Shown: positions 1 through 64,000 of the stretch, piece by piece | Numbering within the stretch: the first letter of the stretch is position 1 | Layout of the letters: each line of letters begins with the position of its first letter | Assembly: GCA_965215185.1 (NCBI GenBank) | Contig: OZ244034.1 | Location: 1,920,001 to 1,984,000, forward strand | Direction: 5' to 3' | Source of the DNA: Acidimicrobiia bacterium | GTDB lineage: Bacteria > Actinomycetota > Acidimicrobiia > Spongiisociales > ZC4RG35 | Length of the DNA stretch: 64,000 bases | The notes under the pieces: model-generated | Database searches by the model: none | What the model was told of the DNA's origin: nothing | Seen by the model: the letters and a program-made list of their open reading frames with translations, nothing else | Program-made: the position numbers and the translations under genes

Positions 1-355
1 GGCCTCTGCGGATGTGATCGCCGCCCTGCGCCGGGCCTCGCGAGGCGCGGCTGACATCCACGAGGGCTTGACCCTGACCAGCGCCGTGTTCTACTCACAT
101 GACATTCTGGGTTCCGACTTGACCCTTTGGCAGAAGACCGGAGTGAGGGCGGTCGAGATGGAATGTGCGGTGCTGTTTGTGCTGGCCGGACTGGCAGGAA
201 GGGAAAGCGGGGCCATTTTGGCGGTGGACGGGAACCCCCTGGCGGAACGGGATGAAGAGTTGGCCGGCTACAACCCCCATCGGGAGGTGGTCAGAGAGGC
301 GGTGGGCCGAATGATTGAAATAACGCTGGACGCCTTGGTTGACGATCATTGTTGA
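1..355 (+). CDS. Nucleoside phosphorylase (PNP/UDP family), 5' part outside window
   Basis: AVEMECAVLF motif; aligns with C-terminal half of the next ORF. Confidence 0.85.
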   Translation, partial: ASADVIAALRRASRGAADIHEGLTLTSAVFYSHDILGSDLTLWQKTGVRAVEMECAVLFVLAGLAGRESGAILAVDGNPLAERDEELAGYNPHREVVREAVGRMIEITLDALVDDHC

Positions 356-471
356 GTCTCGATAGAAGGCGACGGTTCACTGGTTGCGGAGCTCCTCGGA
401 GACCGCTTCCGGGCAACCGTCGGCGCTCAAGTACCCATTGACAGAGGAAAACGAAAGGGTGGTATGAGAGA

Positions 472-1203
472 ATGCATCTTCCTGTTTTGAACGTTGCAGC
501 CGCGGACATCCCCGAACGGATGCTGGTGGTGGGCGATCCCGACCGCGCTGTGCGGGTGGCCGCCCGATTCGACGACGGGGTCGAGATCGGCCGTTTTCGG
601 GAGTACGTCACCTTGGTAGGCCGGCATCGGGGAGTCAAGGTGGGAGTGGTCTCCCATGGGGTCGGCTCGTCGGGTGCGGCGGTGGCTTTTGATGAACTGT
701 TCCGAGCCGGAGTCAAGCGTGTGATACGGGCGGGTACCTGTGGCGGAATGCAGAAACATGTCCTTGACGGCCACCTGGTGATAGTGACCGGAGCGGTCCG
801 CTGTGACGGTCTCACCCCCCAGTTGGTGCCCGATGGTTACCCCGCCTTGGCCTCACCCGACGTGGTCTTCGCTCTCCGTCGGGCGGCGCAGGGCGGCGAG
901 AACATCCATGAGGGCATCACCCTCACCAACGCCATTTTCTACGCCCAGGAGATCCTCGGCTCCAATCTGTCCCTCTGGCATGAAGCGGGTGTGAAAGCGA
1001 TCGAGATGGAATGCGCGGCGCTGTTCGTGATGGCCGGCCTGGCGGGGAGGGAAGCCGGCGCCATTATCACCGTAGACGGCAACGCTTTTGTGGATGGGGA
1101 CTTTGCAATGACCGAGTACAACCCCCATCGAGACCTCGTGGACCAAGCGGTGGGCCGGATGATCGGAATCGCTCTCGACGCCCTGGTCGACGATCACTCT
1201 TAA
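472..1203 (+). CDS. Nucleoside phosphorylase (PNP/UDP family)
   Basis: VVGDPDR, SHGVG, IRAGTCGG and AIEMECAAL motifs. Confidence 0.9.
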   Translation: MHLPVLNVAAADIPERMLVVGDPDRAVRVAARFDDGVEIGRFREYVTLVGRHRGVKVGVVSHGVGSSGAAVAFDELFRAGVKRVIRAGTCGGMQKHVLDGHLVIVTGAVRCDGLTPQLVPDGYPALASPDVVFALRRAAQGGENIHEGITLTNAIFYAQEILGSNLSLWHEAGVKAIEMECAALFVMAGLAGREAGAIITVDGNAFVDGDFAMTEYNPHRDLVDQAVGRMIGIALDALVDDHS

Positions 1204-1723
1204 GCCGCGAGGCGCCCTTGGCCGAAGCCAGCCCAACAATCCTGACCGGACGGGGCGCAGGGGAACCGGTTTGTGTTCAAACGTGGCGTCTTCGAATCAA
1301 GAAGTCTGCAAAACCGACCTCACTGTTTCACCAAAAAGTCGCGATTTCTCTAGCTAACCTGTGACAATCACGGTAGCCCTTGGGGCCCCTCCCCCGCCGC
1401 CACCATGCCATGAGTTGCAGAAGCCCCGGCCAGGCTTGAAAGGGTTGTTGGCAGAACCAGAGCCAAGGCGCGCCTTGTGGGACGATTTGATCCCCCGACG
1501 AGGTTCGAACGACGCCGGAACGAACCGTCTTGGTGTTTGGCTTATGTCAATATGAATACTTCCTGGGACCAAGTCAACCGCTGAACCGCGCTTTTTCTTG
1601 ACAGCCTCGTGACGCGACGCAAAAGGCGGCGTCGGCGCAACACCGCCTCTGAACAGTTTTGGGGATAAGCACACCGCCTCAAGTCGCTTTGAACCAACCT
1701 TGGCAACGGCGCCCGCCGACCTC

Positions 1724-2830
1724 TCAGCCGGAGATTTCCAACACCGGGTCGCCTAGCACTTCGAAGCGCGGGGCGATCCCGAGTCCCGGTCGGCTGGGGG
1801 CGCTCATCCTGCCTGACGCCCGTTGGGGAGCCCCGCTGGCGGTCGAGACCGTCACATAGGAATTGAAGTCGGTGGCGGCGAAGGTGAATTCCTCGGGTGT
1901 CGATTGCGCCAGGTGAGCCACCGCCGCGGTGGTGATATCGGATCCCCACGGGTCCTCGATGATCATCGGTATTCCCGATTCGACACAGATGTCACGCATG
2001 ATCCGCGCTTTGGTCAACCCGCCCACCTTGGAGATCTTGAGATTGATGACATCCATCGCATCCTCCGCCAACCCTCGGAGCAGAGTTTCCATGCTATCGA
2101 TAGTCTCATCTAGCACAAAGGGTCGGGCAGTGCGCCTTCGAATCGAGAGGCACTCTGCAAAGGTCCGGCAGGGCTGTTCGATGTACACGTCCAGATCCGC
2201 CACCGCATTGACAACCCGGGCGGCTTCATGCCGAGCCCAGCCGGTATTGGCATCGGCGACCAGTACGTCACTGTCAGGAAGAACCTCCCGGGCCGCGCGA
2301 ATGCGGGCAATGTCATGGTTTGCGTCCCCTCCGACCTTCAATTGGAACCTGCGGTAACCCTCCTGGCGGTATCTGGCCACATTGGCCGCCATCTGGTCCG
2401 GAGGTTGCTGGGAAATCGCACGATAGAGCACGACGTCCTCCTGTGCCCGGCCTCCCAGAAGGGTGAACACCGGAAGGCCGGTTGCCTTGCCGACAATGTC
2501 CCAGCAGGCGATGTCCAGAGGCGCTTTGGCATGTGGGTGGCCGAGCAAGGAGCTGTCCATGATCCTGTTGATCTCGTTGAGCCTTCGAGGGTCCTTGCCT
2601 ATGAGATGAGGGGCAAGTTCCGCAATGCCCGACCGCACGCCCTTGGCGTGGGCCGGCAAATAGGCGGGACCCAGGGGGCAGCTTTCGGCATATCCCCGAA
2701 TCCCGGCATTGGTTTCGATTTCCACCACCGTATTGTCGAAAACCTCAACGAACCGACCGTCGGACCAGGTATACCGTCCCTCGACCAGAGGAAGGTCGAC
2801 ACGCCAGGCGCGAATGGCCGTAATCTTCAT
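1724..2830 (-). CDS. Mandelate racemase/muconate lactonizing family enzyme (hydroxyproline/betaine epimerase- or dehydratase-like)
   Basis: LDIACWD, QLKVG, metal ligands in DAN / EQP / DE, KISKVGG. Confidence 0.85.
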
Positions 2831-2844
2831 GGGCCTCGCCTACC

Positions 2845-3480
2845 TCATGCCGTTTGGCTCAAATTGGACTGGTGAAAGCCAAGGATCAAAAGCTCGGTGG
2901 CGACATCCACCCTACGGAGGGTGACGCCCTCGGGAACTCGCAAGACCACCGGGGCAAAGTTGAGAATGGAGGTGACCCCCACTCTTACCAGAAGGTCGGC
3001 CACTCTCTGCGCGGCCACCGCGGGAGTGGCGATGATGCTGATCGAAACCTTCTTCTCGGCCCGATCTTCGACCAGTTGATCGGGGTGGCGAATAGCAATC
3101 TCCCCCACCTGTTCTCCGATCTTGCCGGGATCGGTGTCATACAAACCAACCAAAGCCAGCCCGCGATCTGCGAATCCCTGGTAGTGGGCAAGGGCCATAC
3201 CGAGGTTTCCCATTCCCACGATGACGATGTTGAGCGGGACATTGATTCCCAGCGCCACCCCGATCTGGGATATCAGAGCCTGAACATCATATCCCACGCC
3301 CCGGCGGCCCTCGCATTCCAGATACCACAGGTCCTTTCGAACCTGGGCGGCCTTGATGTTAAGGTGCTCGGCGATCTCATCAGAGGAAATCGTCTCCCGC
3401 CGGGCTGGGAGCTGGTCCAGGCACCGCAAATACAGAGGCAATCGCGAAACGGTGGTATGAGGTATATCCCCCCTGGCCAT
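2845..3480 (-). CDS. rex: Redox-sensing transcriptional repressor Rex
   Basis: RLPLYLR..ISS, VRKDL..GRRGVGY, GMGNLG, ILNFAP. Confidence 0.9.
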   Translation of the reverse strand: MARGDIPHTTVSRLPLYLRCLDQLPARRETISSDEIAEHLNIKAAQVRKDLWYLECEGRRGVGYDVQALISQIGVALGINVPLNIVIVGMGNLGMALAHYQGFADRGLALVGLYDTDPGKIGEQVGEIAIRHPDQLVEDRAEKKVSISIIATPAVAAQRVADLLVRVGVTSILNFAPVVLRVPEGVTLRRVDVATELLILGFHQSNLSQTA

Positions 3481-3584
3481 ATAGAAAATCCTACACCCCG
3501 AGATCCGGCCCGAATCCGCCAGGCGCGGCGTGACCCAGGAGCGGTCCAGGCGGCGGGCGGGAAGCCTTCGGGGGGTGGCTATCT

Positions 3585-4832
3585 TTGGAGATGATGAGCG
3601 GCGCTGACGTGTTGGTGGTGGGAGGAGGCCCCGCCGGAGCGGCCGCCGCCTACTGGCTGGGCAGGGACGGCCATGCCGTGACCCTGGTGGAGCGCAAATC
3701 CTTTCCCCGCGACAAGACCTGCGGAGATGGTCTGACCCCCCGCGCCATCTATCAACTCGCCGAGATGGGTTTCGACTTCTCGGTGCCCGGATTCCATCGC
3801 ATAACCGGACTGCGCTCCTACGCCGGGGACAAGGTGATGTTGGAGATGCCCTGGCCCGACCATTCCCGCTTTCCCGACTGGGGGGGAGTGATCCGCCGCC
3901 GAGACCTTGACCAGCAGGTGGCGGATCTGGCCCGAAGCCAAGGAGTGGCCGTCCGGGAGAAAACGGAAGCCCGACCCCTGGTCCAGGACGGGTCCCTGGA
4001 AGGCGTCGAATTGAGAGCCAATGGCTCGGTGGAGACGGTGCGGCCGAAGGTGGTGATCGTGGCCGACGGCGCTCTGAACCGCTTCGGGCGACATTTGGGG
4101 GTGATCCGTCGCAAGGACTACCCCTTGGGTTTGGCCGCCCGCGGCTACTACCAGAGCCCCCGGTCGACCGACTCCTTTTTGGAAAGCCAGTTGGATATCC
4201 GCGACAGTACGGGGGCCACCATGCCTGGCTATGGCTGGGTGTTCCCGCTGGGAGATGGCACAGTCAATGTGGGAGTGGGGCTGCTTTCCACCTTCAAGCG
4301 GTGGAAGCAGGCCAACACCACCAAGATGATGGCGGACTGGGCCGACGCTGCTCCCGACTACTGGGGTCTTTCCGAGGACACCCGGCTCACCGATCCGGTG
4401 GGCGGCGCCCTGCAGATGTCGTTTTCCCGCTCTCCTCTGGCAGGGCCGAACTGGCTGGTGATCGGCGATGCGGCGGCGGCGATCAACCCATGGAACGGTG
4501 AAGGCATCGCCTACGCATATGAGACGGGGCGAATCGCCGCCGGGTTGGTGGGTGAGGCAATGGCGGGTAACAAGCCCGATGTTCTGCTGCGATATCCCCA
4601 ACTCCTGGACGGGGAGTACGGCCTCTATTACCGGACGGCCCGGATCTTCGTGAAACTCATCGGCCGCCCGGCCGTGATGCGAACTCTGGCCCATACCGGC
4701 CTGCGCAACCGCCCCCTTATGGAGTGGACCCTGAAAGTGATGTCCAATCTGCTGGACGACGACGAACGCGGCATTGGCGAACAGGTCTACCGGGCACTGC
4801 AAGGACTCGCGAGAGGTATCCCCGTTGCGTAA
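3585..4832 (+). CDS. Geranylgeranyl reductase family FAD oxidoreductase (MenJ-like)
   Basis: GGGPAG, FPRDKTCGDGLTPRA, GYGWVFP, GDAA..INPWNGEGI. Confidence 0.85.
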   Translation: MEMMSGADVLVVGGGPAGAAAAYWLGRDGHAVTLVERKSFPRDKTCGDGLTPRAIYQLAEMGFDFSVPGFHRITGLRSYAGDKVMLEMPWPDHSRFPDWGGVIRRRDLDQQVADLARSQGVAVREKTEARPLVQDGSLEGVELRANGSVETVRPKVVIVADGALNRFGRHLGVIRRKDYPLGLAARGYYQSPRSTDSFLESQLDIRDSTGATMPGYGWVFPLGDGTVNVGVGLLSTFKRWKQANTTKMMADWADAAPDYWGLSEDTRLTDPVGGALQMSFSRSPLAGPNWLVIGDAAAAINPWNGEGIAYAYETGRIAAGLVGEAMAGNKPDVLLRYPQLLDGEYGLYYRTARIFVKLIGRPAVMRTLAHTGLRNRPLMEWTLKVMSNLLDDDERGIGEQVYRALQGLARGIPVA

Positions 4833-4951
4833 GAAGAGTATTTCGCTATTGGAAACAGCGATATAGGGGTGAAGTATGCTTGTGGAGTCACGGATGACAA
4901 GAGCCACACCATCCTGGCTCCGCTTCAAAGCCAAGCCACCGGCGCGGGGGC

Positions 4952-5539
4952 GTGCAAGAGAAAAAGCGTCTTTCTACCAAGGTAAGGAAGGGAACTATTT
5001 CTAAAAAGTATCGATTGAAGCCGGAAGAAGGTGGTTTGTACCGGCTGATCGCTAATCGAGATTTCGCCACCTCCCACGTCGTCAGCGTGGTGGTCAAAAA
5101 GGGTGACCGTGGTGGGCTGGTCTCTGGGCCATACAACTTATCCCAACGGGGGCGGTGCTGGGTGGAAGAGGGTGCCAAAGTGCTCGACCAGGCCAAAGTG
5201 AGCAAGGATGGTCTGGTTATGGAAAGGGCCACCGTGAAAGACCGCGCGGTGGTCACCGACACGTCGTGGGTGGGGGGAGAAGCTCTGGTCTGCAACAATG
5301 CCCAAGTCCGGGAAGGTGGTGTGGTGCTGGACCAGGCAATAGTGCGAGATGGCGCCACCGTAAGGTCCGCCGGGGTGGTGGGCGGTCATGCCATTGTGGA
5401 ACACCGCGCAGTAGTCGAGGACGGCGCCATGGTGGGAGATAAGACAAGAGTGGCAGGAGTAGCAGTGATCCGCGGCCGCGATACGGTTATTTCAGGCGAT
5501 GGCCACATCTTCAAAGGCGTCCAAGACACCTCCCAGTAA
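4952..5539 (+). CDS. Phage-related left-handed beta-helix (hexapeptide repeat) protein, YdcK-like
   Basis: LYRLIANRDF..KKGDRGG..NLSQRGRCWV followed by xxxAxV hexapeptide repeats. Confidence 0.7.
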   Translation: MQEKKRLSTKVRKGTISKKYRLKPEEGGLYRLIANRDFATSHVVSVVVKKGDRGGLVSGPYNLSQRGRCWVEEGAKVLDQAKVSKDGLVMERATVKDRAVVTDTSWVGGEALVCNNAQVREGGVVLDQAIVRDGATVRSAGVVGGHAIVEHRAVVEDGAMVGDKTRVAGVAVIRGRDTVISGDGHIFKGVQDTSQ

Positions 5540-6068
5540 GGACCAGCCCGGGTTTTGCCGTGGTAGCTTCCCGCCAGCGAATCGTAGGCGCCCTGCGGTG
5601 TGGGTATTCCAAGTCCTTCCCGAAACGGTGCCTTGCTTTTGTTGCCACTGACGGCGGTACTCGGGCCCTCTCCATGCGGTAGCCCACGCGGGGTTCGGTA
5701 ATGATGTAGGTGGGGTTCTTGGCGTCGTCACCCAACTTGCGCCGCAGATTCTTCACGATGGTACGCACCATTCGCGGATCGCCCGGTTTCTTCAGCCCCC
5801 AGACCCGTTGCAGCAGGTGATCGGAACTCAGCACCCGGCCGGCATTGATGGAAAGCTCAATGAGCAGGTGATACTCGGTAGCCGTGAGTCGGATAGAGCG
5901 ATCGGCCAAGGTCACCCTGTGTTCCACAGATTCGATCAACAGATCTCCCCGTACAAATGAACCGAGGGAAGCGGCGTCGTCGGGCGCTTTGCGTTTACGC
6001 AGGGCCACCCCGATTCTGGCCACAAGTTCGGTCGGCGAGAACGGTTTGACCACATAATCGGTTGGGAC
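5511..6068 (-). pseudogene. OmpR/KdpE-type response regulator remnant lacking most of the receiver domain
   Basis: Homology starts at DYVVKPFS; winged-helix LTATEY..LRRKL..TEPRVGY present; no phospho-Asp region. Confidence 0.8.
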
Positions 6069-6177
6069 CAGTCTCTTCAAGGACCGAGGCCAACCCCACC
6101 TCCCGATGAGCCGTTGGCGGGCAGATACAGTGACGGCTGACTTGGAGCGTCAGGTTTTGAAGAACGGGAAGAGCGCT

Positions 6178-6408
6178 TTAGGACACCAACTCCGCAAGGC
6201 GCCTTTGGACCGTGGCTTGGTCGTCGGGCTCAACCGGGTTGGGAAGCTCTTTTAGCTGCGGCACGATCAACCCACGGAGAGCCTGAGCCTCCTGGGGAGT
6301 GAGGTCTGAGCCCGCCACGACATCCTCGGTGCCCCACATGACAGCCAGACGGAATCCATAGTCGGCCACCGCCCGGTTGATGATCTCCAAAAGAGCCTGC
6401 TGGGACAT
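6178..6408 (-). CDS. Small protein resembling Os1348/NHLP-clan leader domain
   Basis: MSQQALLEIINRAVADYGFR...DLTPQEAQAL; strong RBS (AGAAGGA). Confidence 0.55.
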   Translation of the reverse strand: MSQQALLEIINRAVADYGFRLAVMWGTEDVVAGSDLTPQEAQALRGLIVPQLKELPNPVEPDDQATVQRRLAELVS

Positions 6409-6438
6409 AATTCCTTCTCCTTCTCCCTCTTCGTCGTC

Positions 6439-7188
6439 CTACAGCCGACCGCCGTCGATCTTGAAAGCAGCGCCTGTGATGTAGGAGGACTCTTCGGAGG
6501 CCAGAAACAGCATGAGGTTGGCGATGTCCTGGGGAGTCCCCACCCGCCCCAGGGCGTTGCGTGAAGAGATCCGCTCAAACTCCTCGGAGCTGCCGGTACT
6601 GCCCCATGCCTGGGGGGTGTCGACGGACCCCGGGACGATGACGTTGCAGCGTACTCCCTGGGGAGCGTACTGGGCGCTGGTGGTCAGGGTGATCTGGATT
6701 ACGCCCGCCTTACTAACGCCGTAGGGGACGGCATGGGGGGTGGGGTTCAACCCGGCGCCCGAGGAGACGTTGACTATGGCGCCCCCGCTCCCAATCATGT
6801 GAGGGATGGCATATTTGGTGCACAGAAACACCCCCCGTAGGTTGGTGTTGAGGGTCAGGTCCCAGACCAACTCCGAAACCTCTGCCAGTGGCGGCGTCCG
6901 GATGAGGACCCCGGCGTTGTTCACCAGCACATCCAGCTTCCCAAACCGCTGGACCGTCTGCTCCACCATGTTGCTCACCTGGGCTGCCTTGGAGACGTCA
7001 GTTTCGACGAAAAAGGCATCACCGCCCATCTCGTTCACCATCGCCACCGTTTTCCGGCTCTCCGGCGCGTTGCGATCAGCTACCGCCACCTGGGCGCCTT
7101 GGCGAGCAAAGAGGAGAGAGGCAGCCCGGCCTATGCCAGTGGCGCCACCGGTGATAATCGCTACTTTGTCTTGGAGACGGCCTGTCAT
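6439..7188 (-). CDS. Short-chain dehydrogenase/reductase
   Basis: TGGATGIG, NNAG, YGVSK; GGAGG RBS before the ATG at 7188. Confidence 0.92.
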   Translation of the reverse strand: MTGRLQDKVAIITGGATGIGRAASLLFARQGAQVAVADRNAPESRKTVAMVNEMGGDAFFVETDVSKAAQVSNMVEQTVQRFGKLDVLVNNAGVLIRTPPLAEVSELVWDLTLNTNLRGVFLCTKYAIPHMIGSGGAIVNVSSGAGLNPTPHAVPYGVSKAGVIQITLTTSAQYAPQGVRCNVIVPGSVDTPQAWGSTGSSEEFERISSRNALGRVGTPQDIANLMLFLASEESSYITGAAFKIDGGRL

Positions 7189-7567
7189 CGCTCCTCCTTG
7201 AGGCGCTCCCAATATACCCGTTGCACCGCATTGCACCCTGCGTGCTCCCCTATTACTTCCCAAACTGTCCTACCGAGAATCGGAGGATCAGACCAGGACC
7301 AAGAAATCTGGATTTGGATCTGTTTTTTCGCAGTGACATTTGCGGGCATTCACAAACCGGGGATTATGGCCTTTTCTGCCCTGTCGTCGGCGGGAGAGAT
7401 CATGCGCTTTGTGACCGGGAGCACCATCAAGGGAAATCGGGACACGATAGGCATCCTTCCCATTAACCTGGATAATCCTTGAGGCAGGCTCGACGCATGA
7501 GTTGAGGCGGCGCCAACCACTCACTATGCTCAAAAAACAAGTATGGCCAGCTTATGAGGGAAGGCAG

Positions 7568-8302
7568 ATGATTTCAACGGCCCAGAACAGGATAGGGGGA
7601 CTGCTGCTGATCATCGGCGCAATTCTGGTGGTTGGAACATCACTTCTAACACCCGGATTGGCGTTGATCGACTTTGTGGACGCGGAGGACTACATCGGTC
7701 TGGCCCAGGTTGTACGGGAAAACATCGCGCTTAGTTTCCTCACCTCGATGCTGGGAGTACTCGGTTTAGTGTTACAACTTTGCGGCCTGTCGGCTCTGCG
7801 CCGAGTGGTAATGGGAGAAGACGCCACCGATACCATCACCAGATTCGGGTCCTTAGCCCTCGGCGTGGGAATTGTTGTCTCCCTCGTCGACAGGGCAGCG
7901 GTGTACACGGCTGCCCACACTTTGAATTACGGTATCGGCGCCGGCACCGGACCCGATCAGACGCAACTGTTGGACTTTGTTGCCGTGATTCTCCTGAAAA
8001 TGCAGGGGGGACTGAGCCTGGTGGGGTTTTATGCCTTCCTATTGGGGTCCATAGGTTTGGGTATGGGTCTTATGTCGAGAATGCGCGCCACCTCTTATAG
8101 AGTTGTCGCGGTCCTCATGATGATTTCCTGTTTGGTGTCACTGGTGTTCCTGTCCGTAATCAGCCCCGTCTACGGCTTGGCCGGTTCTCTCTTCGCGGTT
8201 TTCGCCCTAGCCGTCATGCTGGGAAACGCCTGGCTCGTCATGCTAGGGATGGGTCTCTACAAGGGAATGCCGGAACTTACAAAGACTGCTGGATCGGTTT
8301 AG
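7568..8302 (+). CDS. Multi-pass membrane protein of unknown function
   Basis: About six hydrophobic segments. Confidence 0.7.
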   Translation: MISTAQNRIGGLLLIIGAILVVGTSLLTPGLALIDFVDAEDYIGLAQVVRENIALSFLTSMLGVLGLVLQLCGLSALRRVVMGEDATDTITRFGSLALGVGIVVSLVDRAAVYTAAHTLNYGIGAGTGPDQTQLLDFVAVILLKMQGGLSLVGFYAFLLGSIGLGMGLMSRMRATSYRVVAVLMMISCLVSLVFLSVISPVYGLAGSLFAVFALAVMLGNAWLVMLGMGLYKGMPELTKTAGSV

Positions 8303-8420
8303 AGAGCAAAGCCGCAGACCAGGGTTGTATCTTGGCTTCCATGGAGATTCCCGCGGACATCACCCCGCCTGTTTGGCGTCTTCCCCCATGTTGTGGGACT
8401 TGCCGTGAGGGCAACCGCCG

Positions 8421-8945
8421 ATGAGGACGCCATCGGCATACCCTGTTGCTCCCGAGTTAGCCATTTCCCGCTGGTTCAATACTGCCGACAATCCGACTCT
8501 GGCCGATCTCAGGGGCGAGGTTGTGGTGATGGAGGCGTTCCAGATGCTCTGTCCAGGTTGCGTCTCCCACGGATTACCTCAGGCAACGCGTATCCAACAC
8601 ACCTTCGGCGACGCCGTCACCATGCTTGGGCTCCACTGCGTGTTTGAACACCACGCCGCTATGACCCCAGTCTCACTCGAAGCATTCCTTTACGAGTACC
8701 GCATCACCTTCCCGGTCGGCGTCGACGCCCACGACGACCGGGCCGCCCTTCCCATCACGATGGGCCGATACCAACTGCGGGGTACCCCGAGCCTCGTGGT
8801 CATCGACCGGGCCGGACACATCCGCCTCAACGCGTTCGGCCAGATCGACGACCTTATCGTCGGTGCTACTCTCGCCCGCCTCATCGACGAACCGCAGCCA
8901 GCGGCCGACTGCGACCCCGACATGGGATGTCCCGCCCCCCTTTAG
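8421..8945 (+). CDS. Thioredoxin-fold redoxin (TlpA/AhpC-like)
   Basis: FQMLCPGC CxxC, GTPSLVVIDRAG. Confidence 0.85.
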   Translation: MRTPSAYPVAPELAISRWFNTADNPTLADLRGEVVVMEAFQMLCPGCVSHGLPQATRIQHTFGDAVTMLGLHCVFEHHAAMTPVSLEAFLYEYRITFPVGVDAHDDRAALPITMGRYQLRGTPSLVVIDRAGHIRLNAFGQIDDLIVGATLARLIDEPQPAADCDPDMGCPAPL

Positions 8946-9451
8946 GAATGGGACCGCGCCCCGGGTGCGGCCTGTGCCTCCCTTCGGCTGGGAGGGGACA
9001 GGCATCTTTTGGCTTTGTGGATGGCGGTAGGCTCGGGACCAATTCAAAGACATGACGATATCATTTGGTCGTGGTCAAACAAACAACCGGGAGACTCCCT
9101 GACAACTTCGCCCACGACGCCCGGGCACTGGCCCGACTTCAAGGCACAAGCGCAAACTAGTTCACTGTGCAGTCGCTAAGCGTCGAGATCGGCCCCGCCG
9201 GGACAGACCAAGAGTTCCCTTCGCAGATCCACAGGCTGCTACCGCGAGAGCGAGCATTGGAACGCTTGGCAAAGTGACCAGGTGTCTCAACCTTGCAGAG
9301 CACCTCGGGCTAGCCGACCGGGCCTCGCGACCGGGCGGAGCGGATGGTCTTGAGGTCGGGGACGGCCTCATCTACACGCGGCCCGCCCAAGGGACGCCAA
9401 CAAGACCGCTGATTTCCAAGGCTGGCGACGCCCTATGACGATGTCGACGAC

Positions 9452-10603
9452 ATGAGCATCTCGACTACTGCAGGTGGTGGCTTGGCGGGTAATCGTGTGA
9501 TGCCGCCGCTGGTGAGAGCCGGGCTGGTGGTGGGTTTGATCTATGTTTTTCTTGTCGGCGTGTCGTCACTGGAGTCCGGCATCAAACTCCTGGGGGCCGA
9601 TGCCCAGGAGATACTTTTCTCCAGCGTGAAGAACCCGCTCGCTGGGCTCTTCGTAGGGCTTCTCGGAACGGTGCTGGTCCAATCGTCATCGGCCAGCACA
9701 TCGGTCATAGTCGGCCTTGTGGCCTCCGGGGTGCTGGGTTTCGACCATGCCGTGCCAATGGTTATGGGTGCCAACATCGGCACGACGGTGACCAATACGC
9801 TCGTATCGCTTGGCCATGTGAGGCGGCCTGTCGAGTTCAAGCGGGCCTTCGCCGCGGCCACGGTGCACGATTTCTTCAACGTTGCGCTCGTCGCAATCAT
9901 GTTGCCGCTGGAGTTGCTCACCGGTGCCATTTCAGGCCTTGCCAAACGAATCAGCGAACCCCTGGTCGGTGCGGCCGGCACCGAGTGGAATAGTCCGATA
10001 AAGGCGTTGGTGAAAAAACCGGTCGGCTGGCTTGAGGATCTGTGGAACAGCTTCGGGGCAGACGGCACCACGCTCGGCACACTGCTCGTCGTCTGTGGGA
10101 TCCTGAGCGTGTTGGTAGCGCTCGCATTCGTAACCAAGAACATGCGCCGTCTTGTGGCCGAGCGGGTGGAGCGGTCCCTGAACATAGCTCTCGGCAGAGG
10201 CAGCGGCATGGTGGCCCTGCTGGCGGGGCTGGTGATCACCATCTCGGTGCAGTCGTCGAGCATCACCACTTCGTTGCTGATCCCGTTGTCCGCCGCTGGG
10301 GTCTTGACGCTGCGCAACGCTTACCCGGTCACCCTGGGCGCCAATGTCGGAACCACCATCACGGCCTTGCTGGCGGCTCTGGCGACGAGTCGACCCGAAG
10401 CGCTTACCATCGCGCTGGTCCACACCCTGTTCAACATCGGCGGGATCCTGCTGCTCTACCCGATCACCGCCCTCCGGGAGATCCCCATCCGAGGGGCTGA
10501 AATCCTCGCCAAGGTGGCAGTTGAACGCCGCTCGCTAGCCGTGGCCTATGTGATGGGATTGTTCATCGTCATGCCGCTGGTTGGCGTCGTTCTGCTTCGC
10601 TGA
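9452..10603 (+). CDS. Na+/phosphate cotransporter (NptA/SLC34 family)
   Basis: Duplicated VQSSS and GANIGTT/GANVGTT signatures. Confidence 0.92.
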   Translation: MSISTTAGGGLAGNRVMPPLVRAGLVVGLIYVFLVGVSSLESGIKLLGADAQEILFSSVKNPLAGLFVGLLGTVLVQSSSASTSVIVGLVASGVLGFDHAVPMVMGANIGTTVTNTLVSLGHVRRPVEFKRAFAAATVHDFFNVALVAIMLPLELLTGAISGLAKRISEPLVGAAGTEWNSPIKALVKKPVGWLEDLWNSFGADGTTLGTLLVVCGILSVLVALAFVTKNMRRLVAERVERSLNIALGRGSGMVALLAGLVITISVQSSSITTSLLIPLSAAGVLTLRNAYPVTLGANVGTTITALLAALATSRPEALTIALVHTLFNIGGILLLYPITALREIPIRGAEILAKVAVERRSLAVAYVMGLFIVMPLVGVVLLR

Positions 10604-10684
10604 AGATTTGCGCCCCCGCACCAAGTTGGAGCCGGTCCGCTAACCAGTGCACATCGGGCCCGGGAACTGCGTTATACGATGGTC

Positions 10685-11062
10685 TCATGCGGTGACATAT
10701 GTGTGGGTAATGACCTCCCAGACGTGCCCGTTCTCGCATTCGAAGTAGAACCCGCGTCCCCGGTGCTTGTGGTTAATTTTGCCGTCTGTCCGAGAGTTGG
10801 GGCCGCTCCCGAAGGGGATGCCCTCGTCCTTGACACGCCGGAGCACCGCATCGAACTCTTCGTCCGAAGCCAGGAAGGCGTAGTGGTTGGATTGTGGGTC
10901 GTTTGAGTCGTCGAAGTCCAGCGTCAGGGTGTCGTTGACCTTGACAGGGGCAAAATGCCCCCAGGTCCCTTTGTATTCCAATCCGAAGACGCGGGCGATG
11001 AACTTCGCTGACTTCACCTTGTCGTGGGCGGGTACGATTGTATGGTCTAGCTGCAAAGCCAT
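10685..11062 (-). CDS. VOC/glyoxalase family protein
   Basis: LDHTIV, HYAF, GRGFYF..GHVWEV. Confidence 0.88.
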   Translation of the reverse strand: MALQLDHTIVPAHDKVKSAKFIARVFGLEYKGTWGHFAPVKVNDTLTLDFDDSNDPQSNHYAFLASDEEFDAVLRRVKDEGIPFGSGPNSRTDGKINHKHRGRGFYFECENGHVWEVITHTYVTA

Positions 11063-11188
11063 GCCGCACCTCCTCTATGACACTCTACCCCCAGCCGGAG
11101 CGCCAATCCAGGGCGTTGCCTTGAGCGCACGTCGACCGCGCGCATCGGCCACCAGACAGTCCCCGCTGGCTTAGCTCGGGAGGAAACC

Positions 11189-12451
11189 GTGGGCAAAGTG
11201 CAGACGGTTATCCGGGCCAAAGCCCTCTTTGATGGCACAGGGACTCCACCCGTCCCCAACGCCATCGTTATCTTGGAAGGGTCCCGCATTGTGGCCGCGG
11301 GCCCCGAAAGCGCCATCGAGACGCCCCGGGGACCGCAGGTGCGGGCACTGGACTTTCCCGACGGGTACCTGCTTCCCGGTCTCATCGATGCCCACACCCA
11401 TCTCATGTTCGGTTCCGGGGACGCCACGTACGAGGAGGTAATCGAGCGGGACTCCGACCAGCTGATGCTGCTGCGCGCCGCCCGCAACGCCCACATCCAC
11501 CTCAACGCCGGGGTCACCACCCTGCGGGACTGCGGCGCCCGCAACCAGGTGACCTTCGACCTGCGCCGGGGCGTCCGGCAGGGGCTGGCGCTGGCGCCCC
11601 GGCTGCTTCTGAGCGGCCGCCCGGTGACGACCACCGGAGGCCACTTCTGGTGGTGCAACCAGGAGGCTGACGGGGTGGAGGGCGTTCGGAAAGCCGTGCG
11701 CCAGCTGGTGCGGGACGGCGCCGACTTCATCAAAATCATGGCGTCGGGCGGGGGCACCGCCGGAACCGACAACCGCCGGCCGTCCTACAGCGTGGAGGAG
11801 CTGCGGGCCATTGTGGACGAGGCCCACAATCTGGGCAAGCCGACCACGGCCCACTGCATAGCCACTCAGAGCATCGTCAATGCTCTGGACGCAGGCGTCG
11901 ATTCCATCGAGCACGCCACCTTCATAGAGCCTGACGGCTCCTACCGCTTCAACCCGCGGATCGCCGAGCGCATTGCCCGGCAGGGGGTGCTGGTCAGCCC
12001 AACGGTGCAGACGGGCTACCGGAAACGAGAGATGCTGCTGGCGCGGCGAGCACAGGGACATGCCCTGACTCCGGAGGAGAAGCGGCGCCTGGAAGACCTA
12101 CAGGTCAAGTGCGAGCGTCAGGTGGAGTTCCTGGGCAGGCTCTGGTCTGAATGGGAGGTCTCCATCGTGGCCGGCACCGACGCTATTCAGACCTTCGGTG
12201 ACTATTGCCTGGGGTTGGAGCTGCAGGTCCAGGCGGGCATGAGCCCCGCGGATGTCATCTGCTCTGCAACTTCGGTGGCGGCGCGCGCCGTTGGTGTGGG
12301 CCATCTGGTCGGGACCATCGAGCCGGGCAAGGAGGCGGACCTCATCGTGGTGGATCAGGACCCCCTCCAGGACATCCGGGCCCTGCGGTCCATGCGGATG
12401 GTGATGCAGGGGGGAACTGTCATGCCGCCGCCGGTGGTCATGGGAATCTAA
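11189..12451 (+). CDS. Metal-dependent amidohydrolase (prolidase-like subgroup)
   Basis: PGLIDAHTH, FIKIMASGG, AHC, IEHA, AGTD. Confidence 0.9.
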   Translation: MGKVQTVIRAKALFDGTGTPPVPNAIVILEGSRIVAAGPESAIETPRGPQVRALDFPDGYLLPGLIDAHTHLMFGSGDATYEEVIERDSDQLMLLRAARNAHIHLNAGVTTLRDCGARNQVTFDLRRGVRQGLALAPRLLLSGRPVTTTGGHFWWCNQEADGVEGVRKAVRQLVRDGADFIKIMASGGGTAGTDNRRPSYSVEELRAIVDEAHNLGKPTTAHCIATQSIVNALDAGVDSIEHATFIEPDGSYRFNPRIAERIARQGVLVSPTVQTGYRKREMLLARRAQGHALTPEEKRRLEDLQVKCERQVEFLGRLWSEWEVSIVAGTDAIQTFGDYCLGLELQVQAGMSPADVICSATSVAARAVGVGHLVGTIEPGKEADLIVVDQDPLQDIRALRSMRMVMQGGTVMPPPVVMGI

Positions 12452-12549
12452 CAGAGAAGGAGTTTCCACATCCCCATGAGTGACGGGGATCAGGACAACT
12501 CGGGCCGCCGCCCACCCCCGGCAGTCAGGAACTTCCGATGACTTGCGGC

Positions 12550-13962
12550 TCACCCAGCCGGAAACAGGTCGGGAGGATGGCGCTCATGCCAGTCGGTGAG
12601 CGACTGGTAGGCGCGGGCCACCGTCAAGATGGTGTTCTCCTCATAAGCTCTGCCCATGAACTGTATTCCCGTGGGCAGGCCCTCTGGTGAAAAGCCGCTC
12701 GGCACCGATATTGCTGGAATTCCGGCCAGGTTTCCGACCAACAGCATTGTGTGTATCGCTGAGTGCGGGGCCACGCTGCGGAAATCCCGGTCGAGCGGGG
12801 CTGCATTACCATCCCGTGAGGGACCGACCAGGGCATCGAACGGCGACATCACCTGGTCGGCGTTCTCCGCCAGGAGCTTTCTGAGGCGCATCGCCTTGAT
12901 GTAGTCCTTCGCCAGCACCGCCACCCGGGGATAGAAACCGTAACGGTCTTCCGGCGCGGTTAGGTCCGCCAGCATCCCGCTGTCCACGATCTCCTCAAAT
13001 GCGCTCGATGCCTCCGCGAACCAGATCGTCTGGACGATTTCCTCGTGCGGAAGGTCGGAGAACTGCACCTCCTCTATGTCTGCCACTTCTCCCAGCGTAT
13101 GAAGCGCCCGTTCGAAGTTGGAGCGCGTCGTTTCGTCCGAGTGGTCGGCGACGTTCTTCACAACACCGAGCCGCATTCGCCTCGACGCCACGTCGGAGTC
13201 GTCGTAACGGAAGGTGCGATTGGTCGTTGTCGGATCCTTCGGGTCCGGGCCGGCGATCGCCTCCAGCACCAGGCCGCAGTCGTCCGCGGTCAGGCACAAC
13301 GGCCCCAGTTTGTCCAGCGTCCAGGAAAGGGCCATCGCTCCGTAGCGGCTTACCCGCCCGTAGGTGGGGCGCAGGCCGGCCACTCCGCAATTGGTGGCGG
13401 GGGTGATGATGGAACCTACCGTCTCGGAGCCGATGGTGAACGGCGCCAGACCGGCCGCCGTCGCCGAGCCGGATCCGCTGGACGATCCGCCGCTCCATCT
13501 CGTCTTGTCCCAGGGGGTGATGCCCGGGCCGGTGAACGAGGCGTTGGGTTGCTGGTAGCCCGCCCCGCCCGCCAGCTCCACCATGGCCAGCTTGGCTGCC
13601 AGCACCGCTCCCGCGGCCTCGAGCCTCAGAATCACGGTGGCGTCGTAGTCGAAGGTCTGGTTGCGCAGCGGCGCCGCGCCCCATGTTGTCGGAATGCCGT
13701 CGGACGTGGCCAGCAGGTCCTTTGCGCCGTAGGGAATGCCGTGCAGCGGGCCTCGGTACCCCCCGGACGCAATCTCCTGCTCAGCGCGTCTCGCCTGCAT
13801 CATCGCTCGCTCCCGGGTGACGGTGACCACTGCGTTGTAGTCCGGTCCCAGCGTCTCCAATCGATCCAGGAAGTACTCGGCAAGCTCCACCGGCGACACC
13901 TCTCGGTCTCTAACCAGGTCGCCCAATTGGCGTACGGTCATGAAGGCGAAGTTGTCCGGCAA
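12550..13962 (-). CDS. Amidase signature family protein
   Basis: GIPYGAKD, GGSSSGS, IGSETVGSI; probable TTG start at 13962. Confidence 0.9.
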   Translation of the reverse strand: MPDNFAFMTVRQLGDLVRDREVSPVELAEYFLDRLETLGPDYNAVVTVTRERAMMQARRAEQEIASGGYRGPLHGIPYGAKDLLATSDGIPTTWGAAPLRNQTFDYDATVILRLEAAGAVLAAKLAMVELAGGAGYQQPNASFTGPGITPWDKTRWSGGSSSGSGSATAAGLAPFTIGSETVGSIITPATNCGVAGLRPTYGRVSRYGAMALSWTLDKLGPLCLTADDCGLVLEAIAGPDPKDPTTTNRTFRYDDSDVASRRMRLGVVKNVADHSDETTRSNFERALHTLGEVADIEEVQFSDLPHEEIVQTIWFAEASSAFEEIVDSGMLADLTAPEDRYGFYPRVAVLAKDYIKAMRLRKLLAENADQVMSPFDALVGPSRDGNAAPLDRDFRSVAPHSAIHTMLLVGNLAGIPAISVPSGFSPEGLPTGIQFMGRAYEENTILTVARAYQSLTDWHERHPPDLFPAG

Positions 13963-13966
13963 GACG

Positions 13967-14176
13967 TCAGCCCTCTGCCCGGTAGGGTGTGAACACCGAG
14001 TACGGCTCATCGCTATTTTCGAGCCTGACAGCTCTCAGGGTCTGTGACGCGGCGACAATGTCCTCGATGCCCTGGCGTACCGCTTCCAATTGCTCATCGT
14101 CCAGGCGGTCCCCGTAGAGGCCCTTCACCATTTTGAATCGTTCTTCCACTTCCCGTTCGGTAGCTTCCCCGTTCAA
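13967..14176 (-). CDS. Small GatC/AtzG-like partner of the amidase
   Basis: 69 aa helical ORF ending L.NSDEP..F.P, 4 nt upstream of the amidase. Confidence 0.65.
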   Translation of the reverse strand: MNGEATEREVEERFKMVKGLYGDRLDDEQLEAVRQGIEDIVAASQTLRAVRLENSDEPYSVFTPYRAEG

Positions 14177-14371
14177 GATGCTCCTCCGCTGCCTCTCGCC
14201 TGCGTGATATGCCCCACTTTCAGTCCTCCCCCAGACCTACGGATGGTGGGTCGGTAAGTCTAGTTAGGGGGTCCCAGGGTGTGCTGGCAGGGCGGTGAGG
14301 GGTTCTCGGCGAACCTACAATGTGGCCAGAGCCAACAGCAAGCGTCCCCCCACCCCGGAATAGGACTATTA

Positions 14372-15733
14372 GTGCGCAACTTCGATCTGATGATCATCGG
14401 TACCGGATCCGGCAATTCGGTGATCGGAACTGAGCACGACAACTGGGAGATTGCCGTCGTGGAGCGAGGACGCTTCGGCGGCACCTGTCTAAATGTCGGC
14501 TGCATACCCTCGAAGATGTTCGTTTACGCCGCCGAGATGGCGGAACTGGCCGCCGACAGCCCGCGCCTAGGGGTCCGCACTCGCTTCGACGGCGCTGACT
14601 GGCCCTCCATACGCGATCGCATATTCGGCCGGATCGACCCGATCGCCGAAGGGGGCCTCACTTACCGGGAGGAACTGCCCAACGTCACCGTCTATGCCGG
14701 TGCCGGGCGGTTCGTCGGAATGAAGCAAGTGTCCATCGGTGACGAAGTGATCACCGCCGACCGGATCGTGATAGCCGCAGGTGGACGGCCCACTGTGCCC
14801 CCGGTGCCGGGCCTGGCCGATTGTGGATACCACACGTCGGACACGATCATGCGCCTCGACGACCTACCCGAGCGACTGCTGGTGATGGGCGCCGGCTACA
14901 TAGCAGCCGAGTTGGGCGGCGTCATGGGAGCGTTCGGCTCGAAGGTGACCTTCCTGCTGCGGGGCGACACCTTCCTGCGCCGGGAGGACCACGACATCAG
15001 CAGCCGGTTCACCGCCGCCTACGCCCGCCGGTTCGACGTGCGCACCCACACCCGGCTCCTCGAGGCCCGTCGAGACGGCGGCGAAGTGGTGATCCGCATG
15101 GCCGGCACCGATGGCACCCCTTTCGAGGTGAGGGGCGATGAGTTGCTGGTGGCGACCGGCCGAAGACCGAACACCGACCAGCTCGACGTGGAGGCGGGAG
15201 GGATCGCCGTCGACAACCAAGGGTTCGTGATCACCGACGAGCAACTGCGCACCAACGTGGAGGGTGTCTGGGCCCTGGGCGATATCACCAACCCGGTGCA
15301 GTTGAAGCATGTCGCCAACCACGAGGCTCGGGTGGTGCGCCACAACCTCACCAACCCCGACAACCCGGCCACCGTCGACCACCGGTTCATCCCTCACGCG
15401 GTGTTCGGATATCCCCAAATCGCCAGCGTCGGTCTCACCGAGCAGGAATGCCGCAGGCAGGACATTCCCTACGTCAGCCACGTCCAACCCTACGCGGCTG
15501 CCGCCTATGGCTGGGCGATGGAGGACACTGACAGCGTTGCGAAAGTCATCGCCCATGCCGAGACCCGCCGCCTCCTCGGAGCCCACATCATCGGCCCGCA
15601 GGCGCCCACCCTCATCCAGCAACTCATCCAGGGCATGCACTTCGATCTGACCGTCGACCAGATGGCCCACGGGCAGTACTACATCCACCCCGCCTTGCCG
15701 GAAGTTGTCGAGCAGGCCCTCCTGGAACTCTAA
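14372..15733 (+). CDS. mtr: Mycothione reductase
   Basis: IIGTGSGNS, FGGTCLNVGCIPSKMFVY, QLKHVANHE, AYGWAMED, HPALPEVVE. Confidence 0.9.
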   Translation: MRNFDLMIIGTGSGNSVIGTEHDNWEIAVVERGRFGGTCLNVGCIPSKMFVYAAEMAELAADSPRLGVRTRFDGADWPSIRDRIFGRIDPIAEGGLTYREELPNVTVYAGAGRFVGMKQVSIGDEVITADRIVIAAGGRPTVPPVPGLADCGYHTSDTIMRLDDLPERLLVMGAGYIAAELGGVMGAFGSKVTFLLRGDTFLRREDHDISSRFTAAYARRFDVRTHTRLLEARRDGGEVVIRMAGTDGTPFEVRGDELLVATGRRPNTDQLDVEAGGIAVDNQGFVITDEQLRTNVEGVWALGDITNPVQLKHVANHEARVVRHNLTNPDNPATVDHRFIPHAVFGYPQIASVGLTEQECRRQDIPYVSHVQPYAAAAYGWAMEDTDSVAKVIAHAETRRLLGAHIIGPQAPTLIQQLIQGMHFDLTVDQMAHGQYYIHPALPEVVEQALLEL

Positions 15734-15875
15734 AACCAGTTCCGGGGGTGTACGCGCCGGCATGGAGCCTACGTTTGGCGAGGACTGCAACCTGAAGGTC
15801 TCCCAGAAGGTGATAGCGTGCGGAAAGTACCGTCTGACCCCAGGATTAGGTAGTGTTACCTTGTCATAAGGTTTC

Positions 15876-16881
15876 TTGGTGGCTGTTAACCGAAACTCTT
15901 TCCCTGTTGCCCTCCTACTGACAATTGTTCTTGTCTCCTCCCCTGCCCTCAGGAAAGGCCAACAGCATCACCGCCTTCCAATCGGCCCAAGGAGAGGAAT
16001 TTGCGACCGTGTGGTCGGCAGTGCTGACTCCCGGAGAGACAACAGAACCCGGGCCCAACGGTTTTTGCAGGGCAGCAGACAGTGGCCTCTGCATCAAGAA
16101 GCACCAACATGGTTGGCACGATCCCTATGGTTCTTTGACCGATGGCACCGTCGAAATCGACCAGACAATCCACATAGTCCAGAGTCTCAGATATGGCGCC
16201 GCCAACCAGGATGGCAAACTGCACCTCACTTTGGATCCGCCGCTTTCTCCCGATGACAAGGCGAGGCTGGTTCTGGAAATAGGAAACAGGTCCTTCTCTC
16301 TGTCGTCCGCTTTCACCGAATTTTTGGACATAGGAGGAAACTACGTCTGGATCGGTTTCGAGGAACCCTGAGAGGTTGGTAATCCGATCCAAGTGAGCTT
16401 GAAGAAGCCACCGGTTGGATACGCCGGGCACACACCCGGTACTGCCAACACAGATTTGGGGTTGGGAGTCTCTATGCTGAGCCGGCTGGAAACCGCCGAT
16501 GATCGTGATTGGTACCGGGTGGATCTGGAAATTGCGGTCTCATACCTCTTCCAGGTCCGCGGCCCGAGGCCGGCAGACACCCATCTTGATTGGTATCAAC
16601 TGGATCTGGACACCAGCGGTTCTTCTCACCTGGTCACGCGCGGCCCTCAGAACGATGCGGGAAGTCTGCGGATCGTCCTGTATGACGACATGGGGGAGGC
16701 AGTCTGGCGCGACGGCTCCCCGGTTGCAGAAGACAGTAAGACGGGTGAGTACCGCGCGGGGTTGTACTACCAACCAACATCTGGAGGCGCTCACTATCTT
16801 GAGGTGACCAGTCCCTCGGATCGACCGCTGACCTGGTACATGGTCGGTTACTGGGAAAGGGAACCTGGCAACCAACCCTGA
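15876..16881 (+). pseudogene. Disrupted secreted protein with C-terminal PPC-like (DxDWY) domain
   Basis: Signal peptide in one frame, body in another; 15925-16371 and 16393-16881 are in the same frame, split by one TGA. Confidence 0.6.
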
Positions 16882-17197
16882 TCCTCCCCGTGGGGCCGCT
16901 TCCCCACAACCCCTGCTGGGCTTAGGTTTCCCAGGCAATTGGCGACCGTCCATGCTCGGGGCCCCCAGGCGCCAGTCCCGACTACACCGGCACGGGATCG
17001 GAGACCGTACTACGGCTTTCAGACAGCCCTGATTGGCTGATATTCCTTCTCCGGGGCCCTCAACAAAATGGCTGACTCTCAAAGCCCCGAACCTCGGCTG
17101 GATCGACCGGTTTGCTTGGTGGGGTGAGGGTTGGGGTCCAAGGAAAAGGTCTGCGGAAGGTGCTATCGCTTACCTTTTTCGTTTAGCATCGGTTGGC

Positions 17198-17719
17198 ATG
17201 ACGGAAACCGATACAACAGATCCGAGCGCGTTGGACAAACAGCTTCTCCGCCGAGCCATCGAACTTTCGGCCAGTGCAGCCGCCAAAGGGAATATGGCGT
17301 TCGGCGCCCTCCTTGCAGACCCCGAAGGCAACGTCCTCCTCGAAGCGGAGAACACGACGTTCACCGAACGGAACCCCCTCAACCACGCCGAGATCAACCT
17401 GATTAACCTGGCGGTCGCCACCCTCAATCCCGAGCAGATCGCCACCGCCACCCTCTACACCAGCTGCGAACCCTGTGCCATGTGCAGCGGCGCCATGTAT
17501 TGGGGTGAAATAAACCGGATGGTGTATGCGATGTCCGAACACGACCTGCTGAGAATCACCGGAGTCAACGACCACTGCCCGACCATGCGGGGAGTCGGCT
17601 GCCGCAACATCCTTACCAGCGGCCAGCGTCACATCGAGGTGATCGGACCCCACCTGGTTGAGGAGGCCTGCGCAGTCCAAATCGACTACTTTGCGGCCCG
17701 GCCACCCGAGAGTTCATAG
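17198..17719 (+). CDS. Zn-dependent nucleoside/guanine deaminase
   Basis: HAE and EPCAMC motifs. Confidence 0.9.
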   Translation: MTETDTTDPSALDKQLLRRAIELSASAAAKGNMAFGALLADPEGNVLLEAENTTFTERNPLNHAEINLINLAVATLNPEQIATATLYTSCEPCAMCSGAMYWGEINRMVYAMSEHDLLRITGVNDHCPTMRGVGCRNILTSGQRHIEVIGPHLVEEACAVQIDYFAARPPESS

Positions 17720-17848
17720 AAACGGGTAGGGCTTAGCCTCCTGTCACCTAGATGGCCTGGGGGTGGTGCCCACCCCGCCGTGTCAGGACGCTGTTGACCT
17801 CAAATAGAAACTGGTGGTTCTGGAATCAGCTCACCTGGATCGGTGGCT

Positions 17849-18694
17849 TCACGAACCGTGGGCTTCCTCCCACGAGACGATGGGGTTGCGGAGCACACCG
17901 ATACGTTCGATTTCGGCTTCCATGACATCACCCGGCCGCAGATACAAAGACTCAGCATCCTCGCTGAAACCAGCAACCCCGGACACCGTACCAGTGGAGA
18001 CAATGTCGCCAGCGCTGTAGCCCATCGGGGAATAGTGGGACACGATCTCCTGAAGTGTCACCGACATGTTCCCCGTGTTTGAAACCTGGCGCCTCTCACC
18101 GTTCACTCGAAGTTCCACATTGAGAGAATGCGGATCTCCGACCTCGTCGGGTGTCACAATCCAAGGCCCAATCGGGCAGAAGGTGTCGATCCCCTTGCAG
18201 AAAGAGAAAACACCGGACGCCATCTCTCTACGCTGGATATCCCGGGCGGTGATGTCGTTGAAGATCAGATAGCCCGCTATGTACTCATCCGCCTCTTCCG
18301 GCGAGAAGAACTTGCCCGCTTTGCCGATGACCACGGCGAGTTCGAGTTCGTAGTCGAGTTCACTTGTTAATTGGTGGGGATATACGATGGCGTCGTCCGG
18401 TCCAATAATGGCGTCAATATTCTGGAAGAAGACGATCCAAGGAAGAACCGGGTGTGACCAGTTGACCCTGAGCGACTCCTCGTGGTGTTCTCGGTAATTG
18501 CCGGCCGTGTGGAAGAACTTCTTGGGTACGATCGGCGCCTCCAGTTTGACCGTAGCCAGGTCGTAATCGGCCCCGCTCTCATCCACATCGCCGCCGCGCT
18601 CGAAATACTCACGCATCGTGGCAACGTCGAGTTCGACCATCCGGTCACCCTCAATACGGCCGACTTTCCCACCATTGAATGTGGCTAACTTCAT
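17849..18694 (-). CDS. Fumarylacetoacetate hydrolase family protein
   Basis: DYELELAVVIGK, NDITARD, GDIVSTGT. Confidence 0.9.
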   Translation of the reverse strand: MKLATFNGGKVGRIEGDRMVELDVATMREYFERGGDVDESGADYDLATVKLEAPIVPKKFFHTAGNYREHHEESLRVNWSHPVLPWIVFFQNIDAIIGPDDAIVYPHQLTSELDYELELAVVIGKAGKFFSPEEADEYIAGYLIFNDITARDIQRREMASGVFSFCKGIDTFCPIGPWIVTPDEVGDPHSLNVELRVNGERRQVSNTGNMSVTLQEIVSHYSPMGYSAGDIVSTGTVSGVAGFSEDAESLYLRPGDVMEAEIERIGVLRNPIVSWEEAHGS

Positions 18695-18761
18695 TGATCA
18701 CCCATGGTCTGTTGATTTGACATTCGATAGAGGCTAGCAATCCGTCAAAGACGGGAACTGC

Positions 18762-19976
18762 TCAGGCCATACCAGCGTTGCCCACAGGATCACGGCTCGA
18801 GGTGACGGCTTCGACCATCTCGACGAACAGTTCGTTGGAGACCAGTCCTCCGTCTCGTATCCCACGCTGCTTGACCCGCTCCAGCAAGGTGGCGTGGAAC
18901 TCCTCAGGAATATCGAGGTCGAGTTCCGCAGCCTTGACCTTGATACTGGCCAATCCGCTCTTCTTGCCCAATACCAATCCTCGCTCGGCGCCCACCAACG
19001 TTGAGGAATAGGGCTCGATAGCGGTCGGATCGTGGAATTGCGATGCCACCGCTCCACTTTCCCTAATGAACAGATTCCGGCCTGTGACGGGTTTCCACGG
19101 CGCCAGTTGATAACCGGACAGTCTTTGGACGGTTTCAGCCACCTCGGCGATGTGCTGCAGTTGCATGGAGGTTTCGCCCCGATATACGGCCTCCAAGGCA
19201 ATCGCGAACTCGGCGAGGTCCATATTCCCGGCTCGCTCCCCCATACCGTTGATGGTGCCCTGAACCCAGTCCGCTCCGGCGCGCACCGCCTCGATGGCGC
19301 CGGCTGTGGCCAAGCCGAAGTCATCATGGCCATGCCAATGGATCGGAATATCATCTCCGACCCACGAGCGAGCTTGGGTCACCATATCCGCGGCTGCCTC
19401 AGGCGCGGCGATGCCCAAAGTGTCCACCAATGCGATCTCGCCCGCCCCGGCTTCGATCGCTTTGGCATAGATCTCCTCCAGAAACGCGAAATCGGCTCTG
19501 CTGCCGTCGACCCCGAAAAAACAGACGTGAATACCGTTGTCTACTGCAAAACGTGTCGAATCGACCACCCGCTGAACGACGACTTCACGAGTCAATCCAT
19601 AGGCCGAGAGCTTGCCGTCACTTACCGGCGTTTCGATGACCGCCGACTCCACCCCGAGTTCGACCAACTGCTCCACATCGGCTTTGACGGCCCTGGAGAA
19701 TCCCCAGATCTCGGCGTTGAGCCCGGCAGCGAGTATCAGGCGAAAGGCCTCCACATCATCTTCGGAGACGCGGGGAAAACCCGCTTCTATCCGATCCACT
19801 CCCAGACGATCCAAGGCGTAAGCTATCTCTAGCTTCGCTTCCGGGCCTAGCGATACGCCAACTGTCTGCTCTCCGTCGCGGAGAGTTGTGTCATAGATTC
19901 CAATCCTTCGTTCCAAAGCGCTATCAGAAGCGACATCATTAAACGACCCTGTCCATACCAAATCGCGATCAAGCAT
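18762..19976 (-). CDS. DRE-TIM metallolyase (homocitrate/isopropylmalate synthase-like, no regulatory domain)
   Basis: DTTLRDGEQ, HGHDD, GMGERAGN, LGKKSG. Confidence 0.85.
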   Translation of the reverse strand: MLDRDLVWTGSFNDVASDSALERRIGIYDTTLRDGEQTVGVSLGPEAKLEIAYALDRLGVDRIEAGFPRVSEDDVEAFRLILAAGLNAEIWGFSRAVKADVEQLVELGVESAVIETPVSDGKLSAYGLTREVVVQRVVDSTRFAVDNGIHVCFFGVDGSRADFAFLEEIYAKAIEAGAGEIALVDTLGIAAPEAAADMVTQARSWVGDDIPIHWHGHDDFGLATAGAIEAVRAGADWVQGTINGMGERAGNMDLAEFAIALEAVYRGETSMQLQHIAEVAETVQRLSGYQLAPWKPVTGRNLFIRESGAVASQFHDPTAIEPYSSTLVGAERGLVLGKKSGLASIKVKAAELDLDIPEEFHATLLERVKQRGIRDGGLVSNELFVEMVEAVTSSRDPVGNAGMA

Positions 19977-20034
19977 CAATCCTCGCAGTCTCGAAAAGCC
20001 CGCCGAATTATATCCATTTGCAGGTTTCGCCACC

Positions 20035-21015
20035 CTATCGGACCGCAAGAGTGTGGAGGTGGCATCTCACGGTGTGTGCCGCACCTACCTCGATGCTCTC
20101 TGGTGTGGTAGCGCAAACTTCCATGACATGGGGGCAGCGGGTTCTGAACCGGCAACCGGAAGGGGGATCGAGCGGGCTGGGCAACTCCCCCATGATCTTC
20201 AGTCGAGGTCGACGGTCTCGGGGATGAGCGGGCAAGTCGGCAGCCAGCAGTCCCTGGGTGTATGGATGTTGCGGTGACTCGAATATCTGGTCGGTACTCC
20301 CCTGCTCGATGATCCGACCCATATACATGACCGCCACTTCGTCGGCCACGTACTGCACTGTGGCCAGGTCGTGAGCGATCATCAGGAAGGTCGTGTTGAA
20401 ATCCCGCTGAATGTCCTTGAGGAGATTCAGCACCTGGGCCTGCACCGAGACGTCGAGGGCTGACACCGGCTCGTCGAGCACCAGGAGTCTGGGATCGGTG
20501 ACCAGGGCGCTGGCTAGAGCGATTCGCTGGCGCTGGCCTCCGCTGAACTCGTGGGGAAAGAGATCACCGTGCCACCTTTCCATGCCGACCTTCTCAAGAG
20601 TCTCTCCTACGCGTTCTCTCACTTCATCTTTGGAGACTCTTCGATTGACGACCAGGGCCTCGCCCACAATGCTCCGCACTCGCATGCGCGGGCTAAGTGA
20701 GGCCCACGGATCCTGGAACACGGCTTGCACGTTGGTGCGGAACCACCTCAACTCGGAGCGTCTCAAACGGTGGATGTCTCTTCCGTCCAGTGTTGCTGAT
20801 CCGCTCGTGGGCTGGGCCAGTCTCAAGATGAGTCGGGCCGTTGTGGTCTTTCCACATCCAGACTCGCCCACGAGAGCGAGAGTCTTTCCCTCCTCAATGG
20901 AGAAGCTGACTCCATCAACGGCGCGGATGTGCCCGACGACCCGACCGCCGTACTGGCCGGACGACACTGCGAAATGCTTGACCAGGTTGTCAACGACCAT
21001 CACCCGGTTTGTCAC
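20035..21015 (-). CDS. Dpp/Opp ABC transporter ATP-binding subunit
   Basis: GESGCGKT, FSGGQRQR, HPYT, GCRFRTRC. Confidence 0.93.
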   Translation of the reverse strand: MTNRVMVVDNLVKHFAVSSGQYGGRVVGHIRAVDGVSFSIEEGKTLALVGESGCGKTTTARLILRLAQPTSGSATLDGRDIHRLRRSELRWFRTNVQAVFQDPWASLSPRMRVRSIVGEALVVNRRVSKDEVRERVGETLEKVGMERWHGDLFPHEFSGGQRQRIALASALVTDPRLLVLDEPVSALDVSVQAQVLNLLKDIQRDFNTTFLMIAHDLATVQYVADEVAVMYMGRIIEQGSTDQIFESPQHPYTQGLLAADLPAHPRDRRPRLKIMGELPSPLDPPSGCRFRTRCPHVMEVCATTPESIEVGAAHTVRCHLHTLAVR

Positions 21016-22028
21016 GACATCTCCTCAGCCAGCCAGCAGGCCGCTACATGGTTGTCGCCGATTTCGAACGATGGCGGGTACTGCTGGTCACAGCGGGTAA
21101 CTGCATGAGCACATCTTGGAGCGAATGCGCAACCGGACGGCAGTTCGATGAGTGAGGGAGGTTGTCCCTCGATGGAAGGCAGCCGTTCGGCCTTCTGTCC
21201 TCGTCGAGGGCGAGCCGCGAGCAACGCTTGCGTATAGGGATGCCGGGGATCGTCGAAAATCTCTGTGACCGGTCCTTGCTCGACGATGCGTCCGGCGTAC
21301 ATCACGGCTACTCGATCACATGATTCGGCAATCACGCCGAAGTCATGGGTGATCAGGATGATGGCGACCGAGGTCTGTTCTCGTAGATCGTCGAGGAGTC
21401 GCAGATACTGGGCTTGGATGGTGACATCCAGCGCCGTCGTCGGTTCGTCCGCGATGAGAACCGACGGCTGGCAGGCTATCGCCATGGCGCCTACTACTCG
21501 TTGCTTCATCCCGCCGCTCATCTGATGTGGAAAATTGCGCAGCCGTCGCTCCGGAGCCGACACCCGAACACTCTGAAGCGCCGTTATCGACCGCTCGCGC
21601 ACATCACCCGAAGAGGCCGCCGTGTTATGCAGGCGGATGGTCTCGGCGAGCTGGTTTCCTATCGAATACACCGGATTCAATGACTGCTGCGGATCTTGGA
21701 GGATCATCGAAATCTCCCGCCCCCTGATCCTGCGCATTTGTTTCTCGCTGAGCGACAGGAGGTCTCGCCCGTTGAGCAACACCTGGCCACTCAGAATACG
21801 GCCGACCGGCTCCGGCGTCAGCCGAACCAACGAAAGGGCAAGCATGCTCTTGCCGCTTCCGGATTCGCCCACGATGCCGAGCATCTCACCAGCATGAAGC
21901 TGGAGGGAAACGCCATCCACCGCCTTGGTCACCCCCCAGCGCGTGTAGAGATAAGTGACCAGGTCCCTGACCTCCAGAACCGGATCGGCTGCCAACCCGA
22001 GGGTCTCATAGGTAGCGGTCCCGGTCAT
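21012..22028 (-). CDS. Dpp/Opp ABC transporter ATP-binding subunit
   Basis: [24 protein letters not shown]; ATG overlaps the permease stop. Confidence 0.93.
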
Positions 22029-22972
22029 CGCCGCTGGCGCATTTTCGGATCGAGAAAGTCCCGCAGCCAGTCTCCCAGGAGATTCAGCGAAAGCACCACC
22101 AAGAGAATCGCCAGTCCGGGAAACAGCGACATCCACCAGGCGATCAGAATCTGATCTCTGCCATCGGCCACCATAACACCCCAGCTTGGGTTCGGTCTTG
22201 GGATGCCGGCGCCGATGAAGCTCAGCGACGACTCCTCCAAGATCACTACTCCCACCTGCAAGGTGGTGAGAACGATCAGGGTGTTGGCAATATTTGGCAA
22301 CACGTGTTGCAAGAGGATCCGCGCTGGGCGGGAACCGGCGACCTTGGACCTGGCAACGTATTCGGCTTCGCGCACCGCCAGCGTGTCGCCTCTCACCTGT
22401 CTGGCGAAACTGGCCCACATGGTGATGGCAATGATCGTCACGATCGTAACGAACGACGGTCCGATTGCCGCCACGATGACAAGCGCAAGAAGCACGATCG
22501 GAAGGCTCAGGAAAGTGTCGATGAGCCAACTGACCACACGGTCGATCCAACCGCCGAAATACCCGGCCACCAGTCCCAGGGTGGTGCCTATCGAGGCGCC
22601 GACGAAGATCGTGAGCGAGGCCACCGTCAGCGAGATTCGGGCGCCGTAGATGATCCTGGTGAGGATGTCGCGTCCCAGTTTGTCGGTACCCAGGGGATAG
22701 GTCCATGACCCCCCATCCAGCCAGGCCGGTGGGGTCAAACGCTCTGCCAAGTTCCCACGAAGTGGATTGTGAACGGTGATCACATCCGCCAGGAGCGCCG
22801 GAAGGAGCAACACGAACACGACGATGCAGATGGGAATCCACGGCACCCTGTCGGTACGGGTCCTGAACCAGGGGATCCGCAGGTATCGACCTGGGAATGT
22901 TCCGCGGTGTTGTCCGGCAGAGGGAGCGGGCGCTTGGCGCTCACCGGTGGAGGATGTCCTGCGAATCGGCAT
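22025..22972 (-). CDS. Dpp/Opp ABC permease (DppC-like)
   Basis: LGTDKLGRDILTRIIYGARISL, PSWG. Confidence 0.92.
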   Translation of the reverse strand: MPIRRTSSTGERQAPAPSAGQHRGTFPGRYLRIPWFRTRTDRVPWIPICIVVFVLLLPALLADVITVHNPLRGNLAERLTPPAWLDGGSWTYPLGTDKLGRDILTRIIYGARISLTVASLTIFVGASIGTTLGLVAGYFGGWIDRVVSWLIDTFLSLPIVLLALVIVAAIGPSFVTIVTIIAITMWASFARQVRGDTLAVREAEYVARSKVAGSRPARILLQHVLPNIANTLIVLTTLQVGVVILEESSLSFIGAGIPRPNPSWGVMVADGRDQILIAWWMSLFPGLAILLVVLSLNLLGDWLRDFLDPKMRQRR

Positions 22973-23907
22973 CAGGAGAACGACCTTTGTCCGAGTCTCA
23001 CCCTCGGATCGAGGTAGGCGTAGGTAATGTCCACCAGAAGGTTCATGACGACGATCACCGTGGCGGTGAAGAGGGCGAGTGCTTGAACCACCGGAAAGTC
23101 ACGGGCGTTGGCCGACTCGAAAGCAAGCAAACCGACGCCGGGCCAGGAGAAGACGATCTCCACCACAGTCGCTCCGGTCAGCATTCGAACCGCCACGCCC
23201 CCGAAGAATGTCAATGGCCCAATCGACGCCGGCTTGAGAGCGTGTTTCATGATGACGATGAACTCGGACAATCCTTTGAGCCGCGCCAACTTGACGTATT
23301 CGGTTCCAAGGGTCTCGAGCATGGCCGATCGGAACAGCCGCAGGAGGGCGGCGATGCCGAAGATCGCTATAACGAAACTCGGCAAGATGTAGCTACGCCA
23401 GTTTCCGATTCCTGAGGTGGGGATGAATTTCCACGGCACCGCAATCAGCCAAATGAGCATGATCGCCAGCCAGAATTCGGGAACCGACTGACCGAACAAC
23501 GCCATGCCTTTGGCAATCCTGTCCGCCATGGAGCCGCGCTTGACCGCCGAGAGGATCCCTAGGGGTACGCCGATGACCACCACCAGTACAGTGGCCACGA
23601 GGCCCAATTTGATAGAAGCGGGGAGTCTGCCGGCAATGATCGACCCGGCTCTCTCGGTGGGATAGAGAAAAGAGGGACCGAAATCGCCTTGGAGAGCGTT
23701 CCCCACGAAGGAGAAATACTGCTGCGGCAGAGGTTTATCAAGTCCCCACTGCTCCCTCAAGGCTTGCTCATCCTCTCGGCCCATGTCGACCGGCGCCAAG
23801 ACGTCCAGCGGATCACCGGTGAGACGCGCCAGGAAGAAGACGATGAATGAAACAGCGATAATGGTGAGCACCCCCCGAACGCTGTTGATAACGATGTAGC
23901 GGGCCAT
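22972..23907 (-). CDS. Dpp/Opp ABC permease (DppB-like)
   Basis: GLDKPL..QY, EYVKLARLKGL, VEIVFSWPG, RDFPVVQ. Confidence 0.92.
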   Translation of the reverse strand: MARYIVINSVRGVLTIIAVSFIVFFLARLTGDPLDVLAPVDMGREDEQALREQWGLDKPLPQQYFSFVGNALQGDFGPSFLYPTERAGSIIAGRLPASIKLGLVATVLVVVIGVPLGILSAVKRGSMADRIAKGMALFGQSVPEFWLAIMLIWLIAVPWKFIPTSGIGNWRSYILPSFVIAIFGIAALLRLFRSAMLETLGTEYVKLARLKGLSEFIVIMKHALKPASIGPLTFFGGVAVRMLTGATVVEIVFSWPGVGLLAFESANARDFPVVQALALFTATVIVVMNLLVDITYAYLDPRVRLGQRSFS

Positions 23908-23938
23908 CAGGCCAGACCCTCCAGACCGGCCTGGGGTC

Positions 23939-25120
23939 TCATAGCCTCGGATCGACTACGTACAGGCCATCGCCGAATCGATCGCTGACATACACCAGCC
24001 CGTCTTCTGTGGCGTAGACGTCGTTGAACTGAATCGAGTCCCGACCGGCCGGGGCCGGGGGCACCAAGTGGGCGACTTCGACAGGATTGCTGGCGTCGGA
24101 TAGGTCGTAGGCGCGCAGCCCGCCGGCGAAATAGGTGAGGTATACCAGATTGGGGTCTACGAAGGAGCCCGGCCGCATCTCATGGAGATTATGGGGTCCC
24201 CATCGAATGTTCTCGTCATGCCGGGCGCCCGGCGGAACGGGAAAACGTGCAATCACCCTCGGATTGGCCTCGTCGGCGATGTCAACCACCCAGACATGAC
24301 GCTGGACTCCGATGAAGCGGGTGATCAGTTCATCGGTGACGAGGAGGATGTCCCGTCCGGGAAGGCGGAGAGGAGTGTGGGTATTGCGGCTTTCGGGCCC
24401 GAACTCAAGGTGACTGATCAATTGGGGACTGGTGGGGTCGCTGATATCCAGAATCATGAGGCCTCCGTCCCAATACCCGCCATAGGCGCGGTCACCGTAC
24501 GGGAGGGCATGGTGGAGGTTGTAGTGGCGGTCCTCGTGTTCCAGGTCGGGACCATCGGCTGCGCCCCAGGTTGACTGCTCGCCGCCTGCCACGTGCTGGC
24601 CGGGATACCACCAGCGCCCTAGTTCCGTGGGCGAAGTGGGGTCGGACAGGTCAACTATCTCCAGGATGCGCCCGGTGTAACCATCTTCGCCAGCAGAAAC
24701 GAGGGCATGGTCGCCTTCCCACCACGCCATGCGGTGGATCCCGGTACCGGTGACCGGGTAGAAACCGATCTGCTGCGGAGTAGCGGGGTCGGAGACATCG
24801 TAAACAGCCATCCCGGCGCTCCACTCCATCGCCGGCGGATCCTCGAACCGGTTTCGTTCGTGATTGACCAGAAGAAGAGAATCCTTCACTTGGACCTTAT
24901 GACTGTGGGTACCCGCAGGTCTGGGGATCTGAGTGATCAGCTGCGGTCGGGAAGGGTTGGAGACATCGATTATCGAAGTGCCCAGATCGTTGTATCCCAT
25001 GTGGCCGGCATAAGCCACGCCGTCGACGACATTGACATGCATCAGATCGCCCTTACCGTCGAGGTCGATGTGACCGATGACGGACATCCGGTGAGCGTCG
25101 GTCCGGTCAGCTTGGCTCAT
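23939..25120 (-). CDS. LVIVD-repeat beta-propeller protein
   Basis: Repeated [IV]DVS[DN]PxxP blades; THSHK, GIHR, NTHT, GPHNLHE. Confidence 0.85.
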   Translation of the reverse strand: MSQADRTDAHRMSVIGHIDLDGKGDLMHVNVVDGVAYAGHMGYNDLGTSIIDVSNPSRPQLITQIPRPAGTHSHKVQVKDSLLLVNHERNRFEDPPAMEWSAGMAVYDVSDPATPQQIGFYPVTGTGIHRMAWWEGDHALVSAGEDGYTGRILEIVDLSDPTSPTELGRWWYPGQHVAGGEQSTWGAADGPDLEHEDRHYNLHHALPYGDRAYGGYWDGGLMILDISDPTSPQLISHLEFGPESRNTHTPLRLPGRDILLVTDELITRFIGVQRHVWVVDIADEANPRVIARFPVPPGARHDENIRWGPHNLHEMRPGSFVDPNLVYLTYFAGGLRAYDLSDASNPVEVAHLVPPAPAGRDSIQFNDVYATEDGLVYVSDRFGDGLYVVDPRL

Positions 25121-26121
25121 CGGCGTATCCCTTCGAGTATCCGGGAAATATTGCTATGGAGAATCATCTCCCGGGCATCGCTGGTCAGATTGGGGACCGA
25201 ATCGATGAAGGCAACGGGAGCCAGCTCATGCATGGGGTACGGGTAGTCGGTGCCAACCACCACCTGGGTCGGCCCAACGAGATCCAAGAGGAACGAGAGC
25301 GCCTCCGGAATATGAACGAGAGTGTCGAAATAAAGGCGCTTGACGAATTCGAGCGGTGATCTGCTGATGTTCTCGGCTGTGAGGTGGGGGACCACCTTGT
25401 AGCCCTTCTCCCAGCGACCCATCTGATACGGCATGTATCCGCCCCCGTGGACCATGCAGAGAACCAGATCCGGATATCGCTCGAGAACGCCACCGAAGAG
25501 CAGGTGACCCATGGCAATCGTGGATTCGGCAGGTCTGCCGAAGATGTTCGAGAGGAAATACCTGCTCAGGTCATATCCCCCTAGTGGGTCGTAGGGGTGT
25601 ATCAACACCAGACAGCGCAGTTCGTTTGCGACCTTCCAGAAAGGGTCTAGCCCGGCGTCGACCAGGTGCACCCCATCGACGGTGGTGGCTATCTCCACTC
25701 CAGCCATCCCGAGTTCACCTACGATGTATGACAGTTCGTCGGCCGCTTTACCGGGAGATTGGAGAGGAACGGTACCCAGAGCGACGAGCCGGTCCGGGTA
25801 CCCGGAAACCTCTCGGGCGAGGATCCGGTTGAAGTCGCGGGCATATCTGGCCCCAGCTTCGGGCTCGAGGGCGTAAGCGCTGAAGTCGGTGCGATGAGAC
25901 ACCACTTGGACATCGACGCCACCCTTCTCCATGGCCTGGAACCGGGCATCGAGGTCGTAGAGCTCTTGGGGAAAGGGGCCGATCACCTTGGCGCCCGCCA
26001 AACGCAGCAGCTCCTCGCCAGAATCGTCATGGAGCACCTCGATGCCATAATCGGCGCCCCGGGCTCTGAGCAACTCCATCAACTCGATAGGCACGATGTG
26101 GGCGTGGACATCGTAAGTCAT
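25117..26121 (-). CDS. Amidohydrolase_2 family (ACMS decarboxylase-like)
   Basis: DVHAH, IHP, HGGG, GTDYP. Confidence 0.88.
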   Translation of the reverse strand: MTYDVHAHIVPIELMELLRARGADYGIEVLHDDSGEELLRLAGAKVIGPFPQELYDLDARFQAMEKGGVDVQVVSHRTDFSAYALEPEAGARYARDFNRILAREVSGYPDRLVALGTVPLQSPGKAADELSYIVGELGMAGVEIATTVDGVHLVDAGLDPFWKVANELRCLVLIHPYDPLGGYDLSRYFLSNIFGRPAESTIAMGHLLFGGVLERYPDLVLCMVHGGGYMPYQMGRWEKGYKVVPHLTAENISRSPLEFVKRLYFDTLVHIPEALSFLLDLVGPTQVVVGTDYPYPMHELAPVAFIDSVPNLTSDAREMILHSNISRILEGIRR

Positions 26122-28418
26122 GCTGAATCCCCTTTCTTTTGCACCGCCTGAATGGCCTCCCAAACCCTGGTAGGGGTCAGGGGAAAATCGATCGATGTGA
26201 CTCCTAGCGGCCGCAATGCGTCGCAGACCGCGTTGTGGATGGCGGGCGGCACACCGATGCAACCCGCCTCACCTGTCCCCTTGGCGCCGAGGGGATTCGA
26301 CGGCGCCGGATGGGTCAGACGCCGGGTCTCCAGCGGCATGGGTTGGGTGGCGCTGGGGATCAGGTAGCCCATTAGGTTGGTCGTAAGAGGCTGGCCATCT
26401 GCGTCATAGACAATCTCCTCCAGCAGTGCCGAGCCGATTCCCTGCATGATCGAACCATGCACTTGGCCCTCCACCACCATCGGGTTGATCACGTTTCCAC
26501 AGTCGTCAACGGCGACCAACTGAAGCAGGTTCACGAACCCGGTCTCAAGTTCAACCTCGACCACGGCCACGTAGGCGCCATAAGGGTAGGTCAGGGCATT
26601 GGGGGTGAACATCTCTTCCGCCGACAAATCCACCCCTTGAGACTGCGCCTCCATGGCTATGGCTGCTAGCGAAATCTCGGGTTGAGGAGAGCCGACGACT
26701 CTTACCTTGCCGTCACTGCACTCAAGGTCGTGCGGAGCAGCCTCCAGCATGCCCGCGGCCAGATCCAAGGCCACCTCCCTGACCTTGCGTGCGCAGCGGA
26801 GCACCGCCGAGCCACCCAGCTGCAGGGATCGGCTGGAAAAGCTACCTACGCTCTTCGGAATCTCCGCAGTGTCGCCGGCGTGAAACACGATCCGGTCATG
26901 GGGGACGTCGAACACCGAGGCGGCGATCTGGGACCACACGGTTTGGTGGGCTTGACCGGCCGATGTTGAGCCGGTGCGGACCTCCAACGATCCGTCGGGC
27001 ATCACCTCGACTTTCCCCCACTCCCATGAACCCACCGCGCCGCCTGCCCGCTCGATGAACGAGGCGATTCCTATCCCGATGGGATCTCCAGCGAGGCGGC
27101 TTCTCTCCTCCTGTCGTGCGCGCCATTTCTCAACATCCACTGTCTCCAGCGCCAGATCAAGGGCCGCCAGGTAGTCACCCGAGTCGTATATCGAACCGGT
27201 ATGAGTGGTGAAGGGGAGTTGGTCGGAGCGGATGAAGTTCTTGCGCCGCACGTCCTCGGGCCTCATCCCGACCTCGGCTGCGAAGGCGTCCACCGCGCAT
27301 TCGATGCCTATGGCGGCCTCGGGACGCCCAGCACCCCGGTACGGTCCCGTGGGCGCCTTGTTGGTCACCGCAGCGATGGCGTGAACCTCAAGATGGTCTA
27401 TGTCGTAGACGCCCTGCGTCATGAACTGGGAGAAAAAGGGGATGCGAGACCCGGTACTGGGATAGGCACCCACGTCACCGAGCATCTCCGACTTCACATA
27501 CCGCATGCGGCCTGACCGGTCACCGCCGACCGACACCTTCACCTCTTGACCCCGGCCGTGGGTACCGGATCGCAACTGTTCCCCCCGCCGCTCGATCCAT
27601 GCCACGGCCCTATTGAGCCGATGAGCTGCCACTGCCACAACCACGTACTCGGCGTAGAACTGTCCCTTGGTGCCGAAGGCGCCACCGACATCGGGTACCC
27701 GCGCCCGGATTTGTTCCGGGGGCAGGCCGACGAAGGGAGAAAGCTGTCGGGGAAGACGGCTTGGGGACTGGTGTCCACACCACACCTCGAGGGTCCCGTC
27801 GATCGGACGGACGAGGATGGCCAGCGGTTCGATGGTCACCGGCGAGATTCGTGGAATGCCCACCTTGACGGAGGCCTCGACTTCTGCTTCCGGGCGTTCA
27901 CCCCTGGTGGCCAACGTCTTTTGGTGCACGAGGTTCGTTCCGGTTTCCGGAAAGAGGAGCACGTCCCCTTCCAGAGACGTCTTCGCATCGGTCACGGCGG
28001 GGAGGGGATCGATGTCGACCCACAGCATTTCGGCAGCGTCGACCGCCTGGGATGGGGTCTCGGCAATGACTACGGCGATCGGCTCGCCAACATAGCGAAC
28101 ACGTTGGCGGGCAAGGGCCGGCTGGCCCATTCCGGTGGCCTCCGGCGCCCCCCGCCCGGGGGTGGAGGGAAGATCGGGAATGTTGAGGGTCTGTGCATCA
28201 AATGCCGCCACGACGCCGGGCATGTCCAGGATCTCGTCCAAGTCAGGCGGTTCGAGTGTTCCATGGGCGTCGGGGCTGCGCACGAAGGCGCAGTGCAACG
28301 TGTCTTTGTCGACCAGGTCACCCACATATGCCCCTTCTCCGGTGACAAGTGGATAATCTTCCAGTCTGCGAACCGAGTCGCCGATGCCTGCGTTCTTACT
28401 CACGGAGCGTGGACTCAA
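26118..28418 (-). CDS. Xanthine dehydrogenase-family molybdopterin large subunit (CoxL form II-like)
   Basis: DVGGAFGTK, PYRGAGRPEA, GQVHG, GAKGTGE. Confidence 0.92.
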   Translation of the reverse strand: MSPRSVSKNAGIGDSVRRLEDYPLVTGEGAYVGDLVDKDTLHCAFVRSPDAHGTLEPPDLDEILDMPGVVAAFDAQTLNIPDLPSTPGRGAPEATGMGQPALARQRVRYVGEPIAVVIAETPSQAVDAAEMLWVDIDPLPAVTDAKTSLEGDVLLFPETGTNLVHQKTLATRGERPEAEVEASVKVGIPRISPVTIEPLAILVRPIDGTLEVWCGHQSPSRLPRQLSPFVGLPPEQIRARVPDVGGAFGTKGQFYAEYVVVAVAAHRLNRAVAWIERRGEQLRSGTHGRGQEVKVSVGGDRSGRMRYVKSEMLGDVGAYPSTGSRIPFFSQFMTQGVYDIDHLEVHAIAAVTNKAPTGPYRGAGRPEAAIGIECAVDAFAAEVGMRPEDVRRKNFIRSDQLPFTTHTGSIYDSGDYLAALDLALETVDVEKWRARQEERSRLAGDPIGIGIASFIERAGGAVGSWEWGKVEVMPDGSLEVRTGSTSAGQAHQTVWSQIAASVFDVPHDRIVFHAGDTAEIPKSVGSFSSRSLQLGGSAVLRCARKVREVALDLAAGMLEAAPHDLECSDGKVRVVGSPQPEISLAAIAMEAQSQGVDLSAEEMFTPNALTYPYGAYVAVVEVELETGFVNLLQLVAVDDCGNVINPMVVEGQVHGSIMQGIGSALLEEIVYDADGQPLTTNLMGYLIPSATQPMPLETRRLTHPAPSNPLGAKGTGEAGCIGVPPAIHNAVCDALRPLGVTSIDFPLTPTRVWEAIQAVQKKGDSA

Positions 28419-28460
28419 TCGTAATCGGTGTTCTTTTCACGTTTATTTGCCCGGATCGGC

Positions 28461-29777
28461 TCATGTTTCCTCAAGGATCCATATACCCTCGTTGAGCCCA
28501 CTCAGGTAGATGTAGCCACGAGGGTCGACAATCACATCTTGTGAGGACACGTCGCGCACCCCACTGTGGATCACATCGAAGATTCGCATGTATGGACGGG
28601 GGTCAATGAGATGCGTGGGCGATGGGGGGAGGAAGGACGCCGTTTCGGTCGGATTCCGTGGATCCGAGACGTCAAACACCCGCAAGCCGGCGTTCATGTA
28701 GGCGTTATAAATTTTGTCGGCTACCTGCTTCGATCCTTGATGATTCTCGTGGAGATTGTGCGGACCGAACCGTTCCCCCTTTTGGTAGTAAGTCTCGTAC
28801 GGTTCCCCTTCAGTGGGTTCGGGGATCGGGAGCGTCGAGAGTTCGGTCGGGTTGGTCTCGTCGGAGATATCCCAAAGCCGGATGTTCTTTGGACCTTCCA
28901 AACCGAAGTTGGCCAATGGCTCCTCGACAACTGCCAGGATGTCACGGCCGGGAAGTGGAACGCAAGAATGAGTCTGACCGTCCGTCAGTTCGGGGAATGT
29001 TCGAACGTGACTCACCAGCGTCGGGTTCTCGACGTCGGAAACGTCCACGATGGCGAATCCGCCATCAGAGTAGGCGATGTAGGCGCGGTCTGCTTCGACG
29101 AGAGGAAAATGCACCCCGAAGGTTTCGTCCTCCAGCGGAGGTTGACCCTCCCCCAGCTGTACGGGGTGCCAAAAGTCGGTCACTCTCTTGGGTGACTCGG
29201 GGTCGGACACGTCGAGAATCGTCATCACCCGTGCGCGGTCAAGGCGCCAGTGATATCGCACACCGGGTGCTTCAATCATGTTCGACAGATAAGCGTACCG
29301 GCCTCCGTTCCACCAGCTGCGATGGATCCCATACCCTCGGGGACCAGTTTCGTCCCAGTGGGACAACTCTCGGGGCGCGGTGGGGTCGGAGACGTCGAAG
29401 AAGCGCACTCCTTTCCACGCTTGGGTTGGGTCGGTAGCGGGGTTGTAGAAAGCCGGCTCACAGGAGGCCATGAGAATGTTGTCGGCCACCTGGATCTTGA
29501 TGTGCCAGGTGTGCTCGTTCGGCGCTGCAATAAAGGAAACGACTCCCGGGTCACTGGGTGAGGTGACATCGAGCACGCTTATCCCACCCGACCATGGGTG
29601 GCCGACGTAGAGATAGGTGTGCCGGCCCACTGTTTGGAGTTGGAGTTGCTGTCCGTCCAATTTCCCGTCAAGGTCGCTGAACCCGACTATGTCGATGTTG
29701 GTTGCGATGGGCTCTTTGACCGGCTTGGCGGCCATCTTGCGGATGGATCGTTTCCAATCAGGTTCCATGGCCGCCAT
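28461..29777 (-). CDS. LVIVD-repeat beta-propeller protein
   Basis: Repeated DVSDP blades; GIHR, QTHS, GPHNLHE. Confidence 0.85.
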   Translation of the reverse strand: MAAMEPDWKRSIRKMAAKPVKEPIATNIDIVGFSDLDGKLDGQQLQLQTVGRHTYLYVGHPWSGGISVLDVTSPSDPGVVSFIAAPNEHTWHIKIQVADNILMASCEPAFYNPATDPTQAWKGVRFFDVSDPTAPRELSHWDETGPRGYGIHRSWWNGGRYAYLSNMIEAPGVRYHWRLDRARVMTILDVSDPESPKRVTDFWHPVQLGEGQPPLEDETFGVHFPLVEADRAYIAYSDGGFAIVDVSDVENPTLVSHVRTFPELTDGQTHSCVPLPGRDILAVVEEPLANFGLEGPKNIRLWDISDETNPTELSTLPIPEPTEGEPYETYYQKGERFGPHNLHENHQGSKQVADKIYNAYMNAGLRVFDVSDPRNPTETASFLPPSPTHLIDPRPYMRIFDVIHSGVRDVSSQDVIVDPRGYIYLSGLNEGIWILEET

Positions 29778-29847
29778 CTATGTATCTCCCAGTAGGTGCG
29801 AGCAGAGCTTTACCGCTCGTTCGATTCGATTTTGAGATTGGTTAGAT

Positions 29848-29884
29848 GGGCGCCCCCAAAGGCATGTTGAGCCTGGGGGCACCC
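29848..29884 (-). terminator. GC-rich stem-loop after the substrate-binding protein gene
   Basis: GGGCGCCCCCA...TGGGGGCACCC inverted repeat; no clear U-tract, may be an mRNA stabiliser. Confidence 0.55.
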
Positions 29885-29896
29885 GATCTACTTGTT

Positions 29897-31633
29897 TCAG
29901 CAGGACTCGATGTATTCCACAAAGCTGAAGGGTGCGCTCATGTTGGCACCGGGGTAGCTGTAACCGCAGACGACATTGGGATCGACGACGGTCTCCGAGA
30001 AGGTCCGCAGCAACGGGATGTGCGGGGCGTTCTCAAAGACGACGTCCCCGAAGTCACGCCACAAGGCGGCCTGTTTAACCGTGTCCAACTCAATGAGGAT
30101 CGCTTCGTACTCGGTGTCCCAGTCGAGCATGCAGACTGGTCGGGCGGAATCCTGGTTGCAGTATCCCGCCGGTTCGAAACCGGTCACGTTTTCTGAGGCG
30201 GTGTCGTCGAATTCGACCATGCGATCGAACTCGCGGGCCTCACGTGCTGCCGAGTACTGCCCACCGTCCATCGACACGAGTTCTACGTCGAACCCGGCAT
30301 CCGCCAGCATGGTGCCGACGGCCTCGCTGAGGTCATTCTTGGCGATGACCTGGATACTGACCGGTCCGCCGAGCCCGTCCAGAATTGCGCGGGCGCCATC
30401 GGGATCGTAGCCGATATGCTCGCCGAAACGGGCTTCCCAGTCGGGGTTCCAGGAGTCGGTCTGCTCCGGCAGCCAGTACCACATGATGGCGGTCTCGGCC
30501 TCGCCTCCGTAGAAGGCGTCGTTCAGCGCCTGGCGGTCGATCGCCTTGTTGGCGGCAATACGGATGTCCTTGTTACACCATGGGCTGTCTGGATACAGGC
30601 GTTCGCCGCTGGTGAACACATCCGCGGACTTCTCTCCGGGGATTGATGGCTCCAGGTAGTAGCAACCCACGAGGGCCAAGCCATAACGACGTCCGGGGAG
30701 AGCCGACTTGATCACCTGCATGCCTTGCGCCTCGGCTTCGTCGCCGAGTTCCTGAGACAGCGAGGTCATTTGAACTTCACCCGCCAGCATTGAAGAGATC
30801 CTGGTGGCCTCCTCACCGATGAAGCGGTATTCGATCTCGTCGAAATCGCCGTTCTGACGCCAGTGGTCATACGGCACCTTCTCGAACACGACGTTCTGAC
30901 CAGGGTTCCGCTCCAGGAATTGGTACGGCCCGGTTCCGGCAAGTGGGGCCTCATCCAGACCTGGGGAGGCAGGCGAGCCTCCTCCTCGGGAGTCCCAGTC
31001 GGCCTTACTCTTGATGACCGCTCCCGCGGCGCCGTAACTGATGCCTTCGAAGAATGCGAAGGAGAGGTTATCGGTGACGTGGAAGATGACGGTGTAGTCG
31101 TCCACGATCTCGAACTCCCCTACAGCGTTGCGCACCGCTTCTGCCACACCGGAGACAGCTCCGGGTGGATCGATTAGGTCGGTGAGGGAAAACACAACGT
31201 CTTCCGCGGTCATCTCACCGAAACCGTTGTGGAACTGGACTCCCTGCCGAAGGCGGAAGGTAAGTTGGTCCCCAGCGTCGTTGAGTCCCCAACTCTCAGC
31301 AAGCATCGGGATCCACGCAGCGGTCAACGGGTCCACGCCGACCAGGTTCTCGTACATCGGTTTGAGCTGGTACTCATCGTTGGGTTGTATGTCGCGGTTG
31401 GGGTTATTCGACTCGCCCTGTTCGGGAGGCGGAACGGCGAATACCAGTCTGGTTGGTTCTGGTTCCGGCGCAGCCGTGGTTGCGGGTGGGGCAGCGGTAG
31501 TGGTGGGGGCGACCGTGGCTGCGGTGGTGGGTGCTTCATCACCTGCGTCGTCGCCGCATGCCGCGGCAACTATTGCAAGGCAAGCCAGCAACGCCACAAG
31601 GGTCCTTAATCGCCAAAAATTGCCTGATTTCAA
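29897..31633 (-). CDS. ABC family-5 substrate-binding lipoprotein
   Basis: Lipobox AAAC, Ala/Thr/Pro linker, LRQGVQFHNG, GTGPY. Confidence 0.9.
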   Translation of the reverse strand: MKSGNFWRLRTLVALLACLAIVAAACGDDAGDEAPTTAATVAPTTTAAPPATTAAPEPEPTRLVFAVPPPEQGESNNPNRDIQPNDEYQLKPMYENLVGVDPLTAAWIPMLAESWGLNDAGDQLTFRLRQGVQFHNGFGEMTAEDVVFSLTDLIDPPGAVSGVAEAVRNAVGEFEIVDDYTVIFHVTDNLSFAFFEGISYGAAGAVIKSKADWDSRGGGSPASPGLDEAPLAGTGPYQFLERNPGQNVVFEKVPYDHWRQNGDFDEIEYRFIGEEATRISSMLAGEVQMTSLSQELGDEAEAQGMQVIKSALPGRRYGLALVGCYYLEPSIPGEKSADVFTSGERLYPDSPWCNKDIRIAANKAIDRQALNDAFYGGEAETAIMWYWLPEQTDSWNPDWEARFGEHIGYDPDGARAILDGLGGPVSIQVIAKNDLSEAVGTMLADAGFDVELVSMDGGQYSAAREAREFDRMVEFDDTASENVTGFEPAGYCNQDSARPVCMLDWDTEYEAILIELDTVKQAALWRDFGDVVFENAPHIPLLRTFSETVVDPNVVCGYSYPGANMSAPFSFVEYIESC

Positions 31634-31657
31634 GATGAACCTCTTTCTGCAATCGGA

Positions 31658-31673
31658 TTTGGTTTAAACCAAA
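31658..31673. promoter_or_regulatory. Perfect palindrome TTTGGTTTAAACCAAA, candidate GntR/FadR-type operator
   Basis: 16-bp palindrome in the divergent promoter region. Confidence 0.6.
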
Positions 31674-31809
31674 CAGTATCAATAGAATCCAGCCGTTTCA
31701 TCATAAACATCAAGTTAAAGTGTGGGGTCGCAACTAAAAGGCATCGCAACTAACATCGATGGGCAGCAGGGCTGGGGAATCAAGTCCTTACACAGAAGAG
31801 AGGTAACCG

Positions 31810-32601
31810 ATGACAAGCCAACCCGAAATCTTCAAGCGATTCGTCGGTAAAAGGGTTCTAGTCACCGGCGCCGGCACCGGATTCGGTAGTGCGATCGCTC
31901 GTAGGGCAGGCCTAGAAGGGGCACGGGTCGCCGTCCATTACTACAGTTCCACGGCCGGCGCAGAACGGACCACCGAACAGATACGCCAGATGGGCTCGGC
32001 GGCATCGATATTCCAGGCTGACATCAGTTCGTGGGACGCGGTGAAAGAGATGGCAGACGCAGTCTTCGATGAGTTCGGTGGGCTGGATGTGTTGGTTAAC
32101 AACGTCGGGGACATTGCCACCGAGCAGATGTCGTGGCGCGACGTGACTCAGGAACTCGTGGATCGGGTGATCGATGTCGACGTTAAGGGAACCCTCTACA
32201 TGATCCACGAATTCGGTTCCAGGATGCTCGAACAGGACGAGGGCGGGGCGATCGTAAATATCGGCTCCACCGTTGTTGTAAGAGGCAGCCCCCGTGCCCC
32301 GCAATACGCCGCCGGCAAGTACGGCGTCATGGCACTGACCAAATCGTACGCGAGAGCATTTGCCCCCAAGGTGAGAGTGAGCGCCTTCGCACCAGGATTC
32401 ATGGCTACGGAGTCCACGGTCTCCCGGGACGACTGGAATACCGGTCGACGGGAGGCAATCACCGCGGCGACGCCAGCAGGACGGGTCCCCACCCCAGAGG
32501 ACATGGCCGGACCTGCCCTGTTCCTCGCCACGCCCGAGGCAAGTCACATGATCGGCTCTTATGTAATTGCCGACGGCGGCCGCAGCACTGTCGGCGCCTG
32601 A
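31810..32601 (+). CDS. Short-chain dehydrogenase/reductase
   Basis: TGAGTGFG, NNVG, YAAGK. Confidence 0.9.
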   Translation: MTSQPEIFKRFVGKRVLVTGAGTGFGSAIARRAGLEGARVAVHYYSSTAGAERTTEQIRQMGSAASIFQADISSWDAVKEMADAVFDEFGGLDVLVNNVGDIATEQMSWRDVTQELVDRVIDVDVKGTLYMIHEFGSRMLEQDEGGAIVNIGSTVVVRGSPRAPQYAAGKYGVMALTKSYARAFAPKVRVSAFAPGFMATESTVSRDDWNTGRREAITAATPAGRVPTPEDMAGPALFLATPEASHMIGSYVIADGGRSTVGA

Positions 32602-32609
32602 CAACTGAT

Positions 32610-34085
32610 GGGACTTATATACTTGGGTTGACAGTGTTGTCATCTCGGGTGATACTGTTCTGCGGCGTGCGGTTGCCCGGTTTTCCCTGGGGAGAGCCTG
32701 GTCTTATGTCCGTATTTTGTATAGCGCGCCTGCATCGGGGAAAGATCCCGCCCGACCCGGGCGTTCTTCCGAACGCTCGGACGCTGATATTGACGGCTGC
32801 GTTGCAGTCCCTGCACATAGTGACGCCACACCCTCCGCATTCGTACTTGCGTTTGCTGAGAGGCATTTTCTGGCGGTGCCCGCACTGCGAACAGTCCGTG
32901 GTAGTGTAGGCAGGGTCCACCTCTACATACCGGATACCAGCCTTCCCAGCTGTGTGTTCCAGTATCGGATCGAGAGATGACAGCCTTTGGTCGTGTAGTT
33001 TTTTGCCCCAACGCCGCGAGCGTGACCACCCCATTAGGTTGGAGTGTTCTATGGCTATACCGTCAAATGTGGTCACCAGGTAGTGGCAGAGACGGAAGTC
33101 GGCCTGGCGGGCCCGCTCGGTCTCTCTTCTCCACGCTCGGGTGAACACCTGCTGCTTTTTCTTCCTGGTGTTGGAATAAGGCAGTCTCCTTCCTGCCTGT
33201 TTCTCTTTCTGTTTGTGCGCTTCTACAGATCTGCTCAGTGCCCGTTGCTTCCTGGTGATGTTCTCGCGGTCAGGAGCCCGAGCCGGGACGTGCGTTCCGT
33301 CCGAGAAGATCAGACGGTCCGCGATGCCCTTGTCTATACCCACCGGGTTGGTGACCGGCCGCTCGGGCAGTTCCCGCTCGGGATGTTTCAACACCACATG
33401 AAGTTCCACCCGGAGAGGCGTTCTCACTACTCGGAGTTCCTTCACAGAAGCGCCCATACCCAAAGCAGCAGCGATGCGGTTGCCCTTGTCGCGGAAACGC
33501 ACCCTCGGCACTCCCTTCGCAGACAACCTCCACCACCTGGCGGACTGGTTCTTCGGCGTGCCCGGCGCCTGAAGCATGGAAGGCGAAGGGTCGGGCATCT
33601 CGATACTGCGCCACCGACGGGAGGGCTTGAAACGAGGAAAGCCCGGGTTCTTTCCTTCCTTACAGCGCTCATAGAAGGATGCGATGGCGCGGTCGAAACG
33701 AACCAGGACACCTCGTCCTACCTTCACGGAGAGACGCTCCCATTCGGGATGATCCGCTCGAACAGCGGTGAACATCATCATACGGTCATACAGAGACAGG
33801 TTCCAATCGGACGGGAACTTCTCCACTTCGGGATTGTGGTGCTCTTTCCACCACAGGTAGGTGCCTCTCCAGGACTCCAAGTTAGCGTTGTACAACTCGG
33901 CGCACATACGAAAGATCTGGTCAAGGCGACGATGACCAGAAGGGGACAACTTAGCGGACACCCGCACCGTCTCAAACCAAGGATTCATGCGCTCACCAGA
34001 ATATATGAGGGGGTGTGACAATACTCGGGCAGACGTGCATGCACAAACCTCAAAACATGCCTGTCAACCCAAATATATAAATCCC
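32610..34085 (-). mobile_element. Non-autonomous TIR-bounded element carrying only tnpB
   Basis: GGGACTTATATACTTGGGTTGACAG (32610-32634) and CTGTCAACCCAAATATATAAATCCC (34061-34085) are 23/25 inverted matches. Confidence 0.8.
32615..33988 (-). CDS. tnpB: RNA-guided endonuclease TnpB
   Basis: LYN, GFPRFK, RuvC-I GIDKG, RuvC-II IAIE, CSQC/CGGC zinc finger, RuvC-III RDCNAAVNI. Confidence 0.93.
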   Translation of the reverse strand: MNPWFETVRVSAKLSPSGHRRLDQIFRMCAELYNANLESWRGTYLWWKEHHNPEVEKFPSDWNLSLYDRMMMFTAVRADHPEWERLSVKVGRGVLVRFDRAIASFYERCKEGKNPGFPRFKPSRRWRSIEMPDPSPSMLQAPGTPKNQSARWWRLSAKGVPRVRFRDKGNRIAAALGMGASVKELRVVRTPLRVELHVVLKHPERELPERPVTNPVGIDKGIADRLIFSDGTHVPARAPDRENITRKQRALSRSVEAHKQKEKQAGRRLPYSNTRKKKQQVFTRAWRRETERARQADFRLCHYLVTTFDGIAIEHSNLMGWSRSRRWGKKLHDQRLSSLDPILEHTAGKAGIRYVEVDPAYTTTDCSQCGHRQKMPLSKRKYECGGCGVTMCRDCNAAVNISVRAFGRTPGSGGIFPRCRRAIQNTDIRPGSPQGKPGNRTPQNSITRDDNTVNPSI

Positions 34086-34949
34086 ATTTCATACACAAAG
34101 GTAGCGGCATCTTTTGAATCAGTGTTTTTGAGGGAAGGGATCATGTTGAAGTGGGAACCGCCCGGGCCGGATGTGCGTTGGTCTGACGTTCTATCCGCAG
34201 AGCAAGCCAGAAGAAACGCCAGCAAGCGGACACTTCGGGTGGCGCTTTTCGCCCTGGAGATGCTCCTGGGGCAAACCCGCCCTCATTGTCATTAAAAAGA
34301 GCCGCTTGGGCTGCAGCAAAACGACCGTGAGTTGTTCTGGGGTAGTTGGGAAGACCGAATGTCGTCGGCGAATGCCTATTCGCACCTACTGATGGACATG
34401 ACGTTCGAGTTGGTGTGCTACGCCACCGCAACTCCCCGCAGGAGGAGGATGAACCTGTTGAGCACTCTCCACAAATATCCGCCGTCCACCAGGTCCGTCT
34501 TGGACCGGCAGTTGAGCACGGTAGACATGGAGTGGTTGCGGAACTGGCGAAGAATCGGCCAATGGGGCCCGGAGAACCCACGGGAGCCAGGCGAGTTCAA
34601 GGACTGTGGTGTGGTGTGGGCCGCGGGCCGCAAATACACCCTGATGTCGGGCACACCCTTTGATCAGGGCACGGCTACCTATGTTCGTCTCGTAACGGAT
34701 GTCTTCCATGACGCCCTCCGCCATGCAGCCGAAACGGACCGCCCTACCTACGGGCCACTGCATGTCCTCATCGGGAAAATCAACGAAGAACTGGCGCAAT
34801 TGTGGGGCGCTACCAAAGATCGACACTGGGTGTATGCGGGCGGAACACCTCCCAAAGAATGGCCGCGTCCTTGGGAAGGTGTCAAGTGGAACCCAGAGAA
34901 CGCTTGTCTATCTTTTTGTGAGGTTACGCCCGTTCTTCGGAGCGGGTAA
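34086..34949 (+). pseudogene. 5'-truncated MNT-HEPN-like fusion paralog with an internal stop
   Basis: ISYTKVAASFESVFLREGIMLKW aligns with VSYIKVPTTIEANTLREGRMLKW of 45938-47014; in-frame TAA at 34293. Confidence 0.8.
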
Positions 34950-34954
34950 AAAGA

Positions 34955-35055
34955 CCTCGGAGGGAGGGAAAGTCACGATGCCGCTGAACGATATGTTCTG
35001 GGGTGCGTACTTCGGCGCTTGCACGGACAAGTACGGCATTAACTGGATGTTCAAC
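34955..35055 (+). pseudogene. PhnB/VOC C-terminal fragment
   Basis: [32 protein letters not shown]. Confidence 0.7.
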
Positions 35056-35216
35056 TACGCAGCGTTTATAGCTACTCGATTCCTTCCAGAGAATCCCCCA
35101 CGTAACCCTCGCACAGAAACGGAGCTACGACCGTGGCAACAGCGTCGAGAAGTCCAACTCGATGATCGTCAGACGGCGAGCATATGTCGCCGGATGACGA
35201 GAACGGCGGTGCGGGC

Positions 35217-35420
35217 TCAACGCCACAGCCACGTATTTGGCGAGGTGCTGTCCGGTGAGGGTCGAACGGGCGGTGACAAGGTCGGTGGGTGTGCCCTCGA
35301 ACACGACCCGGCCTCCATCATGGCTGGCTCATCGAGTACGTAGATCCCCCCTTCTCCGCCATGTGGATTGCCAGCTTCAGCCGCTGTCGTTCGCCACCGG
35401 AGAGCATCGTAAGCGGTTGG
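35217..35420 (-). pseudogene. UvrA2/DrrC-like ABC ATPase C-terminal remnant
   Basis: LSGGERQRLKLA..YVLDEP and [20 protein letters not shown], with an internal deletion. Confidence 0.75.
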
Positions 35421-35726
35421 CCGACGGTGAGGGTGGCCGGGGCAAAGCTGTTGTGCAGTCACACCACGCCGGGAACCGAGCGTTATGTCGGGAGGTCGAC
35501 GATCTGAGGTTTCTCGACCCAAAAGACCCACCCCAACGGTAACCCGGCGAACTTGGGACTTCGGGTCGCTCACTGGCACGCTTTGCTTCACGCCGCGCTG
35601 CGTATGGGGCTCAGGTGGATTCCCGCTTGGAACCCGCGCTGTCGAAGAGCGATTGGCGGGCGCAGGTTGCTAGGATGGGGGCAATGATAGTTCGCAGATC
35701 CATAGTGGCGCGCCTCGCCGGGAAGG

Positions 35727-37697
35727 TTGGCTAGGGCGGGGAAACACCACAGCACGCAACCCTCGGGGTGGAAGGATTTGCGGAACGCTGTTGAATGGCC
35801 TGGTACCGTGCGAGTGTTCCACGCTGTTGATCAGAGAGGTGTCTGCGGCCAATCGGGTAGCGACTCGGAAACATGGTACGTGCTGGTCGTGGTTGACAGC
35901 ATCAGCGCCGCCGACAAACAACTAGGGTTGTCGGACCATGAGGACCATGTGTGGGGAACAGACGGATGGCTCTCGCGGGCCGCTTCCGAACGAACCGGCC
36001 TGGACATCCGAGTGAGGGTGGTCGACTGGGACCGGTGGCGGTCCCTGCGCCGGGTGGCTGGGACTTTCGAGCACGAATTCTTCTCGCACGGCCGGTGGTT
36101 GGTCAAGCCGTCCCGGAGGCGGCATCGCATAGCCGCCGAGGGGAAGGGGCAGGCGGAGGCAACCTGTCGGTATTGCGTCGATTTAGGCCACGAGCGGTGG
36201 CCGTCCACCTTGGAACGCTCCCGCGATTTCGCCGCGGTCAGAGTCCTCGAATCGGGCGGAGAAATGGTAGAAATGGCGTTGCAGGACATGAACGCCTCCG
36301 CCCATGCCCGCAGGGGTTTCGACCAGGAACACCTAAAAAGCATCCATGGACTACTATTCGACGCGTTGCGCTGTTTCCTCGCCGGGGGTCTCGTTTTGTG
36401 TTCCGTTCCATACCGCCCGACCAGCGAACCCACCATCGTGGAACTGTTCGATTTGTTGCCCGTCGGGTTCGACCGTGGGAGCATCACCAGGGAACACGTT
36501 GAGTTGTTTCACTCTTGGAAACGCATCCGCTGTAAGCCCACCAGGGAAACAATCCAGCAGCTGGGGTGCGTCACCGCCGAGATGATGGGGTTGATCGCCC
36601 AACAGATCAGGAAAAACAAAAACCGAGGACAGGGGATGTTCGATCGGACATTGGGATACTTTTCGGGGGAGAGGGAGCGGTTGCGGCGCACATTAGCGTT
36701 GCCCCGATGGTCCGACCCGCAGTGGTTCTCCCTCCGAACGGACCTGGGGACCGTGCGACGAGCCGCCGAGCAGCTACTCCCCGCCGGGACTATCGAATAC
36801 ACCCCCGAAGGAAAGTCTGCGCCCACGTTGGCTGTCGTAGGCGGCGACACACCCCGGAATCGTGGACGCTCCGAGGGAGAGCGCTTCATGGACATCATCG
36901 AGGATGCCATTGGACTGGTAATTCCCGTGCGAATAACAGACGCCCAAACGTGGGCGAACAACGCGACCCATCCGCTGGCGTGGGAATACCACGCCGCCAA
37001 GACAGGAACATGGATCACCTCACCGACTGTCCGCGTCCAGCCGCTCCCCTACGAACAGGTGTGCGTAGAAAGAACCGTCCGAGCGTTGAAGAAGGTGAGT
37101 TCGCAGGTGAGTTGGGCCTCCTATGGCCACACTCCACGGCCTGGGGAGACCGACAGCGTGATACGCAACAAACGGGTAGAATATTGGGAGCAGCTTGTCG
37201 AACGGCTCCGCCATCACCAAAAGGTCATAGCCCTTCTACGGGTGGAGATAGATAGAACGCGGGCGGAGATGAACGAAACGCCGGGCTACCAGCCGACCAA
37301 ACCCCCGAAAGTTGACGCGTATTCCCCTCCCCCTGGTGGGGAAGGCACCGAGCCGCCCTTGGTGGCCAACGTCAGGAAAACCACTACCGGGGCGCTTCTC
37401 TCCTGCGAATCCCTCGTTAGAGAAATCGCTGAATACGCTCAGCAAACAGGCACGACCACAGAACGGTTCGGCCGGCCGCTGGAAGCGATCCGAGAGTCCA
37501 TCCAATGCATCGCCGATAGCCTCGGCGATCTCCGATGGGTATACCCCGACGGAACCCCACCCCGCGGGTGGGACCCGTATCATCTGAACCGCCAAGAGGT
37601 CCGGTCCGAACACTCGGACATACCCCAATCCCGCCATTACCAAAATGCGGACATGGCCCAGTCCGAGGGTCAGCCCACCCCGAGACCCTTGACCTGA
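35727..37697 (+). CDS. Tandem degenerate MNT-HEPN-like protein
   Basis: VVDWDRW..GTFEHE..GRW linker appears twice in diverged form; ends WVYPDGTPPRGW; GS..DxD motif lost. Confidence 0.65.
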   Translation: MARAGKHHSTQPSGWKDLRNAVEWPGTVRVFHAVDQRGVCGQSGSDSETWYVLVVVDSISAADKQLGLSDHEDHVWGTDGWLSRAASERTGLDIRVRVVDWDRWRSLRRVAGTFEHEFFSHGRWLVKPSRRRHRIAAEGKGQAEATCRYCVDLGHERWPSTLERSRDFAAVRVLESGGEMVEMALQDMNASAHARRGFDQEHLKSIHGLLFDALRCFLAGGLVLCSVPYRPTSEPTIVELFDLLPVGFDRGSITREHVELFHSWKRIRCKPTRETIQQLGCVTAEMMGLIAQQIRKNKNRGQGMFDRTLGYFSGERERLRRTLALPRWSDPQWFSLRTDLGTVRRAAEQLLPAGTIEYTPEGKSAPTLAVVGGDTPRNRGRSEGERFMDIIEDAIGLVIPVRITDAQTWANNATHPLAWEYHAAKTGTWITSPTVRVQPLPYEQVCVERTVRALKKVSSQVSWASYGHTPRPGETDSVIRNKRVEYWEQLVERLRHHQKVIALLRVEIDRTRAEMNETPGYQPTKPPKVDAYSPPPGGEGTEPPLVANVRKTTTGALLSCESLVREIAEYAQQTGTTTERFGRPLEAIRESIQCIADSLGDLRWVYPDGTPPRGWDPYHLNRQEVRSEHSDIPQSRHYQNADMAQSEGQPTPRPLT

Positions 37698-38084
37698 GCG
37701 CCGCCCCGACCAACACACCCGTTAATTGCCGTCCACGCCCTATGTGTCAGATTCGGGAACCTTACCTGCGCTTTGGCAGCTTTCTTGAGAGGGAATCCAC
37801 ATTTCGAATTAGGCGGAGGTCATCGCCCTTTGAGAGGATACAGAAGAAGGCTTCAACAATGTCCAAAGCCGGCCTGGTATGCCCGCGACCTGGGGAGCTG
37901 TTTCCAGTCACGATCCTTCAGGCTCGGCGGTGCGTTGGCGATCGGCGCTGGGGGTCATGGTGGGAGCTCCCACAGGCCGCCAGGCTAGATACCACCAGGT
38001 TCGGCCTGTTCGCGTTTGTGCTCGACCCACGGCGAAACAGCGAGAGGCCCGAGGACCAGAATCCCGTCGACCACCACTAATAAA

Positions 38085-38200
38085 GGGGGTTTATATCTCT
38101 AAGTTGACAGGGTGTCTAGGCGATACTGTTCTGCGAACCACGATTGTAAGAATACTCCAAATACACAAATCGCTCCGTCCACTTAGATATATAAACCCCC
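38085..38200 (-). mobile_element. 116-bp MITE related to the tnpB element
   Basis: TIRs GGGGGTTTATATCTCTAAG / CTTAGATATATAAACCCCC; shares GTTGACAG and GATACTGTTCTGCG with the tnpB 3' end. Confidence 0.8.
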
Positions 38201-38645
38201 ATGATGACATGGGGGTGTTTACCTGGTAGCCCTTAGAAGGTCGTGAGGCACATGGAACACGAACCCGATAATTGCAACTTGCGGAGCAGTTCGCACAATT
38301 GGGTGGAACTCAGCAACCCTGACCGTGAGGGTGTGGCTTGTTTCAACAACACCGGGCAGCGGGTGGGGGCTGTGGAAAAACGCAGCGACTCCGTGTTCGC
38401 GATCACGGTGCGGTTTGTTTGGCGAGCGTGGGATTTTCGGGGCACCCGAAGTGCTCGCCGAGGCTATGCGTTGGGTAGAGGAAATGGAACACGCTGTCCC
38501 AGACGAGTTCACCGAGTTCTGGAGAGAAGCGTTTTACAGATATGCCGAGATTCGTGGCGACATGCTAGACCCTGATGACGGCATGACTGGGTTGCTGATC
38601 TCAATGCTTAGAAGGGGAGACGCGAACGGCGTGGTCGCTGCCGAC

Positions 38646-38667
38646 GGGACTTAGGTATATAAGTCCC
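38646..38667. repeat. Palindromic solo TIR-like footprint
   Basis: GGGACTTAGGTATATAAGTCCC; its last 13 nt are identical to the tnpB element end. Confidence 0.6.
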
Positions 38668-38753
38668 AAAGGAATAGTCAACCAGTAGGCCGGTCGCTTT
38701 CCAGCGTCGAATAGGCTCGGGGATGGATACGGCGCAGATAATGCTCAGATAGG

Positions 38754-38993
38754 ATGAACCAGAGGGAACAGGTGGAGGCACGTGTCCGGAAAGCGTGGCA
38801 GACGTACCAGAGAGTGCATAGTGAAGCGACGAACAATATCCGGGAAGCCTCTCGAGCAGCGACCGACGAAATCGTAGCCGCCCACGAGGCAGGAATCAGT
38901 GTCGAGCGTCTCGCCGAAGTGCTCCAACGACCCGTTAGCGTAATCAGTCACCGGATCCGCCACGCCGAAGACAACTTAACGAGTGGAGGTTAG
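38754..38993 (+). CDS. Small HTH-like protein
   Basis: IVAAHEAGISVERLAEVLQRPVSVI. Confidence 0.55.
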   Translation: MNQREQVEARVRKAWQTYQRVHSEATNNIREASRAATDEIVAAHEAGISVERLAEVLQRPVSVISHRIRHAEDNLTSGG

Positions 38994-38999
38994 GGCAAG

Positions 39000-39233
39000 G
39001 TGTTGGATTGGAATACAGTCCCGTCGTTGGAAGCAACAGAGGGAAAGGTCAGCGGCGCGTGGGTGTTCAAAGGAACCCGGGTGCCAGTACGCGCTCTCTT
39101 CGAGAATGTGGGCGACGATTACATCGCCGAGTTCTGCCGTCATTTCCCTGGCGTGACCGAGCATCAAGTCAGGACAGTGCTTGACTGCATATCGCAGCAT
39201 CTCATAGAGGACATCGTCATCGAGGGACATTGA
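39000..39233 (+). CDS. DUF433 antitoxin-like protein
   Basis: GKVSGAWVFKGTRVPV..LFEN..FPGVT. Confidence 0.8.
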   Translation: MLDWNTVPSLEATEGKVSGAWVFKGTRVPVRALFENVGDDYIAEFCRHFPGVTEHQVRTVLDCISQHLIEDIVIEGH

Positions 39234-39291
39234 ACAAAAGGCTGGCCCGCTGCGCCAACGGTCCTATATCCAGTTGAATATACTGGGGGCG

Positions 39292-39530
39292 ATGAATCCT
39301 GTTCGTTTGATACGTGCCGTGGCGGGCATGACCCAGCGAGAACTGGCCGACGCTGCTGAAACTTCTCAGCCCACAGTGGCGGCATACGAATCTGGTGCGA
39401 AAAGTCCCACTTGGCGCACCGTTGAGCGGATAGCGGATAGCGGATAGCGGATAGCGGATTCGGTCGGCCTCGCGGGTTATCCCACAATGGGAAGGGCGTT
39501 GACTCGCGAACAGGAGAGAAGTGACTACCG
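39292..39530 (+). pseudogene. XRE-HTH gene truncated by a heptamer repeat expansion
   Basis: GMTQRELADAAETSQPTVAAYESG..PTW; (AGCGGAT)5 introduces TAG at 39445. Confidence 0.75.
39425..39459. repeat. Tandem repeat (AGCGGAT)x5
   Basis: Read directly. Confidence 0.95.
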
Positions 39531-39585
39531 GACAGCCGAGAGTTACCTAGACATAGAATCGGGTTCCTTCCCCTCGTAATAGCGT

Positions 39586-40030
39586 TTGCATATCGGTCTC
39601 GCCTCCGCCTACGAACATGAGGCGTGGAGGTACTGCAGCCCCGAATACGATCCTCTGAAAGGAACGGGTGCCTACCGGAAAGGGGGACGATTCAATCCCC
39701 CTGGCATATTCACGCTTTATCTCTGCTCAACCAAAGCATGTGCTGACCCGAATACAGAAAGGAAGTGGCCAAGCGTGAGCGGGAGGCCAAAGAAGCCGGA
39801 TATCCGAAACTCATGCCTGTCCAGAATCTATACAAATACCGAGCAAGGTTGTATTCCGTGTTGGATTTGACCTCCCACCAAACACTGGAAGCGATCGGTG
39901 TATCTTGCCGTGATCTGACCACCAGCAATTGGAGGATATGCCAGGACATAGGCCAAGAGGCCTATGGAGAAAGATTTCAAGCGGTTCTCTCATGGTCCGC
40001 AACCGGGCAGGACAAAGTAATAGCGGTACC
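39586..40030 (+). pseudogene. RES-domain toxin, frameshifted and truncated
   Basis: GAYRKGGRFNPPG..LYL in one frame; VLDLT..CQDIG..SAT in another. Confidence 0.8.
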
Positions 40031-40130
40031 GGGCGAAACTAAAGAAGCGGGTTCTCCGTGTGGTAGCCTTATCAGATGGTGAGGCGATACACAACGCTTT
40101 CATAGACAGGCGTTTCAGGAAGGAAACCCA

Positions 40131-40979
40131 ATCAGACTCAGTTATCACCCAGATACTGACAGCCTCTACATAGAATTCCATCCTGGGCCGAGCGCCCACA
40201 CCGTGGAGATCGTTGATGGGGTCAATGTGGATTTTGACGCAACGGGCGGCATCGTCGGATTTGACATTGACCATGCGTCCAGGCATTTGGATGTCTCTAC
40301 ATTGGAAGCCGAGGCGCCGGGCATCTTGCAACGGGTTAGCGATAGGCGCCATCCGGAAGCGGTACACGTTGAAACAGGCAAAGATTTCCTCAGGGTGTTC
40401 TTGGCGGACGGCAGGGGCATTGCTGTGCCTTTGTCTTGGTATCCCCGGTTGTGCCACGGCACGGCAGAAGAAGCGAAAAAGTGGGAGTTGCGCGGCGAAG
40501 GTGAAAGCATTTTTTGGCCCGCCTTGGACGAACGAATGGGTGTTTCTGACCTCTTGAAGGAAACACCTTCTGGTTCCCACCCTTCGTCGCTGGGGTTCCA
40601 AAACGAAACGCATGTTTCGGATGAGAGTTACGCGCAAGCGGTACACGTTGAAACAGGCAAAGATTTCCTCAGGGTGTTTTTGACGGACGGCAGGGTGATT
40701 GCTGTGCCTTTGTCTTGGTATCCCCGGTTGTGCCACGGCACGGCAGAAGAAGCGAAACAGTGGACCATTCCCGGCCAAGGGAGAGGCATATCTTGGCCCG
40801 GCTTAGACGAAGACATCAGTGTTTGCGGTCTTTTGGATGGGTTTCCTTCTGGGGAGAGTGCCCGGTCGTATGGTCGGTGGTTGCAGGCACGGAAACAAAA
40901 CCGTGGTTTGATAGGTGCAGAAATAGAGGACCACGAATCGTCGGCGGAGTTCCGCAAGGGAACGTTCCACAACGATTAG
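40131..40979 (+). CDS. DUF2283 + two DUF2442 domain fusion (start codon apparently ATC)
   Basis: YHPDTDSLYI..VDFDATGGIVGFDI, then two DGRxIAVPLSWYPRL..WPxLDE units. Confidence 0.75.
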   Translation: MRLSYHPDTDSLYIEFHPGPSAHTVEIVDGVNVDFDATGGIVGFDIDHASRHLDVSTLEAEAPGILQRVSDRRHPEAVHVETGKDFLRVFLADGRGIAVPLSWYPRLCHGTAEEAKKWELRGEGESIFWPALDERMGVSDLLKETPSGSHPSSLGFQNETHVSDESYAQAVHVETGKDFLRVFLTDGRVIAVPLSWYPRLCHGTAEEAKQWTIPGQGRGISWPGLDEDISVCGLLDGFPSGESARSYGRWLQARKQNRGLIGAEIEDHESSAEFRKGTFHND

Positions 40980-41923
40980 TAGCGGCCCGGCGTTAACCCG
41001 ATTGGGTGGATCACCCGTCCTTGGCCGCGGGGAACTTTCCGATGGGTGGCCACCAACGGGCCTGGCGGAACGATTTGCCGTCGATATTCCACCATCCGGC
41101 CTCGGGTACGGGTTTGGCAAGACAACACCCAGGCGGCGCTTTCGCTGTCACACACCCGGCATATTATTTGAGAAGTGGCCTTCAAAATACACATGATTGC
41201 GCTCTTAGCTACTGGCACTCCCCGCCGGTCCCACCCAACCGGTGACAAGCAGTGTTTACCTGCCTCGCGAGACCGGCAACCCCGGCTATGTCCGAAGATA
41301 AGCTCGTGAACCGGGAAATCGGGCGGGCAGCTTTAGTGGTGGTGGACGTGCAAAACGACTTCGCTGACCCGCAAGGGTCCCTGTATGTCCAAGGAGCCGA
41401 GGGTGTGGTTGTAGAAGTGAACCGGTTAGTGGAAGATGCCATAGCCGCTGGCAACCCCGTGTTTTACACTCAGGACTGGCATCCGATAAACACTCCGCAC
41501 TTCGCCAAGTACGGGGGGATATGGCCCGTGCATTGCGTAGCCGGTTCTACCGGGGCAGAGTTCCACCCCGATTTGAAAGTCGAAGGAGTGTCCGTGAAAA
41601 AGGGCGTAGCGGGAGAAGACGGCTATTCGGGTTTCACCATGCGGGACCTGACGGATGGCAAAGACCACCCCACCGTTTTGGATTCCCTACTGCAACAAGA
41701 ACACGTCACCAAAGTAGTGGTAGTGGGACTAGCGTTGGATTATTGCGTCAAAGAAACAGCGTTGGACGCGGTGCGGTTGGGATATGACACGGAGGTGCTG
41801 CTCGGCGCCACCGCCGCGGTGAATCTATCCCCCCACGATGGGGTAGTGGGTCAGTTTGCTGGGTAAAGCCGCAGGTCAGAGAGTCAAACTGACCCACTAC
41901 CAAGCTGTGGAAGGAACTCCCCA

Positions 41924-43013
41924 TTGAGACGGCTTAGAGTCGTACCGCTTATTCTGGTTCTGGGAATGATGGCAATCCCAGTAACCGCGCGGGCGGAGAC
42001 ATGCCCGAGTGGCAGTGAAGCGGTTGGATCAGGCGACGACCTCCGATGCCACATCAACGGAGGATTGTTCACACCCCAGGCGGCCCGCCTCGCCCACTCG
42101 CGACGATTAGGGAGCCTCGGCGACGATTAGGGAGGGCCAGGGGACTACTTTCACTGCGCCGAACCCCATGAATCGTCAGAGCCTCCTTTGCGGAGAGAGC
42201 AGGGTAATTCGCACGATTACCACCGTCATTATTGATGGCATTGGATACACGACTACCACATCTCGCACTCAGAAAGCCGGAATCCGATCTCTACCCACGA
42301 TGGATGGTGTTCAGGATCGCACCTCGGATGCGCCAGTCGACTGCCTAGGTACGACCTACAGTGTATGTAAAGGCCCTTACACCATAGAACTACTGACGCG
42401 CGACTCTCGCGTCACGGCGACCGGGAGTCGGGTCACGGTAAACACGGACGCTACGGATAGCTTAGATGATTCGGGCAGGCTAGAGATCCTCTACATCTTG
42501 AAGGGGACGAGGACCGTCACCACCGCGGCGAAGGACGGCTTTCCTGCCTCGGAGAGGATCGATGAATGCGATCTGTACCAGAGGGCGGGTGTGCAGATAG
42601 GGCAACAGCGTAGGTCAGGCATGACCGAAGTGGTGGCACTGCATGCGCCCTCCGCGGCGTGGCTGGGGGACACCACTACCACCACTTGGACCTGCACTCA
42701 GGCGATCATAGATGAGGGTGTGCAGTGCGATCTGAATGCGGTGGTATCCACAACCAGAGCGAATGAATTCCCCACTCCCAGCGGATGCGTGGTCATCGTG
42801 ACCGTGGCTAAGAACGGGAGGGGTCACGGGTCTACAGCGTGTCTCCCTCAGGCACAAGCGCAGTCCCACGGAACCATGATCGGGTTGAACATCAACGATC
42901 TCCCAACTTGCCCCAAGAGCACCAATACAGAAGTGATGAACGGTATAGATCCCACGCCCTCAACGGAGGATGGCGAGGAAGAACCACGGAAGAGGTGCGT
43001 GGCTCGCAACTGA
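41924..43013 (+). pseudogene. Secreted Cys/Thr-rich protein frameshifted by a 19-bp imperfect duplication
   Basis: Signal peptide ending ARA; deleting 42101-42119 joins both ORFs in frame. Confidence 0.7.
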
Positions 43014-43292
43014 GCCACGACGGACGGGACACATCGGAGCTTATAACCGAACTATCGGTAGGGACTCGGCTACCGAATGCTGGCGTTACGCCTGACCTTC
43101 CAGTAGGAGGCCCCTTCTCGTACACTCTCGTGTTCGTATTCTGGTAGTTTCCGCAGCGGGGATGCGGGTGTCATTGTGCCTGGAAACACGGAACCGCACT
43201 TCTCGGCGTTCGCGGCCGGCGTGGCCCCGGGCGGCACCCTTGCCAACCTGGTTGCAAGGATGGGGGTGGCTGTTCGTAAAATGGGGAGAATA

Positions 43293-44395
43293 ATGACGGA
43301 CTCGACCTTGCCGAAGGCGGCCCCCACTGTGGAGGATGCCCATCGGGCTTGTGGCGCCCTTCCGGGCAGCGTGTTCCTGTTCGGAAGCGTTGCCCGCGGC
43401 ACTGCTCGGAAGATGTCCGACATTGACCTTATGGTCATAACAGACCGTGTCGAGGGTGATTACGGATCCGGCAAAAGAAAAAACCTGGGAATAGATTTAG
43501 CACGGGAAGCACGGGAAGCGTGCGGGTTCCGCGTGCAAGTGTTCCTAGTGGACTGGGTCGAGTGGAAATCCCGGTCGGTTGTTTGGGGGACTTCGAACAC
43601 GAAGCGGCTAGTTATGGGTTGTGGGTACGACAGATAGAACCCGGACCCCAAGTACAATGGGACCTGTTGATGTCGCCCAAACAAGTACGCATCTCAGCAG
43701 TGGAAGTTGCACTGGACAACGTATACGAGTCCTTGTCGCGCGTGGCCAGTATGTTGCGCCCCGATTGGAACGAATTGACAGAGATAGAAGCCAGTCGGGA
43801 AGACGTGTATTGGAAGAAAGTAGCAGGTCGTCTGAGCAGGATCAACGTTGAGATTCACTGCTGTTTAGAGGAACTCTTAGTGTCCATGCTACATCTGTCC
43901 ATGGTCAGTGTCGAACGTAACAAGCACAATCTGCTTGTGTTGTTCGAGCAACTTCCAACTCATATCCAGAACGACATCCTCGGATATGTCACTGAAAGCC
44001 AATTGGAATGGGCGCAACAATGGCGAGGCACTTTCTTTTATCGAGGCCCCCAGCATCCTACCGACACGAGTCTCATGTCGGTGGTGACCGCCGACGTGAC
44101 CGCCTACACCGCTTCCCTAGCCAGCGCGTTCATCGGGCCCATGGTGTCATACACGGCGCTCGCTATCCAGGTCAGCCTCGCGGTAGCGGACACAGTGAGA
44201 AACATGCCCCGCGACCCTGAGGTTTCCACCGACCAGCTCGAAAACCTGGTGGGCGGCCTTTTAGAGGAAGCGGAACGGGTACGAGATGCGCTGGCGTACC
44301 CCACGTGGTTGTATCCCGACGGGTCGCCTCCCCATGGGTGGCGACCCCCTGACGATTGGCAACCAAGATTCACCCCAGCCAGCGACCTGGACTAA
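43293..44395 (+). pseudogene. MNT-HEPN-like fusion with a 1-bp frameshift near 43590
   Basis: FLFGSVARG..SDIDL; KHNLLVLFEQLP; WLYPDGSPPHGW. Confidence 0.85.
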
Positions 44396-44599
44396 AAGCC
44401 CCCCGCGTGACCGCACCGTCGGAGCACTTACCCCGCGGGTAGGGTCATTACTCCGTTGCCGTCCAGAGACCACCTGTTGATCTGAATCACCTGTTTGCTC
44501 TTCACGATGTACCTCAACCTCGAACCGTCGTTGTTTACCAGCCGCGGGTCGAATATGTGTGAGAGTGGCTTTGGTCCAGCCCAATCCGGCCAGGGGCCG

Positions 44600-44871
44600 T
44601 TAGTCAGAGGGTTTGTAAGCGGTGATTAGACATTCAGCGGTGAACGGGCCCCACGGCGGAGCTGTTCCATGCACCGCGTAGTGATAGACAGCCGCCCGAT
44701 AAACACTGCCCAGGGCGGTGGCCAGTACCAAATGAGTAATCGTCCACAGTCCGGCCACGCCTAGTGACAACAACCACCAGTCGGGCAAGTCCCAGCCTTT
44801 CAACAGCGCCCATAGCACATAGGCCGAGTAGCCGAAGGGAACCAAAAACAGCAGGACCGTTTTGAACCGCG
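44600..44871 (-). pseudogene. Membrane protein C-terminal fragment (DUF6159-like) cut by the MITE
   Basis: Two hydrophobic helices, then YRAAVYHYA..G..P; 5' end abuts the MITE. Confidence 0.5.
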
Positions 44872-45356
44872 GGTGGTGGGTCACTTTGCTGGGTAAAGCC
44901 GGAGGTCAGAGAGTCAAACTGACCCACCACCCACGATGGGGATAAGGCCATAGAGGTTCTGAAAAACGTGGGAGTGGCGGTTGTCTAATGAGTCCGAATC
45001 GGAAAGGCGCTGACAATGCTTGAAATCCCGGATCAGTTTATCCGGATAGCCCGGGCTGTGAACCGATATAGCGGAGACCGGGAACACCTACAAGAGATAT
45101 GGGACATGCTCGCATCGGTCGAATCCCGCCGAACAGTGGGAATAGTGTTGCTGCGAGGCGCCCAGGAGGTACGGGTGCTCTCCTAAGAGGGGGGCGGATC
45201 GGAACTTCAGTCCCGCCTTCCCGGGTTTCGTTGGATATCCCATCCCCTTGACGGGGACCAGCAGAATATTCTCAACGAGTCCGCCGCTTGTTCTGATCAA
45301 ACACGGACACCTAGTGGGGCTGGCGCGTTATTTCCCCGCTTGGTAGGGGCAGGTGC

Positions 45357-45542
45357 TCACGGGATAAGGTTAGCTGGACCGTGTTGTTCCCATCTCCGAC
45401 CGTCGGTCAACCGCGGGGGCCATAGCTCTGTTCCGTCCATGTCACAAGTCCAAAAACAATCGTCGTCGTCCCAAACCCAATGGTCCGAACTGCCACAATA
45501 TTCGCAGATGTTTCTAGGGTACTTATAGGTAGGAACAGTCAC
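45357..45542 (-). CDS. Small hypothetical Zn-ribbon-like protein
   Basis: CEYCGS...CFWTCD; AAAGG RBS-like sequence. Confidence 0.35.
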   Translation of the reverse strand: MTVPTYKYPRNICEYCGSSDHWVWDDDDCFWTCDMDGTELWPPRLTDGRRWEQHGPANLIP

Positions 45543-45610
45543 CCTGAGCCGCCTTTCGTCGTGTCGGGTTCACCCAGAGCTGTACGATGTCGACGAGAAA
45601 TTAATCTCGG

Positions 45611-45943
45611 TTGACATGTCTGCGGGAACGCAGTAGTTTTCAGCGACTGGGTAGAAACCACCAGCAGCGAAAGAGAGAGCAACAGTTGCGCCAGCCGGTA
45701 GACCACAAGAAAGCGATCACTATCAACCCGGACATTCGTTTCGGGAAGCCGTGCATCCACGGTACCCGCATCACCGTGTTCGATGTTGTCGAGCATCTCG
45801 CTGGCGGCATGACCGAAGAAGAAATCTTAGACGAATTCCCCCACCTGACCCTAGACAACATCCTGGCCTGCTACAACTATCTAGCAGACGAAAACATGGT
45901 GCCGAGAAGGCCTCCCGGCCACAAATCGCCCTTCGATTCATAA
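45611..45943 (+). CDS. DUF433 protein (start uncertain)
   Basis: ITINPDIRFGKPCIHGTRITV..LAGGMT..IL..FP.LT. Confidence 0.85.
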   Translation: MTCLRERSSFQRLGRNHQQRKREQQLRQPVDHKKAITINPDIRFGKPCIHGTRITVFDVVEHLAGGMTEEEILDEFPHLTLDNILACYNYLADENMVPRRPPGHKSPFDS

Positions 45944-47014
45944 GCCCCGGGTTTGCGACTCCCAAGGCCTTTCCCAAGCGGAAAGCGGAAAACCATGGGC
46001 GTAAACCCACCGGCTATCAACAGCGGCTTTGTTCAACTGTTCAACCGCCGCCTCGGTTCCCAAAGTCGTTTCCGACAAGGTTTCCGCTATTTCCGGATAG
46101 TTCTCAGCGAAGAACCGGACAACCTGACCGGCTAGACAGGTGACCAGGTCCACATACCGAACAGTGCCCTGGTCGTAGGGAACACCCGAACCTGTGGCGT
46201 ATCGCCGCGGGTGAGCCAGGATCGCGCCAGCCGCGACAGCCGGATACTCATCGTCGTCGGGTGGGTGTTCCGGATTCCAATAACCGGCTTTGCGCCACTC
46301 TCCCACCCAGCCCACATCCCCGTCGGAGCAACCATCGAAAATGTGTTCTCTGATTCGCTTTGGGTAATCCCCGACCACCTGCAACAACCGTGTGCGGTTT
46401 TTGAACGGCGTGCCGGTGAGGTGACACAACAACAAGAACGCTCGTTCCATCAGATAGTGCGCCTGGGCGTTGGCCCATCCCAACCGATACTTCCAATGCC
46501 CCCAAAACCGCCCCGCGTCGCCAGCGTCTAAGGCCTCGGTTTCCAACGACCCGAGCGCGGTCATGTAGTAAACCAACATCCCCGCGGTTTTTCTCATTAG
46601 GGCCAACGCGAAATCCACCGATTCGACAAGCACCTGCCGGGCCGGTTTGATTCCGGTCCAATCCACTTCGTCGCCGGGACGCACCCACTTCAACATTCGT
46701 CCCTCTCTCAAAGTGTTCGCTTCGATAGTCGTGGGCACCTTAATGTACGAAACCCATTTGGGCCAGTCGATCTTGATCACTCCCGCTTTCCAACCCGACA
46801 TTTCCGATGCCATCCCGGTCAGTTCCATGTCAAAAAACCGGTCCGGGTTGTCGTCTCTGTCCACGATGCACAGCAGATCAATGTCCGATCCGGCATGAGC
46901 GTCGCCTCGGGCGACGGAACCACCCACGAACACCGTACCAGGCAAAACTTCGGCTATCCGAAAAGCGTCCACCATGGTCGGCGTGCGGACAGTGTCAAGG
47001 TTCCCACGGGACAT
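45938..47014 (-). CDS. Intact MNT-HEPN-like fusion protein
   Basis: GSVARGD..SDIDL nucleotidyltransferase motif, helical HEPN-like half, WVYAHGFPLSAW tail. Confidence 0.85.
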   Translation of the reverse strand: MSRGNLDTVRTPTMVDAFRIAEVLPGTVFVGGSVARGDAHAGSDIDLLCIVDRDDNPDRFFDMELTGMASEMSGWKAGVIKIDWPKWVSYIKVPTTIEANTLREGRMLKWVRPGDEVDWTGIKPARQVLVESVDFALALMRKTAGMLVYYMTALGSLETEALDAGDAGRFWGHWKYRLGWANAQAHYLMERAFLLLCHLTGTPFKNRTRLLQVVGDYPKRIREHIFDGCSDGDVGWVGEWRKAGYWNPEHPPDDDEYPAVAAGAILAHPRRYATGSGVPYDQGTVRYVDLVTCLAGQVVRFFAENYPEIAETLSETTLGTEAAVEQLNKAAVDSRWVYAHGFPLSAWERPWESQTRGL

Positions 47015-47046
47015 GCAACACCCGATGATAAAACCGGCATGAGGCC

Positions 47047-47138
47047 TTGGTAGGGTGTTGGCCATCACCTCTGACCTGCGCCTTAACAGGGGGTCTCGGG
47101 AGGACACCACAATTTAAGGAGGGGGGGACACCACAATT
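47047..47138 (+). repeat. Dispersed ~90-bp repeat, copy 1
   Basis: TTGGTAGGGTGTTGGCCATCACC, CTGACCTG, two GGACACCACAATT. Confidence 0.75.
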
Positions 47139-47202
47139 GGAAACCCCTCTGGAACGCAGCCCTAGAGTGGCCGCCGGAGCGAAACTGGAAGCACTTGTGG
47201 GG

Positions 47203-47960
47203 CTAAGGGCCTTGTTTTTCAGACATCCGCGGCACCCGACCTGGAACGTTGAATACCAGGACTGTGAGCGTAATCGTCTTACCGGGGTCATCCCTGTGGG
47301 TGAAGGCGCACCGGAATCCAGTTTCCTGGTCACAGTCATAGTTGGACTTCCAATTGGGATGCCCTTGGACTGCTACCGGGACGTTCTTGAGCACGGTAGA
47401 CATAACTGTATCTCGATTGAAGATCAGCAAGGCTGCTTTGGTGTCCCTCCAACTGGTATAACCCAGCAGTTGGTCGATAGCGTTCTTCAGGTCCGCTGAA
47501 CCTCTCCAAAACTTGCATTCAGCGATGAAGATGTTCCTGCCTTGCACTCTCACCAAAATGTCGGTTCGTCCCTCATAATTGAAGGTCTCACCTGTTGCCT
47601 GTCCTCATACTGGCCATTGAGTTGAACGAGGAAATGCTGCCGCAGATCTTCCTCCCCCATATCTTTGGAACGCCTTCGGACTACGTTCCATCACATCACC
47701 ATATTCGAAATCACCGACAGGACGAGCTCGTACTCGTCCATTACCAGAGTGGGATCCGGTTCAGACGGGTCTGATGAAACGGGGGGAGTTTTGGCAGGAT
47801 GCGGCGTTTCACTTCAGGAGTGGCAAAGGTCGATGGCACACCCGACCGGCGTCTTAAGGGAAAGCCCAGATTCGCGACGATCTCCCTGTCGTGAAGCAAT
47901 TTGCCCCTACGCTGACCAATCTGATCGTTCACGTCTTGATGGATGGTGGAGTTGAACCGC
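47203..47960 (-). pseudogene. PD-(D/E)xK nuclease-like protein, frameshifted
   Basis: GEEDLRQHFLVQLNG / TGETFN..GRTDIL..FIAECKFW..AIDQLLGY split across frames. Confidence 0.75.
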
Positions 47961-48006
47961 TCTACGTCCCTGGAAACAGATTATTCTCCTATCGGCTGCG
48001 AGTGAT

Positions 48007-49122
48007 CTACAGCAGTCTGTCAGGTTTCAGGTGGTAGGTGGTGCTGCGACCCCCCGCCAGGCCATGAGCCAGCACTCCGCGGTCTACCAACCCGGCGATG
48101 TCCCGCAAGGCCGTGTCGTGGGAGCACTTGGTGATCTTCGCCCATTTGGACGTGGTCAGGTTCCCCTTAAAGTCTGCAAAGAGAAGGTTCAGCATCTTTC
48201 TCTGCCGGTCGTTGATCGGCACCGACTGGACATTCCTCCAGAACCTTGCCTTGGCAAGTACCGACTCTAAAGTGTCTTCCGCCCCGACAACAGCACGACG
48301 CGTGCAGCCCATGAACCACTCCAACCACATTGTGATGTCCAAAGTTCCTCTCTGGGTGCCTTCCAAAACACGGTAATAATCTTTGCGCTCTGCTCGTATT
48401 TGCGAAGACATGCTGTAATAACGCTGCGGTGTCCTTTCCGAACGGGCTAGGGCCATGTCAGAAATAGCCCTAGCCAGACGTCCGTTGCCGTCGTCGAAAG
48501 GGTGAACGGTAACGAACCACAGATGTGCCACGCCCGCCTTGGTGACCCAATCCTCGTCCGAATTGTTGAACCAGTCAAGAAACAATCCCATTTCATGATC
48601 AACCTGTTCCGCCGGTGGTGCTTCAAAGTGGATCCGTTCTTTTCCGATTGGTCCTGACACCACCTGCATGGGTCCGTGACTGTCGTCCCGCCAGTTGCCC
48701 ACGATGATCCTGTTCATGCCGCTTCTTCCACCCGGGAACAAAGCCGCCTGCCAATCCCACAGTCGCTCCCGGGTCAACGGGTGGAGATAGTTGCCAGTGG
48801 CATCCATTATCACATCTACGATGCCTTCCACTCGATGCTCAACGTACACATACCCGCCGGTTTCAAGGCCGAGCCTGCGGGCCACCGACGATCGGATCTG
48901 TCTAAGGTCAAGCCGTTCCCCCTCGATGTCGCTGGTCTTGTGGACATCCTGAGAGAGCGTTTCAGCGACCGCTTCCAATTGCAGGTCGAAACCCAAAGCG
49001 TTCATCTGACCTAACAGGCGGCCCTGTTCGTAATAGACAGCGTTCGTGTAGGTAGACAAACGAGAGGTGTCCCAAGACAGCCCCGGCCAGTCGGGATCAT
49101 TCCAAATAAACGATCTACGCAT
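48007..49122 (-). CDS. Fic family protein (DUF4172-Fic-wHTH)
   Basis: HPFDDGNGRLAR, WNDPDWP, DTALRDI..GGRST. Confidence 0.93.
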   Translation of the reverse strand: MRRSFIWNDPDWPGLSWDTSRLSTYTNAVYYEQGRLLGQMNALGFDLQLEAVAETLSQDVHKTSDIEGERLDLRQIRSSVARRLGLETGGYVYVEHRVEGIVDVIMDATGNYLHPLTRERLWDWQAALFPGGRSGMNRIIVGNWRDDSHGPMQVVSGPIGKERIHFEAPPAEQVDHEMGLFLDWFNNSDEDWVTKAGVAHLWFVTVHPFDDGNGRLARAISDMALARSERTPQRYYSMSSQIRAERKDYYRVLEGTQRGTLDITMWLEWFMGCTRRAVVGAEDTLESVLAKARFWRNVQSVPINDRQRKMLNLLFADFKGNLTTSKWAKITKCSHDTALRDIAGLVDRGVLAHGLAGGRSTTYHLKPDRLL

Positions 49123-49564
49123 AATGTGCGTAGATCATAGGTGTTTTTCTTCGCATCACGCGAAAACATCTTTGACGATCAAACACAAACTCTGGTGTCA
49201 GGCGACCCTAACGGGGCTGGCGCGCAATACCTGAACTCCAGGTCAACGAGTCGGCCCGGGATGGGTTTGACACGGATTCCCGATCCCTGTCACACCTCCG
49301 TCATATGATCGAAGGCATGGACACTGATGCAGTGAACCAAGTGCTGCGTACAACGGTGCGCTCCCTCCTGCGTCTCAACAACACCACGAAGATGTCACTG
49401 TGGTCCCCGAGGCAGCAGCAGGAGTTCTACAACCTGGGAGTGGAACAGCCTGCTTCAACGCGCTCGGGAAACCGGACCCTTATATCGCGCAACTCGAGGC
49501 TTCGCGATATGTTGAGATTTGGGTAGGGAGGGGGTCCTTGGTTGGTGGGGTGTTGGCCACCACA

Positions 49565-49860
49565 CCAGCGATACCACATCTTGTTCGGTCTTGACCTCGG
49601 AGCTTCCCTGTGCGATGACTTCGGCTGCTAGTACTGCGGCTATCTCACCGGCAGGGTGGCCACCGAGTCCGTCGAGCACGGCCACCACACTCGGACACCC
49701 GAGGGCGAACATGATCGTGGTGCGCCGGTTGGTCGTCAACCACCGTGTCGTTGACGACCAACCGGTCTTGGTTGATGTCCCTGCCAGATCCCCCGACGTG
49801 TCAGAACAGCCACTCTCAGCCCTTGATGTTCCAGTACCACAGCTATGTTCCTCTCGCATA
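49565..49860 (-). pseudogene. PP2C-type phosphatase fragment
   Basis: AVLDGLGGHPAGEIA only. Confidence 0.6.
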
Positions 49861-50000
49861 ATCGCAACAGCGTCTCTTCATGGGGAAACAACAGGCCTTC
49901 CTACTCACGCACCCTATCCCCGCAGGAATGGTACGACCGGGGTGTGACAGCAGCACTTGGCCGTGCAATGTCACACCCTACCTATACCCTTTCTGGGACT

Positions 50001-50639
50001 ATGAGCAGAGCCGTGTGGTCTGATTGGATATTCGAGGTCGTTGTAGACCGAAGAGACAAGGTCCACCATGGGCCTCGGACCATGATTGTCCTGCAGGGTT
50101 CGTCTGGTGCTGGTAAGACCACCGTGGCGAGATGCCTTGCCCGCCGGCACGGTGTCGCCAGTGTTGATACCAACCCTATTAAGCGGGCAATGGGCATCAC
50201 CCACGATCAGTTGCTTGAACATACCGAGATGGAGGCCGACAAGGAGTGGTTTGTTGAGATCGAGGGCCACTACAAGTACGGATGGAGGGGCGCTGCTGCT
50301 TCGGCGTCTTTGTCAGCTGTGCTGTTGGCTGCCGAAGCCATGGACCAGGGGTCTCATGCTGTGATAGCCGGGTTGCAGAATGCGTGGCTTCGGTCTTTTC
50401 GCGACTGGGAAGAGGTCGTCGCTCGGCTGGTGGCGCCGCACAGGATGTTCCGTGTGCGGCTTGTGGTTGACCCGTCCGTGCGGATTGAGCGGCTGCACAA
50501 ACGCAGTCCCGGCCAGTGGTCCTGGGCTCGCGAGAACACCTCTAGCGGTGAGGAGTCTCTGACTGTAGACACCACCAACGTCACGTCTGCCGAGGTCGCC
50601 GATTTGATCATCAAACACAGCCGAATATCAGCAACCTGA
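50001..50639 (+). CDS. P-loop kinase/AAA-like protein
   Basis: IVLQGSSGAGKTT, R.ERL..R lid, VDTT. Confidence 0.75.
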   Translation: MSRAVWSDWIFEVVVDRRDKVHHGPRTMIVLQGSSGAGKTTVARCLARRHGVASVDTNPIKRAMGITHDQLLEHTEMEADKEWFVEIEGHYKYGWRGAAASASLSAVLLAAEAMDQGSHAVIAGLQNAWLRSFRDWEEVVARLVAPHRMFRVRLVVDPSVRIERLHKRSPGQWSWARENTSSGEESLTVDTTNVTSAEVADLIIKHSRISAT

Positions 50640-50744
50640 GTCTGCACCCAAACACCAACGCCGAGACGGCCTTTTTTATAAGGCCTGGGACGAATCCAAG
50701 GTTGTTCTCCCGACAAGGTTTGCCCTGCCCCGTGCGTCCGAGAT

Positions 50745-51130
50745 CTGCGAATTGGCTGGCTGTCAGTGGGTGACATCCATGGCCGTTTCGGGGTGCTGGC
50801 CGAGGCCCTCGATGTGGCTCGCGGTCGGTGGGGGCAGTTCGATTTCGTGTTAGCCGTAGGAGATGTGGAACCCAACCGGGGCTACGAGGATCACCTCGGG
50901 GTGGTGGGGCCGCCCCGCTACCGCAAGGTGGGCGACTTCTCCCGGGTAGCTTCGGGTGACATCACCCTCGGCGCGCCCCTGTACTTCATTGCGGGGAACC
51001 ATGACCCGTATCCGGCGTTGGACCAGGCCGGAGCAGGTGAATGGGCACCGGGAGTGTGGTGGCTCGGTCGTTGGGGCATCACCAAATTCCAGGACATAAA
51101 TGTCGGGTTCTTGTCGGATATCTACTCACA
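50745..51130 (+). pseudogene. Truncated metallophosphoesterase (Dbr1-like)
   Basis: GDIHG, GDVE, GNHD; C-terminal His motifs missing. Confidence 0.7.
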
Positions 51131-51388
51131 CCCGACTTGTAACCCACCTCTGTGGGAAGGACACTTAGCGGACTCAACGCTGTCCTCGCCGCCCTCGAAA
51201 ACTTCCCCAACCTCGAAGAAGTCATATCCGACATGGGATACACCCAACATGGCAAAGATTTCGTGCGGCCTCTCCACCAAATGGGCATCAACGTGGTCAT
51301 GGACTACCCCGAAAAACACCAACAGAAAATCGAGGTAGTCACAATAGAACACGGGAACAAGAAACGGACACTGCTGTTCCACTGCGGC

Positions 51389-51479
51389 TTGGTGGGCTGT
51401 TTGCCACCACCCCTGACCTGGAGCTTTAGCCGGGCTTTCAGGAGGACACCACAATTGCGAGAGGGGGGACGCCACAATT
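51389..51479 (+). repeat. Dispersed ~90-bp repeat, copy 2
   Basis: TTGGTGGGCTGTTTGCCACCACC, CTGACCTG, GGACACCACAATT, GGACGCCACAATT. Confidence 0.75.
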
Positions 51480-51695
51480 CGGAATCGCCCTATAGGCTAT
51501 GGAACCTCCCAGTCGAGGAAACCCGATTCTGCCAAAGCGGGGTAGCACCTCAGCCTCCAGGAAAGCCCTGGGCGATTCAGAACTCAATTCTCCCAACGTG
51601 CGCAATCCTCCTGGCCAAGCCCCGTCTTGACTCTCTGTTCACCCTCCGGGGTCAGCAGTTCATGTGAACGCATCCACACCGGTGACCTTGAGCAC

Positions 51696-51990
51696 ACTGA
51701 GAACATATGGAGCGGTGATCGGGGTGCGGATGATCTCTGCGATACCCAGGTCCGAAAGCGCCTCCGCGATAGCGGGGGCAGGACCGATGATTCCAGCCTC
51801 GCCCCTCGCCGGTTCCTTTGGTGCCTCACTGCATAGTCGGCGCCGGCGATTGGAAGTGCCGGACGACCATGTTCGGTGTCTCGGTGGTAGGGGGCAGGTG
51901 GTAGTCGATAAACGATGTCGACAGTGGGGTGTCGGCGATCAGCCCCATGGTTGCGCCCCTCCAGGCTGTTGTTAATATGACACAATCCCG
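51696..51990 (-). pseudogene. Decayed copy of the 3' end of the Mo-hydroxylase gene at 58823
   Basis: Near-identical blocks to 58880-59120, with deletions. Confidence 0.85.
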
Positions 51991-52251
51991 TCACTCCACC
52001 CTCCACATCCCACAGAATTGCGAAAGACCCAAGCGTCCTCATGGTCTGCAATCAGCCGAGCCAATGCCAACAACCGCCGGTTCGACTGCCTGTGGAAGCC
52101 TCTGGAGCATGTTCTTCATCGCTATCAGTGTCAATGGCCGGGCTCTGGTGCACGTCCAAGCCGTGGATTAGCTGGGTTTTTTGCGGCGCCGCCTTCGGGG
52201 TAGCGGCTACCGTATCGGGCATGCAGTGTCGATTCCGTTTCTTGGGGTAGC

Positions 52252-53919
52252 GTGGTCTTGGGAATCAGCGCCACGGCAACCGCTGCCTTGCAGAGCCCTG
52301 TGGGCGACGACGCCGCGCCTGGCTACCGGCGTGCCGGGTGGTGGACCGGCCTACGGCTGGTGGATCGCTTCGAGTCCCATGTCGCAGAGGCCCCCAACCA
52401 ACTGGCACTGGTCAGCGGCAGCGACACCCTGTCAAGGGGCGATCTCTGGAACGAAGCGGGGGAAGCCGCCGAGAAGATCCGTGCGGTCGTCGGTGACGTA
52501 AGGCGGGTCGTGGTGGTTCATCTGCCTAATTCCACCTCCTGGCTGGTGATGTTCCTGGCCGTGCTGCGGGCCGGCCACGTCCCGGCTACACCACCGGTGA
52601 CCACCGAGGTCGACCACCTGCGTCACATCTTCGAGTTGAGCAGGCCCGCTCTCGCCATATCCGTGGGCAGCCACCGGCGGGCGTTGCCAGCCGAGATCGT
52701 CCAAAAGGCCGCCACTTGTACCGATGGCGTCGCTTTGGGCCTGGCTAATCAAACATCTCTCGAAGTGCATAGCATCGGCAGCGGTCTGCAAAAGACCGAC
52801 CATGTACCCGAGGCCACTGCCCACCTCATGTTCACTTCGAGCACCACCGGGCCGCCGAAGGCTGTGAGCCATAGCGAGGACTCCCTGGCGACGCTGAACC
52901 GGCAGTTCGCGGAGCGATTCGACCTCAGTGGCCACACTCCTGTTTTCATGCCGTCTCCCCTAGGGCACAGCGTCGGGGCCATCCACGGCGCCCGACTGTC
53001 GATGTTCCTGGGCGCGCCGCTCATCCTTCAGGACGGGTGGGACCCCAGAACGGCTCTGGAGTTGGTAGCGCGTCACCGAGCGGCGTTCACCGCCGCGGCC
53101 ACGCCGTTCCTTCTCGATCTGGCCAATGCCCCATGGAGCGGTGCCGAGCCCAAGCTGGCCCCGCTCCGGACCTTCCTGTGCGGCGGCGCCCAGGTGCCGC
53201 CAGCGCTGATCCGGCGCTGCCGCAGGGAGTTCCCCGATACGTTCGTCACACCGCTTTGGGGCATGACCGAGGGCGGTCTTACCACCTGCATGGACAGTTC
53301 GTCCGCCGAGCAGGTCGAGACCACCGTAGGCATCGGGCTTCCCGGCTTGGAGCTACGAGTCCTCGACGCCGAGATGCGGCTGCAGGAGTGCGGCCCAGGC
53401 GAGCTGGTCATGCGCGGGCCCGGAGTGTTTAACGGCTACTTCGGCCAGCCCAAGCTGTATGCCGAGCACCTCGTCGGAGACGGGTTCTTCCGCACCGGCG
53501 ATCTTGCCCACATCGACGCCGACCGTTACGTATCAATCACCGGACGGGTCAAGGACCTGATTGTCCGCGGAGCGGTCAACATCTCGCCCGTAGAGACCGA
53601 GAACGCTATCGCTGCCCACCCCGACGTGGCCGGCGTGGCCGTGATCGGCTGGCCGGATGAGCGCCTCGGCGAACGCATCTGCGCTGTTGTCCAGGCCAAC
53701 GCTCCCTTGGACCTTGAACAAGTCATCGCTTTCTGCGCAGACCGAGGCCTGTCCCGCCGGTACTGGCCCGAGCGTCTTGAGTTGGTTGACGGCTTCCCCC
53801 GCACGGCGTCGGGAAAGATCCGGAAGCTGCAGCTGCGAACAGCGCTGCTCAGGCGTGTCCCCGGCGCCCCGAGCCAGACCTTCGGCAGTCGGTCACGGGC
53901 CGGGGAGACAAACCCATGA
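52252..53919 (+). CDS. Acyl-CoA synthetase (cyclohexanecarboxylate-CoA ligase-like)
   Basis: FTSSTTGPPK, WGMTE, RTGD, GRVKD, PRTASGKI. Confidence 0.9.
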   Translation: MVLGISATATAALQSPVGDDAAPGYRRAGWWTGLRLVDRFESHVAEAPNQLALVSGSDTLSRGDLWNEAGEAAEKIRAVVGDVRRVVVVHLPNSTSWLVMFLAVLRAGHVPATPPVTTEVDHLRHIFELSRPALAISVGSHRRALPAEIVQKAATCTDGVALGLANQTSLEVHSIGSGLQKTDHVPEATAHLMFTSSTTGPPKAVSHSEDSLATLNRQFAERFDLSGHTPVFMPSPLGHSVGAIHGARLSMFLGAPLILQDGWDPRTALELVARHRAAFTAAATPFLLDLANAPWSGAEPKLAPLRTFLCGGAQVPPALIRRCRREFPDTFVTPLWGMTEGGLTTCMDSSSAEQVETTVGIGLPGLELRVLDAEMRLQECGPGELVMRGPGVFNGYFGQPKLYAEHLVGDGFFRTGDLAHIDADRYVSITGRVKDLIVRGAVNISPVETENAIAAHPDVAGVAVIGWPDERLGERICAVVQANAPLDLEQVIAFCADRGLSRRYWPERLELVDGFPRTASGKIRKLQLRTALLRRVPGAPSQTFGSRSRAGETNP

Positions 53920-54710
53920 CCTCGGTCGAATTGAACGACATCGTAGTCAACTACAGCCGGCGGGGCTCGGGCAAACCCGTCGTGCTGCTCCACGGGCTGG
54001 CAGAGGACCATCGCTCCTGGGACGCCGTAGCCGCCCATCTAGGTTCCTTCACCACCTTCGCGGTCGACCTTCGAGGCCACGGACGGACAACTGCCGGCCA
54101 GGGTGCGGGTACTTTGTCGCAGCTGAGCGACGACTTGATTATGTTCCTTAGAGCCGTTAGCGGTCCGGCGGCGGTCGTCGGATATTCGCTTGGCGGGACC
54201 ATTGCTCTTAGAGCCGCCACCGTCGCACCAGCTCTAATCCGGCATCTCATCGTGGTGGCCACCTCATCGGTGGTCGGGACAGCCGCAGCCAAGTTTTTCG
54301 AGAGCCGCGTCGCCCAGATAGAGGCCGGGGACTGGGCTGGCTTTGCCGCCGGTCTGTGTGACGACACATCGAAGCAGATCGTCACTGACGCGGATCTCGA
54401 CTCTCTGACCGCTCATCGGATGGTGGCGGTCGGAGACGGCCGCGGCTACATCAACGCCGCCAGAGCAATGATCGGAATCCGGGCCGAACCGGTTCATCCG
54501 CTGCTAGCAAAGATCACGGTTGCCCTCGATATCGTCGGGGCGGAAAGCGATGTCTTCTGTCCCCGCCGGGCGTCGGATATTATCGCCGATGCGGTGCCCC
54601 ATAGCCGCTTCCACGAAATCGCCGGAGCAGGTCATCTGCTCTCGGTCGACCGGCCCCGGACCTACGGCGAGCTGCTGGCTCGGCTCCTTCACGAATCGGA
54701 CACCCGATGA
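53916..54710 (+). CDS. Alpha/beta hydrolase (enol-lactonase-like)
   Basis: LLHG, DLRGHG, GYSLGG, AGH. Confidence 0.9.
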   Translation: MTSVELNDIVVNYSRRGSGKPVVLLHGLAEDHRSWDAVAAHLGSFTTFAVDLRGHGRTTAGQGAGTLSQLSDDLIMFLRAVSGPAAVVGYSLGGTIALRAATVAPALIRHLIVVATSSVVGTAAAKFFESRVAQIEAGDWAGFAAGLCDDTSKQIVTDADLDSLTAHRMVAVGDGRGYINAARAMIGIRAEPVHPLLAKITVALDIVGAESDVFCPRRASDIIADAVPHSRFHEIAGAGHLLSVDRPRTYGELLARLLHESDTR

Positions 54711-55720
54711 CACACAGGTACGGCATCTCGCTGGGGGTGAGTCCCCGGGAGCCTTTGAGCCGCACGTCCGAGCTGGCCCGGGCTATCGACGAGAGCGGCT
54801 TCGACATTCTTTGGTACATAGACTTCCAGCTCGGATTGAAAGACGTGTACGCGGCTATGAACCTAGCCGCGCTGTCCACCCAGCGGGTGCTTATCGGAGC
54901 GGGCGTCACCAACCTCATGACCCGGCACCCCACCGTCACCGCCAACGCCACGGTTGCTCTCGACGAGCTCTCCATCGGTCGGGCCGTTCTCGGTCTTGGC
55001 GCAGGCTGGTCGGCGGTGCTGGGCGCCGGAGGCAGGCCGTCAAAGCTGGGCGACCTGCGGGCCGGGATTGACGGATTCCGCCAGATGTTCACCGGCGAGG
55101 CACACGAGCTTTACGGCACCCGGGTACGCCTGGCAACCGCCGCTCGGCAGATCCCTATCTATCTCGCCGCGTCCCAGCCCGCGATGCTGCGCCTCGCTGG
55201 CGAGATCTGCGACGGTGTCGTGCTGATGGGCGCCGCCGACCCCGAATTTTGCTCGTGGCAACTCGACTTCATACACGAGGGCTTGGCGGCAGCCAGCCGT
55301 GATCGAAAGGAACTGACAATCGACCTTTTTGTCACGATGTCGGTAGGCGACAACGAGACAGGAGCCATCGAGGACATCAGAGCTTGGGCCACCAGCCAGG
55401 CAGCCACATTCCACCCGTGGAAACGAATGCCACCGGCATGGGAGAGATTCCGCCCCGAGTTCGCTCGGGCAGCCAGAGCCTACAAGCTCGTCGATCACCT
55501 ATCGCTGCAGGCCCGGCACAAGCAGATCGTATCGGACGACTTCGCCCGGTCGGTGGCGCTGGCGGGCGACTTGGACACGTGCGTGGGCCGGCTGCGCCGC
55601 CTCTGGCGACTCGACATTGACCGTATCACGTTCGCGCTCCTGTCGGGTGGGCGACAGCAGCGTCTCGCCCACCTGTCAGATACCGTGATCCCCGCCGTGG
55701 AACCAACAGGTGGAAACTGA
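54707..55720 (+). CDS. LLM-class (probably F420-dependent, Mer-like) oxidoreductase
   Basis: GVTN..RHP..TANA..LDELS.GRA.LGLGAG; IPIYLAA. Confidence 0.88.
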   Translation: MTHRYGISLGVSPREPLSRTSELARAIDESGFDILWYIDFQLGLKDVYAAMNLAALSTQRVLIGAGVTNLMTRHPTVTANATVALDELSIGRAVLGLGAGWSAVLGAGGRPSKLGDLRAGIDGFRQMFTGEAHELYGTRVRLATAARQIPIYLAASQPAMLRLAGEICDGVVLMGAADPEFCSWQLDFIHEGLAAASRDRKELTIDLFVTMSVGDNETGAIEDIRAWATSQAATFHPWKRMPPAWERFRPEFARAARAYKLVDHLSLQARHKQIVSDDFARSVALAGDLDTCVGRLRRLWRLDIDRITFALLSGGRQQRLAHLSDTVIPAVEPTGGN

Positions 55721-56481
55721 TGGCTAACGACATGCCGGTGGCGCTGGTCACTGCGGCCGCGGGAGCCGGCATCGGAGCGGAGGTGGCGCGCCGGCTCGCT
55801 TCGGACGGCTTCGACGTGGTGGTGACCGACGCCCACGAGCGCCGATGCCGGGAGTTCGCTCGAGCACTGTCCGCAAAACTCGGGCGGGACATCCTCTCTT
55901 ACCACCTCGACGTGACCGATCACGCGCAGGTGCGCGCCGTGATCGACGACGTGGTGACCCGGCGGGCCCGTCTCGACGTGCTGGTCAACAACGCGGGATG
56001 GTCGAAGATCGAGCCGGTGGCCGAGATGTCCCTGGAAACCTGGCAACGCTGCCTCGATGTGGATCTCACCGGCACGTTCGTATGCATGCGGTACGCGCTC
56101 CCCATTATGATCGCCAGCGGCGGCGGCTCGATCATCAACATCTCCTCGATCGCGGCGTGGGAGATGTCGGCCGATCACGGCGCGGCCTACTCAGCCGCCA
56201 AAGCCGGCGTCCTGGCTCTCACCCGGGTCGCGGCGGCCGAGAACGGGGTCCATGGAGTGCGCGTCAATGCCGTAGCTCCCGGCCTCATCCACAACGAATT
56301 CCTCCGCAGGATCTACCCCGACGAGTTCTTCGACCGCTACCTGTCCGACAAAGCGTTCCTGGGCCGCATAGGACGACCCGCCGATGTTGCCAGCATGGTT
56401 TCGTTCCTGGCCTCCGACGAAGCGAGCTACGTGACGGGCGAGGTGCTCACCGTCTCCGGAGGCGTCTCCGCTCGTGGATGA
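55720..56481 (+). CDS. SDR, IpdF-like
   Basis: VTAAAGAGIG..DAHERR, NNAG, YSAAK. Confidence 0.88.
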   Translation: MANDMPVALVTAAAGAGIGAEVARRLASDGFDVVVTDAHERRCREFARALSAKLGRDILSYHLDVTDHAQVRAVIDDVVTRRARLDVLVNNAGWSKIEPVAEMSLETWQRCLDVDLTGTFVCMRYALPIMIASGGGSIINISSIAAWEMSADHGAAYSAAKAGVLALTRVAAAENGVHGVRVNAVAPGLIHNEFLRRIYPDEFFDRYLSDKAFLGRIGRPADVASMVSFLASDEASYVTGEVLTVSGGVSARG

Positions 56482-57850
56482 CGGGCCCCTCTGGTGGCCC
56501 GTCCAGCGACTCCTCGCCGCCTACCGCGACGGATCGCTCTCGCCCGTCGAGGTTGCGGACCTGGCCCAGGCGCGCATCGCCGAGATCGATCCGATCCTCC
56601 ATGCCTTCGTCCGCGCCACCCCCGGACTGTCCCTGCGTCAGGCCGAGGCAGCCGAGGCAGCCTACCGTTCGGGTAGCCCTGGCCTTCTCGCTGGCGTCCC
56701 CGTCTCGATCAAGGACGCCTTCCACATCGAGGGTCACGTCACCACGCTAGGTTCGCTGGCCCACGCCAACGACGTGGCCCGCCACGACTCCGGCGCCGTG
56801 CGCCGCTTGCGAAGGGCCGGAGCCGTGATCGTCGGTAAGACCAATATCCCGGAGTTCTGCCAGTCGGCCACCACGGACAACCTGCTCGGTCCCGACACTG
56901 CCAACCCTTTCAACCCCGACCTCACAGCGGGAGGGTCGAGCGGCGGCGCAGCGGCCTCGGTGGCGTCGGGGGCCTGCACTCTGGCGCTCGGTTCCGACGG
57001 CGGTGGATCGATCCGTATTCCGGCGTCGTTCTGCGGCCTCGTGGGCCTGAAACCCACCTATAGAGCCATAGACGATGCCGGGGGCTTCCGGGCGTTCAGC
57101 CCGTTCATCTCCGTGGGGCCCCTGGCCCGATGCGTGGCCGACGCCCGCTACCTGTATTCCGTGCTCTCAGCCGACGGCAACGTAACCGCAGGGACGCCGG
57201 CCTGCACGGGCCCGCGTCGTGTGGCGTGGTGCGCCAACCCAGAAGGCCGTCCGGTCGACAACGGTGTGGGTGATGTGGCAATATCAGCGGTGAATAAACT
57301 CGCCGCTTGCGGGCACCACGTCAGCTGCGTGAATCTCGACCTCGGAGGATGGGAGGAAATATTCGGGCCGATCGTGCTGGCCGAGGAAGGTGAGCGCCGA
57401 GGGCACCTGCTCGACGGGCCCCACCAGTTGACAATGTACCAGGAACGGTCTCTGAGAGCGGCCAGGCAGCTCGACCAAGAGACTCTGGCCAAGGCCCGCT
57501 CGGCCCTCGCGGAGTACCGAGCTCGGGTGGATAAGTACTTCTGCGACTACGACGTGATCGTCACCCCCGCCACCGCCACCACCGCCTTCGAACTCGGCTG
57601 CCGGCCGACGACCATTGCCGGCCGACGGGTGGGGCGGCTCTGGGGGGCTTTCCCGTTCGCGGCGCCGTTCAATGTCTCCGGACATCCCGCGGTAGTGCTC
57701 CCCGCAGGATTCGTGGACGGCCTACCGGCCGCCATTCAACTGGTTGGACGCCGCGGGGCCGACCGTGACCTGCTGTCGCTTGCCGGGCAACTGGAAGCCG
57801 AGTTGAACATCCGGCCCTTTGCCCGGCTGTCGCCCCGCATCCCGGCCTGA
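56474..57850 (+). CDS. Amidase signature family protein
   Basis: SIKD, GGSSGG, GSDGGGSIRIPA. Confidence 0.92.
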   Translation: MDDGPLWWPVQRLLAAYRDGSLSPVEVADLAQARIAEIDPILHAFVRATPGLSLRQAEAAEAAYRSGSPGLLAGVPVSIKDAFHIEGHVTTLGSLAHANDVARHDSGAVRRLRRAGAVIVGKTNIPEFCQSATTDNLLGPDTANPFNPDLTAGGSSGGAAASVASGACTLALGSDGGGSIRIPASFCGLVGLKPTYRAIDDAGGFRAFSPFISVGPLARCVADARYLYSVLSADGNVTAGTPACTGPRRVAWCANPEGRPVDNGVGDVAISAVNKLAACGHHVSCVNLDLGGWEEIFGPIVLAEEGERRGHLLDGPHQLTMYQERSLRAARQLDQETLAKARSALAEYRARVDKYFCDYDVIVTPATATTAFELGCRPTTIAGRRVGRLWGAFPFAAPFNVSGHPAVVLPAGFVDGLPAAIQLVGRRGADRDLLSLAGQLEAELNIRPFARLSPRIPA

Positions 57851-58629
57851 TGAGAGACGTAACCCACAAGGTCGACGGCTCTACTCTCCTTGTAGAAATC
57901 AACCGGCCACATCGTGCCAACGCCCTACGGCGCCAGACAATTCGCGAGCTTGAAGCCGAACTCGATGCAGTCGAAGCATCCGAGTCCAACCCCACCAGAC
58001 TGCCGGGCAACTATATCAGCGGAGTGGTCATCACCGGAGGCTCCAGACGCTTCAGCGCCGGCGCGGACCTCGCCACGCTCACCGGATCGCTCGAGGATCT
58101 CAAATTTGATGATGCGCTCGACCAGCTCTGTCGCCGGATAGTCCACAGCCCGCTGCCGGTGGTTGCCGCCGTCGAGGGCGCCTGCTTCGGCGCAGCAGTG
58201 GACCTGGCGTGGGCTTGCGATGCAGTGGTGGTTTCGGAAGAGGCACGCGTCGCCCTGCCTTCCACCAGATTGGGAATCCTGTACAACCCACTGTCCGTGG
58301 CCCGCCTACATTCCCGGCTCGGTTCCCCCACCCTGCGCCGTCTCATGGTTCTCCAACAGGAATTGGCGGGCCGGGAACTCCCGCCTGGCTCGGCCATTGT
58401 GGCGCGAACCGGCGCTGCGGCTTCGACCGCCGTGCGCCTCGTGCAAGCAGTCTCCGTGGACCGCGGCGCTATGGCAGCCACCAAGGCCCTCCTTGCGTCT
58501 TTGGATAGTAAAGCCAAGTTCGACGCCGCCCCGTGGCAAGCGGAGCGAGAAGCCCTGGTGGTCTCACCCGCCCGCCGACAGTCCCTCGAGACCCGCCGGG
58601 CCTCGATCACGAGAAAGAAACGGGCATAA
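57850..58629 (+). CDS. Enoyl-CoA hydratase/isomerase family protein
   Basis: NRPHRANAL, FSAGADL, PVVAAVEG..GA..LAWACD. Confidence 0.85.
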   Translation: MRDVTHKVDGSTLLVEINRPHRANALRRQTIRELEAELDAVEASESNPTRLPGNYISGVVITGGSRRFSAGADLATLTGSLEDLKFDDALDQLCRRIVHSPLPVVAAVEGACFGAAVDLAWACDAVVVSEEARVALPSTRLGILYNPLSVARLHSRLGSPTLRRLMVLQQELAGRELPPGSAIVARTGAAASTAVRLVQAVSVDRGAMAATKALLASLDSKAKFDAAPWQAEREALVVSPARRQSLETRRASITRKKRA

Positions 58630-58822
58630 AACTGAAGGATCAAACCCATCTTGGGCGTCTCTCCCGTTGATTGACACCTATCCGATTCCGGCAGGAACGC
58701 CTGCGCAAACCTTCCCGTCCGTGTCCCCCACACCCGGCTAGCAGCATAGGTCCGGTTGGAAAACACCGCTCGGCGTTTCGTTTCTTGTAGTCGGGGCGAT
58801 AGCGGCGGTCGTAGGCGGGGTG

Positions 58823-61180
58823 TCAGCGATTGTCCTCTTGGTGTTCTTGGCGGCCCCTGGAGATAGAGGAGGAAACAAGACTGAGAACATATGGAGCGGT
58901 AATCGGGGTGCGGGTGATCTCTGCGATACCCAGGTCTGAAAGCGCCTCCTCGATGGCGGCGGCGATAGCGGGGGCAGGACCGATGATTCCAGCCTCGCCG
59001 GCTCCTTTGGCGCCCCACGGCATGGCCGGCGCCGGCGATTGGAAGGGCCGGACCACCATGTTCGGTATCTCGGTGGTGGTGGGCAGATGGTAGTCGAGAA
59101 ACGATGTTGACAGTGGGTGTCCCCATTCGTCGTAATGGAGCTTTTCGAGGAGTGCTCCGCCTATTCCCTGCGCTATCCCACCGACCACTTGTCCCCTGAC
59201 AATCTGGGGGTTGATAACCGTGCCGCAATCATGGGCCACGATGTACTCAAGCACCCGAACCTTGCCGGTGCCAACGTCTACGGACACAACCGCCCCGTGG
59301 GAGGCGTTGGTGTAGGTGGCGCAACCATTGAGCCTCCCATAGTCGTCGGGACGATGCTCAATGCCGGGAGGGTCGTAGGTGGCGGTCGCCTCCATACCAG
59401 GTTTCACACCTTCGGGTAGGTCGATGGTGCGGATGTTGGCTACCGTGGCGACCTCCTGCCAAGTGACTGACATCCCGGGGCTTCCGCGGACGCTGAAACA
59501 CCCGTCGTACACCTTGATGTCATCCGGCGAGGCCTCCATCAAGTGAGCCGCGATGCGGGTTGCCTTCTCCAAGAGAATGTTGGAAGCTTCCCGAAGGGCG
59601 CCCGAGGCCACGTTGGTGCTCCTGCTCCCCCAACTGCCGAGTCCGTAGGGAGTCCGGTCGGTGTCCCCCATGACGACGCGGACCTGATCGCGTCTGACAC
59701 CCAGCGCCTCTGCGGTGAGGGAGGTCAGCATGGACTCCAAGCCTTGGCCCGAGGTGGAAACGCCGACCGACACCAAAGCGGTGCCGTCGGGGTTCATCCT
59801 GATGGAGCACGAGTCGAAGGAGGTCCAGTGTCCGCTGGTCAAGTAATACGTAGGGGTTACGCCCTCGATGTAGTTGACCACACCTGATCCCAGCCGGACA
59901 TGAGGATCATGGGCGAGCCGGGCTCTCCATCGGTCAAGCCTCTCCGAGGTGAGACGAACAGTTTCCTCGAAGGCTTCGCGGTGACTCCCGGAGTCAACGA
60001 TTGCACCGGCTGACGTCGTGTAAGGCAGGTCGTCTTGGCCCATGAGGTTGCGACGTCTAATCTCGCGCCGGTGGATTCCCAGGCGGTCGGCCGCTTTATC
60101 CATCAGACGTTCGATGGCGAACGCCGCCTCCGGAATCCCGAAACCCCGGTAGGCGCCGCAGGGAGTCTTGTTGGTTGCCACCGCAATGACACCCACAGAC
60201 TGGTGGGGAATCCGGTACGGGCCGGTAATGTGGCCGATGGCGGTGAAGGCGGGCGAGAAGCCGTATGGGTACATCTCGGCAACTCCCAGGTCTTGAATGG
60301 CCATCCCTCGCACCGCCCGGAACCGTCCGTCGCCATCAACGGCGGCCTCGAGGTCGAGGATCAGGTCACGGGCGTGACAGGCGGCGATCAGATGTTCCCT
60401 CCGGTCTTCGATCCACCGCACCGGTCTTCCGAGCCTCCTGGCCAACCAGGGGATCGTGACTTCTTCTACGTAAAACTCCGCTTTGACGCCGAATCCTCCT
60501 CCCACGTCTGGGACGATTACGCGGATATCCGTCTCGTCCAGCGGGAGGCAGTACGACAGCATGGTGCGGGCGATATGAGGAAACTGGGTGGATGTCCAGA
60601 CTGTGAGCCGGCCATCCCGATACTCGGCTGCCACCCCCTTTGTCTCCATGGGCACGCCGGTATGGCGGCCAACCTCGTAACGACCGGAAACGGTCATTTT
60701 CCCCCCAAACTCGGCTAACGCTTCCGGGTTGGCAACCGGAGAGTCGATCACGATGTTGTCCGGCCACTCCGGGTATAAGAGGGGGGCCTTGGGGGCCAGC
60801 GCCTCGTCTACAGAGACGACGGGATCGAGCGGTTCGAGATCCACGGTCAGGAGGTCACGGGCGTCCTCCGCCTCATATCGGTCAGGCGCCACCACTACCG
60901 CTATAGGCGCCCCCACGTAGCGAACCTTGCCCCGAGCCAGAGGAAAGATAGCCACCGGGCGGGCATTCTTGTCGAAGTCCGGGAAGGGCGAGACATCCGT
61001 CATGTCCTCAGCGGTGAATGCCCCTTCTACCCCGAGAACCTGCAGAGCCTCGCCGGTGTCCACCCCTTCGATCAGGGCATGGGGTAACGGGCTTCTGTAG
61101 AAGACGACTTCGAGCATCCCGGGCAGGGATACGTCTGCGACGAACCGTGCTGCGCCCGAGGCTGCTGAGCAGGCGCCGGT
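58823..61180 (-). CDS. Xanthine dehydrogenase-family molybdopterin large subunit (N-terminus uncertain, possibly damaged)
   Basis: DVGGGFGVK, AYRGFG, GQG, GAKGAGE; homology starts at GAARFVAD. Confidence 0.85.
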   Translation of the reverse strand, partial: TGACSAASGAARFVADVSLPGMLEVVFYRSPLPHALIEGVDTGEALQVLGVEGAFTAEDMTDVSPFPDFDKNARPVAIFPLARGKVRYVGAPIAVVVAPDRYEAEDARDLLTVDLEPLDPVVSVDEALAPKAPLLYPEWPDNIVIDSPVANPEALAEFGGKMTVSGRYEVGRHTGVPMETKGVAAEYRDGRLTVWTSTQFPHIARTMLSYCLPLDETDIRVIVPDVGGGFGVKAEFYVEEVTIPWLARRLGRPVRWIEDRREHLIAACHARDLILDLEAAVDGDGRFRAVRGMAIQDLGVAEMYPYGFSPAFTAIGHITGPYRIPHQSVGVIAVATNKTPCGAYRGFGIPEAAFAIERLMDKAADRLGIHRREIRRRNLMGQDDLPYTTSAGAIVDSGSHREAFEETVRLTSERLDRWRARLAHDPHVRLGSGVVNYIEGVTPTYYLTSGHWTSFDSCSIRMNPDGTALVSVGVSTSGQGLESMLTSLTAEALGVRRDQVRVVMGDTDRTPYGLGSWGSRSTNVASGALREASNILLEKATRIAAHLMEASPDDIKVYDGCFSVRGSPGMSVTWQEVATVANIRTIDLPEGVKPGMEATATYDPPGIEHRPDDYGRLNGCATYTNASHGAVVSVDVGTGKVRVLEYIVAHDCGTVINPQIVRGQVVGGIAQGIGGALLEKLHYDEWGHPLSTSFLDYHLPTTTEIPNMVVRPFQSPAPAMPWGAKGAGEAGIIGPAPAIAAAIEEALSDLGIAEITRTPITAPYVLSLVSSSISRGRQEHQEDNR

Positions 61181-61416
61181 TGCTGCATCGCTCGGTGCCG
61201 GGGGAGGTAAGGTAGCATGAAATGCGGTAAGGGCTGAGAGCCTACTGGGAGCACCCGACATGAGACGACAGGCCGAACACACTGGCGGAAGGGTGGCTGT
61301 CGTGTGTGAATTTCGATCAACACAGTGAGGGTCCCATGCCACGCTGCATCCAGGAGCGGCGAAGGCCGCCCTGAACCAGATAATCGAGGTGGCTGATCAA
61401 CGAGCCTGCTTGGACG

Positions 61417-62532
61417 ATGGGAGTTGAGGAGGAATACCTCCTCGTGGATCGGGAGACCGGGGAGCTCATCTCCACCCAGCCCCATGGGCTGATGGAGAGG
61501 GTCACAGAACTTCGTTACGGACTGGTGAGCCACGAACTCTTCGACTCTCAGATCGAGATCGGTACCGGGATCTGTCACGACGTCAAACAGCTCCGCGCCG
61601 ACGTTGGCCTGTTGCGCTTGGCGGTTAGCGAGGCCGCCGAGGAGTACGGACTCGCCCCCATAGCCGCATCCACCCATCCCCTGGCAAGATGGAAGAAGCA
61701 ACGAATCACCAAGGGGGAACGCTACCAGGCCCTCACCGAAGACCTCCAGGCGGTAACACGCCGAATGATCATCTCCGGAATGCACGTGCATGTGGGGATC
61801 GAAGATCCTGAGTTGCGAATCGACCTTATGGGTCAGGCCACCTATTTCCTGCCTCATCTGCTGGCCCTATCCACTTCCTCGCCATTCTGGGAGGGGACAG
61901 ACACCGGTCTGAAGAGCTACCGCATGTCGGTATTCGGCTCTGTGCCCCGCACCGGGTTGCCTGAGAAGTTCGATTCATGGGCTGACTTCAAACAGCACGT
62001 GCATGTGCTGGTGAGAGCAGGAGTCATCGAAGACTCCAGCAAGATCTGGTGGGATATCCGACCTTCCGAACGCTACCCCACCCTGGAAATGAGGGTCACC
62101 GATCTACCCACGAGGATGGAGGATACGATAGCCATCGCCGCACTGTATGTCTGCATCCTCCGGATGCTGTGGAGGTTCAAGATGGAGAACCTGCAGTGGC
62201 GTGTCCACGCCAACTTTCTGATTGCCGAAAACCTTTGGCGCGCCCAACGCTATGGCGTGAGCGACAGGTTGATCGACCTCAGTAGGGGTACGTTGGTACC
62301 GTTCCCCGTTTTGGTAGAGGAAATCATCGAATTGGTGCAACCCGATGCTGAAGCCCTGGGATGTAAACAGGAAATAGAGCACATCCGGACGATCTGTCGA
62401 AGGGGCACATCTGCCGATCGTCAACTGGCCGTCTACAATCAGGCGCTGAATTGCGGGGCTACCGACCACGAGGCGATCAAGGCTGTGGTGGACGCCCTGA
62501 TCGCTGACACCTTGATGCCTCCCGAGGAGTGA
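61417..62532 (+). CDS. Carboxylate-amine ligase (YbdK/GCS2 family)
   Basis: GVEEEY, GMHVHVG, SSPFW, WWDIRP, TLEMR. Confidence 0.92.
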   Translation: MGVEEEYLLVDRETGELISTQPHGLMERVTELRYGLVSHELFDSQIEIGTGICHDVKQLRADVGLLRLAVSEAAEEYGLAPIAASTHPLARWKKQRITKGERYQALTEDLQAVTRRMIISGMHVHVGIEDPELRIDLMGQATYFLPHLLALSTSSPFWEGTDTGLKSYRMSVFGSVPRTGLPEKFDSWADFKQHVHVLVRAGVIEDSSKIWWDIRPSERYPTLEMRVTDLPTRMEDTIAIAALYVCILRMLWRFKMENLQWRVHANFLIAENLWRAQRYGVSDRLIDLSRGTLVPFPVLVEEIIELVQPDAEALGCKQEIEHIRTICRRGTSADRQLAVYNQALNCGATDHEAIKAVVDALIADTLMPPEE

Positions 62533-63039
62533 TCCGGTTTCTAGACCCTTAGGTGGCCCAGCAGGATGCGGGTGCGGCGGATGCCCCCGACATGTCTTCA
62601 CTCCTCGCCTTCTTCGTAGCGGTTCCCGAAAATCAGCGCGCCCGACGCTAAATCGCTAACACACAGAGCCATAAATCACTAAGACACTTGTGTATTGGCG
62701 GGTGGCTGTGGGCCACCCGCCCTGACCTGGGCCTCCGCAGGGGCTCCACATAGGACTCCACATTCAAACCGGGAAGGCTCCACATTTGAGAGTGGACTCA
62801 TGGGTAGGAGCGGTCAAGTTGATGCTGCTGTTTCAGCCGCCACTTCAAAGCCGCGGGCCGCCTCCATTACATCATCAATGCTCCCCTTTCCTCCCAGCCA
62901 TCCGCGGGCGGCCTCCGCCCACCGATCTCGCGCCTCCCATACATTTGGGTCTACGCTTTTACGCGTAACCTCCAATAGGGAAGCAGCCTCATCTACCCTT
63001 AGGCAAGCGCCTCTCCACTGGGCATCATCGGGTCGGTTC

Positions 63040-63583
63040 GTCATCACTCTTTATCAACGCCCGGTGTTAGAGGCGGACGTGGCCCTGGTGGTGGAGGGGT
63101 GGCTTCCCACGGGATGGTCCGATAGTGACCTGCGGACACTCGATCCGCTGATGCCCACTGTTCGTGCTTGGGTGGCCGAGGCGGCACCCCCCTGGCGTGG
63201 CCGGGGCGCAACGGCTGATCAGAGCAACCGCTCAAATGGTGGTATGGGCACAATGGGCACTGGGCGCGGTTGATGTCCGCACTGTGTTACACCCCGACAA
63301 TATCAACCACTGGACGATGAGCGTGAACGCCCATAAGACCGCGGGTTGGCAGGAGAACACCCGTGGGGCGTTGCGGGTTGTTGGACGGGCCGCGAATCCC
63401 GAGTGGCCACCACCCCCACCAACGGTTGGGCGTTGGGGTGTGGCTGCTCCCTACACGCAGTCCGAAGAGATAGCGTTCGTGCGGGCCTCTCGGTTGGTGG
63501 GCCGTGCCAACCGTGCTGCTCGCATGTGGATAGTGGGCGGCTCCCTAGGAGCGGGTTTTGGTACGCACGAGGGTTCCCGATGA
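63040..63583 (+). pseudogene. Tyrosine-recombinase-like remnant
   Basis: Frameshifted; VRAWV..AAP, R..LR.VGRA, APYT..E, LGAG; truncated before any catalytic residues. Confidence 0.45.
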
Positions 63584-63775
63584 CCTGACGGGTCATCACC
63601 AACCCTGTGAACTACCGAGGCTCACCAGGAGCCTGCTGGTCAAAATCGTGCCTCATCCAACGCCGCCGACAGTACCCGCAGCTGACGGCCCATCACCGCC
63701 AGAGGAAAGGCAGCCCCGGTCTCTTGTCTGTGCGGCTTGTTCGCTAGGGTGGGAAGAGATGCGAGACCAGTCGGC

Positions 63776-64000
63776 ATGACTGCCGTTTTTGTTGCCGTTG
63801 GTGTGTTCTTGGGAGCTTTGCTGCTGGATGGCGGTGGTGGTTTCCTGTTCGGAGGTCTGGTGGGGCTCCTCTTCGCCCAAGTGGCGAAGCTGCGGCGCCG
63901 AGTCCGAGAAGTCGAAGGGGCACAGGCCACAACGGAAGTAGTCACCGACGCCGGTGGGCCCATCACTCGTTCCGTGCCGGCCGGAGAGCAACCACCACTG
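63776..64000 (+). CDS. Membrane protein N-terminus (DUF2339-like), runs off window
   Basis: Two Gly-rich hydrophobic segments, then LRRRVREVE. Confidence 0.5.
   Translation, partial: MTAVFVAVGVFLGALLLDGGGGFLFGGLVGLLFAQVAKLRRRVREVEGAQATTEVVTDAGGPITRSVPAGEQPPL

Follow-up and report, generated by a model that had tools for sequence, protein, structure and literature searches.

A tnpB gene between IS1595-type inverted ends in an Acidimicrobiia genome: a transposase-less cassette with a predicted guide-RNA scaffold in its right end

What kind of element carries a tnpB gene that lies between terminal inverted repeats, how does it move, and where does its RNA take the guide from? Elements of the IS200/IS605 families, including the IS1341 type, possess neither inverted terminal repeats nor duplications; they have subterminal hairpins, are moved by a Y1 TnpA and insert 3' of the TAM. 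IS607 elements are characterized by a serine-recombinase TnpA, GG crossover ends and the lack of a duplication. In the Acidimicrobiia DNA analysed here (a stretch of 64,000 nucleotides, the window) the tnpB element occupies positions 32610-34085 (1476 bp), and we think it very probable that it is a non-autonomous member of the IS1595 lineage, which carries tnpB and an omegaRNA as cargo, is moved in trans, draws its guide from the flanking DNA and is retained through the activity of TnpB.

The 25-nt inverted ends of the element (Table 1) match at 23/25 positions, as a reading made from the letters of the window (the sequence-only reading) had stated, and at 25/27 when the AT flanking each side is included; 100 shuffles of the window gave no match. 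tnpB is, also in agreement with that reading, the only gene between the repeats (the sole long ORF with a family match), and its TAA stop codon (32615-32617) falls within the right repeat. The AT on both sides could in principle be a duplication of 2 bp or the crossover of a serine recombinase; both readings were discarded, because other copies lack the AT and have 8-bp duplications. The boundary 32609/32610 is fixed independently by sister genomes and by the divergence of a contig of metatranscriptome run X1 at 32609: the 3' end of the adjacent dehydrogenase gene is orthologous in two sister genomes (G002 and G011), identical through ...tgacaactgat and then followed by different DNA. The boundary 34085/34086 is given by the repeat and the family alignment; the sequence-only reading placed it at the same position, but the MNT-HEPN-like gene that it saw cut there could not be confirmed, and the label was dropped, because Pfam returned nothing at E<=0.01 for the stretch of 69 open codons beyond 34086 and did not match the ORFs of 102 aa and 205 aa to the right of it either, and NCBIfam was likewise without a match for these ORFs. 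A 656-aa ORF 1.6 kb further (35727-37697) showed weak nucleotidyltransferase/HEPN-like look-alikes (ESM Atlas, score 0.91, a lead only).

Comparison with known nucleases suggests that the TnpB of the window is catalytically intact. It matches Cas12f1-like_TNB in Pfam (E=5.8e-18) and passes the curated guided_TnpB model of NCBIfam (NF040570; 157 bits, cut-off 100), and the IS200 and IS607 TnpB models of NCBIfam gave weak matches, both below cut-off. The RuvC D-E-D triad (D219/E314/D394) and the C4 zinc finger (CxxC..CxxC) are retained, as had been noticed before, and the start codon is backed by the N-termini of sister copies.

Table 1. Positions of the features of the tnpB element and its flanks in the window
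Feature	Position	Strand	Remarks
Predicted guide-encoding flank	32590..32609	-	reads ATCAGTTGTCAGGCGCCGAC in tnpB orientation; from family architecture
Right-end (tnpB 3' side) terminal inverted repeat	32610..32634	-	contains tnpB stop codon
Predicted omegaRNA scaffold, ~190 nt	32610..32800	-	overlaps tnpB 3' end and runs through right repeat to last base; putative extent
tnpB CDS	32615..33988	-	457 aa + stop; ATG at 33988
Right-end motif CGCAGAACAGTATC	32651..32664	-	almost invariant across TnpB cassettes
RuvC residues	D219 33332-33334; E314 33047-33049; D394 32807-32809	-	aligned to D, E, D of ISDra2 TnpB (8bf8)
Zinc-finger Cys 366/369/384/387		-	CSQC and CGGC pairs present
Left-end (tnpB 5' side) terminal inverted repeat	34061..34085	-	23/25 to right end
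Left flank	34086..34094	-	G + TATGAAAT in tnpB orientation

A search for the 25-mer at <=3 mismatches gave 14 matches in the host genome (none for the reversed control), which pair around seven tnpB-only elements of 1252-1476 bp; a full-length open tnpB is present in only two of the seven. Including sister genomes, other metagenome-assembled genomes (MAGs) and metagenomes, the same inverted ends were found in all 32 cassettes for which both ends could be placed, and their TnpBs have diverged to 44-73% identity. Duplications of 8 bp, matching at 7/8 or better, flank 25 of these 32: among 28 cassettes of the host and sister genomes the duplication is 8/8 in 17, 7/8 in four and lower in seven, three further cassettes from other Acidimicrobiia MAGs have perfect duplications, and one additional metagenome cassette has 7/8. 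The metagenome scan yielded eight loci, several of them duplicates of known copies, and the TnpB profile at E<=1e-40 found nothing in 300 other Acidimicrobiia genomes (five candidates scored per genome). Orthologous empty sites are available for two copies. The site of copy 1556143-1557546 of the host genome is empty in G011, G004, G002 and G015 and contains a single octamer-like TAAATCGA(A/G), one A more than the duplicated TAATCGAA, and G002 and G011 are empty at the site that corresponds to the right end of the window copy. The right-end tail alone is retained in a miniature copy of 115 bp (window 38086-38200) and in an element of 3.5 kb. These data support a small mobile cassette, consisting of TnpB and a guide RNA only and dependent on a transposase encoded elsewhere.

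The window copy itself has no 8-bp duplication (0/8), a point on which the sequence-only reading was right; in tnpB orientation its flanks read TATGAAAT and ATCAGTTG. The left flank fits the G-plus-AT-rich-octamer target pattern of the family, but the opposite end lacks a copy that matches it. On the dehydrogenase side the flank, which overlaps the stop codon of that gene (32599-32601), is present in the sister genomes as an empty site with a G before it and is ancestral, and the sister-genome DNA that continues past the dehydrogenase now lies ~790 kb away in the host genome. The adjacent deletion of a neighbour's 5' half, which had been proposed earlier, is therefore too simple, and a comparison of the flanks indicates that the duplication was lost through a rearrangement on the tnpB 5' side. 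Searches for the reciprocal junctions expected from recombination between two copies and for the ancestral junction string found neither, and the 30-nt loose end of run X1 did not occur in the host genome at <=3 mismatches. Since the window copy retains 0/8 of a duplication, its own mode of insertion has to be deduced from its relatives.

Which transposase could move such cassettes? Members of IS1595 known as 'transporter IS' are characterized by GG..TTAT-type inverted ends, 8-bp duplications, passenger genes and MITE-like derivatives; IS1595 elements with passenger genes and transposase-less derivatives were reportedly described by Siguier, Gagnevin and Chandler in 2009. Matches to PF12762 occur in eight of the 17 genomes of the genus, and seven complete transposase elements with GGGAATTAYATAC...-type or related ends were recovered, six of them with perfect 8-bp duplications. 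The transposases of the sister genomes carry DDE_Tnp_IS1595 (PF12762) and Zn_ribbon_IS1595 (PF12760), score 178-187 bits with NF033547 (cut-off 75) and sit on separate elements of 2.5-3.5 kb with a methyltransferase as passenger, as in other 'transporter IS'; the cassettes differ from these in carrying an RNA-guided nuclease plus guide RNA as passenger and in a right end that serves both as transposase site and as scaffold. Cassette ends share 15-24 of 26 bases with the closest autonomous end (window ends and the L070-type element, 20-21 of 26); it counts against the relationship that cassette ends consistently read GGGAC but autonomous ends GGGAA or GGGGA. The cassette ends fit the pattern GGnnaTTAT, which the sequence-only reading gave as typical of the ISNwi1 group of IS1595, and may belong to that group.

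No IS1595 transposase was found within 4 kb of any of 38 TnpB loci and none lies inside a cassette, and in the host genome the transposase is represented only by a 96-aa fragment (2082791-2082958), so we class the element as a transposase-less derivative, with inverted repeats shared with IS1595, and not as an IS. The window copy is thus intact yet stranded. Among the seven genomes of the genus with cassettes a full-length IS1595 transposase is present in G007 only; a piece of 163 aa is left in G002, fragments are left in G000 and G015, and the transposase is absent from G003, G004 and G011, although G003 and G011 are the richest in cassettes. The sequence-only reading had proposed an RNA-guided nuclease captured by a DDE transposon family and mobilised in trans, and on the three points on which this proposal could have failed it is supported: a search for the repeat across the genome and related assemblies, which it had suggested, recovered tnpB copies flanked by the repeats, with 8-bp duplications and empty sites, every placeable copy retaining the ends; no IS605 ends lie inside the repeats, the RNA scaffold itself making use of the right one; and the IS1595 transposases of sister genomes share both the ends and the 8-bp duplication.

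The structure predicted for the omegaRNA, which covers the gene's 3' end and continues to the end of the element, bears on the origin of the guide. When 21 copies were aligned, 34 consensus pairs emerged, of which 14 show compensatory changes. Bases -8 to -17 of the repeat take part in the terminal stem, and in the register of this stem 145 of 200 pairs are canonical, compared with 41-107 in shifted registers; one pair is C-G in 10 copies and A-U in six. The CATCGC-type 5' part of the right-end motif pairs with an upstream GCGATG; none of the five IS1595 elements with a transposase that were inspected has the motif. For the terminal GUCCC, RNAalifold proposes a pseudoknot with an upstream GGGAC solely where that GGGAC lies within the RuvC-III codons, and neither partner varies. 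An Rfam scan of 31500-35500 by E-value gave no match. The covariation indicates that the scaffold continues across the right inverted repeat, as in the guide RNAs of Fanzors, in which TIR and TSD lie inside the scaffold according to the accessible text of Yoon et al. (2023, NAR, PMC10711439). Because the putative scaffold reaches the end of the element, the guide is most likely the flank beyond the repeat. Metatranscriptome run X1 (0.09 of sampled words) covers the dehydrogenase, its contigs stop or diverge at 32609 and the element is uncovered; it derives from a relative without the insertion and is therefore silent on the expression of the element. Runs X2, X4 and X5 contain the element and may be the source sample; they do not provide independent support.

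If the guide is the flank, a TAM would be expected to adjoin the left duplication on its 5' side (position -9 relative to the left end, read in tnpB orientation), and a G is present there in 24 of 25 insertions with a duplication (20/21 in host and sister genomes, 3/3 in other MAGs, 1/1 in the metagenome). The G is also found in five of seven copies without a duplication, in 4/4 further left flanks and in the empty site of the window copy. In a control of eight non-TnpB elements with the same kind of ends it occurred in 3/16 end-orientations, and on the right side the mirrored position holds C in just 5/24 (Fisher test computed on 23/24, p about 6e-7 and 1e-7). Positions next to the G are near background; the octamer is A-rich on the tnpB strand, with an A following in 11/21. 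An extended -10 promoter as a reading of G plus octamer was discarded, since the G is not preceded by T and a -10-like hexamer is missing. To judge from these alignments the G bias, a new observation here, looks like the footprint of a TAM. A single-base TAM would be unusually short, and it may be that the asymmetry has some other origin, or that the guide begins past the octamer; a GGG TAM is described for an IS607 TnpB (Yoon et al. 2023, PMC10711439, accessible text).

In the mechanism that we propose, sister-type IS1595 transposases would move the tnpB-only cassettes in trans by cut-and-paste, and the omegaRNA would be transcribed through the right inverted repeat, with the repeat forming the last stem and AAGUCCC left at the end. 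The guide would come from the flanking DNA and start either with the duplicated octamer or immediately behind it; TnpB would cut the unoccupied allele, repair off the occupied copy would restore or drive the insertion, and the G bias 5' of the left duplication would be a trace of this cutting and repair. TnpB is proposed to cut the scarless donor site again, whereupon repair reinstates the element, a logic worked out for IS605 and IS607, where the target motif of the transposase is the TAM. Pairing TnpB with an IS1595 DDE transposase uncouples the two motifs, because the duplication is 8 bp long and variable. A stronger version, which we hold only tentatively and at somewhat less than even confidence, is that TnpB acts as a drive for the DDE cassette, the transposase of which would not determine the TAM: insertions would occur in random AT-rich octamers, and only those with a TAM (G, perhaps KNG) directly 5' of the duplicated octamer would be copied to empty alleles and persist. 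If true, this would explain the G in 24/25 independent insertions and why cassettes outnumber and outlast the IS1595 transposase in most host genomes.

It is conceivable, though in our judgement rather unlikely, that TnpB is mere cargo, with no part in the spread of the element, and that the G and the A-rich octamer reflect an asymmetric preference of the transposase-end complex or tolerated genomic niches. The strand asymmetry of the octamer would fit this, as more than one position is biased when the following A is counted, and so would the internal differences between left and right ends, which could make the transpososome asymmetric; the control elements, moreover, number just eight and many copies are decayed. 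However, the G is position-specific, it has no counterpart on the other side and is missing from tnpB-less elements with the same kind of ends, and it stands exactly where the TAM of a flank-derived guide would be. In addition, the occupied right junction always has C, the end of the repeat, at the equivalent place, which would give self/non-self discrimination. That the guide is instead constant and lies inside the right repeat, the scaffold ending at the ...CAGAACAGUAUC motif or after the inner stem and TnpB targeting the ends of its own family (e.g., for cutting elements out or attacking competing copies), appears improbable. The invariant motif 36-47 nt from the end is followed by a more variable stretch, and the 115-bp miniature and the 3.5-kb element keep just this tail; but the stretch after the motif pairs and covaries with the repeat and thus behaves as scaffold, the bases before the repeat vary (GTCAAC, GTCTAC, GCGTAC, GGCAAC) and offer no constant TAM, every copy would be self-targeted at both ends, and the G rule is left unexplained. 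Of the two guides envisaged by the sequence-only reading, the repeat itself or the flank, the evidence favours the latter. An ordinary IS200/IS605- or IS607-type tnpB element that landed once in a MITE, or a chance resemblance of the ends, is hardly credible: these are the usual families of TnpB and their NCBIfam models do match weakly, but the same ends recur in 32/32 cassettes despite TnpB divergence, the insertions have 8-bp duplications and clean empty sites, internal ends would find no space (72 nt from left repeat to ATG, the scaffold entering the right repeat), and the host genome has 0 matches to Y1_Tnp (PF01797) and a single Resolvase match, at 2415447, distant from every TIR site listed.

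The preferred reading, a TnpB cassette moved in trans by IS1595, has parallels in several known systems. In being tnpB-only, ~1.4 kb long and multicopy, with miniatures that keep the right-end RNA, the cassettes resemble IS1341-type solo-tnpB elements and PATEs. DDE-associated TnpB branches (DDE-1 to DDE-6) and solo TnpBs have been described, the latter bounded by ends similar to those of elements with a transposase and, by inference, mobilised in trans, in the accessible text of Altae-Tran et al. (2023, PNAS, PMC10691335). The cassettes share with these a TnpB inside an inverted-repeat transposon and a TnpB 3' end <250 bp from the transposon end (PMC10691335), and differ in that they never occur with a transposase in cis and that the variable 8-bp duplication separates TAM and guide from transposase specificity. 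The transposon family named there for DDE-TnpB is IS630, with IS1595 appearing in the accessible text only among comparison profiles (PMC10691335), and a 2026 review, in the part available, names ISL2, IS630 and IS1031 (PMC13565253). IS1595 may nevertheless be among the six branches, with which our cassettes were compared by architecture alone. No paper linking TnpB and IS1595 in its title or the opening of its abstract was found. The parallel with Fanzors drawn by the sequence-only reading is apt, but the general phenomenon in prokaryotes had already been published in 2023 (PMC10691335); TnpB in DDE transposons is known, and the surprise is therefore limited. Like Fanzor1 and Fanzor2*, the cassettes combine a TnpB-type nuclease on a cut-and-paste transposon with a repeat in the scaffold and a guide, predicted in the cassettes, beyond the end (PMC10711439). 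Fanzors, however, are eukaryotic or viral, and short fixed duplications (e.g., TA) are absorbed into their scaffold (PMC10711439, accessible text), whereas the cassettes have a bacterial host, a variable 8-bp duplication and the canonical bacterial D-E-D.

This cassette family combines dozens of insertions that can be dated with empty sites, matching autonomous partners and a candidate footprint of a TAM, and it offers a compact natural system in which to ask whether, and how, RNA-guided homing helps cut-and-paste transposons. It also poses a second question, namely how one DNA end can serve both the transposase and the guide-RNA scaffold, a problem that eukaryotic Fanzors have solved independently. 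If the drive by TnpB is true, RNA-guided homing in a bacterial TIR/TSD transposon would have left a population-genomic footprint in the G in front of the duplications.

The tnpB gene is the sole long ORF with a family assignment within 32610-34085, and its product matched Cas12f1-like_TNB in Pfam (E=5.8e-18; OrfB_IS605 also matched, below cut-off) and passed guided_TnpB in NCBIfam (157 bits, cut-off 100). In a HMMER alignment with ISDra2 TnpB (8bf8), D219, E314 and D394 occupy the three RuvC acidic positions (the ISDra2 counterparts of which we take to be D191, E278 and D361), and the zinc finger is made up of the pairs CSQC and CGGC, in agreement with the sequence-only reading, which had regarded this TnpB as intact. 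That reading was also right about the packaging: tnpB stands alone between two 25-nt inverted repeats, its TAA stop falls within the right one (ends are named in tnpB orientation), and the 8-bp duplication is missing, the octamers just outside the two ends being unequal. The 25-mer had no match at <=3 mismatches in 100 shuffles of the window, and in the 3.12-Mb own genome it occurs 14 times at this threshold (reversed control, 0), its 13-mer core at more sites. These ends pair around seven tnpB-only elements (1252-1476 bp, 65-73% DNA identity to the window copy), and the genome additionally holds fragments, one 115-bp miniature copy and larger elements with such ends. At E<=1e-20 the TnpB protein was present in 7/17 genomes of the genus (own genome counted; <=20 matches per genome) and in 0/44 genomes of the remaining genera in this family and order. 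Three further Acidimicrobiia MAGs with cassettes, two of them titled Candidatus Spongiisociaceae, came from a collection scan; none of 300 further genomes sampled from the class (E<=1e-40, 5 candidates scored per genome) gave a match.

The cassette ends act as DDE-transposon ends. Among the 28 genus cassettes with both ends placeable, an 8-bp direct repeat lies directly outside the ends, perfect in 17, 7/8 in four and lower in seven; it is 8/8 in all three cassettes of other lineages and 7/8 in one additional metagenome cassette. For the copy at 1556143-1557546 of the own genome, the orthologous site is empty in four sister genomes, where the flanks join over a single octamer-like TAAATCGA(A/G), one A more than the duplicated TAATCGAA of this copy. 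Both 8-bp duplications and empty sites, for which a search had been suggested from the sequence alone, were thus found in the cassette family. At the window copy, the 3' end of the dehydrogenase gene is common to two sister genomes up to the base before 32610, followed by divergence, and a related-strain contig in the metatranscriptome run X1 diverges from the own genome at the same point.

No Y1 transposase was found in the own genome, its single resolvase hit (2415447) is not near any of the TIR sites found, and its only IS1595 transposase is a 96-aa DDE fragment just within one end of an 8.3-kb element with related ends. PF12762 hits occurred in 8/17 genomes of the genus, and we delimited seven complete transposase-bearing elements (2.5-3.5 kb) with ends GGGAATTAYATAC... 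or GGGGATTATAAGG..., six of them with perfect 8-bp duplications. Three transposases scanned (318-329 aa) passed NF033547 at 178-187 bits, both of those scanned against Pfam contained DDE_Tnp_IS1595 and Zn_ribbon_IS1595, and the Pfam scan of two passengers identified each as a DNA methyltransferase with a fused nuclease domain, HNH or Mrr-like; at the sister-genome locus L071, transposase and passenger share one open frame of 809 aa. Cassettes and their nearest autonomous ends are alike at 15-24 of 26 positions (20-21/26 for the window copy and the L070 type), and separate cassette end subtypes pair with separate autonomous subtypes, so that the proposal of DDE transposases with like ends was borne out by the IS1595-family elements of the sister genomes. 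No transposase was found within 4 kb of any of the 38 TnpB loci. What speaks against a simple transposase-partner picture is that, of the genomes with cassettes, G007 alone encodes a full transposase and the sister genomes G003, G004 and G011 had no IS1595 transposase; most cassettes are therefore stranded at present.

A right-end region is common to all cassettes, absent from five transposase-bearing IS1595 elements examined, and contains, at 36-47 nt from the end, the nearly invariant GACAYCGCAGAACAGTATC. When the terminal 215 nt of 21 cassette copies were aligned, 34 consensus pairs emerged, of which 14 show compensatory changes. In one stem CATCGC of GACAYCGCAGAACAGTATC pairs with GCGATG upstream; in the proposed terminal stem the inverted-repeat bases -8 to -17 pair with the segment after the motif (145/200 cells canonical, 41-107 in shifted registers), and one pair is C-G in 10 copies and A-U in 6, switching with repeat subtype. 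Since this segment pairs and covaries with the repeat, the right inverted repeat thus belongs to the predicted RNA scaffold, AAGUCCC remaining at the 3' end. The cassette resembles in this respect the Fanzor guide RNAs in TIR/TSD transposons, the scaffold of which includes the repeat according to the part of PMC10711439 compared. With the repeat placed in the scaffold, as in Fanzors, the guide is predicted to be flanking DNA beyond the cassette end; in the window copy it would be ATCAGTTGTCAGGCGCCGAC, spanning the dehydrogenase stop codon. The earlier reading had left two candidates for the guide, of which the flank is by far the likelier, the TIR pairing as scaffold.

When the insertions are oriented by tnpB, a G directly precedes the left duplication on its 5' side in 20/21 genus cassettes with a duplication, in 3/3 other-lineage cassettes and in one further metagenome cassette (total 24/25). 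The same G was found in 5/7 cassettes without duplication, the window copy among these, in 4/4 further left flanks and at the empty site that corresponds to the window copy in sister genomes. As controls, the mirror base that follows the right duplication was C in only 5/24, and eight elements with like ends but no tnpB had G in 3/16 end-orientations (Fisher p ~6e-7 and ~1e-7, computed on 23/24). Given a guide start at the first flank base, the G position is that of the last TAM base; at the occupied right junction the equivalent place is the C ending the repeat. We consider the chances about even that this G is a TAM footprint of homing. The octamer is A-rich on the tnpB strand and often followed by A, and therefore the asymmetry may have another source, or the guide may begin after the octamer.

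As for the window copy, its dehydrogenase-side flank is ancestral by sister-genome comparison, the DNA continuing past that side in the sister genome G002 is 88% identical to own-genome 2744266-2745251, ~790 kb off, and the left flank keeps the G and AT-rich octamer pattern; for the ~860 bp adjoining 34086 on the right, no counterpart was found in the genus. The ancestral right flank, the displaced DNA and the retained left pattern together make a recombinant or rearranged junction the best reading of this copy; the reciprocal product was searched for and not found. An adjacent deletion had been proposed for the missing duplication; the duplication is indeed missing, but the junction was more probably rearranged. 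At the metagenome loci L174/L178, the right-end octamer TAACGATG of one cassette equals the left-end octamer of another on a different contig; comparison of flanks suggests that homologous recombination between copies may reshuffle them, as inferred for the window copy.

Further elements with such ends and neighbours of the window copy are included in the table. The four-gene set of the 8.3-kb element is, we presume, reminiscent of an SMC-like defence system. The 640-aa ORF of the 3.5-kb element has 78% DNA identity to the 656-aa ORF of the window, which had no match in Pfam or NCBIfam and only weak nucleotidyltransferase/HEPN-like look-alikes (ESM Atlas, 0.91). The miniature is without duplication, and no partner was found for the solo end. 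The stretch at 34948-35432 is a short repeat; no tRNA was found within window 30000-42000.

Coordinates of the cassette, transposase-bearing elements and other features
Feature	Location	Strand	Description
tnpB ORF	window 32615-33988	minus	457 aa; ATG agrees with N-termini of sister copies
Inverted repeats of window copy	window 32610-32634 and 34061-34085		flank tnpB; 23/25 match
IS1595 element, sister genome	L070 11541-14286		transposase-bearing; methyltransferase-HNH passenger
IS1595 element, sister genome	L072 10315-13222		transposase-bearing; methyltransferase-Mrr-like passenger
IS1595 element, sister genome	L073 11123-14046		transposase-bearing
8.3-kb element (outside window)	G000:C1:2074718-2083010		25-nt inverted ends GGGMCYTATATACGATCCTACACAC; perfect 8-bp duplication TTATTAAA; four large ORFs (1354, 485, 365, 411 aa)
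3.5-kb element	G000:C1:952908-956420		cassette-type ends; duplication ACAGAAAA; TnpB-cassette right-end RNA tail; ORFs of 640, 170, 253 aa replace tnpB
118-aa ORF	G000:C1:472602-472958		TnpB C-terminal remnant (CxxC..HADRNA), nucleotidyltransferase-like N-terminus (GSRATG..SDVDLLVV); between solo ends at 472283 and 473181
Short repeat	window 34948-35432		~100-nt stretches, 70-91% identical to several places in most genus genomes and own genome
656-aa ORF	window 35727-37697
115-bp miniature	window 38086-38200		cassette inverted ends; last ~50 nt of right end kept, including CGCAGAACAGTATC
Solo end	window 38643-38667	minus	GGGACTTATATACCTAAGTCCC; outer 8 bases inverted 6 bases further in (hairpin)
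Two ORFs right of solo end	window 38754-39233		79 aa (weak HTH matches); 77-aa DUF433 protein (E=1.3e-7)

In the parts of Altae-Tran et al. 2023 (PMC10691335) compared, six DDE-associated TnpB branches are reported, all with inverted terminal repeats; IS630 is the only family named in the text, and IS1595 appears in the SI only among comparison profiles. The same source describes solo TnpBs whose flanking ends resemble those of systems with a transposase, and infers their mobilisation in trans; the window cassette is similar in having ends like those of transposase-bearing elements and no transposase in cis. A 2026 review (PMC13565253), in the part compared, lists ISL2, IS630 and IS1031 and describes these prokaryotic associations as rare. 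DDE-transposon-borne TnpB has already been published, so the kind is known; what the cassettes appear to add to the portions of the literature compared is the putative G footprint and one end that would serve both the transposase and the guide RNA.

Follow-up and report, generated by a model that had tools for sequence, protein, structure and literature searches.

Pairs of miniature inverted-repeat elements that mobilise the genes between them in trans are known from integron mobilization units and from Tn3-derived TIME pairs; these use a Tn3-type transposase, leave 5-bp duplications and are much longer than the MITEs described below. Members of the IS1 family, in the ISfinder description, produce target duplications of 8-9 bp and have ends of the form GGnnnTG, and some of them, the ISMhu11-type subgroup of ISfinder, carry passenger genes. 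A literature search for ISMhu11 within the IS1 family returned no match. The closest composites are those described in Acinetobacter, where class 1 integrons lie between paired 439-bp MITEs and a 76-kb mer region lies between copies of MITE-297 (502 bp) (PMC6382973). The same source presents Tn6645 of Moraxella osloensis as a composite transposon between two copies of the IS1-family element ISAba3, with ends GGTGGTGTTTCA.. and 8-bp duplications (PMC6382973).

Here we describe a related locus in the window, a 64,000-nucleotide stretch from the genome (G000) of an uncultured marine actinobacterium whose genus comprises sponge-associated Acidimicrobiia. A 3,090-bp unit (~3.1 kb) of MITE, cargo and second MITE interrupts a pncA paralogue (Table 1), and is most probably a composite, non-autonomous transposon moved into that gene in trans by an IS1-family transposase. 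As in the Acinetobacter composites (PMC6382973), two non-autonomous miniature copies bracket unrelated genes and behave as a composite transposon that encodes no transposase; in contrast, the MITEs here, of IS1-family lineage, measure only 60 bp (a 7- to 8-fold difference in size), the cargo does not consist of resistance genes, the host is an actinobacterium, marine and uncultured, and natural populations are documented to include an empty-site allele. Tn6645 and the unit have in common IS1-family ends starting GGTGGTG.TTCA and, flanking the outer ends, an 8-bp target duplication, but Tn6645 is bounded by full transposase-encoding insertion sequences whereas the window's unit encodes none (PMC6382973). 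Since MITE-built composites have already been described in Acinetobacter, the locus is a new example and not a new principle; other bacteria show comparable events, and the mechanism is not new. It would be an unusually clean natural case of non-autonomous elements capturing and moving genes: the filled site, its empty counterpart from wild populations and, in a sister species, the autonomous partner can all be seen, and 60 bp per side (two 17-bp ends plus 26 nt) would suffice.

Table 1. Features of the interrupted pncA locus, in window coordinates.
Feature	Position	Strand	Basis or detail
5' part of pncA-type nicotinamidase/isochorismatase paralogue	41288..41841	+	184 codons + 2 nt; Pfam PF00857, E 2.9e-27
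Left copy of 8-bp target-site duplication, CACGATGG	41834..41841	.	
MITE copy 1, 60 bp	41842..41901	+	inverted ends 41842-41858 / 41885-41901
Cargo gene 1, secreted protein, family unassigned	41924..43013	+	ORFs; no Pfam or PADLOC family
Cargo gene 2, MNT-type nucleotidyltransferase domain and all-helical C-terminal domain	43176..44395	+	PF01909, E 1.6e-9
Cargo ORF 3, 94-aa hydrophobic membrane-type	44600..44884	-	no Pfam family
MITE copy 2, 60 bp, direct orientation relative to copy 1	44872..44931	+	
Right copy of 8-bp target-site duplication, CACGATGG	44932..44939	.	
3' end of interrupted pncA, DKAIEVLKNVGVAVV and stop	44940..44988	+	frame and homology to 19 relatives' C-termini

Coordinates and end alignment bear out the description of two direct MITEs with 17-bp terminal inverted repeats given in the first-pass annotation, which was made from the sequence alone. 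The copies differ at positions 4, 13, 31 and 57 and are therefore 56/60 identical. The inverted ends of copy 1 are complementary at 17/17 positions and those of copy 2 at 16/17, and positions 4 and 57 of copy 2 are changed complementarily with respect to copy 1 (A..T in copy 1, G..C in copy 2), so that each MITE keeps its own complementary pair, which argues for whole units rather than crossover chimeras. Copy 1 is predicted to form a DNA hairpin of -19.2 kcal/mol. The end motif occurs four times in the window against 0.46 expected, a count reached in 0/100 shuffles. Of the 132 comparisons between 8-bp flanks of left (11) and right (12) MITE ends in the genome, only that between the outer flanks of the composite gave an 8/8 match, and two others reached 6/8; the inner flanks of the composite, AAGCTGTG and GAACCGCG, are not alike. 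The exact duplication claimed for the outer ends only is thus upheld, and the arrangement is that of a composite transposon, with two element copies around unrelated DNA and the duplication outside. At the joint the repeat is 12 nt long (CC + CACGATGG + GG); the duplication proper is 8 bp, because GG and CC are part of the MITE ends.

The unit was also proposed to have entered pncA as one piece, such that removing 3,090 bp and one duplicate restores the gene. The frame fits: the 5' part, which shares 73-81% identity with the pncA genes of 16 congeners, runs on into the 3' end, with ..SPHDG followed directly by DKAIEVLKNVGVAVV and the stop. In all 19 relatives examined pncA is uninterrupted and has a homologous tail of the ..SPDDGDKSIAALEAAGVSIT type, and the two window pieces are collinear with it. 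G000 has an intact second pncA at 84049-84570, the interrupted copy being a spare, more diverged paralogue. In two further studies, contigs of sequencing runs pass straight from 41831 to 44930 and lack exactly 3,098 bp (X1, record 1; X6, record 25); 12 letters at the joint fit either side, and the 44940-44988 part of pncA is contiguous with 41831. Depth is 9.9 in X1 and 3.7 in X6, with one other letter each. The empty target site, seen in these contigs as well as in the 19 relatives, is therefore found in natural populations, which makes the insertion polymorphic and of recent date. The duplication, the empty-site allele and the pncA-homologous C-terminus together agree with entry as one piece.

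No autonomous partner was found in G000 when the genome was searched for the terminal inverted repeat with up to 4 mismatches, which returned only MITE units and scattered single matches. A pair of end motifs 6.2 kb apart (1670536/1676685) was considered and rejected, having no duplication. PF03400 has no match in G000, and tblastn found only three partial transposase pieces there. In the sister species G006, a 4,091-bp element is bounded by identical 17-bp ends, GGTAGTGGGTCAGTTTG, and flanked by the 8-bp duplication TACTAAAG; it encodes a 258-aa transposase matching PF03400 and, besides this, ~3.3 kb of extra ORFs. The MITE ends have the same 17 nt as both ends of this element, and the similarity is confined to them, the 26-nt interior being untraceable among the sampled IS ends. 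The IS1 DDE domain is present in the two transposases scanned, which score 42.5 and 41.4 bits against PF03400 (cut-off 24.1); they also match HTH families and, in one of the two, PF13610. A transposase with this domain was found in 6/16 congeners. The best NCBIfam match is the IS1 model NF033558 (E 9e-22), at 77.9 bits and so below its cut-off of 100 bits, and by sequence the partner transposase would be a distant member of the IS1 family. The Mutator-like (IS256/ISKra4-type) family suggested initially is contradicted by the match to PF03400 at 42.5 bits and the absence of PF00872 (Transposase_mut), and the assignment is corrected to IS1.

We scanned 46 loci and found an end pair at eight, of which L097 was a false pairing. 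All eight lineage elements with both ends found carry 8-bp duplications, seven identified by script (six from other phyla and the G006 element) and L114 by eye, and all ends read GGTAGTG or GGTGGTG, in agreement with the duplication length and GGnnnTG ends of IS1. The relatives in other phyla are 2.0-2.4 kb long and, like the G006 element, carry additional genes between the same ends. This recalls the IS1 elements with passenger genes; however, those carry their transposase, whereas the window's unit is non-autonomous and has whole MITEs with four inverted ends.

Our preferred reading starts from what is observed at the locus and in its relatives: the structure, the duplication, the empty site, the IS1-type end identity and the 8-bp duplication of the lineage. 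Two 60-bp MITEs derived from an IS1-family insertion sequence would have come to bracket ~2.97 kb of unrelated genes. Acting in trans, an IS1-family DDE transposase would then have recognised the outermost ends (left of copy 1 and right of copy 2) and moved the whole 3,090-bp unit into the redundant pncA paralogue, where a staggered 8-bp cut, once repaired, would have given the CACGATGG duplication. A single transposition event would account for the move. Because G000 now has only three transposase fragments, the cargo must have moved in trans, and the enzyme may have been lost afterwards, may have come from another strain or mobile element, or may have acted in a close relative from which the allele spread by recombination. 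Against this reading, the unit is known from one insertion only, G000 has no intact transposase, MITE and IS resemble each other in the 17-bp ends alone, and the solo MITE copies of the genome do not bear clear duplications.

An assembly artefact, with the 3.1 kb wrongly placed in pncA through a collapse or misjoin at the repeat, was the concern raised in the first-pass annotation and is extremely improbable. The assembly is not error-free, since two indels in the cargo set it apart from the read contigs, and run contigs break within the MITEs. On the other hand, contigs of runs X2 and X4 pass through all four junctions (pncA to MITE1, MITE1 to cargo, cargo to MITE2 and MITE2 to pncA) with 0 other letters, and a misjoin is not expected to give a perfect 8-bp duplication with a frame-exact empty site. 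X2 and X4 are possibly the sample behind the genome assembly and are thus not independent support for the junctions; run parts without cover (e.g. X1 at 41905-42045) were left out of the evidence. Sequence identity in X1 and X6 is ~99.9% over the pncA flanks but only ~97% over the cargo, which leaves the source of the cargo uncertain and counts against the preferred reading. At ORF 3, a MITE adjoins at 44760 instead in X6.

Two other routes to the same locus deserve consideration. A single MITE could have entered pncA with its 8-bp duplication, after which a circle of cargo and MITE recombined within the 60-bp repeat, by homologous or unequal recombination, to yield MITE-cargo-MITE. The end product would appear identical, solo MITE copies are common (ten others in the genome), and MITE borders seem prone to rearrangement, as at G000 1669225, where only the right flank is common to the G011 counterpart. 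We nevertheless regard this two-step origin as unlikely: had a crossover taken place inside the repeat, the copies would be chimeric, but the 4/57 pair is matched within each of them; homologous recombination works poorly on 60 bp; and the four runs show only the filled form or the clean 3,098-bp skip, never a single-MITE allele. Less likely again is that a tyrosine recombinase, or one of IS110 type, integrated a circular form site-specifically where pncA matched its 8-bp sequence. A hypothetical circular junction would place 17-bp inverted arms around the 8-bp CACGATGG, much like a recombinase core site, and an IS110-family transposase gene (L063:7703-8728) does neighbour a degenerate MITE copy at another place in the genome. 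However, elements with the same ends have unrelated 8-bp duplications (TACTAAAG, AAAAATTA, TACCGTTC, GGGCGAAC and others), the signature of a staggered DDE cut rather than of a fixed core; the cargo has no recombinase, and the pncA flanks beside the 8 bp are unlike the MITE arms. Transposition of the whole composite in trans thus remains our preferred reading.

The cargo was described beforehand as a secreted protein, an MNT-HEPN-like gene and a membrane-gene fragment, and as transposase-free. A Pfam scan of five cargo ORFs found no transposase domain, in line with the latter. Cargo gene 1 is split in the assembly into a signal-peptide ORF (41924-42130) and a 281-aa ORF (42168-43013), which a net -1 indel at 42086-42120 in the X2, X4 and X6 contigs brings into one frame. 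Similarly, cargo gene 2 is split into 43176-43637 and 43520-44395, and an extra T after 43591 in all four runs gives one frame of ~406 codons. Its paralogues lie at seven further G000 loci, with both halves matched at five. The secreted protein, the nucleotidyltransferase and the membrane ORF all stand: gene 2 has a minimal nucleotidyltransferase domain by PF01909 and PF18765, and a profile of its paralogues matches the PDB minimal nucleotidyltransferase 1wot (E 6e-5). The C-terminal part is HEPN-like only putatively: its 267 aa have no Pfam, PADLOC or PDB sequence match, to a HEPN domain or otherwise. The predicted model of a 390-aa paralogue is all-helical, but its mean pLDDT of 50.4 (5-row alignment) is too poor for a fold search; as a lead, the atlas points to two-domain transferases of the KNTase_C / Ant-IIb type. 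The first 13 nt of ORF 3 lie inside MITE2, and its 5' end is therefore truncated or MITE-supplied. Cargo DNA gave only two 28-33-nt matches (E ~9e-4) in 40 relatives, and the 281-aa protein gave 93 pattern stretches and 0 relatives in JGI metagenome contigs. The cargo is unique in G000 and was found at no second site there, in the 40 relatives or in the JGI metagenome contigs.

The MITE itself is short and non-coding, with terminal inverted repeats, and 12 copies, of which two are truncated or degenerate, are dispersed over G000; copies are present in 6/16 congeners and in 0/24 genomes of other genera. Ten of the 11 solo full copies in G000 have no 8-bp duplication and one (1649189) has a possibly decayed one, so own mobility of the MITE as a single unit is not shown here. 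There is no further matching pair of MITE flanks in G000, no other composite was seen by eye among 18 MITE copies fetched from relatives, and the MITE 3' pattern has no match in metagenome contigs. The association of the MITE with nucleotidyltransferase genes is strong: 8/12 copies lie within 1.5 kb of one of the 13 in G000, a count reached in 0/100,000 random placements.

Whether such pairs offer a route for MNT-HEPN expansion, as first proposed, is only suggested by these data; the association with nucleotidyltransferases favours it, but a single composite with a duplication was found and the HEPN part is putative. Tentatively, the 60-bp IS1-derived MITE and relatives sharing only its inverted ends could form a gene shuttle that spread the nucleotidyltransferase family with transposase from outside the recipient genome. 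If so, its cargo would be nucleotidyltransferase or toxin-antitoxin-type genes, HNH endonucleases and secreted proteins, all transposase-free. The data suggest a testable tie, in an uncultured symbiont lineage, between these MITEs and the way in which nucleotidyltransferase genes, of toxin-antitoxin or defence type, have spread. A further element with cargo but no transposase, which favours our preferred reading, is present in G004, where 1,355 bp with a DUF222-HNH gene are flanked by a duplication matching at 7/8 positions.

The composite unit that interrupts pncA was delimited in the window (G000:C1:1920001-1984000), which belongs to a single-contig 3.12-Mb genome. Its two 60-bp MITEs are in direct orientation, differ at positions 4, 13, 31 and 57, and have complementary ends (17/17 in MITE1, 16/17 in MITE2); folding predicts a long DNA hairpin for each. 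Four matches to the end motif occur in the window versus 0.46 expected, and none of 100 shuffles contained four or more. Comparing the 8-bp flank of every left MITE end (11) with that of every right end (12) across the genome gave a single 8/8 match, between the outer flanks of MITE1 and MITE2; the next best, 6/8, occurred twice, and the two inner flanks are unlike each other. The sequence and this comparison bear out the first-pass annotation, which described a direct pair with a duplication at its outer ends only.

Features of the MITE-bounded insertion in pncA, in window coordinates
Feature	Position	Basis
pncA-type ORF	start 41288	read from sequence
Left duplication CACGATGG	41834-41841	read from sequence
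MITE1, 60 bp	41842-41901	read from sequence
2,970 bp of other DNA	between MITE1 and MITE2	read from sequence
MITE2, 60 bp	44872-44931	read from sequence
Right duplication CACGATGG	44932-44939	read from sequence
pncA 3' end, 49 nt completing the frame ..SPHDG|DKAIEVLKNVGVAVV*	44940-44988	frame

Contigs from four public sequencing runs were compared over 41200-45400. In runs X1 (study P1; 3,130-bp contig, depth 9.9) and X6 (study P3; 1,647-bp contig, depth 3.7), position 41831 is joined straight to 44930, with one other letter in each. The skip of 3,098 bp (3,090 + 8) corresponds to an empty site with pncA intact. Twelve letters at the joint fit both sides, CC + CACGATGG + GG, and as GG and CC are the MITE ends, the duplication is 8 bp. 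Apart from the cargo indels described below, runs X2 and X4 (study P2) match the window letter for letter, and their contigs, which break within repeats, cover pncA to MITE1, MITE1 to cargo, cargo to MITE2 and MITE2 to pncA. The genome may itself have been assembled from these two runs, and their chief use is to exclude a misjoin; with all four junctions covered, the misassembly considered at first pass can be set aside. As filled and empty sites both occur in nature, the insertion is polymorphic and therefore recent. X1 and X6 also contain the cargo, at approximately 97% identity to the window with flanks at approximately 99.9%, and in X6 the cargo meets a MITE at 44760, which is 111 bp before the corresponding junction of the window.

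In relatives, pncA is uninterrupted in all 19 genes extracted, and a tail homologous to 44940-44988 closes every one of them (e.g. ..AVNLSPDDGDKSIAALEAAGVSIT), in agreement with the restored frame first proposed. The 19 include L041 from an unpublished genome (G027), and the result is the same without it. An intact second copy of pncA is located at G000 84049-84570. This copy is 78-86% identical to the pncA of 16 congeners, versus 73-81% for the interrupted copy, and by sequence it is likely the orthologue of the congeners' gene. Because the interrupted copy is the more diverged of the two, its loss is probably tolerated.

The cargo contains no Pfam transposase. Gene 1 encodes a protein that has a signal peptide and belongs to no known family, and ORF 3 is hydrophobic and starts within MITE2. 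Gene 2 encodes an MNT-type nucleotidyltransferase domain (PF01909) followed by a 267-aa helical C-terminal part, for which sequence searches of Pfam, PADLOC and the PDB gave no match. A model of an intact gene 2 paralogue (pLDDT 50.4) was too poor for a fold search; a protein atlas gives, as a lead only, kinship with KNTase_C/Ant-IIb-like two-domain transferases. Relative to the assembly, all four runs have an extra T behind 43591, and X2, X4 and X6 differ around 42086-42120 by 19 inserted and 20 deleted letters. By frame arithmetic, the matching run indel would fuse the split ORFs of gene 1 and of gene 2, so the frameshifts in these genes probably reflect errors of the assembly or changes specific to the isolate. 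A 390-aa paralogue of gene 2 lies outside the transposon at 45938-47110 on the minus strand, 1 kb downstream of the interrupted pncA.

A motif search of G000 found no two ends spaced as in an IS, and a scan of the family turned up lone ends in its sister species. In the sister species G006, an element (L069:573-4663) spans 4,091 bp between two exact inverted copies of GGTAGTGGGTCAGTTTG, with the 8-bp duplication TACTAAAG. Passenger ORFs with no Pfam family take up approximately 3.3 kb of it, and it codes for a 258-aa protein whose stop codon is within the end repeat. This protein contains HTH domains and PF03400, the IS1 transposase domain (42.5 bits, cut-off 24.1), and its best NCBIfam model is IS1 at 77.9 bits, under the 100-bit equivalog cut-off; a domain search detected no IS256-type domain. 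A scan of species genomes returned at least 567 relatives from many phyla. End pairs were present at 8 of 46 scanned loci, and after GG-end anchoring six of the eight, plus G006, have perfect 8/8 duplications. L114 shows 8/8 by eye, and the L097 end pair is a false pairing. The ends of these IS1-lineage elements read GGTAGTGnnTCAGTTTGAAA. They resemble Tn6645, an IS1-family composite for which PMC6382973 gives ends GGTGGTGTTTCA.. and 8-bp duplications. With PF03400, an IS1 best model, no IS256-type domain and 8-bp duplications within the IS1 lineage, the partner family is IS1, and the IS256/ISKra4 assignment suggested earlier is replaced. PF03400 genes occur in 6/16 congeners and have no match in G000, where tblastn with the G006 protein recovered only three partial pieces (residues 14-202, 110-237 and 204-254). 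One remnant (G000 1465829-1466551; 57% identical to the G006 protein, both termini missing) is followed, approximately 700 bp downstream, by a gene for a 383-aa paralogue of the cargo nucleotidyltransferase (1467239-1468390), with no recognisable element ends near 1465829-1468390.

Of the 12 MITE copies in G000, two are truncated or degenerate. Diverged copies (75-88% identical) are found in 6/16 congeners and in none of 24 genomes searched from other genera. The interior, notably CCGCAGGTCAGAGAG, is kept across species more than a passive spacer would predict and is not traceable to the IS ends sampled. No flanking duplication is seen at 10 of 11 full solo copies. We infer that these duplications were lost through IS1-type adjacent deletions or some other rearrangement of the MITE borders, consistent with the copy at G000 1669225, which has the right flank in common with its G011 counterpart and a different left flank. 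The copy at 1658773-1658832 has two changes from MITE1 and two from MITE2, and may stand near the source of both. An IS110-family transposase gene (L063:7703-8728; G000 1647202-1648227, minus strand) lies approximately 230 bp from a degenerate MITE (1648460-1648516), and a nucleotidyltransferase gene sits between that MITE and a full copy at 1649189.

Most simply, the whole unit would have moved in a single transposition, by an IS1-family transposase supplied in trans that acted on the outermost end at each side. This is supported by a 1,355-bp transposase-free element in G004 (L068:587-1941), with the same type of ends, a DUF222-HNH endonuclease as its sole gene and flanks AAGGTATG and AGGGTATG (7/8 duplication), and by the passenger genes routinely carried by transposase-bearing relatives. 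The chief alternative has a MITE already resident in pncA recombine with a MITE-bearing circle. However, the end pair 4/57 is A..T in MITE1 versus G..C in MITE2, with both members changed and complementary, so that each copy has separately kept a matched pair, and no one-MITE allele occurs among the four runs. Integration of the cargo unit by a recombinase is unlikely, as the 8-bp duplications of related elements all differ. The same ends also bound 1,428 bp in G013 (L070:553-1980) with a DNA methyltransferase-HNH fusion gene; this stretch has no clear duplication, or one of 5/8 when its bounds take in a 100-bp MITE-like unit lying upstream. Several cases of gene-mobilising MITE pairs are known. 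The unit in pncA is a well-documented addition to them and not a new mechanism, as such pairs are already described (PMC6382973).

G000 has 13 PF01909 matches. Eight of the 12 MITE copies have such a match within 1.5 kb, and 10/12 within 5 kb; the 1.5-kb count was reached in 0/100,000 random placements. Collapsed to six loci, 4/6 lie within 1.5 kb, again reached in 0/100,000. The usual MITE position (L062-L066 and the window) is 20-800 bp downstream of MNT-type nucleotidyltransferase genes. The link is weaker in relatives, with such a gene within 1.5 kb at 3 of 16 loci scanned (L045 and L052 by Pfam, L050 by tblastn), and several other loci hold RES, DUF433/DUF5615 or TIR genes. The association fits either co-mobilisation or common residence in toxin-antitoxin/defence islands. 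It supports the suggested route for MNT-HEPN expansion as no more than a hypothesis. At L045 and L052 (G007), two MITE copies have a common conserved flank and an adjoining nucleotidyltransferase gene, with the MITE interior oppositely oriented, and in L052 that gene has a HepT-like partner.
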